Shown here: positions 1 through 58,762 of the stretch, piece after piece
How positions within the stretch are numbered: the first letter of the stretch is position 1
Layout of the letters: the number at the start of each line of letters is the position of its first letter
Assembly (NCBI RefSeq): GCF_001194135.2
Contig: NC_068993.1
Coordinates: 16,401,272-16,460,033, forward strand
DNA: 58,762 bases
Source of the DNA: Octopus bimaculoides
Lineage: Eukaryota
Direction: 5' to 3'
Translations under genes and position numbers: made by a program
The notes under the pieces: generated by a model
Seen by the model: the letters and a program-made list of their open reading frames with translations, nothing else
The model's database searches: none
Told to the model about the DNA's origin: nothing

Positions 1-616
1 AAGCAAGTGAGATAGTCTTTCCAAAAGTTCGTCCATGTTATAGTTTGAGTGTATAGTGTTAAGGTCAACCCTGTATTCTTCTGATTTCATTGAGACAGAA
101 CCACCTCTCTCTGTCTCTCGTACGCACACATGTGGGTGTTCAATCTACTTGAAACAACAGTGAAATTCCTTTAAATTAAACACTATAATTTTTAAAAATA
201 CGAAAGGCACATTAGGCGCTAATAATTCTAGTCAGAGCTATTTCTGACGTAAGTTGGTTGTTGCCACTAAATCTAGCACATGTAATATTCAAAGATAAAT
301 ATGAGTTAATCTTGCTTTTGTGAGTGTGTTATTAGATTTGGAAACAAATCACGACCAGATTATATTAAGATGCTAAAAGAACAGAATTACTTTGAAGAAA
401 ATCAGTTTCAGGTGATGAATTTTTCACCAACGAACACAGAATGTGATTTCGTGGAACGTCGTTGATTACTCTACCATTATCCCGCCATCTGTCCAGTGTC
501 ACATCATGATACAATTATAGTGCACTACTAATCACAATATTTCATAATACTGAAAATTAGTTTCCCGTTATGATCTTCGATTATATTATTGAGCTTTAAT
601 ATTTCTGACAATTATA

Positions 617-815
617 AGGTGGCGAGTTGGCAGAATCGTTAGCTCACCGGTACGTCCATCTTTAGGTTCTGAGTTCAAATGCTGCCAAGGTTGACTTTGC
701 CTTTCATCCTTTCGAGAGTAGATAAAATAAGTACCAGTTAAGCACTGGGATCGATGTAATCGACTTACCCACGAAATTGTTGGCCTAGTGCCAAAATTTG
801 GTATTAATATTTATG
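617..815 (+). mobile_element. SINE family B copy (internally deleted)
   Basis: Head ggcgagttggcagaatcgttagc, B-box-like gagttcaaat and central gactttgcctttcatcctttcg..gataaaataagtaccag, shared with more than 15 other copies in the window. Confidence 0.85.
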
Positions 816-1196
816 ATTATACTGTCTTTGGTAGGTAAGAACCTAATCAACATACCTAACACATATACATGGCAGGAACGTTCAAGCCAACATAAAAGCT
901 TCTTCATAGTCGCTCGGCCTACAAAAAATAAAAGCTAACTTTTCCTCAAATCACCTTGTCTTAACAAGGGGAAAAGCATCATTGGATAATTTTGTCCAGG
1001 ATGTACGATACCAGATCCTTACAATTTCGTTCGCATTGTCCGAATTATTCCGATTTTGATATCCCTGTACAAGTGTGCTTCCTCACCCCGCGACTTTGTT
1101 TCCTCATAACTTCCAGAAAAATGGATATTTTTTAATGCAATTTTCTAGAAATGCTTTTCAGTTCAGATAGTATATATAAAGTGTTGGCAACATGTA

Positions 1197-1594
1197 CAGT
1201 GGCTGTGTGGTAAGTAGCTTGCTAACCAACCACATGGTTCCGGGTTCTGTTCCACTGCGTGGCACCTTGGGCAAGTGTCTTCTACTATAGCCTCGGGCCG
1301 ACCAAAGCTTGTGAGTGGATTTGGTAGACGGAAACTGAAAGAAGCCTGTCGTATATATGTATATATAGATGTGTGTGTATTTGTGTGTCTGTGTTTGTCC
1401 CCCCCTAGCATTGCTTGACAATCGATGCTGGTGTGTTTATGTTCCCGTCACTTAGCGGTTCGGCAAAAGAGACCGATAGAATAAGTACTAGGCTTACAAA
1501 CAATAAGTCGCGGGGTCGATTTGCTCGACTAAAAGGCGGTGCTCCAGCATGGCCGCAGTCAAATGACTGAAACAAGTAAAAGGGTAAAAGAGTA
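1197..1594 (+). mobile_element. tRNA-headed SINE family A, full length
   Basis: A-box-like tggctgtgtggt, B-box-like ggttctgttcc, central (TA/TG)n and 3' tail gactgaaacaagtaaaag; near-identical copies at 20597, 24257, 51111 and 52938. Confidence 0.9.
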
Positions 1595-3565
1595 AGTCAT
1601 GTATTATCAGTTAATAACTGATTTAAAATATTTCCTGTTTTATTACTTCGTTTATGGTACTTTAATAAATTGTGATTGACTTGAATATTTTTGTTTGATT
1701 ACCTGACTTTTTTTCTTAGACAAAATTGTGACTTTTTTTTTCTATGACTTCATAAACTGTGACATTTTTTTTGTAAGTCAAAATTGTGACATTTTCCTGT
1801 GACTTTATAACCGGCCACGGTGTCAGTATGTGTGTACCGATTCACACCATTTTTTTTTTTTTTTCACATTAAATTCTGGTATAATTGTAATCAACATCAT
1901 CTGAAAGTTATTTGTAGAAAATATCGTTTTAAAATATACATTTTTTCTTCAAAGTTGTAAAGAAACAAAATCAGTGTGGGCGCTTTAAAAACACTGAAAC
2001 ATATTCAGAGCGCTATTTTAGAAAATCATCTCCGTTCCCTTTGAACATACAAAGCTTGAGCAAAATGAGTAAGACGAGATAAAGGAAAGCTAGCTCTTCA
2101 TTTCTTCAGAATTACATTTGAGAAAGGACTCATACACATCAGTATTTTCATCCTTTAGACATCGGAAAGATTAACAAAAATTTAAAATATCTAAGTTAAA
2201 TTAGAGGATCATGGAAAAATGGCACATATGAAATTTAAGGAAACTGAATAAATCTAAAAACTCAATATAAAATATTCTCTATAGCTTCTTCACGATTTCT
2301 TAAAATAGCTCTCTCTTCTTGATATATTTACGCTCTATGCAGTTAAACGGACGAAATTATTGAAATTAATCATTACTCATTTTACCCCACATTCGACATG
2401 TTTAGAAAATTATCAAAATTTACATTAGTGTGTGTGTGTGGGGGGGATTGACTTGGAATCCAACTAAGAAAAGAATTTTGATTGTAAAACACCCAAAATA
2501 TCCAGATATTTTATTAGCAACTTCAATTACAATGGGGTCAAAGTTGAGGGAAAATTTCTTGAAAAAAAAAAAAGAAAAATATCTGTCACTCGACTGCATC
2601 GGACTCTCTCAACCTCAACAACAACAACTATGTCGACTAATTTTTATTCCTAAAATATGATGTAACTGTACAAAATAATGATGCAATACTTGCAAACGGA
2701 TANNNNNNNNNNNNNNNNNNNNNNNNNNNNNNNNNNNNNNNNNNNNNNNNNNNNNNNNNNNNNNNNNNNNNNNNNNNNNNNNNNNNNNNNNNNNNNNNNN
2801 NNNNNNNNNNNNNNNNNNNNNNNNNNNNNNNNNNNNNNNNNNNNNNNNNNNNNNNNNNNNNNNNNNNNNNNNNNNNNNNNNNNNNNNNNNNNNNNNNNNN
2901 NNNNNNNNNNNNNNNNNNNNNNNNNNNNNNNNNNNNNNNNNNNNNNNNNNNNNNNNNNNNNNNNNNNNNNNNNNNNNNNNNNNNNNNNNNNNNNNNNNNN
3001 NNNNNNNNNNNNNNNNNNNNNNNNNNNNNNNNNNNNNNNNNNNNNNNNNNNNNNNNNNNNNNNNNNNNNNNNNNNNNNNNNNNNNNNNNNNNNNNNNNNN
3101 NNNNNNNNNNNNNNNNNNNNNNNNNNNNNNNNNNNNNNNNNNNNNNNNNNNNNNNNNNNNNNNNNNNNNNNNNNNNNNNNNNNNNNNNNNNNNNNNNNNN
3201 NNNNNNNNNNNNNNNNNNNNNNNNNNNNNNNNNNNNNNNNNNNNNNNNNNNNNNNNNNNNNNNNNNNNNNNNNNNNNNNNNNNNNNNNNNNNNNNNNNNN
3301 NNNNNNNNNNNNNNNNNNNNNNNNNNNNNNNNNNNNNNNNNNNNNNNNNNNNNNNNNNNNNNNNNNNNNNNNNNNNNNNNNNNNNNNNNNNNNNNNNNNN
3401 NNNNNNNNNNNNNNNNNNNNNNNNNNNNNNNNNNNNNNNNNNNNNNNNNNNNNNNNNNNNNNNNNTATATAATAATAATAATATTAGGGATAAAAATCCA
3501 AAATTGCAGGTAAAAACTCAATTAAAATCAATTTATTAAAAATTAAAATTAAATTAGGTTTCACA

Positions 3566-3595
3566 GTATTAAATATATATATATATATATATTAA

Positions 3596-3636
<41 letters not shown>

Positions 3637-3850
3637 ATATGCTGTGCAATATATGCGAGTGTATGTGTTTGAGGAAGCATATGTACGTGTGTGTGTGTTT
3701 GTATATTTGTGTATGTGTGCGTTTGTGGTGTTTTACATATATGTGAGTGTGCATGTGTGAGCATGTATACATGTGTATGTGATATGTATGAATCCTCACG
3801 TATCATGAGAGTGTGTATGTGAGTGTATGTATGTGTATGTATGGTACGTG
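3566..3850. repeat. (TA)n/(TG)n microsatellite mosaic
   Basis: Direct reading of dinucleotide runs. Confidence 0.9.
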
Positions 3851-4009
3851 TGACGGTCATCTGGATGTTCCGTCGCTAGTATCGACTCCATTGCTTTCCA
3901 TTGGAGCAGACGACAATTGCACCTGTCACATAATATATACACTCTTCCCACTACCCTATTCCCCCCCTCCCCATTTTCTCTGCTTTTGACTTAAGAATCA
4001 CATCAATCA

Positions 4010-4375
4010 CTCATGTGATTTTCCTCCTCTTTCTCTCCTTCCCTTCCTCATTCCTCTTCCTTTCCCCTCCTCTCTCCTTCCCTTTCATTTCGTCTTCCTC
4101 CTTCCTTGTCCTTCTCCTTTCTCTCCTTCTGCTCCTCATTCCCCTTCTCATTCCTTTCCTCCTTTCCATTTTCATCCCCCTCCTCTCTCCTTCCTTTCTT
4201 CTTCCCCTTTCATTTCGTCTTCCTCCTTCCTTGTCCTTCTCCGTTCTCTCCTTCTGCTCCTCATTCCCCCTCCTTACCTTTCTCATTCCTTTCCTCCTCT
4301 CCATTTTCACCCCCTTCCTCTCTTCTTCCTCCTTCGTCTCCTAAACTACGTTTCCCTCTTCCTCCTGCTTTTCTC
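4010..4375. repeat. CT-rich polypyrimidine tract with ~125-bp internal duplication
   Basis: Mostly C/T; catttcgtcttcctccttccttgtccttctcc occurs at ~4086 and ~4211. Confidence 0.85.
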
Positions 4376-5759
4376 TAATGTCGACAGTTTAACGCGAACC
4401 TCCATTTTATCTCTCTTTATCCATTCCCATACAAGCAGACGACAACCTAAGGAGTTTATTATTGACTGTTTGTTAATGGCATCGATGAAGAATATTACTA
4501 AGTTGGAACGTTTTACCATTAGCTGACTTTTACTTCCTTTTATTTCGCGAAGACTGCATGATAAATGTTGGTAAAGTAATAATTGAATACTCTAACTTAT
4601 TCTAAATTCCACTCATTTTAAATTCTACCTGTTCAAAATTCTGTCAATTCTAAATTCTACCAAAGTGTAAATTTTGTCTGTAAATTCTATAATTACCAAT
4701 TTTAATATATTTTTAAAGTATGAGAAAAATTTGGTGCTTGTCCAATTTTGCAGCAAATCAAAATGTTCTTTTAATATCTTGGATTAGATAATCCATGAAT
4801 TAAATGGCTGAGTTCAGTTTCAAGAAAACCTTTCGTTTTTCTTAATGCCGTAAAAGAAAAAAGAAAAGCTTTAAGTTTCTCTCCTCCCGAATTTTAATAA
4901 ATTAATTCCCAAGATAAATCGTCAGGTCAGACATGCTGGTTAGTGACGTAGAGGAATTTCGAACATTTAAGATTTGGATCATGGGGCTCGTTAATTACTT
5001 GAGATATTTTGTTAATATGTGAAGTGTAATGTATACAAAATCAAATGGTGGGAAGCAAGAAGGTATTTTAAGTCTATGAAGGAATGGGCAAGCTGTGATG
5101 TTGAGGACATGTAGATTCAGAAGTTTAGTGAGGAATCCTTTTTTCAGTTGTTACAACCAAATTGCTTTTGCAGTTTATCCTTTGTAACAAAGCATTTTTT
5201 TTTTTATGTCTTTTTAAATAAATTTTAGGCGATCTTTCGATTTAAGTATCAAAATCAAATCAGCTGATTTATCTGCTTGTTCGGCAATTTCTGTAAAAAT
5301 ATTTTTCTTTATTTAATTTTTTCAAAAACTATGTCATTTTGAAGCTGACAATTACCTCCGTGTGGGAGTTGAAATGAGAAGCACGCTCTCGCGTGCACAT
5401 GTACTTACTCCCATTGACTTTCATGTCCTCTCTCTCTCTGTCACACACACATAAACACATATCTTTTTCATTATTCTCACGAATTATGTTTATGTATTTT
5501 TGTGTATGTGTTAATATTTGTGTATGTATATTAGTGCATGGATAGTCTGTACGTGTGTACAAAATATTTTTTTGTGTGTATATATGTTTGTACGCATGTA
5601 AGTACAAGGGTGGGCTGAAAAGTCCGTAGACTATGAAGGAGTGAGGCTAGAGCTGTGAAATGTTGCATGCGTTAATTTCAACCCTTATTATTAATAACCG
5701 CATTGTTTTTTTCCAGGTAAACTGACACCTGACTGTTCAAAGAAGGCTTCAAAAGTAAC

Positions 5760-5803
5760 GGCGACCTTAGGCCGATATTTAGGACTCGTACCGTAAGATC
5801 GCC
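5760..5803. mobile_element. 44-bp micro-insertion with short inverted ends and 8-bp TSD
   Basis: aaagtaac at 5752-5759 and 5804-5811; ends ggcgaccttagg versus reverse-complemented ggcgatcttacg (10/12). Confidence 0.7.
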
Positions 5804-6106
5804 AAAGTAACTAGTAGCGACTTCTTTTGAAAATGGACAAAATTTGGCATCGCGGTGGTATCAAAGTACCCGTAGAAAAAGGGTTTAGTCCCAAAGGACA
5901 TTCATGCTACCATGGTTGCTTCATTGGGAGAATGATGCTCCAGCCTTAACAACAGTGCAGTGGTGGGCAGCTGAATTTAAGAGAGGAAGGAAAAGTCTTG
6001 AAGATTACCCAATGTCTGGTCATCTTGCAACTGCCACCACCGAGGAAAACATTGATCGTGTTCACCACATGGTGATGGATGACAGGCAATTGACTATAAA
6101 TAAAAT

Positions 6107-6752
6107 GGATCTATTTCAAAATGGGGGCACCAGTTTTCATTTATGTTTTATGTAGTGTTTTTGGTACCGAAAGACTTTCAAACTTCGTATACTTATCTAT
6201 TTTGTGTTATAGAACAGAAAAAATTTTTTGTATTCGAATTTATTTCATGTAAAAAATTGTCTTATTTCGATAATTTCTACTAATCACTGACGTCTATTCA
6301 GTTGAAAACAGTTAGCGCTGTAACGGTGTATATCGTATTAATCCCCTAACCCTAACTAGACTGTTAACCCTAACCCTAACCCTAAAACTAACCCTAACTC
6401 GAGAATCCGAACTCTAAAATTGTTACACACATAGATACGCACAGCGAAATTTATTATATAAATAATATGCGTATAAATTACGATTAAACCGGATGAAATA
6501 TGTCACAGGGAATAACATTTTTATGACCGCCCAGCAGTAACTCTATTGAGCTGAATAGACGTCAGTGATTGGTTGAAATTACAGAAATACGACAACTTTA
6601 ACATGGAATAACTTGCGATGTACGTTTTTTTGTTAAGAAGACTAAGAGTAAAAGATGTTTTATATGACACATTCTACCAGTGTCCCAAGTTTCAAAGTGT
6701 TTCGTTAGTGTTTCGTTAAGAAAATACTGGTGCCCCGTTTTGAAATAGATCC
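6107..6752. mobile_element. Long-TIR MITE (Merlin-like?) nested in mariner
   Basis: 8-bp TSD aataaaat (6099-6106, 6753-6760); TIR ggatctatttcaaaa(t/c)gggg; imperfect arms continue to a perfect 20-bp IR at 6282-6301/6551-6570; removing it restores the transposase frame (QLTINK-IANA). Confidence 0.85.
6344..6397. repeat. Interstitial (CCCTAA)n telomere-type repeat
   Basis: Six perfect CCCTAA units with two interruptions. Confidence 0.85.
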
Positions 6753-9170
6753 AATAAAATAGCCAATGCTATTAGCATGTCTTGTGAGAGTACTGAGAAT
6801 ATTCTGCGCAATGGAACATGGTATGACAAAGGCTTCTGCTTGGCTACCACGTCTTCTGACATCAAAAGCGCACCAGGTTGATCATACTGCAGGAAAATCT
6901 GATATTGTTTGAGACGGATGCAGTTGGTTTCCTTGAACACTTCCTAACAGAGGATAAGTGTTGCTTAATTACTTGGGCCAGAGAGACAATCCATGTAGTG
7001 GAAACATTCCTCCTCACCTGCTCCAAAGAAGGCCAAGATTGTTTCATCTGCAGGGAAGTTGATGGCTTCAGTTTTGGGGGATGGAAAAGGTATGGTGTTT
7101 ATTGACTGGGGCCACACAATCAGAGGAGAGTACTACGTAAACTTCCTGAGGCAGTTACGAAAGGCTATCAAGACCAAACGCTCAAGAAAACTGACAAAAT
7201 AGGTCTTATTTCATCAGGACAGTGCTCCTCAATCAAGTCGTTGGTTTCAATGGCTGCTGTGCATGACTGGCTTTGAATTGGTTGATCACCGTCCTTAATC
7301 TCCTGATTTGGCCCCCGCTGACTATTATCTCTTCCCCTACACGAAAAAAAAAAAAACTTGGCTAGGAAGCAGTATCACAGTGATGATGACGGCATATCTG
7401 CTGTTGACTTTTTTTTAGCAACAGGATGGAAGCTTCTTCACCGATGGAGATTGTTAAAAAATAAACTTCATTTGATCACATTCCATTGGTCAGCTTATGA
7501 ACTCTTCAGCCAACCCTCGTATACATACATAAAAATATATATTGTATATAAGTACTCAAACAGGCCTGTACATAGATACACAAATATACATGTACACATA
7601 AACACTGCATACACAAAAACAAGCGATTCGTGAAAACATAAAAAAGAGATAGATGTGTGTGTGTGTGTATGTATGTGGGTTTCATTATTCAGTATGTGGA
7701 TATGAAAGTCAGTGGGTGTACGTATATGTGCGCGCGCGTTTTACTTTTCAACTCGTACACGGACTTGAAAGGCAAATGTCGGCTTCATCAGGACATGAGA
7801 AAAAAAATTAAAGAAATATTGTCTATTTTTTTTTCCTTATTGTTTTTTTCTAGAAGTTTGTCCTAAACTCTCATACTTGTTTTCAGATNNNNNNNNNNNN
7901 NNNNNNNNNNNNNNNNNNNNNNNNNNNNNNNNNNNNNNNNNNNNNNNNNNNNNNNNNNNNNNNNNNNNNNNNNNNNNNNNNNNNNNNNNNNNNNNNNNNN
8001 NNNNNNNNNNNNNNNNNNNNNNNNNNNNNNNNNNNNNNNNNNNNNNNNNNNNNNNNNNNNNNNNNNNNNNNNNNNNNNNNNNNNNNNNNNNNNNNNNNNN
8101 NNNNNNNNNNNNNNNNNNNNNNNNNNNNNNNTTTAAATATCCGACATTCCAGTAAAATAGAAATTGTGCAAAGAACCGTAATTTCTTCGGGTCTGTAAGG
8201 AAGGACCGTGCGAACTCAAAAAGGAGAAATGGTGACGAATGGAAAAACAGAGGACTCCTTTTATTTAAACGTGTCACACGGTCGAACACAAACTAATATA
8301 TATCAAACATGATATACATGATATGTTATGCGACGATAACATAGATGACCAGTAATGAAAGACCACAACCGTATTAGATGAATAACAGAGATATTTATTA
8401 TGGCGTTAAAGATGTATGTCTGTGTGAGAGTGTGAATGCGACATATAAGAGCATAATCAAAGACAGTACGGTATTATCCATACAATTTCAAAATAAGGTG
8501 ATTAGAATCAAAATAAGCAACAAGGCTATCTAGAGGTAATGCAGTACGATCGTTTCCCGCAACTCCATTTAATTGAACAATGCAACCATTACATCAATTT
8601 AAATGCAGAGCAATCCTCAGCTGCACAAAGACAGAATTTAATTAAATTAAAACAGGTGGATACATTAGTATAATTTTGTCTAAAATCTCCAAGAAGTTAA
8701 GGAGATAGACAAAGAACATGCTGCCTTTCCTTCCACTTAGAAGCTACTAAGTTATCAGGAAGAAAGACTTGTTACAGATTTTGCATGTCACTTTTATATG
8801 TGATCTCAATCTAATTTATAGCTCGTTCAGCTTAAGACAGTCCAGATAGAGGAAACATCCATTGCTAAAACTTTATATATCACTTAAAATATCCAGAATA
8901 AATCAATTTGGATTGACAGAATCATTAGGGCATCGATCGTACCGTCAGCAGTTATAATGTTACAGCCTTTTAAGTGCCGAGTTCAAATCCCACAGATATC
9001 AAAATTTCCTTTCATCTTTCCAAGGTCGATACAAAGTCAAGCAATCTTTCCTCCAATATTTTGCTGTCGTTGAACGCAGATATTGGTTGTGTGCAATTTT
9101 TGTCTTTCTTTGCAATGTATGTACGATTTCGTGCCATTAACATCTTCGATTAAAAAATTTCGCTACCAGC

Positions 9171-9340
9171 TATATAAGACATTTTCCATCATCAAACGGG
9201 TCGCTGTACTAAAAAAATTACGGTAATTTTTCGTTAAGCGCGCCATTCAGAATGTCCCGTATGCCGCAGTTTACCCATGACTGAACTAGATGGGGATAAA
9301 GTCATGGGAATTTGTGAAAGCAGGGAAATATCTGGTGAGA
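9171..9340 (+). promoter_or_regulatory. Candidate TATA promoter and short first coding exon
   Basis: TATATAAG at 9171-9178 in a CpG-dense stretch; ATG at 9277 open for 19 codons plus 1 nt (MTELDGDKVMGICESREIS) to G|GTGAGA; CpG density collapses just downstream. Confidence 0.25.
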
Positions 9341-9911
9341 GATAAATATTTGATAAATTCAGTATTTTTTTATGTCCTACTATTAGTTTCATGTGCTGAG
9401 AACAGACCAGTGGTTTTTAACACATCTAGTGTCCTAGCACAATCATCAGACACTGCCCCTATGGCATAACGAACTTAGTTCTCATCACATGAAACTAATA
9501 GTAGCGCATAAAAACATATACTGTGCTTATTAAATATTTTTCTCAACAGATAGTGTACTTTTTTTGTTGATTTTACCATCATGGAACATTACACCATATA
9601 TATATATATATATATATGTATATTACTATTATTAGTAGCAATAGTGGTAATAGTTACCCTTGAAACATTTGATAACATTGCCCCAGATAACCCTAAACAG
9701 ATGAAGTGGTCATGGTTGGAATGCCTTTCACTGGAACCTTACTTGATCAGGGCTGACTTGGAGCTAAACACTATCAACAATAACACAGTTGTATATGAAG
9801 GATATTAGAAGCATGAATTCCTTCACAAATTGACTACATAAAAATATTCCATTCCTAAATAAGGCCATGATGGCTAAAAGAAACTGCTTTCCAATAATTT
9901 CTGAAAAAGAT

Positions 9912-10130
9912 AAGGTGGTGAGCTGAGAGAAATGTTAGCATGCCGGGCAAAATGCTTAGCGGCATTTCATGTCTTTACATTCCGAGTTCAAATTCCACTG
10001 GGGTTGATTTGCCTTTCATACTTTCAGAGTCGATGAAATAAGTACCAGTTGAACAATTGGGTCGATGAACTCAACTTACCCCCTCCCCAGAAATTGCAGG
10101 CCTTGTGCCAAAATTTTAAACCAATAATTT
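9912..10130 (+). mobile_element. SINE family B copy
   Basis: Same head, central block and tail as other B copies. Confidence 0.85.
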
Positions 10131-10724
10131 CTGGAAAAGTTGTCAACTACCAACTTTCTAAACTGATGGATAAACCTCTGTTATTGTATTCTCTGTTAGA
10201 AATAGCAACCAAATGTAACTTAAATCATACAAAAATGGGAACACAGTATTACTTTAGATCATAGATTATAGTTCATCTGACCTGGATGACACCTAATCCA
10301 AGGCTAAAGAGCAATTAGAATTAATGTCCACCAGTGATATTTGGGAAATTACAATCCCTGTGGAATTTGAACTCAGAACATAGACTGAAGTAACCATGTG
10401 CTACAAGACACTTATTTATGAACTGGTCTTCTAGTATTTCTGTTATTTCTTCTGCTCTGACTGAATACAAGTTAATTATCATAATTTATTTTCCCACTGA
10501 TCAAATGCATTGTGTTTCATTAGATTTGTATTAATGTGAAGGTAGCAGTTCAGATATTTCTCAAGTTCATATTCTCTTTGTTGACAAGGTGAAATATGAA
10601 ACCAACAATACAGCCTTTGTGGGGTTGTTTGACTTGTTACAAATAGCTACTAGATTTCTCAAATCCTACCAAACTTCCTTAAAAAGAAGGGGAGGAGACA
10701 ATGAGCAATGTAATCTTAAGATAT

Positions 10725-10862
10725 ATATAGTGGCTGTGTGGTCACAACCACATGGTTCTGGGTTCAGTGGCACCTTGGGCCAGTGTCTTCTACTATAGCC
10801 TCAGACCAACCAAAGCTTTGTGAGTAGATTTAGTAGACAGAAACTGAAAGTAGCTTGTCATA
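10725..10862 (+). mobile_element. SINE family A 5' half
   Basis: gtggctgtgtggt..cacatggttc..ggcaccttgggc..gtagacagaaactgaaag. Confidence 0.8.
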
Positions 10863-10866
10863 TATA

Positions 10867-11100
10867 CATTGGGTCATTCCATAAATATTACGTTTTTTTT
10901 ATACCTTTATTTTTCAAAATTAAGATAAAGTTTTTTTTAAATCTCAAATATACTCTCCTTCATTTTCTACAATGCTCTTCCATCTATCTGGTAGACTTGA
11001 AAGGCCCCTCTTCCAAAATCTACTTATCCATGATGAAAAATACTCCTCTAGTACTGTTCTGACTTCATCTACAGAATTCATATTTTTTCTGTACAAAGGA
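10867..11100 (-). mobile_element. Mariner 3' end fragment (transposase C-terminus plus TIR)
   Basis: Minus-strand translation KNMNSVDEVRTVLEEYFSSWISRFWKRGLSSLPDRWKSIVENEGEYI*, a typical mariner C-terminus; ends in the TA run of SINE A. Confidence 0.8.
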
Positions 11101-11784
11101 TTTTGAAGAGTGCGAACCTAGTACTTATTCTATCAATCTCTTTTGCTGAACTAAGTTATGGAGATGTAAACACACCAACATCGGTTGTCAAGTGACGGTG
11201 AGGGGGATAGACAGACACACACACACACACACACACCCACACACACACACANNNNNNNNNNNNNNNNNNNNNNNNNNNNNNNNNNNNNNNNNNNNNNNNN
11301 NNNNNNNNNNNNNNNNNNNNNNNNNNNNNNNNNNNNNNNNNNNNNNNNNNNNNNNNNNNNNNNNNNNNNNNNNNNNNNNNNNNNNNNNNNNNNNNNNNNN
11401 NNNNNNNNNNNNNNNNNNNNNNNNNNNNNNNNNNNNNNNNNNNNNNNNNNNNNNNNNNNNNNNNNNNNNNNNNNNNNNNNNNNNNNNNNNNNNNNNNNNN
11501 NNNNNNNNNNNNNNNNNNNNNNNNNNNNNNNNNNNNNNNNNNNNNNNNNNNNNNNNNNNNNNNNNNNNNNNNNNNNNNNNNNNNNNNNNNNNNNNNNNNN
11601 NNNNNNNNNNNNNNNNNNNNNNNNNNNNNNNNNNNNNNNNNNNNNNNNNNNNNNNNNNNNNNNNNNNNNNNNNNNNNNNNNNNNNNNNNNNNNNNNNNNN
11701 GGTTGTCATTTTTCAGATTCGTAAATTGAAAAAGAATTTTTTTTTTGATAAATTTTCTTGTCAGTCATAAATAAATGATATAGT

Positions 11785-11818
<34 letters not shown>

Positions 11819-12194
11819 TTAATTTTTATATTTTTTCACTTATAATTCAGACATTATTTTGCAGCCTTACCAGGGTACTGTCTTCAAGGATTTTGTTTTT
11901 CCCTTTTATTTATTTTTTTTCTTTTAGCCAGCTATATTAACACTATTTCAGTCAGGTACTTATTTTATAAGTGTGAGGGTTAGCAGAAGGAAAGGCATCA
12001 AGCTGTAGAAACCCACCACAACAAATTCTGTCCAACCAATTGCAAGCATGGAAAAGTGGACATTGAAATGATGAGGTTATGATTTGTGGGGGATTTGGCT
12101 ACTGTTTTTGGTAGGTCAAGCTGTTACAGAATCTCCCTGATTAGCTGTTTTTCTCTTTCAAACCTGTAGGCTCAACATACCTGCTATGTTATTA

Positions 12195-12400
12195 CCAGTC
12201 TGTGTTTGTCCCCCCAACATCGCTTGACAACCGATGGTGGTGTGTTTATGTCTCCATAACTTAGTGGTTCGGCAAAAGAGTCTGATAGAACAAGTACTAT
12301 GCTTACAAAGAATAAGTCCTGGGGTCAATTTTGCTCGACTAAAGGCGGTGCTCCAGCATGGCTGCAGTCAAATGACTGAAACAAGTAAAAGAGTAAAGAG
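12195..12400 (+). mobile_element. SINE family A 3' half
   Basis: Matches 1385-1594 closely. Confidence 0.85.
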
Positions 12401-12447
12401 AGTAATATATGTTATTTATAATGGATGGATAGGTGTCCTTGTTTGTT

Positions 12448-12494
12448 ATCACAATGTTTCGGCTGATGTACTCTCCAGCCTTCATCAGCTGTTC
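12448..12494 (-). ncRNA. Minimal type-I hammerhead ribozyme motif (degenerate copy)
   Basis: Minus strand reads aacag-CTGATGA-A-GGCTG-gagagtacat-CAGCC-GAAA-CATT-gtgat. Confidence 0.65.
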
Positions 12495-12632
12495 TGGTGG
12501 AATTTCAAACCCAACCCTTTGGTATGTTGCTGATGTTATTTTTCTGTTGATATTATTTTTCAAGGCCCTGCCTAGGGTTGAATTTAGAATCCTCATAAGT
12601 CAAATAAAGGGTTGGGTTCGAAATTCCACCAG

Positions 12633-12678
12633 AACACCTGATAAAGGCTGGAGAGTACATCAGCTGAAATGTTGTGAT
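12633..12678 (+). ncRNA. Minimal type-I hammerhead ribozyme motif (degenerate copy)
   Basis: aacac-CTGATAA-A-GGCTG-gagagtacat-CAGCT-GAAA-TGTT-gtgat. Confidence 0.55.
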
Positions 12679-12868
12679 AACAACAAACAAGATGAGGACA
12701 CCTATCCATCCATTATAAATAACATACATAATTTCTCATCTCAAAAATATAGAAAGAGTAATGTATTTTAATGAAAATATGGTAACAGAGTTAAAGTGTA
12801 AAATAGTGTCAAGTTGCATTCCTTTATGTCAAAGATTATTGAGCTATTTTATAAATGTTGATCATTAA

Positions 12869-13083
12869 CCGTTTAGCATTTAAACTGGCCATATCTGACC
12901 AAAATATTTTACCTGTTTTATTTTTGAACTAGCCGTATCTGGTCTCTCATACTTACCCAACAATATTATTCTAAAAATAAACAATTACATCTCTGGAATT
13001 TCAATGCTACAAGGTAATACTAACTTATATCAATGTGAATAAATAAGCATTATGTTTGACTGAGAAATCTGAATGCTAAAGGG
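12869..13083 (+). mobile_element. piggyBac-type MITE
   Basis: TTAA on both sides (12865-12868, 13084-13087); TIR cc(g/c)tttagcatt..aatgctaaaggg; other copies at 48956, 50957 and 51665. Confidence 0.8.
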
Positions 13084-13623
13084 TTAAAATAAGCACTGAA
13101 AGTCCAATAAGATCAACTAAAAATACTTTGAATGTGGTACCTTAGTGTGGCCACTGTCCAGTGACTGAAACAGTCTGTCAGTTCTATATCATTATTACAA
13201 GATTGTAGTATTTATGCTTATTTAATACTTAGAAATAGTAGTGAAATTATGGCAGAGACTGTAGTGTACCTGGCTATATGTGCCTTGATGTATTCTGTTT
13301 TAACTTTATCAACTGGATTACCTTTTTTAGCTACAGAAAGAGCCTTTCTGTGGTTGTTTGACATGTTAGAAATAGCAGTTGAATCTACCTTGAATCAAAC
13401 CCTACTGTCTTAAGTTTTAAACGCTAAATAATGTAGTTCCAGACACCACTGAAAGGATGTGATGGGCATGATTGGAATGCATTTGATTGTAGGTTTGCTC
13501 AATCAAAATTGACTTGAATTTGATCAGCTTTGCTTTCATCAATAAAAAGAAAAATCTTTATCTAACAATGAAGCCTCTATATAGTTACTTGAACTGTTAG
13601 AAATAGCAGCCAAATCACAACAT

Positions 13624-13816
13624 AATGGTTTCAAGTTTTGGCACTTGGCCAGCAATTTCAGAAGAGGAGCTAAGTTGATTACATTGACCCCCACCAGTGC
13701 TCAATTGGTATTTATTTTACCGAACCCTGAAAAGATGAAAGGTAACGTCAACCTCAGTGGAATTTGAACTCAGAATGTAAAGATAGAAGAAATGCCACTT
13801 GGCATTTTGCCTGGTA
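13624..13816 (-). mobile_element. SINE family B copy
   Basis: Reverse complement of the family B central block (gatgaaagg..gtcaacctcagtggaatttgaactc). Confidence 0.8.
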
Positions 13817-14534
13817 TAAAAGATAAGATACATTGGAATCATGAAACTGTTCAGAAATATTGTTTAACATAAAGTGAGGAGGATCATAGCTAGAATGCCT
13901 TTGATCATAGGCTTACCTGATCAGAGCTAGCCTTGGGCTAAATAAAAATAACAGCAACCACAAGAATTAATTGAATATAAATACATCATATCATGTAAAT
14001 ATATTGCTTAGTTAGCAAAATGTAATAAAACACCAGCCATGATTTTGATAATAAAATGTGAGTCATATCATTCTAGAATGAGTGAGAGAAGAATGTAATT
14101 CTTTCAATTTTCCCAAATGATTTGATTGAATTCAAGCTTAAATTAAGTTTACCTGATCACTTGATGTCATATTTCAACAGAGATAATTCCATATGCTATG
14201 CTCACTTTCTTTTTCTGTAAACTGGAAGATTTAAATACAAATGCAAGAAAACATTGATCAGTTATCACTAAAAAATGTTTACATTAGAGAATGACATGGA
14301 AACATTTTTATATACTCATCATTGTATTTATCTTGGATAATAAGAATTTATCTTCAGCTTTTGATTTAAAATTTCTGTTTATTCATTGTGTTTGACATTA
14401 ATATATAAAAGCTAATGATTTCTCTTGGCAGTGTGGTTAAGAAGTTTGGTTGAGAATCAGGTCCTAAGGTTGTTCAATGCCTTATGAATAGAAATGGAAG
14501 ATGGACGCATGAAAGCCTGTTGTGTGTGTGAGTG

Positions 14535-14572
<38 letters not shown>

Positions 14573-14582
14573 CACATGTGTG

Positions 14583-14616
<34 letters not shown>

Positions 14617-14623
14617 CACACAC

Positions 14624-14878
14624 ATTATCATCATCTTCGTTTAACGTCTGTTTTCCATGCTGGCATGGGTTGGACGGTTTGACTGGAGACTGGCAAGCCA
14701 GGAGGCCGCACCAGGCTCCAATCTGATCTGGCAATGTTTTTACAGCTGGATACCTTTCCTAACGCCAACTACTCTGAGAGTGTCGTGGGTGCTTTTTTAT
14801 GTGCCACTGGCACGAGAGCCAGTCAGGTGGAACTTGCATCGGCCACATTCAGACGGTGCTTTTTACATACCACCGGCA
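14624..14878 (-). mobile_element. RTE 3'-UTR-type retroposon
   Basis: (GAT)n tail, gttaggaaagg..tccagctgtaaaa block and 5' repeats of gtggcacataaaaa. Confidence 0.8.
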
Positions 14879-14880
14879 GA

Positions 14881-15048
14881 AGACAGCTGCAGGAGAAATA
14901 CCTAACCAAAGATAAACCTCTGTACCTGGCTTTTGTTGACATGGAGAAAGCCTTTAACATGGTCCCCTGATCCCTTATCTGGTGGTCAATGTGGAAACTA
15001 GGGATAGATGAGTGGTTAGTGAGAGCTGTACGAGCCATGTACAGGGAA
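14881..15048 (+). pseudogene. RTE LINE reverse transcriptase fragment
   Basis: RQLQEKYLTKDKPLYLAFVDMEKAFNMVP*SLIWWSMWKLGIDEWLVRAVRAMYRE. Confidence 0.88.
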
Positions 15049-16949
15049 GCTTTGGAAAAACTACTGGATCGATTTGTTTGGTTAAACTCTTCAAAGCAGT
15101 ACCCCAGTGTGGCCACAGTCTAATGAAGGAACAAGTAAATGATGAAAAAGAAACATAAAAGATATATATACACATATAAATAATTTGGGGTGGGACTAGA
15201 TTTCCTATGTAAGATATATAATTATCTTTTTCCTGTTGATAATTTTCTAGCAACAGACAAATGTGTTTCTCATTTCATAAACAGTATCAGCAAACAAATT
15301 TGGAGCAGTTTTGTTTGTTAGAAGTTATAATATAGCTCACACAAAGGAAATGAAAGCAATTGCCCTCACCCCCACCACACGATTATTATGCAAGCTAAAC
15401 CTTGTGCTATTTTCTCCCTTATTCTGTTTAAATTATGATGAGGGATTATCATTGGCTTTAAACTCTTACTTTTTTTTTTATAAAAAGATCCTTCTTAGCA
15501 GGATTATAATTTCATGTGATATTTTTGTAATGTGTGGGAATGGAAGGCACAGTGACCGGCCGTTAGCATACCAGATTCTTCAACTCTTAGATCATTCTCT
15601 GTTTGTGCCTCAATGCTGATGTTGGCATTGTTGTTATTTAGTCTCCAGCTCATCATCCCTGATCGAGCAGACGTTTTAGTAAAAGTAGTTTTCCAACCAT
15701 GACTATAACATCATTTTCTGTTTTTTTACAGACATAGTGTTCCCATTATTAAATATATCCTTCCTTGTTGTTTAGCCCCAGGTCAGCACTGATTGAGTAG
15801 TCCTATTTCTTAAAGTGTTCCAGTTGTCATCAGCCCCCCCCCCCACTCATGAGATATAACACATCTAAGACTACATTAATCCCTGTTTCTTTCTTTATTA
15901 TTTTGCCCCATGGTCATCCTTGATTGAGTAGATTTATCAAAAGAATTCCACTGATGACCATTCTTTGTGTATGTCTTAGACGAATTTCCCAATCTGCCCC
16001 CACTTTTTTTAAAGTGAAAATCTATGTCATTTTGAACTATGGGAAAACTATTTTAATTAATTTACAACTGTTTTCACTAAAAAGAAACCATATCTCTTAT
16101 ATCCATGGTAAAACTTTCACTTGAAGTAACTGTATAGTGAGAAATCATATCCTTGTGATCTCTGTGATAGAATTTTCATTCAAAATGATAGATTCTCTCA
16201 CAGAGGTTTCGACATAGGTGAGCAACTTCAAGATCCGTTATAGTAAAAGTTTGTCATAAACAGACACCACAGTACTGAGAAAATCTCATCTGCAAAGCAT
16301 AGTTTTCTTGAACCTTCTTTGATCTGTGAACAGATTTTTACTACTAAAAAAAAAAAACTTTGGAAGAATTTTGGCCAGCATAATTTACATATTTACAAAA
16401 AGTGAGCTAAAGGAAATAATTCTAGTGGATCAATGATATAGATTTGGGTATTTCAGATAGGTAGAGCAGTATTGAATGATGTATGCCAAACATTATAAAT
16501 GTATTATAGATAGGTGCAGGCATAGCTGTGTGGTTGAGAAGTTTGTTTCCCAGCCACATGGTTCAATCCCATTGTGCAGCACATTAGGCAAGTGTTTTCT
16601 ACTAGAGCCCTGGGCCGACCAAAGCTTTGTAAATGGATTTGGTAGACAAACTGAAAGTTTATATATAGTTTAAAGATCCAATCGACAAAAAAAGTACTCC
16701 ATCCAGTGAGAGGCAAATATCAATTTAAATACACAACTGAAAAAGATATTAATAGTTTCATGCTTTTATGATATTTGAACAGGCATATCATAAAATACAC
16801 TATGTATCTTAAAGCAATCAAAATTGATATGTATATATCTATATATAAAATGTGTTTGTGTCTCTGTCTCAACATTGCATGAGAGTTATTAATGAGTGTC
16901 AGTCATACAAGCAATGTTATTGCACAAGAAAACCTGTTTTGTCATGCAA

Positions 16950-17330
16950 TCTAGACCTCTCACATCAAGTCTTCACTACACCGTGAATAGAGACTTTGAA
17001 AATATTCCCCAAATGGATCATGTCAATCTTGTCTCCTTCAGTGGCACTAAAATACAATTACTATACACATCAATATTACTGTACCCTCCTACAAATGGAA
17101 CTCAGAGGGTCAGTACAAATACAAAGTCGTACCACTTCAGTGTGAATCTCTTTTTGCAAATGCACTTCAAGATAAGCAAAGAATGCATTACAGAAGTGGC
17201 ATTTCTCTTCAGTGCTTAACATTTACTGTCTACTAGTCACTAACTCCGTACAAAGCTCAGGTGAGACCTGTAATGAAATACTGCGCCCATGTCTGAAATG
17301 GTACTGTTACCCCACACCTTCAATATCATA
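16950..17330 (+). pseudogene. Degenerate LINE RT C-terminal fragment (CR1/L2/Jockey group)
   Basis: PYKAQVRPVMKYCAHV*NG at ~17246-17302 matches the LYKAQVRPxMEYCxHxW-type motif. Confidence 0.6.
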
Positions 17331-18457
17331 CACTGCATTCCAAAACAAAAATAATTGAAAAAAAACATTTGACTGAGTGGCATGAAGTCACTTTTTTAAG
17401 ACTTTAGAGTGTGATTTGAATGAGATTTTGGCTGCTAATTCTAGCCATTAATTTATGCAGACTTAGTGACGCCATAAGTAAAATTTACTTTACAGTCTAA
17501 TCTTTTGTGCTTCATTAATTAATTATTGATTAATTAATGTAGAATAAACAAAAGTAGTAGGATTGTTGCAAATCATGTATCAGACTACTTTTACAGTGTC
17601 ACCATTTTTGTTGCTTCTTTGTCCTGGATTCAAAAGTTATGGTTGTCTGACTTGGCCTTTTCTTCCATCTATATTGTCAATAAATATATTCTGAACCCAC
17701 GTCCTTTACAAAATGTCATCTCATACTGGCATTTGATTGTAAGTCTGTAGCCACATGACAGTTTTGTTTCCATAAACAAGACTACGGAAATTGATAAAGT
17801 TAATTTACATTGCTGAAGAATTTATAAATATTTTGAATGAAATGCAACACATCACCATGTAATCATCTTCTATCTGTTTAACCTGTCCACTGTCCAAAGC
17901 ATGTCCCGAATGTCCATGCTTGCTTTCAGACTTTTAGTTAATCCTTGTCTCGTGCATTCTGCATAATATAAAGCTTTCCTTTCATAAGTCCCAAGTTACT
18001 TTTCCAGTTGGAAAAAAATTGGGAATGCATATCATATATGATGCTTGGATGTCAGGAAAATATGTCTTGTGTGTCACATGTGATACACAGGACAGGCTAA
18101 GGGTTATTTAACAAACTTGTTAGAATACAACATTAAATAGGGATTTCAATGTAAAGTTTGCGATAGAAAAGTTTGGTTTATAAGGATATAAATAGATATT
18201 CTTTCATTGAACATATACACAACTTTCTTTTTATCCTTCTCTGATGAAAACTAAACATACAAAATACTAATTAATGTCTGAAGCAATTTTAATTACATAT
18301 TAATTTTAATATCAATTATACATTGTGTAGTTCCCAGGATATTTAGATGCATAAATATATGCATATTTCCAAAACTCATTTGATTATTTTGAAGCAGTAC
18401 CCATCATCTTCAAAGCATAATCACTATCTTAAAGATACAATATTGTATCTATTGCTA

Positions 18458-18524
<67 letters not shown>

Positions 18525-18780
18525 TGGAATTCAACTCATGACTGAGTAAGACCACTTCCTAAATTCATTAAGTCCGTGCAAATATTCCAAGAATCCAAGA
18601 AGTTCTTATGCATGAATTTGTTTGGAACGGATGAAGTATTTCACAGCACTGAACCTATTTTTCAGCACAATCAGCTATTAAAAGCATAAGCACAACAGTG
18701 GTTGAGATGGCCAGAAACCAACTGCACTTTAAGTTGTTTTGTTTTTTTTCTTTTTTTGAGTTTACCTTCTCCTAGAAGAA

Positions 18781-19038
18781 AGTTCTAATGCAAAGTAGGG
18801 TCACCCATACATACCAGCCTCCCCTCTCCAAGCCACAAATGTTATCCAAGGAAAAAAGCAAAGGCTGATACAGCTTGGCACCAGCAATGTCACAATTCCT
18901 TTCTACAGCTGAGTGAACTGGAGCAATGTGAAATAAAGTATCTTGCTCAAGAACACAACACAGCCTGGTCCAGGAATTGAATTCACTACCTCATGATTGT
19001 GAGCTTGGCACTCTAACCTCTGAGCCATGCACCTTCAC
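18781..19038 (-). mobile_element. tRNA-headed SINE family E
   Basis: Reverse complement of the 42444 copy (gctcacaatcatgagg..tgttgtgttcttgagcaaga..gttcactcagctg). Confidence 0.8.
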
Positions 19039-19562
19039 ACTATTATTGGTAGATAGGTAGGTAGATAAAAATATTTGTTTTTATGTCCAGTTATGATAAA
19101 AGTAATTTTACATTAAACATAAGGATTAGTTAATACTTTCGTAGAGCGCATACAGACTGATGATGGCTTAGCTAGCCAAAACTTCAGAGTCACAGTCAAT
19201 ATTATTCTTGTTACAGAATAAAATATATTTCTGTGTGTCTCTGTGTGTACACAATTTACAATTCCTTAAAAAAATAATAATTTAATGAATGAATTTCAGT
19301 GTACGTAATTCAGTAAAAGGTTACTATTTTGATGTCAGTAACTATATCCACTGCCTTTCAAATTTAATGTAGTTGTCATGAAAGCAAAATTTATTCTACT
19401 TCCTGCTGGGAGGGCCAAGAGTGTGTTTATGTCTACTTGAAACTACATAAACACTTTAAAGAATTAGTGAAAGCATGATCAGAGCTGTCTTGGCCACATT
19501 TTAGGCTACTGAACAATTCAGTACACTGGCCCCTATAGTTAGTCCACATTACCCCATAAGCA

Positions 19563-19775
19563 TCATAGGGCTGGTTTCTCTGGCATATATATTCTTCCCC
19601 AGACAGGACACCAGTCTATCACATGATTACTAATTTTTACCAGCTGAGGGGACAGGAGCAATGTGAGATGAAGTCTTTTGCTAAAGAACACAATGCATCA
19701 TCTGGTCCTGGAACTGAAACCACAATCTTACAATTGAGAGTCCAACACTCTAACCACTAAGCCATGTGTCTCCCA
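19563..19775 (-). mobile_element. tRNA-headed SINE, family E-related
   Basis: tggcttagtggttagagtg head and tgttctttagcaaaagacttcatctcacattgctcc. Confidence 0.7.
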
Positions 19776-20281
19776 TGCAGAGCCCTATGGTATTTATTGA
19801 TAGCAACCCACAGTATACATAGACCTGAACTGGGCTTCTAAAACTCTGAGGACCAGTGTTCTCGTTGTCTAAAGGTGGCAGTGAGCATAAATCCCGCTAC
19901 CTAGTTGTGCTTGAAAGTAATGATGGCTATGGTTATGTTTGATTACAAGCATAGGAAACCTAATGAACTATATTTTTTACTCAAACATATGTTTTTATGC
20001 ATGTCTATATCAGGGGTTCATAAATGATGCATTGCAGCAGATTGTGTGCTGCAGAGGTTATCTAAATATGCTCTCAGGCTTTAGAAAATTTGTATTAATA
20101 CTTGAGCTTCTTGAAATGTCTGTTTGTAATTTTGTTATATGGTAGTATGATCAATAAGGCAAAGTAAGCAATAGTTTTATATGTTCTGGTTTTTTTTTTT
20201 TTTTGCTAATTTTCAACAATAAAACAGTTTTGTTTAATTTTCCATGTGATAATTTTTTTGATATCCATTGCNNNNNNNNNN

Positions 20282-20327
<46 letters not shown>

Positions 20328-20339
20328 AATGTCCATATT

Positions 20340-20590
20340 TCCAAACTTGCATAGATCAGTTGGAATTCATTGAAGCAGGTTTTTCTATGGCCAGATGCCC
20401 TTCCTGTCTCCAACCCTCACCTGTTTCCAAACAAGGTAGTAGTATTTCCTCATGGAAATACTATCCAGGCATGTTTTCACTGAAGATTAAAAATGAACAA
20501 CACTGCTTGTATGACAGTGACACTTACCACTATCATGTGATGTCAAGACAAAGAGACAGAAACACGTGTGCAAGCGCATGCACCCACACA
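20340..20590 (-). mobile_element. RTE-tailed retroposon variant (gtcttgacatcacatgat type)
   Basis: Similar copies at ~23330-23500, ~42790-43045 and ~44205-44430; shares gaagggcatc(c/t)ggcc. Confidence 0.65.
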
Positions 20591-20596
20591 CGTATA

Positions 20597-21082
20597 CTCT
20601 TTCTTTTACTCTTTTACTTGTTTCAGTCATTTGACTGCGGCCATGCTGGAGCACCACCTTTATAGTCTAGCAAATCGACCCCAGAGCTTATTCTTTGTAA
20701 GCTTAGTACTTATTCTATCGGTCTCTTTTGCTGAACTGCTAAGTTACGGGGACGTAAACACACCAGCATCGGTNNNNNNNNNNNNNNNNNNNNNNNNNNN
20801 NNNNNNNNNNNNNNNNNNNNNNNNNNNNNNNNNNNNNNNNNNNNNNNNNNNNNNNNNNNNNNNNNNNNNNNNGGGGGGGGGGGGCAAACAGACACACAAA
20901 CACACATATACATATATACGACGGGCTTCTTCCAGTTTCCATCTACCAAATCCATTCACAAGGCTTTGGTCGGCCCGAGGCTATAGTAGAAGACACTTGC
21001 CCAAGGTGCCACGCAGTGGGACTGAACCCGGGACCATGTGGTTGGTAAGCAAGCTACTTACCACACAGCCACTCCTGCGCCT
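20597..21082 (-). mobile_element. SINE family A, full length (spans N-gap)
   Basis: Reverse complement of the 1197-1594 copy. Confidence 0.9.
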
Positions 21083-21784
21083 ATGTACTGTATTTTATGG
21101 CAAGGAAGATGCACCCAGATTTTGGGGCTACAATTCTAGGAAAATGCTTCTTGATTTTAAGGTGTTGAGACATGGTTTAAGGGGAATTTGGCAGCTATCT
21201 TTAGCAGAATGAGTGACCTACTATCTTAACTGAAGCGGTTCTACAAGCCATTTTTTATTTATTTTGAAGTTTAGGAGCTTATATACATGTAATTGGAATG
21301 TGAGGATGATAATGATGATAGACAGGTGATTGCTGTCCATATTGGTGTTAGTGTTTAGTCCCAGATCTCTCTTGATTGAGCAGATTTATGACCAAAGGCA
21401 TTCCATTACTGACCATTCCTCCTTTTTTTTAAGGGAATCTAGGACTATGTTGCCTAATGTGTCCTATTTATCAAAATGGGTTATAATTTGATAGAGATTT
21501 GGTTGCTATTTCTAGCAGTTTAAATGACCACATAAATGCTCCTTTATTTGGCTTGTTTATTGTGTGGGTATGGTAGCTAAGTGTGTAAAAGAGGAGGTGG
21601 TATATTGCAAACAGTTATTGTCGTTAACTTGTTGATGTTTTGTTTAAAATGTAAGAGCAGGGTGTCTATTATATTGTTTTTTACCAGGATATGTGGTATG
21701 CAATGAAATCATTTTTTAATTATAGCATATGTGTTGTGTATTGAGATGTTGTAGTTTAGGGAGTAACTTATCGGACAGCTAGTG

Positions 21785-22005
21785 TGATTGAGGGTGATGT
21801 CAGCATCCCATTGAAGTGGGAGTGTCTGTGCACAGTCACTCTACCTGATAAAGTTAGTAAATATTCATTCATCTGCAAATTATTTCCTACTGGGTCTGAT
21901 TTGGTAAAAACCACTGAAAGATTTAAATAAGAGAATGGTTGTGGCTAGAACATATGTCAAAGAGCGAAACATTGGCATTGAAAAATGCAAGCAGTGTGTG
22001 TGTGT
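21785..22005 (+). mobile_element. Unclassified ~220-bp repeat (family F) with (TG)n tail
   Basis: Inverted copy at 22877-23094. Confidence 0.75.
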
Positions 22006-22845
22006 GTGCACGTGTGTATGTCTGTATTTTAAAGTAATGAAATTCCTGTATGTATTTCAATAGCAGCATGCTTTCTAGCATTCTACTAATTGCATGGATA
22101 ATCTCAGTTAATTGGAGTTTTTCAATTCCCTATATTACATTATATGATTCTAGTGTATATGTAAGTATATTATTTGGTTGAAACTTGCTTGTGTGTGTTT
22201 GCATGGTTGTATGTTTTTCATTTTTGCACGCAAGTGTGTAGCAAAATTCATCTACATACAATGAAGTATGTGCGTGTGCAAGTATGTTACCACTGACAAC
22301 CATTTCACTGGGCAACAGTATTGATTTCTAACATAGGCACAAGGCTTTAAATATCTAGAAAAAAATGTAGTTGATTGTAGAACTTGATTGGTACTTATTT
22401 TATTGAACTGGAAGAATGAAAGGCAAAGTCCACCTTGGTGAAACACAAATCGATGCAGTTACATGTAACAAAGCATTTTCTCTGTCATTCTATCAATTTT
22501 GCTTGTCCACTACCCTAGAGATACCCCAGTATTTACAGAGGAAGCCTTCAGTTTATACCCTTTTCAGGTCATACCCTAGCAGAAGGGTAGTTTTCTCTGC
22601 AATATATTAAGAAAATACAGGGTGGTCACAGCTGAAATTCTTTTCATCATGGACTTTATCAGTCAGGGCTGACCTGTATCCATCAGTGACTAATGTAAGG
22701 TCATCATCAGTGGCAGTCGTATTGTGTCTCTGTGTTTACCTTTTACTTGTTTCAGTCGTTATAGATTACGGCCATGCTAAGGTACCATGTTGAAGAATTG
22801 TTAGTCAAATGAATTGACTCTAGTATTTATTTCTTTTAAAGCCTG

Positions 22846-23094
22846 TACACACACACACACACATACACACACACACACACACTGCTTGCATTTTTCAACA
22901 CCAGTGTTTTGCTCTTTGACAGATGTTCTAGCCATGACCATGCTCTTGTTTAAATTTTTCAGTGGTTTTTACCAAGCCAGACCAAGTAGGAAATAATTTG
23001 CAGATGAAGGATATTTGTTAATTTTATCAGGTAGAGAGAGTGACTGTGCACAGACACTCTCACTTCAATGGGATATTGACATCACTCTCAATCA
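22846..23094 (-). mobile_element. Family F copy inserted into a SINE A
   Basis: Splits SINE A(-) into ~22735-22845 and ~23095-23310. Confidence 0.75.
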
Positions 23095-23710
23095 TTTTAT
23101 TGGTCTCGTTTGTCAAGCTAAGTTATAAGGATGTAAACATACCGACACTGGTTTTCAAGCAGTGATGGTGAACAAACGCAAAGACACACACCCAATCGGT
23201 TTTTCTATCAGTTTCCGTCTACCAAATCCACTCACGAGGCTTTGGTTGGCCTGAGGCTATAGAAGATACTTGCTCAAGGTATAGTGGGACTGAGCCTGGA
23301 ACCATGTGGCTGCAAAACATCCACTGTTCTATATTTGCATGGGTCAGATGGAATTTATTGAGGTAGGTTTTCATGGCCAAATGCCCTTGTTGTTGCCAAC
23401 TCTCACTTGTTTCTAAGTAAGTTAATATTTCCCCATGGCAGACAACGAGGTTCATTCACAACCATCATGTGATGTCAAGACAAGAATGCACACACATACA
23501 CATAAATAACAGGCTTCTTTCAGTTTCCATTAACCAAATCTACTCACAAGGCTTTTGTCAGTTTGGAGTTACAGTAGCAGACACTTGCAGTAAGACTGTA
23601 CCTCTGACCATACAGTTGAGAAGCAAATTTCTCAATCACATAGCCACATTTGCATACATACACACGCACGCACACGCACACACACACACACCACACACAC
23701 CACACACACA

Positions 23711-23741
<31 letters not shown>

Positions 23742-24256
23742 CGATGAGTGAGATCATTAAGCTATTGTTGCATCCTTCAAAAACTCTGTTATTCTTGTTA
23801 CTATTTACTTAGTAGAAGTTCGTGTATTTATTTAGATATATAATTTTATTAACAAAGATAGTCACTACAGAATATAGCCAAGTGAGTGTCAATAGAAGTC
23901 AGTTTAGAAATACAAACAATTTTCTATTTAATTTTTCAATCTCTGTTCAATTTCTGTGTGTTGTCAGCATTGTCATCTTCATCATAAGCAGCAGCTATAG
24001 CTTTATTTACGATTTTGCATGCATTGTGGGAAACCTTTACTTTTTTCATTTGTTTTCTTTTTAGTATGTATTAGGTGTTCATGATAATTAGCTTCATATC
24101 AGCCCTGATTAATTACACCCATGGTTAACATTTTATTCCTAGTCACTGTGCACTCATGACCACAGTCAATGATTTCCTTTTCTAAGATGGTATCATGTGA
24201 TGTTTGAGGGAGATGTGGCTGCTGTTTCTAGCAGACCGAGCAGCCCTGTTGGTAAT

Positions 24257-24663
24257 CTTTTATCTTTCATCTTATACTTATTTCAGTTATTAGACTGCGG
24301 CTATTGTGGGGCACCGTTTCGAAGAATTTTAGTCAGATGAATCGGCCCCCAGTACTGATTTTCTTTAAAGCCTGGTACTTATTCTATCAGTCTCTTTTGC
24401 TGAACCATTAGGTTAAGGAGATGTGAACACACTAACACTGGTTGTCAAGCAGTGATGGGAGACAAAAAAGGCACAAAGACACACACACACATATATATGT
24501 ACAATGGACTTCTTTCAGTTTCCATCTACCAAATCCACTCTCAAGGCTTTGGTTAGCTTGAGGCTGTAGTAAAAGACACTTGCCCAAGGTGCCACACATT
24601 GGGACTAAACCTGGAACTATGTGGTTGGAAAGCAAACTTCTTACCACACAGCCGTTCCTAGCC
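24257..24663 (-). mobile_element. SINE family A, full length, CpG-decayed
   Basis: Collinear with the reverse complement of 1197-1594. Confidence 0.88.
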
Positions 24664-25149
24664 ATAGCTTTTTCACAATCTTCCAAGACTAATGGGAACA
24701 GGAATATCTATGGAAAGTTAAGATTAATTGAAATTTCAGTCATATAAAACTGAAGACATATGGTTCATGAGGCCAAAAATACAAACACTACATCACAAGT
24801 AGTGTTGCCCTTAATCATAGGGTCTACTCGATCACGGTTCATCTTGAGTGAAACAATGAAAGAAATATTCTCATAGTTATATAAAGCAATGTAACCAACC
24901 TTTGTCTTACAACATAGTTCTGTCTATCTAATAATTATCAACTTTCATGACCATCTTAATTTTCAACTTGCATGTCTGTTTTAATTATCAACTCACATGT
25001 CTGCCTTCATTATCAGTTAGCATGTCTGTCTATCAATTTCCATGTATATCTGTCTATGTATCTATCTAAGCATTTGTCTTTCTGTCATTTTTTTTAATGG
25101 TTTTTAAAGGAAGGAACAGTGCTTATTGCTTATGGCCCTCTCAGGCTAT

Positions 25150-25589
25150 GTGAACCTGGTGAGATTGATACAGCTGATGTTCAGTTTGAAAATCTCTAAG
25201 GTGACATCTGAGATGCTGAAGATATTCTTTGAAGTAGGTTATGTGTGCATCACTTTCCATAGTTAATCAGGTAGTACAGGGAGGTGTCATAACCATTTGA
25301 ATTGGCATTGTGGTCTCATCATCACCTTCTCACAAGATGGAGGTGAGGAGACTCTAGAAAAAAACAAACAAATACAGAGAAATCAAAACCTGAAAGTAAC
25401 AGGAAAAATTATTGTGCATACTTAGGCATAGGAATGGCTGTGCAGTAAGGAGCTTGCTTCCCAACAACATGGTTCCAGGTTCCGTCTCACTACATGGCAC
25501 CCCGAGCAAGTGTTTTCTGCTATAGCCTTGAGCTGATCAAAGCCTTGTGAGTGGATTTGGTGGATGAAAACAAAAAGAAGCCTGTCACA

Positions 25590-25637
<48 letters not shown>

Positions 25638-25897
25638 TGCATACATACATACATATATAGTGAGGACACATAGCCTAGTAGTAAGGGCACTGATCTCATG
25701 ATCACAAGATCGTGGTTTCAGTTCCTAGACTGGGTGATGTGTTGTGTTCTTGAGCAAAACACTTCATCTCATGTTGCTCTGTGATCACTTCAGCTACTGA
25801 TGCATGGCACATCTTGCACCTGTACAGCACAGATATTTGATCACTATAAACAGATCATTTGTGCAGATCAATTGGCAAAAAAGTTACATACTTATGC

Positions 25898-25936
<39 letters not shown>

Positions 25937-27366
25937 CTTCATGTCTGTATCACTTGACAACTGGTGTTGGTGTGTTTATGTCCCCTGTAACTTAGTTGTT
26001 CAGCAAAAGTGACCGATAAAATCAGTACTAGGCTTTAAAAGATTAAAGCCTGGGGTCAGTTTGTTTGACTAAAAACCCTTCAAGGTAGTACTCCAGCATG
26101 ACCACAGTGAAATGACTGAAACAAGTGAAAGATAAAAGATACTTGGAAGAGCGTTAACATAGATGAAATATAATTTGGATTTGTGCCAGGGCAGGAACCA
26201 CTGATGTTGTCTTTGTAGTAAGACCATGCTTGAAGAAGTAAACTAATGTACTTAGCATTTGTTGATCTGAAGAATTAAGTTAACATACCTAACACTTGTT
26301 GATCTGAAGAAGGCTTTTGACAAAGTATCATGATCTGTTGTTTGGCTTGGCAGGTGCTAAGAAAACTGTTGTTGAATGGCTGGTAGGAGCTGTGCAAGCC
26401 ATGTATAGAGCTGAAATTAGCAAGGTGTGAGTTAGCAAAGAGTTCAGTCACAAATTTAGTATGCAGGTAGGTGTCTGCCAGAGCTTGGTTCCCAGCTCCT
26501 GTCTCTTTATTATAGTTTCCTCAAGGCATAACAGAGATTGTTCATGAGAACTCTTGCATACCAATGAATAATGGTGTAATCTGTTGGAGAATTACAGAAT
26601 ATATTCCATACATGGGAACAAGCTTCGGATTGAAATGCCTTAAAGTCAATCTAGCAAAGATGAATTTCTTGTCAGCAGGAGAGAAGACAGGATTCTACTG
26701 CCACCTGGGAACTGGTCATGCTAAATATGCAGATTATGACTACAAGTGCTCAAGAATTATAATGGTATCACAGGTATGCTGACAGAAGGCTCACTTCTTA
26801 TCTGGCAGATGCACAAGTGTAGTTAACAATAAGAGCACCTGTAAAATTCTTTCAGATGTTCAGAAAGCTCTATAGAGAATGTTTAGGGGGGTACCAGCTT
26901 CCTATGTAGTTTCCATTCCTATCAACCAAGATTATATGATGTTTTTGTGCAAAGCATGATGTTTAATGAAGGCAAAACACAGGCGTTGAATTAGAAAATG
27001 TGCAAAGGCATGGGAGAAATGAAGTGAGCAAATTGTGTAATGTTAATATGCATGAATAATAGAACATGAACGAGGGGAGAAAAATATTGGGGACATAGAT
27101 GCTGTGTGTAAAAGAGAAGCTTGCACTGGTATGGACATATGATGCATATGGAAGATGACATTAGGAAAATGATAAGCCATATAATCCAAGTGGAAAGAGC
27201 CTGCAGAAGAGGAAGACATGGGAAGAAGTGGTGAAAGCTATTCTAAGGATACTAAATTATAAGGGACAACAAAGGAGTGCAGCTATTAGTAAGATGCTAC
27301 AATGGAGAAAACCTGTCCAGTCGATGCAAGCATAGGAAAACAGTTGAAAAGTGAGGGTGATGATTT
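25150..27366 (+). mobile_element. RTE LINE fossil (ORF2 3' part plus tail) interrupted by SINEs
   Basis: VTSEMLKIFFEVGY../VNQVVQGG (~25200), IDEI*FGFVPG and MYLAFVDLKK (~26160-26275), later degenerate RT/C-terminal similarity, and a (GAT) tail at ~27360. Confidence 0.75.
25425..26140 (+). mobile_element. SINE A with a family E-like SINE (25659-25850) nested in its central microsatellite
   Basis: A 5' half 25425-25585, E-like head and body, (TG)n, A 3' half ~25935-26140. Confidence 0.8.
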
Positions 27367-27544
27367 TAGTCTCATTATTGATGATTTTTTTTCCGTTACA
27401 AACTATAGTTCATATAAAATATACTAGTTTCCGGGAGATGAGGATTTTCTTATTTTCAAATACCTTAATGTAATTACACAATGGTTCCATAGGTTTCAAA
27501 TAGTAGTGAGCCTAATTTATATCACAGTTTAATACCACTTGATT

Positions 27545-27847
27545 ACTATTTTATTCTGATGATTACTATTTTATTCTGATGGATCCCCATTCCATGTTTA
27601 AAATCTAGTTTTATAGAAACCGCTTTCAAAATTCCTATTTTGTTTTCACACATTAACTTGTGCAAGTTGAACTATGTAAAATGTTAGAGAAAGAAACTTA
27701 GTTGTTTCTTGCAATATATACCAATGCATACATCTAAACCAAAATCTTTTCAGGGACCCTTAAGATACTATTGTGGATCCCCAATTTACTGTTTTGTTGT
27801 GTGGACCCCGCAAAAATCTTATTATGGATCCTGGTTGAGAACCTCTG
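27545..27847 (-). mobile_element. hAT (Charlie-like) MITE, truncated
   Basis: Reverse-complement similarity to 28074-28379; one TIR ggttgagaacctctg; 20-bp tandem duplication at the broken end. Confidence 0.75.
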
Positions 27848-28073
27848 ATCTAGACAGAGCTTTGTATTTGGGAAGTTTTTAATCCTGTGGTTGTGTTCAA
27901 GTCCACTGTGCTGAAATTTGTGTATTGTATTTTCTGTTATAGCTTCAGATCAATTCAGGTCTTGTAGATGAAGTGTTTCATGAATGGGGATTGTGCAGAG
28001 GCCCATCAAATAGACTATAACTAATTGTGGGTAGAAGACTTAGACCATAGCCAGGATTAACAACTACCTAACC

Positions 28074-28379
28074 CAGTGGTTCTCAACTGGAGTCCATATA
28101 AGATTTTTCGGGGTCTACACAAGCAGAATAGCAAATTGGGGATCCACAATAGCAGTTTAAGGGTCCATGGAAAGTGTTCATTTAGATGTATGTATTGCAA
28201 GAAACAACTTTGTTTTTTTTACATAGTTGAATCTACACAAATTAATGTTTAAAAAACAAACTAGTAATTTTGAAAGAAGTATCTATAAAACTAATTTTTA
28301 AACATCAACTAGTTAAGGGGGTCCACCAGAGTAAAATCAAAGGGGTCCATAGGTAAAAAAAAATGGTTGAGAACCATTG
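28074..28379 (+). mobile_element. hAT (Charlie-like) MITE, complete
   Basis: TIR cagtggttctcaac / gttgagaaccattg; perfect 8-bp TSD acctaacc (28066-28073, 28380-28387). Confidence 0.92.
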
Positions 28380-28563
28380 ACCTAACCCTTAGGTAACATT
28401 AACAGAGTCCATTCAAAGCAAGTCTTTGGTCTGAGGTTAACTTTCTTTAATTCCTTCAGCAGTCTTGGGGTGGGGGTAGGATAGGGGTTATAAAATCATG
28501 ACTCTTATTCATTTGAAAATTGGTGTGATAGTCAGCAAAGTGTGAGTTCAATGTTCATGTTAA

Positions 28564-29314
28564 CCCTTTTGATACAAACCACCCAAGGCCACTCTCTGGC
28601 TTTATCATACACGCCTTGTTTTGCTTCATGTTCTTGCTTGATGGGGCTGGGGTCATCCCAGTTTAGTGATCCTAGAGATCAGGTCCACCAGTGATAGAAA
28701 GCACTGGTGGACCTGGTCAGCTTTGTGCCTGTCCCTCTGCATCCTCCAAGGTGACATCAAGCTACAAACTTAATGTTTTATTAGAGTGGTCTAAATTAGA
28801 ACCTTCCATCAAAATTTCATGTCAATTTATGTTCCAAGCACCAGTTTAATAATGACAGTTACGAGAGGGTGATGAAAAGTTCCTGGTTTTGGGTAAACGA
28901 AAATATAGGAGGATCAGTTAATTATGATTTTATTCAACATATTCTCCTTTCAGATTTTCACATTTATTGCAGCAGGCCTTCAGTTTTTCTGAGCCCTGTA
29001 AAAGAACTCAGAAGGTTGGGCCTCCAATCAGGCCTTTCACGATACTCTTAAAACCAAGAACTTGGCATCCACTTGTGCGTGTGTATATATATATATATAA
29101 GGGAGTACTGAAAGTTCCAGGCTTTGGGTAAAAGAAAATACAGGAGGATCAGTTTAAAGAACACGAAAGGTTGAGTCTCTAACCAGGCCTTTTGTGATAC
29201 TCTTAAAGCCAGGAACTTTTCAGTACCCCCTTGTATTTTACGAAATTCTACATTATTTTCAACATTAATTAGAACAAAAGAAAGTATTTCTACAGAGATA
29301 TTGGAACAAAAGGG
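28564..29314 (+). mobile_element. piggyBac-type MITE with nested insertions
   Basis: TTAA at 28560-28563 and 29315-29318; termini cccttttg / caaaaggg. Confidence 0.75.
28862..29233. mobile_element. Two tandem mariner-type MITEs
   Basis: TIR cgag(a)gggt(g)a(c)tgaaaagttcctgg; copies ~28862-29075 and ~29098-29233 separated by (TA)n; flanking TA. Confidence 0.85.
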
Positions 29315-30084
29315 TTAATCCTGTAGTTTTTTCAATCTTCTCAATTTTGTTGCATACTGGAAATTAAATAAAAAAACATTACTGGCACTCTGGAGATTAA
29401 ATAAGAGAAATGACTGGTACACTTTGTATGAAAAGTTAAACAAAACTATGTTTTAAAGTTAAAAAAGAAAAAATTATATAAAAAATATTTTTTTAAAAAG
29501 CCAGTTTTATTAATCATATTTTTGCATAACAAAGTTATAGAATAGCACATTTTTCGAGATGTTCAAGCATTATTGTGGATTTTGTAAAGTCTTAAATTAC
29601 ATTTAAAAAAAAAAATCTATTGTACACCAACATGGCACATCAATGTATTGCTGTATGCTCTTTGAGAACCATGATATTAAGATAACATTCGAGTTTTTGT
29701 TTCACTACTGCAAAGTCTGCAGTATAAACTGTTAATTATATCACATTTTTACATGAATTGTAAAAAAATGTTTCCCATATATATATGTGTGCATATATAT
29801 ATATATGTAGTAATGTAGTTAAGGTTATATTGCAACCAAATGACTTCAGGTTTAATGTCATTGTATGCTACCTTGGGCAAGTATCTTCTTACCATGCTTT
29901 GTGAGTGAACTTAGTAGACAGAAACTGTGCAGAGATCTGTCCTATATATTTGTGTTTGTGTGTGTCTTACACTGCTTGATAACCTGTGTTAGTTTATTTA
30001 CACCCCTGTAACTTAGTAGCTCAACAAGAGAATATTGACAGACTGAGTATCAGATTTTAATCACCCACTAACTTGCTCTTTTCA

Positions 30085-30463
30085 GTCCTCAGTCCATTTC
30101 ACTCCCCCCACACACCTTCTTGTCACATCTTCAGCATATCCCTCCTTTCCTCTTTTTTCACTTGAGGTAGCCATGTTTCTCCTCTGATTCAAGACACTTT
30201 TTTTCTTTCCCTCAGTACTACTCCCTACCTCAGTTGAGGGCGTTTTGTCCTGCAAGTTACTTGGTGATCTCACTGCTGTTGGTGCCACATAAAAAGCACC
30301 CAGTACACTCTGTAAAATGGTTGGCATTAAGAAGGGCATTCAGCTGTAGAAACCATGCCAAAGCAGGCAACAGGCAATGATGTAACCTTCTGACTTGCCA
30401 ATTACTGTCCAACCATCCAACTCACTCCCCTGGAAAACAAATGTTAAACAATGATGATAATGA
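30085..30463 (+). mobile_element. RTE 3'-UTR-type retroposon (CT-rich 5' variant)
   Basis: aaaagcacccagtacactctg..aagggcattcagctgtagaaac..(GAT); related copy at 55360-55672. Confidence 0.75.
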
Positions 30464-32480
30464 AGTACCAGGGTTGATTTGTTCATACAACCCTAACCCT
30501 TCAAGACTGTTTATCAGAATGGCCAGAGGCCAATGAGTGAAGGGATTTTTTTTATTCCTGAGATATTGGAATATCAAAAACAGAATTTTAGACATTTCTT
30601 TATTGATGTTATTTATTGGCAGCACCATATTTTATTCCATTGTGTTTCTTACTTGCATTGCTATCAGGTTTTATTAAAACTCACCATTTTGCTCGCACAT
30701 TGCAACACTTTACTGTCTGTCTTTGTGTCACTTGCTTACAGGAATATTTGTTGGTACCAATAGGCACGTGTCTGAATAAAATAATGACTATTTGTTAAAA
30801 ATTACGCACTGCTTTATTCTTTTTTGTTTTGAACTATTGAAGCAGATGTTTGTCTGATATTTCTAAACATCTGTAGCTTGGAATGTCTCAGGCAAGCTAT
30901 TGTAATGCTTATACATACAGTTTATTGTTCTTTTACTGATTTTATGTTAGGGAAGTGCTGTTTAAAAATATATGTCCTTTATATGACTCCATTACTTTGT
31001 TTGATCCTTATATTATCAATCCTCACAGAAGGATGAATGGTGAAGGTGCCTATTACTGAAATGCCAGTTGTCAACTGGTGAGAAACACAGACATCTATAC
31101 ACATTTGACATAGATAGAAATACCCAAAATATTCTTTTTCGGAGACCTTTAGGTCACCCAAGGTCTGTACATATGCATGCACACACACTTACACACTGTC
31201 TACGTGTGGCTAAAAGGTTTGGTTTGCAACCATGTGGTTCTAGATTTGATCCCACTGTACAGAAACACGAGCAAGTATCTTCTGCTGTAATCTTGGTGGG
31301 TGACCAATACCTTGTGAGTAGAATTTGGTAATCAAAATTTATGCAAATGTCTGTAATATTTTGTTTGTGTGTGTATTTGTGTTTACCATTATAAAACATG
31401 TTTGTCAAAAAAAAAAAAAAATTACAAGTTACCATGTCAATAAATATGTATCAATGCAATAAGTACCAGACTACAATAAATACTGGGGTTGAAAACTTGT
31501 GAGGAAGGTACCTTAGCTTGACTGTGAGTCCTATGACTAAAACCTGTGAAAGGTAAAGAAAATGAATGTATTTATTTGTTTATTAATATGCACATGCCCT
31601 TCATTATGAGCTATGACATCCAGAAAAAGCATCATATCTAATATGCTCTGACTTTTCTTTGCTGTTATAGTATATAAGAAAAGTGTTTAGTGAGGTTTAT
31701 TGTAATTGCTGTTTAAAATACATAGAACAATGCATACATCTTGAACAAAATAAAAAGCAAATTCAAAACTGGCCTTTTAACTTTATTGGCAAGAACATCG
31801 AATTACTGTTGTCAGCCTTCCCAATGGAAGGCTATCGTTATAAAAAGACATTTTGCAGAATATCAAAAAACTTTCATTATCGAATATGTTCACTTGAATA
31901 CTTTTGTTATTAAATACTTTTGATTTTTCCATAAAAACAAATATAGTGACAGTTTATTATAACAATTATTGAATTTCAGGAATAGAAGTATTTATTTCTT
32001 GTAATTTATTTTCACATTTTGATAATGACAGTATTTATGTATTATCCTTATTAATTATTTATTAATTTCATCTTCAGTTTAAATAATTAAAGTAGAAAGT
32101 AATTACATTCTAATTAAAGCATTTAAAGAATAGAAGTTTTTATATTTCATGTTCACATTTGGCCAATGGAAGTATATTTTTAGGTAACAAAATTATTACA
32201 TTCTGACTTGTTCTCTACTAAAGGTTGATGGAAATAATAGCATGGGACCCATGTTTGCAAACTCTGTTGAATATTTAATATATTGTCACAAACATAAATA
32301 TATATAAAAATGTAACATTATTATCATGATTTTTAACTTTGTTACATAGTTAATTTCCAGTCATGCTGTTGTGGATATTGTGAATGAGAAAATATTGGCA
32401 ACACTTAATTCTTGTGTGTAATGACATTTAGGCTTAAAAATTTTGGAGAAAAAGTATATGGTGAGTGTGTAATGCATAAA

Positions 32481-32521
<41 letters not shown>

Positions 32522-32534
<13 letters not shown>

Positions 32535-33130
32535 GTCTGGTCAATAACTATCCAGACTGTTGCCATAGTAATGAAGCTAAAGCATGCAGAGTGGAGCCAC
32601 TTGGCACAAATTGACCTTGAACTCTGCTGTGCATTCACACTAAGTTTTAACATTTTAGCTCGTATCTGCTGTTTATAGCAGTGCTTGGAAGGAAGGTGTT
32701 TAGCGTGTGATTGTCGCATTAACCATGACAGAGAAAGCTGAGCAGAGAATCTGCATCAAATTTTGCTAAGAGCTTGGCGATATCTGCTCAGAGGCCTATG
32801 CAAAGTTTTCAAAAGGTTTTCATCTTTCTCGATACAATCAAGATCTTGTGCAACTGAAACCCGAGTGTCTTTTTGGTCAGCTAAAAGCAGTTTTGGCACA
32901 AATTTGGCACACATGCGTCTCGTACCCAAATCTTCAATGATGATGGACTGAAATGAACCATACCTAGTCTGCACATCCTCTGATAACTCACAGATGGTTA
33001 GTCGATGATTTCCTCTCACAGCTGCACACACACCTGAAATGTTTTTCTCAGTTCTGCTGATTGTGGGTCTCCCAGAACATTTGTCAATATCGACATTTTT
33101 TCGGCCATCTTTAATATGGTACCAGCATGA
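32522..33130. mobile_element. Rearranged mariner fossil with internal inversion
   Basis: Plus strand MTEKAEQRICIKFC*ELGDICSEAYAK from ~32725; minus strand DGRKNVDIDKCSGRPTISRTEKNI..RLTICEL..CAKFVPKLL (33110 to 32810). Confidence 0.85.
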
Positions 33131-33189
33131 GTGTGCTGGGTGCTTTTGATGTGGCACTGGAATGAGAGGAAGATTAGACAGCTGTTTCT

Positions 33190-33421
33190 TATTTTTTTTA
33201 TTGCCCACAAGGAGTTAAACATAGAGGGGACAAACAAGGACAGACAAAGGGATTAAGTTGATTAGATCGACCCCAGTGCGTAACTGGTACTTAATTTATC
33301 GACCCCAAAAGGATGAAAGGCAAAGTCAACCTTGGCAGAATTTGAACTCAGAACGTAATGGTAGACGAAATACCGCTAAGCATTTCGCCCAGCGTGCTAA
33401 CGTTTCTGCCAGCTCGCCACC
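33190..33421 (-). mobile_element. SINE family B, full length with TSD
   Basis: aga(c/t)agctgtttct at 33176-33189 and 33422-33435. Confidence 0.92.
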
Positions 33422-34554
33422 AGATAGCTGTTTCTAATAGACCAAGTGATGGCACCGAAGCTTCCTTATTGACCTTTTAAGGGGTTAAATAAACATGAGA
33501 ACCTTGTTGGGTCTTAGGAGGGTCATTATGCATGACATAAGATTTGTTTCAACATATGAATTCACATCAAGAATCTTGCAAAGCAATACAAAAACGAAGA
33601 AATATATGAAAATATTTGCCAAAAATGGAACTGTGCAAATAAATAAGACATGATTCCCAGCCCATCAAAGAGGAGCTGTAACTCCAAATAAGAACTGACA
33701 TGAACTTATGACCGATCCAATCATGCTAGCATGGAAAAATAAATTGATGATTATGATAAAGAAATACTTAATCTTGTGGTAACTAATTTGTATAACACTT
33801 GATAAGAATTATTTCTTTGTCGAAGTCAATGCTGATGTTGGCAGTGGTGAAAATATATTATCTGTGGAAAATGACACCTGAAACATTAGCACTTGTTTTT
33901 ATCACTTCATTCAAATCAGGGAGTGGCTAGTTAAAAACCCTCTCAGAAATCTCAACCAGGTGCAGCAGTAGCTAACCTACTTCAGACTGGGTGGGCCTAG
34001 ATAATATCCTTCGATACATTCCTAGCTTACACACTACAAAAGTAGGTGACTGTGTTAATGTAGATTTTTTTTATTTAGTGTATGTGTGTGTGTGTGTGTG
34101 TGTATGTGAGAGAGAGTTTGTGTGCATATGTGTGTGTGTACAAGTCTATGTGTGATTTTTTTGTGTGTTTTTAATTATTTCTGAGAGTAAGGAAATATTA
34201 TCTAAAGCTTTTACAAAATATATCAAAAATAACAAAAAAAAAAAAAAAAAGATTTATTCAAAATAAGAGTTAAAAATATATAGCTCCTAACTCATGGTAT
34301 AAAATAACTTTCCTGAAATGATTCAAAGTAATTATATATATCCGCCAGTTATCTTGCACTTAATTAGTCAAACAACCTTTATAGCCATTGCAAGGCTAAA
34401 CTCCCAAAACGTGCAATTACTGACTAGTTTTCAATACATCTCCACAGATGTCAAATCTCAACTAAACTATAAAACAAACAAAAAGTGGCAATTATTAAGC
34501 TGATATTTCTACAGAGATGACATCTAAGATTATAATACTACAGAACAGATGTAT

Positions 34555-34860
34555 AATACAATCAAAATCAAGCTATTCATTGCAACTGTTAAATCAGTGC
34601 TATTATATAGCAGAGAGACATGGATGCTGACAAAGAAATTATTAAATAGGCTAAATGGATGCTATACAAGGATGCTATGAATGGCCCTAAAGTGAAATGG
34701 CAGAAACATATGACAGATGAATGCCTTTATGGAGATCTACTGAAAGTTAGCAAGAATATCAGGCAAAGACAGCTGCAGCTATTTGGTTGTTGCATGTGCT
34801 ACACTGAACTGGAAGCCACTTCATAGTGATGTAAGAAGAGGAAAATGTCATCACACTTAC
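34555..34860 (+). pseudogene. RTE-group LINE ORF2 C-terminal fragment
   Basis: IKIKLFIATVKSVLLYSRETWMLTKKLLNRLNGCYTRML*MAL / KWQKHMTDECLYGDLLKVSKNIRQRQLQLFG. Confidence 0.8.
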
Positions 34861-34875
34861 ATTGACAACCATATT

Positions 34876-35045
34876 AAAAGCACCTAGCACACCCTGTAAA
34901 GTGGTTGACATAAGGAAGGGCATCCAGTCATAGAAACCAAGCCAAATTAGACTGGAACCTGGTGCAGCTCTTCAGCTTGCCAACTCTGGTCAAACTGTCC
35001 AAGGCATGCCAGCACGGAAGATGGACATTAAATGATGATGATGAT
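34876..35045 (+). mobile_element. RTE 3'-UTR-type retroposon
   Basis: aggaagggcatccag..catgccagcacgg..(GAT)n. Confidence 0.8.
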
Positions 35046-35339
35046 GTCTTTAAAAGGAAAAAACACATTATGGATGCTAGCATGGCCGTGTAAAAACATT
35101 TTGCTTTGCACTCACACTATTCTGGGTTTGATCCTATCCTGTGGCAGCTTTGCCAAGTGCCTTGTCTCAACACAGGCCCTGTTGGTGAGGTGTTTGGGGA
35201 ATGGGAAATGTGCAGAGGCCTCTAAGACATTCTCTGTCTGATGGAGGATGATTTAGTCTGGTTTAACACTATCGCCTCACCTTTCAGTGCCTATAAGAGG
35301 GTCCATTTTGATACAAGCATTCAGGTTAAGTCTCTAGTC

Positions 35340-36049
35340 TAGGGGCTAGAAAACTTTTTTAACCAATTACCCCAAAATATATTTATGCCAACATTACCCC
35401 CTTGGTTTGGAAAGAAGATCACAGATTCTTTGAATTCAAAAGGCTTATTGAATCTATATATATAGAGTATACAATTATAAATATAAAAAGTATAAAACAA
35501 ATGCGATAAAATAAATTAATATCTTTATTATGAAACAAAAGGATTTTCTAGAAACTTTTTCACTTCAGGTTTTGGAAAAACGATGTTTAAACTTTTTCAC
35601 TTCAGGTTTTTGATAAATGATGTTTTTATTTTTGTTTCAATTACATCAAAATTGGGGCATTTTGATGTGGGAGCAATTTGGATACAGTCTTCAGGATCCA
35701 ATCAATTTCATTAAAGGGTTAAATTGAATAACTACTTAAACCTAATCAAACAAAAACTTGTGTATCAAAAAATAAGATTAAGGCGGATAATAGACAGCTG
35801 ATAAATAATATCTATTAAGTCACTCGACAACGCCTTAGCAACCAAATTATTTGTAGTTCAAAATGATGTGATGTCTCCTAACATGTCCATTACATTGGAC
35901 AGATGCAATGTTGCCAGAAGAAAAATTTCTATTGTAACAAAGAACATGCTTTTTATATAATTTTACTTATGTCTAATGAGTCCTCATTACCCCCAAGTAT
36001 TTCACTTTTACCCCACATGGGGTAATTTGCCCCAGTTCCCCAACCCTTG
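35340..36049. mobile_element. hAT-type non-autonomous element
   Basis: Perfect 8-bp TSD ctctagtc (35332-35339, 36050-36057); degenerate TIR taggggctagaaaact / caagggttggggaact; ~38-bp internal tandem duplication at ~35553-35630. Confidence 0.8.
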
Positions 36050-37269
36050 CTCTAGTCCTTTAAAGTGAATAAATTGGATGATCTGGCCCGTAATACACTA
36101 TCTCAAAAAAAAAAAGAAGATATAATGGTTAAGACTGGAGTGTTTTTGATTATAGGTTTGCTTGACCAGTGAAGAATTGGGTGCAAATAACAGCAACTAT
36201 CCTTTAAATAGCTTACATTGATCTGAGTTAAAATGTCTTATTGCTTGTTGCTAATAGAGTCTATCTAATGTTGCCTGTACATATTTTGAAAGCTGTAACA
36301 TGGCTGGATGTTCACAGAGAACAGATTAAGTCCACCACTCAGAAACAAGAATGTTTGATCTAATGAGCTTTCACACAGTTTTTAATCTACCAAATTTAAA
36401 ACTTAACAATTAAAAAAAAAGAAATTAAAATAAAGGAAAACATTTTAAAATCCCCAATCCCAAAGTGTCTTACAGTGGGATTGAAACAGCAACTACATAA
36501 TTGTGAAGTGAATTTCGGCAGGACCATACATCCAATATTTAAAGGTGGTTAAATGTGATTTAATGTCTTTTGATTCCTGAATGAGGAAAATGACTGTAGA
36601 ATAGAAACCTACGTAATAGTGTAGTTATTACAAAGCAACAGTTTAGCCCCTACAGTTCTGTTTTGATTCCTATTGATGTTGTGATCAAATTTTCTAATAT
36701 ATTGTTATGATCATAGCATAGACACTATGATCATAGCATCAATGCTTTGTTCAAATGCATTGAAGCTTAGACCCATTCTATCATTTTAAGGGTATGGAGG
36801 ATTGCATTATCTGTTGTGTCCTTCCTTATTTAAGATTGTAGGATGTGATTTGAGGGATATTTAGGTACTGTTTCTAGCAGTTCAAACCACTATATACAGC
36901 TCTCATTGTTGAGGCTTTGGGAAAAGACAATAACTTCACAATAACAATACAACACAGCATTTTTCCTCTCCACAGCCTTTTCAAATCAGATATACTAGAA
37001 AGAAACCTTACATTTGATTTATAAAGAAGATAATTATTTTGATTAGGTACAAAAGTAGCTTATAAGGAAGATGATAAAACAATTAAATTAAAGCTAGCAT
37101 TAAACTGAGATTTAATTTATTGATTCTATAAATGCGGAAAATCTAAATCAGCCTCAGGAGGATTTGCACTCGGAGAGTTGTGCAATGAACCATAAAGTCA
37201 CTAAATCCTGTTTTTTTTTTTTTTTTTTGTAATTTTATTTATTTTCTACATTTCTAGAAACTTACAATA

Positions 37270-49945: not shown

Positions 49946-50039
49946 TCCATCACGATTTCGATTTCACTTGCCTCATGTTTTTATAATTCTTTAACCACCT
50001 GATATATTTTCTTTAAAATGTTTAATTTCATGAGGTCTA

Positions 50040-50240
50040 TGCCAAGGAGGGAGCTTCCTCATGGTTGTTTGGTCTGCTAGAAATAGCAGCTAAATCTCTT
50101 TTAAACTACACCCTACCATCTTTAAAAGAAATGAAAGGAAACAAAGAAAAAGCCATGATAATGGGTGGGATACTTTTGATCATAAGCCCACTAAACTGGG
50201 CAGGCAAGGAGCCAAACAACTACTTCTAATGAGGGGTCTG
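50040..50240 (+). mobile_element. Representative of dispersed repeat family D (GAAA-tetraloop hairpin)
   Basis: ctgcta-gaaa-tagcag at 50074-50089; at least 12 related copies in the window. Confidence 0.7.
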
Positions 50241-50956
50241 CTTTTGTACCCACTAGAGCTACTCATATTTAGCCATTATGTCTGCCTCATTGAAACATTT
50301 TTCTGTCTTTAAAATGAGGATTGCATATTTTAAAACTCAAACTTCTAAACACTCAAACTTCAATACAGAGCAGACAGTCATGGCTGGAAATTCTGATCAA
50401 ATGCTTTCTATGATCAGCTGCCTCTATGCCATAGATTTGTTTTGATTTGATAGAGTTGGCCAGGTTTTAATTGGTAAACAACAATCTTCAAAATAAACTC
50501 CTTATATTTATCATGTTTTCAGGTTTGACGTGAGATTCTCTTTCATTTCATTTCAAAATAACATATTTAATCCTTTGAAATGAAATGAGATGAAATGCAC
50601 GATAACTTTGTGTCAATGGGAGACTTTTGAAGATTTGTAGGAAGAATTACAGGGTGTATAAAAGCAAGAATATACGTATCTAAAGATAAAAGTTTAATCA
50701 CTAGAATCTATAAGTTCTTTCAGATTAGTTATCTTATCAAAGATTTAACCTTTATTGATTTAAAATGCGATGATCAATTGACAGAATCATTAGAGTGGCA
50801 GACAAATGCCTTGTGATATTTGTTCTGATTCCTTATCTTCTGAGTTCAAATTTTGTTGAGATCACCTTTGCCTTTCATCCGTCTAGGGTTCAAAAAATAA
50901 AGTAGCAGTCAAGTAGTGGAATTGATTTAACTGATAGCCAATTTGTGCTAGTTTAA

Positions 50957-51592
50957 CTTTGGCATTTGGCATTTAAACCGGCCATATCTGGCCATAGTAT
51001 CCTGTCTGTTTTATGTTCAAACCAGCTTTATCTGGTCCCTCACACCTACCCTACAATATCATTCTGAAAATAAACAATTGCATCATTGAAATCTCAAAGC
51101 TATGATATACCCTTTTTTTTTTTACTCTTTTGTTTCAGTCATTTAACTGTGGCTATGCTGGAGCACTGCCTTTTAGTCGAGCAAATTGACCCCAGGACTT
51201 ATTCTTTGTAAGCCTAGTACTTATTTTATCAGTCTCTTTTGCCGAACTGCTGAGTTACAGGGATGTAAACACACCAGCATCAGTTGTCAAGCGATGTTGG
51301 GGGGGAGGGGGCAAACATAGACACACAAACATATACACACACATACATATATATATGTATACAACAAGCTTCTTTCAGTTTCGGTCTACCAAATCCACTC
51401 ACAAGGCTTTGGTTGGTCCGAGGCTATAGTAGAAGACACTTGCCTAAGGTGCCACGCAATGAGACTGAACCCGGACCCATGTGTTTCGTAAGCAAGCTAC
51501 TTACCACACAGCCACTCCTACACCTATATAATTCATGATTAATTCATGCAATGTGAATAAATAGGCATTAAAGCAATCTGAATGCTAAAATG
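50957..51592 (+). mobile_element. piggyBac-type MITE split by a SINE A
   Basis: TTAA at 50953-50956 and 51593-51596; halves collinear with the 12869 copy. Confidence 0.8.
51111..51525 (-). mobile_element. SINE family A, full length
   Basis: Reverse complement of 1197-1594. Confidence 0.9.
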
Positions 51593-51664
51593 TTAAGAGG
51601 TTAGAATGCTTCAATAAAGCCCCAAACTTCTCAAATGATTTCTTAAACAAGCTTATAACTTTAA

Positions 51665-51882
51665 CCCCTTAGCATTCAGATTAGTCTGTCTAACATAATA
51701 CATATTTAATCATTGTTTTGAATTTGTCATACATTAACTTTTTGTGTTGAGATTTCAATGATGTGCTTGTTTGTTTTTAGTATGGCCTCGTAGGGTAGGT
51801 GTGAGAGGCTGAATATGGCCAGTCTGTACATAAAACGGGTATAAAATTTGGGCTGGGTGTGGCTGGTTTAAATGCTAAAGGG
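51665..51882 (-). mobile_element. piggyBac-type MITE
   Basis: TTAA-ccccttagcattc .. aatgctaaaggg-TTAA (51661-51664, 51883-51886). Confidence 0.85.
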
Positions 51883-52937
51883 TTAATGACTATTCCTATT
51901 GGATCTGCAGAATTAAATCAAGGTTCAGCTGGAGTCCATAGGATCAAGAGGGCTACTGGTCCTTAACCAAATATATAAACCAACATTTGCAGGTACCCAA
52001 GAAGAACTGGAACAATAATGAAAATTAGATATCGAGTACTTCAAATTGAAAATTTATTGGGAGAAAGGGGAAGAAAGTTGTTACCTAGCAGTGAGGGGAA
52101 AGAAACAACTGACTTGATTGATAGATTTAAAATCTTTTAAGTATAGAGTAACCGTTATGACCTTTCTTTAGCTTATTGCAATTATATTGAGCCGAACAGC
52201 TCCTCCCACCTCAGATTACAAATGTCTGTCTATTGTGAGCATTATTCTTTGATCTTAAACAATTTCCAACATCGGAACATAACTTAGTATTAGTTCTCGA
52301 TGTAATCTTATCTTTTCATTTCATATTTGTTCATTCTAAAGTTCTTTTTATTGTATGAATGAAGTCTTCTACATTTGTTTGCTTATTAATGTTTACCAAA
52401 CTTGAGGTTTCCTCTTGTTTGTTCAATTTTCACTGATATTTCTCTCATTACTTACTTGAAACTACTCGAGCTTCTACAATGGAGAGTAGTCTTTCAGAGA
52501 GAAGTAAAGATATAATAAAATGAACTAAAATAAAATGTAATATTAGTGAACTGGTTGAAATTGTTAGTGCCAGACAAAATGTCTTGCTGTAATTAGTTAC
52601 CCTTTTATAGTCTGTGACAGTCTATGTTTGAATCCTGTTCAGGTCATCTTTACCTTTCATCCTTCCAGGGTCGATAAAATAAGGTTCCAATCAATTTATA
52701 TTATTACATAACAATGTAATCATAATAGATGAAGGCTAATATCTATTTGCGGCCAAATTTCTTAAAATGTTTTGTTGTTTTTACTCTTCTAATTTTAGTC
52801 ATTTTTATTTTCTACAGAATAAATGTATAAATCTATGAGAGTGCCTTTCTATGATCACATAACCGGCTAGAGATAGCAGCCAAATCATATTCAATTCCTC
52901 ACTAATGTAAAAAAAAAACAACTGGATACATTGGATA

Positions 52938-53111
52938 TCTTTCATCTTTTACTTGTTTCAGCCATTTGACTAAGTCCATGCTGGACTACTACTTTGAAGG
53001 GTTTTAGTTGACTTATTTTTTTTAAAAACCTAGCACCTATTCTATCAGTCACTTTTGCCAAACTGTTAAGTTATGGGGACATAAGCACACCAATACNNNN
53101 NNNNNNNNNNN

Positions 53112-53142
<31 letters not shown>

Positions 53143-53303
53143 GGGCTTCCTTCAGTTTCCTTTTTACCAAATCCACTCACAAGGCTTTGGTCAGCCTGAA
53201 GCTATATTAGAAGACACTTGCCCAAGGTGCCACGCAGTGGGACTGAACCCAAAACCATGTGGTTGGGAAGCAAGCTTCTTACCATACATTCATGCCTGTG
53301 CCT
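52938..53303 (-). mobile_element. SINE family A nested in a family D copy
   Basis: Family A motifs; family D sequence on both sides (~52845-52937, ~53304-53410). Confidence 0.8.
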
Positions 53304-53879
53304 ATTAGTGTAATCTTTTGATATACCGAAAGACAGGATGATCCCAGCAGGAATATATCTAATCTTTGGCATGTTAGGGTCTGATTAAACCTGGCACTAA
53401 AACAACAACATTGTGTACATCCTGTTAGTGTACCAACACCTTTTACATAGCTTATAGATCAGCCATTCAGTGAGCCTTTACTTGATTCCACTACTTGCTA
53501 GAAATAGCAGTCAAATCTATCTCACACTAAACTTAAGAAAGGATATTTACATTGGTCATTGTGGTCTTGGATATAAAAGAAAGATGAGATGGTCATGGCT
53601 GGAATATTTTTTATCATTGGTCTTCTTAATGAAGAACTGACTTGAACGAAAAGTTACATCTAGTTCATGAAAATCTTCAGATAAAAGAAGAATATTCTTT
53701 AAGTTAGATATTAATTTACCTTTTACTTGTTTCAGTCATCGGACTGTGGCCATGCTGGGACACTATCTTGAAAGGTTTCAAGCTAACAAAGCTGTACCTA
53801 CATAATCACTTGACCTGCTAGAATGAACTACCAAATTTCTCTCCAGTTAGATCTCGTCATTATCGAAAAATTTTCAAAT

Positions 53880-54493
53880 GCTAGTCAAAACTGTCAAATA
53901 TTCAGAATGTGTAATCTTGGAAAATATCTTCACAATTTTTGAACTTTACATCTTCAGACCTATCCTTGACATTACTAATATAAACATTCCTCTCTCCAAA
54001 TTGCAATATGAATTACTTCTCTCAACCACCATCCTGTTCGTAAATCTTATGCAAAATTACATGATGTCTTCAATAACAAAATAACTTAACATGTGCACCA
54101 TTCTAACTAGCATTAAAAGCCAGTAAAGCTTTTATCTCCATTACCGACAACCTACTTATATTCATATTATCAACACCTCTCAAATAAACAAGACAAAATA
54201 TCTTTCAGGTTATTAAAGTTATAAAGTATACTGTAATGGCATGAATAGAATCTGCAATCTTTTGAATGTTGTACTACAAGAGAATCCACCCTCTCATACA
54301 TTTTTTTAAACACTTAACTACATAATGTTCCTACACCTCCAAAACATACAGCCTTGTACAAAGATGGCTTACCAGTCACCTCTTTCCACCATTCTCCAGA
54401 CAGCAGCTGCACAATTACTCCAACCCTATATCAACCATTTAGAAACCTGATTCCAAAATAACAAACCAAAATTATCATCTACGAAATTTGCTT

Positions 54494-54529
<36 letters not shown>

Positions 54530-55030
54530 CTTAGCAGTAACACTAGAAAACATGTAATACAAACAGCTATCACACATTCAAGTGACATAAACATACCACG
54601 CAAATAGAAAACAAATGCTAGGAATTACATACAACACCTTTACAACATTCACAGCATACATACAAGACATAATAAAAGAAAACAAAATGATGTTTAAACA
54701 TACTTAGAACACTGGGGACTAGTGAAAGAAATAACAATGATGATGTACAAACAATTAGATTTGTCATGAGTTATGCCAATCTTGTGTGGGCAGCCAATTT
54801 CCCCACAAGAAACTAAAAACTAAAAATCATAAAACACTGTACGTTGCCTCATCAGAAGCTATCATAGATTAACTACACCTTTAGACCAAATGAAAGACAA
54901 TCTGGACATGCAAGGGGCTCATAATTTGTTTCAAAATTTGCTTCAACCCTCACAGTTCCTGCCACTACATGCACAATCACTCCAGAACATTATTGACGTT
55001 ACATTATCTTATGAACATCCTCCTATTCAG
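53880..55030 (+). pseudogene. Highly degenerate LINE-like segment
   Basis: A/C-rich coding-like composition; GLVKEITMMMYKQLD near 54715 resembles a LINE RT C-terminus; no intact motif. Confidence 0.35.
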
Positions 55031-55359
55031 TCCTGAAAAAGCATGAGAAATATATACAAAAAAGGAAAAGAAAAATCTAGGATATTTTATAACTCCTTAG
55101 CTGTGTTGTTTTGCACACCACCAATGATAGGTATAAAGAAATAACCAACTGTCATACTTTGACTAAGTTCACCTTGCCTGTTTACTATGACTATCACTCA
55201 AATTTGACCTGTTAAAAATAGCAGCCAAATTCCTTTCAGTCACATCCTACTATCTTAAAAAGAGATGGTCATAGCAGAGAATGTACTGTACTTTGAGGGT
55301 ATACCCCAATTATCTTCACAACCATTATCTCTTTATTTCTCTCCCCCTATATATCTCCT

Positions 55360-55672
55360 CTTCAGCAAGACACCTATTTTATATCTCTCTATTATATTTT
55401 AACCTTTCATGAACTGGCACAAAACCACCTTTGTCAATACTATCCCACCCCCCATCTCACTTGAGAAGTCTTTGTCTTGCAAGTTACTTGGTGACCTTGC
55501 TGATGCCATGTAAAATGCACCCAGGACACTTTGTAAAGTAGTTGATGTTAGGAAGGGCATTCAGCTGTAGAAACAAAGTCAAAGCAGGCAGTAGAACTTG
55601 GCACAGTCCTCTGGCTTACTAGCTCCTATCAAAGCATCCAACTTGTGCCAGCATGGAAAACATGTTAAATGC
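55360..55672 (+). mobile_element. RTE 3'-UTR-type retroposon (CT-rich variant)
   Basis: Similar to 30085-30463. Confidence 0.7.
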
Positions 55673-57073
55673 TGACAATATTTTTTTTTTGAGATGGTGT
55701 TATGATTTGAGGAAGATTTTTTCAACCATTTCTAGCAGTCATCCAGCTTCATAGAGGATCTTACATTTGTTCATCAAGTCACATTATCCGGTTACTCATA
55801 TTCTTTTAAGATTATATTGTGTGATTTGAGGGGGATTTTTGCTACTATTTCTTACAGATCTAGCAACCTCATAGAGGCTCTCAAGATTGGATCATGTTAC
55901 TTTCAATTTACACTGAAAGTAATGTTTCTATGATCTGTTTTGAGTTTCCTCTTCATTCCTTTTATCAATAATAAAAATTTCATTCCAAAATAATACCTGG
56001 TTTTACCATTTCACACCAAACAATGTTCTGTTGTCCTTAACATCATGAATTTATAACTAGAAAAAGAACAGTTGAAGATAATCAAAAGAGATGACTTGTG
56101 CAGCAACAATGAGCATTGACAATGGTAGAAACATCTTCCCCGGAGTTGCAACATTTGACTCAACGCAGCTCATGCTGTTGTGTGGGATTTTTGTTATTTA
56201 CATCAGTGAATGGTCCAAGGCAGCTCTTGTATTGCAATGAAAGGAGCCCAAAGCATCTACATGCCTGTTTCACTGCCTGATGAAACATCATCTCCTACCT
56301 TTAGAAACAGAATATAGCAGCACCATCAGTACATTACTATTTACCCTCAATATAAACTATGCTGACCAGAATACTCTGTAACTCTTATTTTACTGAAGCA
56401 AGCTTGAGAAAAACTATATTTTGCTGATACTGATAAGGGTTAATAAAACTGAAACCTGTCTGTATCTGGTAACATCAGTTTTTTACCCATAAGCATTAAA
56501 AATTTGATTTTGTATGAAATTAATTCTTAATTTTTTCAAATTATCATCCCTTTTCTTTGAGAGTCGTTAACAACTGCCACTAGAATTTTGTTTTCTTTTC
56601 TTTAAAAAGCAAATTTCAAACTTAGAATAGTTTGTGTGTAACATTACTTTACCACCTACCTGAATGACCTAAATTTATGCTACCAGACTACTTATTTTCC
56701 CTAACTTATTTTCCCTAACTCATTCCAACAGTTTGGAATGCACATGCATACACACAAACACATGCACTCTCTCTCATTCTCTCTCAAATTAAGTAAATTT
56801 CTAATTACTCAGCAAACTTTACAAATTTTAAGGGGCAGTATTATTTTCCTTTTAAAAGGCCCCAAAATTTAAACGTGAGGTTGTGAAGTTGTTTCTCTTC
56901 TGAAGAATGTGTTGTTGTTTAATCTCCAGATCAGCTTTGATTAAGCAACCCTTTCTATGACTAATTATTCAGTGTGTTTGTGATTTGAGGAAGGTTAGGC
57001 TGCTATTTCTTATAGTCAAGTGAACTGATTTCAACTAGGAATCAAAATTTCAAATTCAGTCTCACAGGAACTT

Positions 57074-57453
57074 GTTGGCACTCCGTCGCTTACGACGTCG
57101 AGGGTTCCAATTGATCCAATCAATGGAACAGCGTGCTCGTGAAATTAACGTGCATGTGGCTGAGCATTTCACAGACACGTGTACCCTTAACATAGTTCTC
57201 AGGGATATTCAGCGTGACACAGTGTGACAAGGCTGGCCCTTTGAAATACAGGTACAACAGAAACAGGAAAAAAGAGTGAGAGAAAGTTGTGGTGTAAGAG
57301 TACAGCAGGGTTCGCCACCATCCCCTGCCGGAGCCTTGTGGAGCTCTAGGTGTTTTTGCTCAATAAGCACTCACAACGCCCGTCTGGGAATCGAAACCGC
57401 GATCCTATGACCGCAAGTCCACTGCCCAAACCACTGGGCCATTGCGCCTCCAC
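57074..57453 (-). mobile_element. tRNA-headed SINE, full length with 11-bp TSD
   Basis: Head gtggaggcgcaatggcccagtgg (A box)..ggtttcgattccc (B box); cacaggaactt at 57063-57073 and 57456-57466. Confidence 0.9.
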
Positions 57454-57894
57454 TACACAGGAACTTACAACTAACTCAAATTGGTCTACATTAGTGATAT
57501 AGAAAACTGTTGATCTTACATGAAATAACTTATTCAGGTCTGTACCTTATAGAAGTACTTCCCAGATGTGAATCTAATTTTCTCATGAGGCAATGGAAAG
57601 ACCCTAAAATTGCTTTTAAAGAATCAAAGAATAAAATAAATTCAATAAATTATCTGGGGTTTTAGGGATTTTTTTTTTTTTTGTGGTTGCCTTATACTTT
57701 TTTGCCAATTATCAAATCCTGACTACTTTCAGGGTTTATTTACTATTGATGGTTTCCTTTTCATTTAATCATTATCACACACATTATAAACTTCAGTTTA
57801 TCAATGATGATACAGGTCCTTTCCACCATTACCACCCTCTCTCTCTCTCTACACACACACTCTTCATAATTGATCAGTATTGAAAGATTAATAC

Positions 57895-57900
57895 ATATAC

Positions 57901-57985
<85 letters not shown>
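57895..57985. repeat. (TA)n(TG)n microsatellite
   Basis: Direct reading. Confidence 0.95.
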
Positions 57986-57986
<1 letters not shown>

Positions 57987-58484
57987 ATATATATTTTGGG
58001 ATCAATATTCCTTATTCAGCTTTCTATTTCTATCACATGTCATAGAAAATATACTGTATTGAAGGAAATGTAGACTAACTTCTCTAAAAGTGACAGTTTT
58101 TAGATTAAAAGAGCTTCAAGAGATCATATTGAAGTATGTATATATGTGTAAGTATGCGTGCATGTATGTATATATATATATGTGTGTGTGTGTGTATACG
58201 TCTCTAAATATACATACAAACACACACACACATATATATATATACACACACATGTTTTTGTATTTTCTGGTATTTCAAGATATTTCTTCTGCATTCAGTT
58301 TTGGAGCAAGATTATTATTATTATTATTATTATTATTTGGTTTACGTTTTTCTCTTTCTTTGTTGAGGTTTAACCTTCACTTTCAAGATTCTTCATGAAA
58401 TGTTACAAGTAACTAAGCAAACCTGAAAATATCTGTGAAGAACCACCACTCAATCACGGCCACCACCAAATAACTACACATCTT

Positions 58485-58762
58485 CATTTACATACACACA
58501 CACACACACACACACACATTCATACGCTCACTCACACATAAATNNNNNNNNNNACACACACACACACACACATTCATACGCTCACTCACACATAAATACT
58601 GTTATGTATACGCAATCACACACACACATACAAGTATTCATAGTCATGCATTCACAAGCATATGTACATTATACTTGTACAATCTTGTATGCCACCCATT
58701 TACTCATATTCTCTCTCCATCCCTCTCTCTCTCTCTCTCCCTCTCTCTCCCTCTCTCTCTCT
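58485..58762. repeat. (CA)n and (CT)n microsatellites around a small gap
   Basis: Direct reading. Confidence 0.85.

What the first reader, a model, noticed from the sequence alone, without database searches (positions are those of the whole stretch)
12399..12762. Inverted pair of minimal hammerhead ribozymes in a Penelope-like non-autonomous element
Seen: two ~115-bp inverted arms each contain stem I - CUGAU(G/A)A - A - GGCUG/10-nt loop/CAGC(C/U) - GAAA - (CAUU or UGUU) - GUG. Each copy has different lesions. CAUU and UGUU are the two opposite-strand CpG-deamination products of CGUU, so the consensus is CAC CUGAUGA A GGCUG..CAGCC GAAA CG UU/GUG. This has a complete core, a GUU cleavage triplet and a palindromic AACGUU in place of helix III. 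Established: Penelope-like element repeats carry minimal type-I hammerheads lacking helix III and proposed to act as dimers; inverted terminal repeats are common in PLEs; an extra A after A9 is tolerated in a viroid hammerhead. Inference: a ribozyme-bearing, retrozyme-like family in this genome. The spacer may hold a decayed tRNA B-box, implying a tRNA-head/PLE-tail chimera. Candidate TSD agagtaat. No RT or GIY-YIG ORF is in the window, and these two copies are probably inactive.
Basis: partly seen in the sequence, partly recalled or inferred. Interest (0 to 1): 0.85.

Follow-up and report, generated by a model that had tools for sequence, protein, structure and literature searches.

The report
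Dead Penelope-like retrotransposon end with hammerheads
This 364-base stretch of an octopus-type genome is the decayed stump of a Penelope-like retrotransposon insertion, two head-to-head copies of the element's 3' end that each carry its usual minimal hammerhead ribozyme motif; it is a real but ordinary and already well-described kind of feature.

Summary
Window 12405-12520 (- strand) and 12606-12729 (+ strand) are inverted copies. Each carries a hammerhead-like motif: CAC/G-CUGAU(G/A)A-A-GGCUGG/8-nt loop/UCAGC(C/U)-GAAA-(CA/UG)UU-GUG. This is not chance. A covariance model built only from hammerheads next to RT-encoding Penelope-like elements (PLEs) of lamprey, spider, weevil, damselfly and anole ranks the two arms first in the window (27 bits, E about 2e-5; next hit 13 bits). 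The layout also matches those PLE loci: head-to-head inverted copies, the cleavage site 56 nt from the arm end (50-56 nt in three insect PLEs), an extra 25-nt tail at one end only, and a short target duplication. The host is an octopod genome, where PLEs are known to be abundant. The most economical reading is one heavily 5'-truncated PLE insertion, dead on arrival and since eroded mainly by CpG decay. Whether its RNA came from an autonomous PLE or a short non-autonomous relative is open, because no other copy could be retrieved. The tRNA B-box idea is not supported. The retrozyme-like family is untested. Minimal hammerheads in PLE repeats were described in 2014. Interest is low.

The parts
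12399..12406 (.). Left copy of the candidate target-site duplication (agagtaat). It is also the last bases of the upstream SINE's (AGTAAAGAG)n-like tail.
   Evidence: The alternative register AAAGAGTAA (12388-12396 = 12753-12761) is equally possible because the tail is repetitive.
12405..12520 (-). Left arm: a 3'-terminal PLE segment read on the - strand. It abuts the TSD directly with no tail, like the main copy in the control PLE loci.
12445..12496 (-). Minimal hammerhead motif, left copy. Helix I 5' 12491-12489 (CAG, the position-2.1 pair is broken). Core CUGAUGA 12488-12482. Extra A 12481. Stem II and loop 12480-12461. GAAA 12460-12457. CAUU 12456-12453, with the predicted cleavage site after 12453. 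GUG 12452-12450.
   Evidence: descriptor; model R1, 27.2 bits, E 2.2e-5
12521..12605 (.). Unique 85-nt spacer between the arms. It is probably the extra 5' sequence of the longer of the two truncated copies (inference). It has no coding similarity, no tRNA and no B-box.
12606..12729 (+). Right arm: the same 3'-terminal PLE segment read on the + strand.
12630..12681 (+). Minimal hammerhead motif, right copy. Helix I CAC 12635-12637. Core CUGAUAA 12638-12644 (G8 to A). Extra A 12645. Stem II GGCUGG 12646-12651. Loop 12652-12659. UCAGCU 12660-12665. GAAA 12666-12669. UGUU 12670-12673, with the predicted cleavage site after 12673. GUG 12674-12676.
   Evidence: (model R1, 26.8 bits, E 2.7e-5)
12730..12754 (+). 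A 25-nt extension present at this end only (aatttctcatctcaaaaatatagaa), interpreted as the PLE 'tail'.
   Evidence: the arm alignment ends here on the left copy; control PLE loci have one-sided tails of 29-33 nt between the TSD and the inverted copy. Literature: PMC8557442, PMC11167929.
12755..12762 (.). Right copy of the candidate target-site duplication (agagtaat).
12181..12404 (+). Context only: the 3' part of an abundant octopod SINE. The PLE fragment landed at the end of its microsatellite-like tail.
   Evidence: 9 other copies in the window; 83% identical copy in the Octopus sinensis locus L006

Best explanation
This is a relic of one Penelope-like element (PLE) retrotransposition event in an octopod genome. 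The PLE machinery cut the target at the end of a SINE tail. It then copied only about the last 120-200 nt of its RNA from both cut strands. The result is two head-to-head, 5'-truncated copies of the element's 3' end. One copy started at the more distal reverse-transcription start site and therefore carries a 25-nt 'tail'. A short target duplication flanks the whole insertion. Like PLE repeats generally, that 3' segment contains a minimal type-I hammerhead ribozyme: helix I of 3 bp, CUGAUGA, one extra nucleotide, a 6-bp helix II, GAAA, and a palindromic CG in place of helix III, with cleavage after GUU. In the parent element such hammerheads are thought to act as dimers on tandem-repeat transcripts. 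At this locus the motif does nothing. There is no coding part, each transcript would hold only one sense copy locked in a hairpin of about 115 bp, and both copies have since picked up core or stem lesions, mostly by CpG decay. Shown here: the motif, its match to PLE hammerheads, and the matching layout. Inferred: two-strand priming as the origin of the inverted pair, and the ancestral CG. Unresolved: whether the template RNA came from an autonomous PLE or from a short non-autonomous derivative.
For: (1) Model R1 was built only from hammerheads beside RT-encoding PLE ORFs of lamprey, spider, weevil and damselfly, plus the published anole Poseidon_Ac. It ranks the two arms first and second in the window at 27.2 and 26.8 bits, E about 2e-5. 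The next hit scores 12.9 bits. PLE hammerheads held out of the model score 30-35 bits, and unrelated loci score 15 bits or less.
(2) The anatomy is the same nucleotide by nucleotide. Lamprey: CAC CUGAUGA A GGCCGC..GUGGCC GAAA CGUC GUG. Reconstructed window motif: CAC CUGAUGA A GGCUGG..UCAGCC GAAA CGUU GUG.
(3) Four of six control PLE loci have an inverted hammerhead-bearing copy upstream of the ORF.
(4) The distance from the cleavage site to the arm end is 52, 56 and 50 nt in three insect PLEs and 56 nt here. Those three controls also show a TSD (12-15 bp) and a one-sided 29-33-nt tail next to the inverted copy, the same layout as here.
(5) The literature describes these same features. [quoted passage not shown] PMC8557442 reports an inverted 5'-truncated copy, a one-sided tail and a bias for microsatellite targets. 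[quoted passage not shown]
(6) The host is an octopod, and PLEs are abundant there (PMC13282606, PMC8967140).
(7) The chance expectation for the motif is 0.0002-0.003 per window.
Against: No other copy of this family and no full-length parent PLE could be retrieved, so there is no family consensus and no covariation within the family. The ancestral states of G8 and C2.1 are chosen, not proven; each is supported by only one arm. The tail is 25 nt, shorter than the 29-40 nt seen in the controls and the literature, and it has no obvious similarity to the insect tails. The TSD is only 8-9 bp exact, against 12-15 bp in the controls, and it sits in a repetitive SINE tail, so it could partly be residual tail sequence. 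Rfam hammerhead models give no hit, although they also miss the intact control PLE hammerheads. All training hammerheads come from the Penelope/Poseidon clade and were picked with a descriptor that required stem II. Helix I was not required.
Confidence: 0.85

Rival explanations
1. This is a copy of a dedicated short non-autonomous, hammerhead-bearing family (retrozyme-like or SINE-like) mobilised in trans by PLE enzymes, rather than a truncated autonomous PLE.
For: The whole insertion is only about 350 bp and has no coding remnant. Non-LTR retrozymes are reported to derive from PLE pLTRs (bioRxiv 10.64898/2026.07.22.740005). Non-autonomous PLE derivatives are known (PMC8557442).
Against: There is no tandem arrangement, which defines non-LTR retrozymes, and no second copy in 58.7 kb. 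Extreme 5' truncation together with an inverted twin is the normal fate of autonomous PLE insertions. There is no tRNA-like head.
Confidence: 0.2
2. This is a MITE or foldback DNA transposon whose long terminal inverted repeats happen to contain a hammerhead-like string.
For: The 115-bp arms and short spacer fold into a near-perfect hairpin. Sub-threshold Rfam hits go to hairpin-type miRNA families: MIR4208 scores 56.6 bits against a gathering score of 140.
Against: No TSD flanks both arms directly; the right arm is separated from the repeat by 25 nt. The arms score E about 2e-5 against a model trained only on PLE hammerheads. The chance expectation for the motif is at most 0.003 per window. 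The distance from the hammerhead to the terminus matches PLEs.
Confidence: 0.04
3. This is a hairpin-RNA gene (a miRNA, siRNA or other structured non-coding RNA) under selection for its fold.
For: The fold is strong: -196 kcal/mol, z = -21.
Against: The structure is fully explained by the inverted duplication. The arm differences are mostly CpG decay with no compensatory changes. All Rfam hits are far below their gathering scores.
Confidence: 0.02

Closest known systems
Minimal hammerhead ribozymes (min-HHR) of metazoan Penelope-like elements (Cervera & De la Pena 2014, PMC4209133)
   Same: Type-I topology with no helix III. One unpaired nucleotide between A9 and G10.1. A G10.1-C11.1 pair. A longish helix II (6 bp) and a short helix I (3 bp). 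Palindromic 15.2/16.2 (CG, inferred). Occurrence as two motifs on opposite strands a few hundred bp apart. Scored by a model of such motifs at E about 2e-5.
   Different: Both copies here are mutated (G8A in one; broken helix I and 16.2 in the other). The family consensus is unknown. No activity data exist.
Canonical PLE insertion architecture: 5'-truncated copy plus adjacent inverted 5'-truncated copy, one-sided 30-40-bp tail, TSD (Arkhipova 2006; Craig et al. 2021, PMC8557442; PMC11167929)
   Same: Head-to-head inverted copies with 3' ends facing outward. An extension at one end only. A flanking short duplication. A target in a microsatellite-like tract. The hammerhead about 50-56 nt from the copy's 3' end, as in the Tenebrio, Sitophilus and Ischnura PLE loci.
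   Different: Both copies are truncated to under about 200 nt, so no ORF or pLTR remains. The tail is 25 nt rather than 29-40 nt. The TSD is 8-9 bp exact rather than 12-15 bp.
Non-LTR retrozymes of animals (Cervera & de la Pena 2020, PMC7229834; bioRxiv 10.64898/2026.07.22.740005)
   Same: Type-I hammerhead of PLE ancestry in a non-coding repeat.
   Different: Retrozymes are head-to-tail tandem repeats that give circular RNAs. This locus is a single inverted pair with no tandem unit.

Membership tests
PLE-type minimal hammerhead (min-HHR) | Conserved catalytic core CUGANGA ... GAAA | tested here: met
   The left copy is perfect. The right copy has G8 to A. One copy is intact and the other has one lesion.
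PLE-type minimal hammerhead (min-HHR) | [quoted passage not shown] | tested here: met
   There is an extra A in both copies. G-C is present in the left copy; the right copy has G-U through CpG decay. The same feature is present in all 8 distinct control PLE hammerheads.
PLE-type minimal hammerhead (min-HHR) | Helix II of 6-8 bp, and helix III absent and replaced by palindromic 15.2/16.2 | tested here: inconclusive
   Helix II is 6 bp in both copies. The present 15.2/16.2 states are C/A and U/G. Palindromic CG is inferred from the CA/TG decay pattern and from CGU(C/U) in all controls.
PLE-type minimal hammerhead (min-HHR) | Short helix I closing the motif | tested here: met
   CAC/GUG, 3 bp, in the right copy; the left copy has one mismatch. 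The six control sequences used to build the model have 3 bp, 100% paired with covariation, although the descriptor did not require it.
PLE-type minimal hammerhead (min-HHR) | Quantitative match to a profile of bona fide members | tested here: met
   Model R1 gives 27.2 and 26.8 bits, E about 2e-5. These are the top two hits of the window, and the next scores 12.9 bits. Held-out true members score 30-35 bits.
PLE-type minimal hammerhead (min-HHR) | Family-level conservation and covariation within the genome; self-cleavage as a dimer | not testable with these tools
   No other copy was retrievable. There is no wet-lab assay.
Penelope-like element insertion | Linked RT plus GIY-YIG ORF, or demonstrable identity of the terminus with such an element | tested here: not met
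   There is no PLE coding similarity in the window. The parent element was not found because the host genome is not searchable here. The locus is therefore filed as a PLE-derived fragment on structural grounds, not as a full member.
Penelope-like element insertion | Inverted 5'-truncated twin, one-sided tail, TSD | tested here: met
   Caveats: the tail is 25 nt and the TSD is 8-9 bp in a repetitive context.
Non-LTR retrozyme | Head-to-tail tandem repeats, each unit with a type-I hammerhead | tested here: not met
   TRF finds no such array, and the two motifs are on opposite strands.
tRNA-derived SINE head | tRNA-like fold or A and B boxes | tested here: not met
   ARAGORN finds none. Rfam gives no tRNA hit at E<=10. 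There is no B-box match with up to 1 mismatch in 12399-12762.
Rfam hammerhead families | Score at or above the gathering threshold | tested here: not met
   There is no hit even at E<=10. The same models also miss the intact PLE hammerheads of the control loci, so this result is uninformative.

The most novel reading that the evidence does not exclude
The element may be one copy of an abundant, discrete, non-autonomous hammerhead-bearing PLE derivative in octopods. Its tandem copies would give ribozyme-processed circular RNAs (cephalopod retrozymes). Its frequent inverted twins would add to the unusually large pool of long dsRNA hairpins that feeds ADAR hyper-editing in octopus (PMC5625713 reports exceptional dsRNA potential in Octopus bimaculoides and heavy editing of Penelope elements in lizard).
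Probability: 0.1. Interest if true: 0.4.

Novelty: new member of a known kind. Interest (0 to 1): 0.15.

Why it matters
It matters little beyond annotation. The result shows that the PLE-type minimal hammerhead and the characteristic PLE insertion scar (inverted twin, one-sided tail) can still be recognised in an octopod genome in a fragment of about 350 bp with no coding sequence. It also shows that Rfam's hammerhead models miss this whole class, including intact copies next to PLE ORFs. A small dedicated covariance model such as R1 would therefore annotate many 'unknown' short repeats in PLE-rich genomes. The locus itself is a dead relic.

Tried and rejected
1. Rfam at gathering threshold and at E<=10 gave no hammerhead hit. 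I rejected this as evidence against the motif, because intact control PLE hammerheads are also missed.
2. Looking for further copies failed everywhere:
- blastn within the window found none.
- A protein-word search with the 112-aa ORF spanning the element found nothing.
- A 19-mer scan of the metagenome collection gave five chance matches in high-GC prokaryotic contigs.
- A 27-mer scan of prokaryotic genomes and both viral-contig scans (the 27-mer and an earlier 21-mer) found nothing.
3. Trying to reach octopus PLEs through a Poseidon_Ac protein search returned only vertebrate, arthropod and metagenome PLEs among the 120 hits listed. I used these as positive controls instead.
4. Looking up a window ORF in the contig index found no record.
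5. tRNA and B-box checks were negative.
6. A search for coding remnants in the spacer and across the window was negative.
7. The MITE reading was rejected because no TSD flanks both arms directly, and because of the model score.
8. The idea that the two hammerheads pair as a functional dimer was rejected. They are on opposite strands, and the transcript folds into one long hairpin.

Full report
**What is there.** Window 12399-12762 contains two inverted copies of a segment of about 120 nt: 12405-12520 and 12606-12729, separated by 85 nt.
- The copies differ at 9 of 116 aligned sites plus one 8-nt indel in an ACAA-rich tract.
- Eight of the nine differences are transitions.
- Six are CpG-decay events, including two CA/TG doublets.
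- The window as a whole has a CpG observed/expected ratio of 0.33.
- As RNA the stretch folds into a single hairpin of about 115 bp (-196 kcal/mol, z = -21).

**The hammerhead motif.** The - strand of the left arm reads CAG-CUGAUGA-A-GGCUGG-agaguaca-UCAGCC-GAAA-CAUU-GUG. The + strand of the right arm reads CAC-CUGAUAA-A-GGCUGG-agaguaca-UCAGCU-GAAA-UGUU-GUG.
- A descriptor requiring a perfect CUGANGA, 0-1 extra nucleotide, a G-C-closed stem of at least 4 bp, and GAAA finds only the left arm in the whole window.
- In 475 Mb of first-order Markov sequence with the window's composition, the expectation per window is 0.003, 0.001 and 0.0002 for stems of at least 4, 5 and 6 bp.
- Three of the five differences inside the motif resolve objectively to the ribozyme-compatible state by CpG logic: C11.1, C15.2 and G16.2.
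- The other two, G8 and C2.1, are each supported by one arm only.

**Host and surroundings.** The window is a gapped draft with 2106 N, 35% G+C, rich in microsatellites and transposon debris.
- Immediately upstream (12181-12404) lies the 3' part of a SINE. It has nine other copies in the window and ends in an (AGTAAAGAG)n-like tail.
- The same SINE and other repeats occur at 80-89% identity in an Octopus sinensis chromosome locus.
- A Helitron fragment in the window has cephalopod proteins among its best named relatives.
- The source is therefore an octopod. PLEs are a recognised, abundant and partly recently active repeat class there (PMC13282606, PMC8967140).

**Comparison with real Penelope-like elements.** The literature describes metazoan PLE hammerheads by these same traits.
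- PMC8557442: PLE insertions are 5'-truncated, often have an adjacent inverted truncated copy, carry a 30-40-bp tail at one end only, and prefer microsatellite targets.
- PMC11167929: the anole element PAc cleaves and extends both target strands, and the tail corresponds to the sequence between two reverse-transcription start sites.

To turn this resemblance into a test, I fetched loci encoding PLE RT proteins. I scanned them with a looser form of the descriptor: stem II of at least 3-4 bp with any closing pair, 0-2 extra nucleotides, loops up to 30 nt, and in one scan a U3/A8 core variant.
- Lamprey, spider, weevil, damselfly and a metagenomic eukaryote contig all carry the motif just 3' of the ORF: [3-bp helix I]-CUGANGA-N-[6-8-bp helix II]-GAAA-CGU(C/U)-[helix I].
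- So does the published Poseidon_Ac consensus.
- The lamprey motif is CAC-CUGAUGA-A-GGCCGC...GUGGCC-GAAA-CGUC-GUG. Outside helix II and its loop it differs from the reconstructed window motif only at position 17 (C versus U).
- Helix I was not part of the descriptor, yet it is 100% paired with covariation across the six sequences used for the model.

**Model test.** A covariance model (R1) was built from six of these sequences, excluding anything from the window.

| Sequences scored with R1 | Score |
|---|---|
| Window, left arm | 27.2 bits, E = 2.2e-5 |
| Window, right arm | 26.8 bits, E = 2.7e-5 |
| Window, next best hit | 12.9 bits |
| Held-out true PLE hammerheads (Tenebrio, JGI contig) | 30-35 bits |
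| Prokaryotic contigs and 21 kb of O. sinensis | 15 bits or less |

Rfam's hammerhead models miss both the window motif and the intact control motifs, so that negative result carries no weight.

**Layout.** In four of the six control loci an inverted hammerhead-bearing copy lies upstream of the ORF.

| Locus | Cleavage site to outer end of arm | TSD | Tail |
|---|---|---|---|
| Tenebrio (L008) | 52 nt | 12-15 bp | 29-33 nt, one-sided |
| Sitophilus (L011) | 56 nt | 12-15 bp | 29-33 nt, one-sided |
| Ischnura (L012) | 50 nt | 12-15 bp | 29-33 nt, one-sided |
| Window | 56 nt | 8-9 bp exact | 25 nt, one-sided |

- In the three insect loci the TSD abuts the main copy directly, while the tail separates the other TSD copy from the inverted copy.
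- The window shows the same plan in mirror image. agagtaat (12399-12406) abuts the left arm. The right arm is followed by 25 extra nt (12730-12754) and then agagtaat (12755-12762).
- The TSD is shorter than in the controls and lies in the SINE's repetitive tail. Its exact extent is therefore uncertain; AAAGAGTAA in another register is equally possible.

**Interpretation.** The simplest account is one PLE retrotransposition event that copied only about the last 120-200 nt of the template from both cut strands. This produced a head-to-head pair of 3' ends with no coding capacity.
- No PLE protein similarity exists in the element or anywhere in the window.
- The two hammerheads lie on opposite strands, so they cannot form the dimer proposed for PLE ribozymes. 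Any transcript would fold into the long hairpin.
- The copies were non-functional from the start and have decayed neutrally.
- The arm-to-arm Jukes-Cantor distance is 0.08, about 0.04 per arm. On the calibration quoted for O. vulgaris repeats this suggests an age in the order of 10-20 million years. This is a rough inference.

**What is not supported.**
- The spacer holds no tRNA, B-box or Rfam tRNA signal.
- There is no tandem unit, so the retrozyme label does not apply to this locus.
- A dedicated non-autonomous family cannot be excluded. No other copy could be retrieved from the collections available, and the host assembly itself could not be searched.

**Verdict.** It is an ordinary instance of a class described in 2014, in a genome known to be rich in PLEs. 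I score interest at 0.15 and rate it a new member of a known kind.

Noticed in passing
window 1387-1594(+), 11119-11207(-), 12181-12404(+), 20602-20773(-), 22735-22778(-), 24347-24466(-), 25949-26139(+), 51130-51304(-), 52938-52985(-), 53715-53758(-): Ten copies or fragments of one SINE that ends in an (AGTAAAGAG)n-like tail. In several copies an internal (TG/TA)n microsatellite separates a head from this 3' part. An 83% identical copy lies in Octopus sinensis locus L006 15685-15858.
   Followed up: partly
window 5889-7199(+) and 32759-33214(-): Decayed mariner-type transposase fragments. ORF 6999-7199 hits Pfam Transposase_1 at E = 2.7e-14. The others look like mariner N-terminal regions by eye but have no Pfam hit.
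   Followed up: partly
window 47674-48451(-): A Helitron N-terminal fragment in two frames (one frameshift). It is 45-48% identical to Octopus sinensis and Acanthosepion pharaonis Helitron-like proteins.
   Followed up: partly
window 14683-14967(+), with related translations at about 30085-30339(-), 34762-35116(-), 39529-40074(+), 43359-43790(-), 48581-48843(-), 49668-49991(+): A repeat family whose translation contains LQLDA(F/L)PNANHSE. At 14683-14967 it runs into an RT-like motif (LAFVDMEKAFNMVP), so it is probably a LINE. Window 14627-14763 and 49612-49863 match L006 of O. sinensis at 81-87%.
   Followed up: no
whole window: The CpG observed/expected ratio is 0.33 against a GpC ratio of 1.06, which indicates heavy CpG depletion. 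The 21-kb O. sinensis locus L006 has 0.63. There are 2106 N in several assembly gaps, mostly next to microsatellites.
   Followed up: no
L008, L009, L010, L011, L012 (control PLE loci): Rfam 15 hammerhead models give no hit at E<=10 on intact minimal hammerheads that sit directly 3' of PLE ORFs, whereas a 6-sequence custom model finds them all. This class appears to be a gap in Rfam coverage.
   Followed up: partly
L008 1722-1754, L011 2190-2218, L012 2466-2497, and the L009 left flank before 612: The one-sided PLE tails of three insect loci, and the lamprey flank, share a motif resembling g(c/t)tttc.cggcc..t.g. This suggests the tail sequence is conserved across distant Penelope/Poseidon elements. 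The window's tail does not obviously share it.
   Followed up: no
window 12482-12488 with 12461-12467 (left arm, - strand): The core CUGAUG is complementary to CAUCAG in loop 2 and the 3' strand of stem II. This gives an alternative 7-bp hairpin that competes with the hammerhead fold in the minimum-free-energy structure of the left copy.
   Followed up: no
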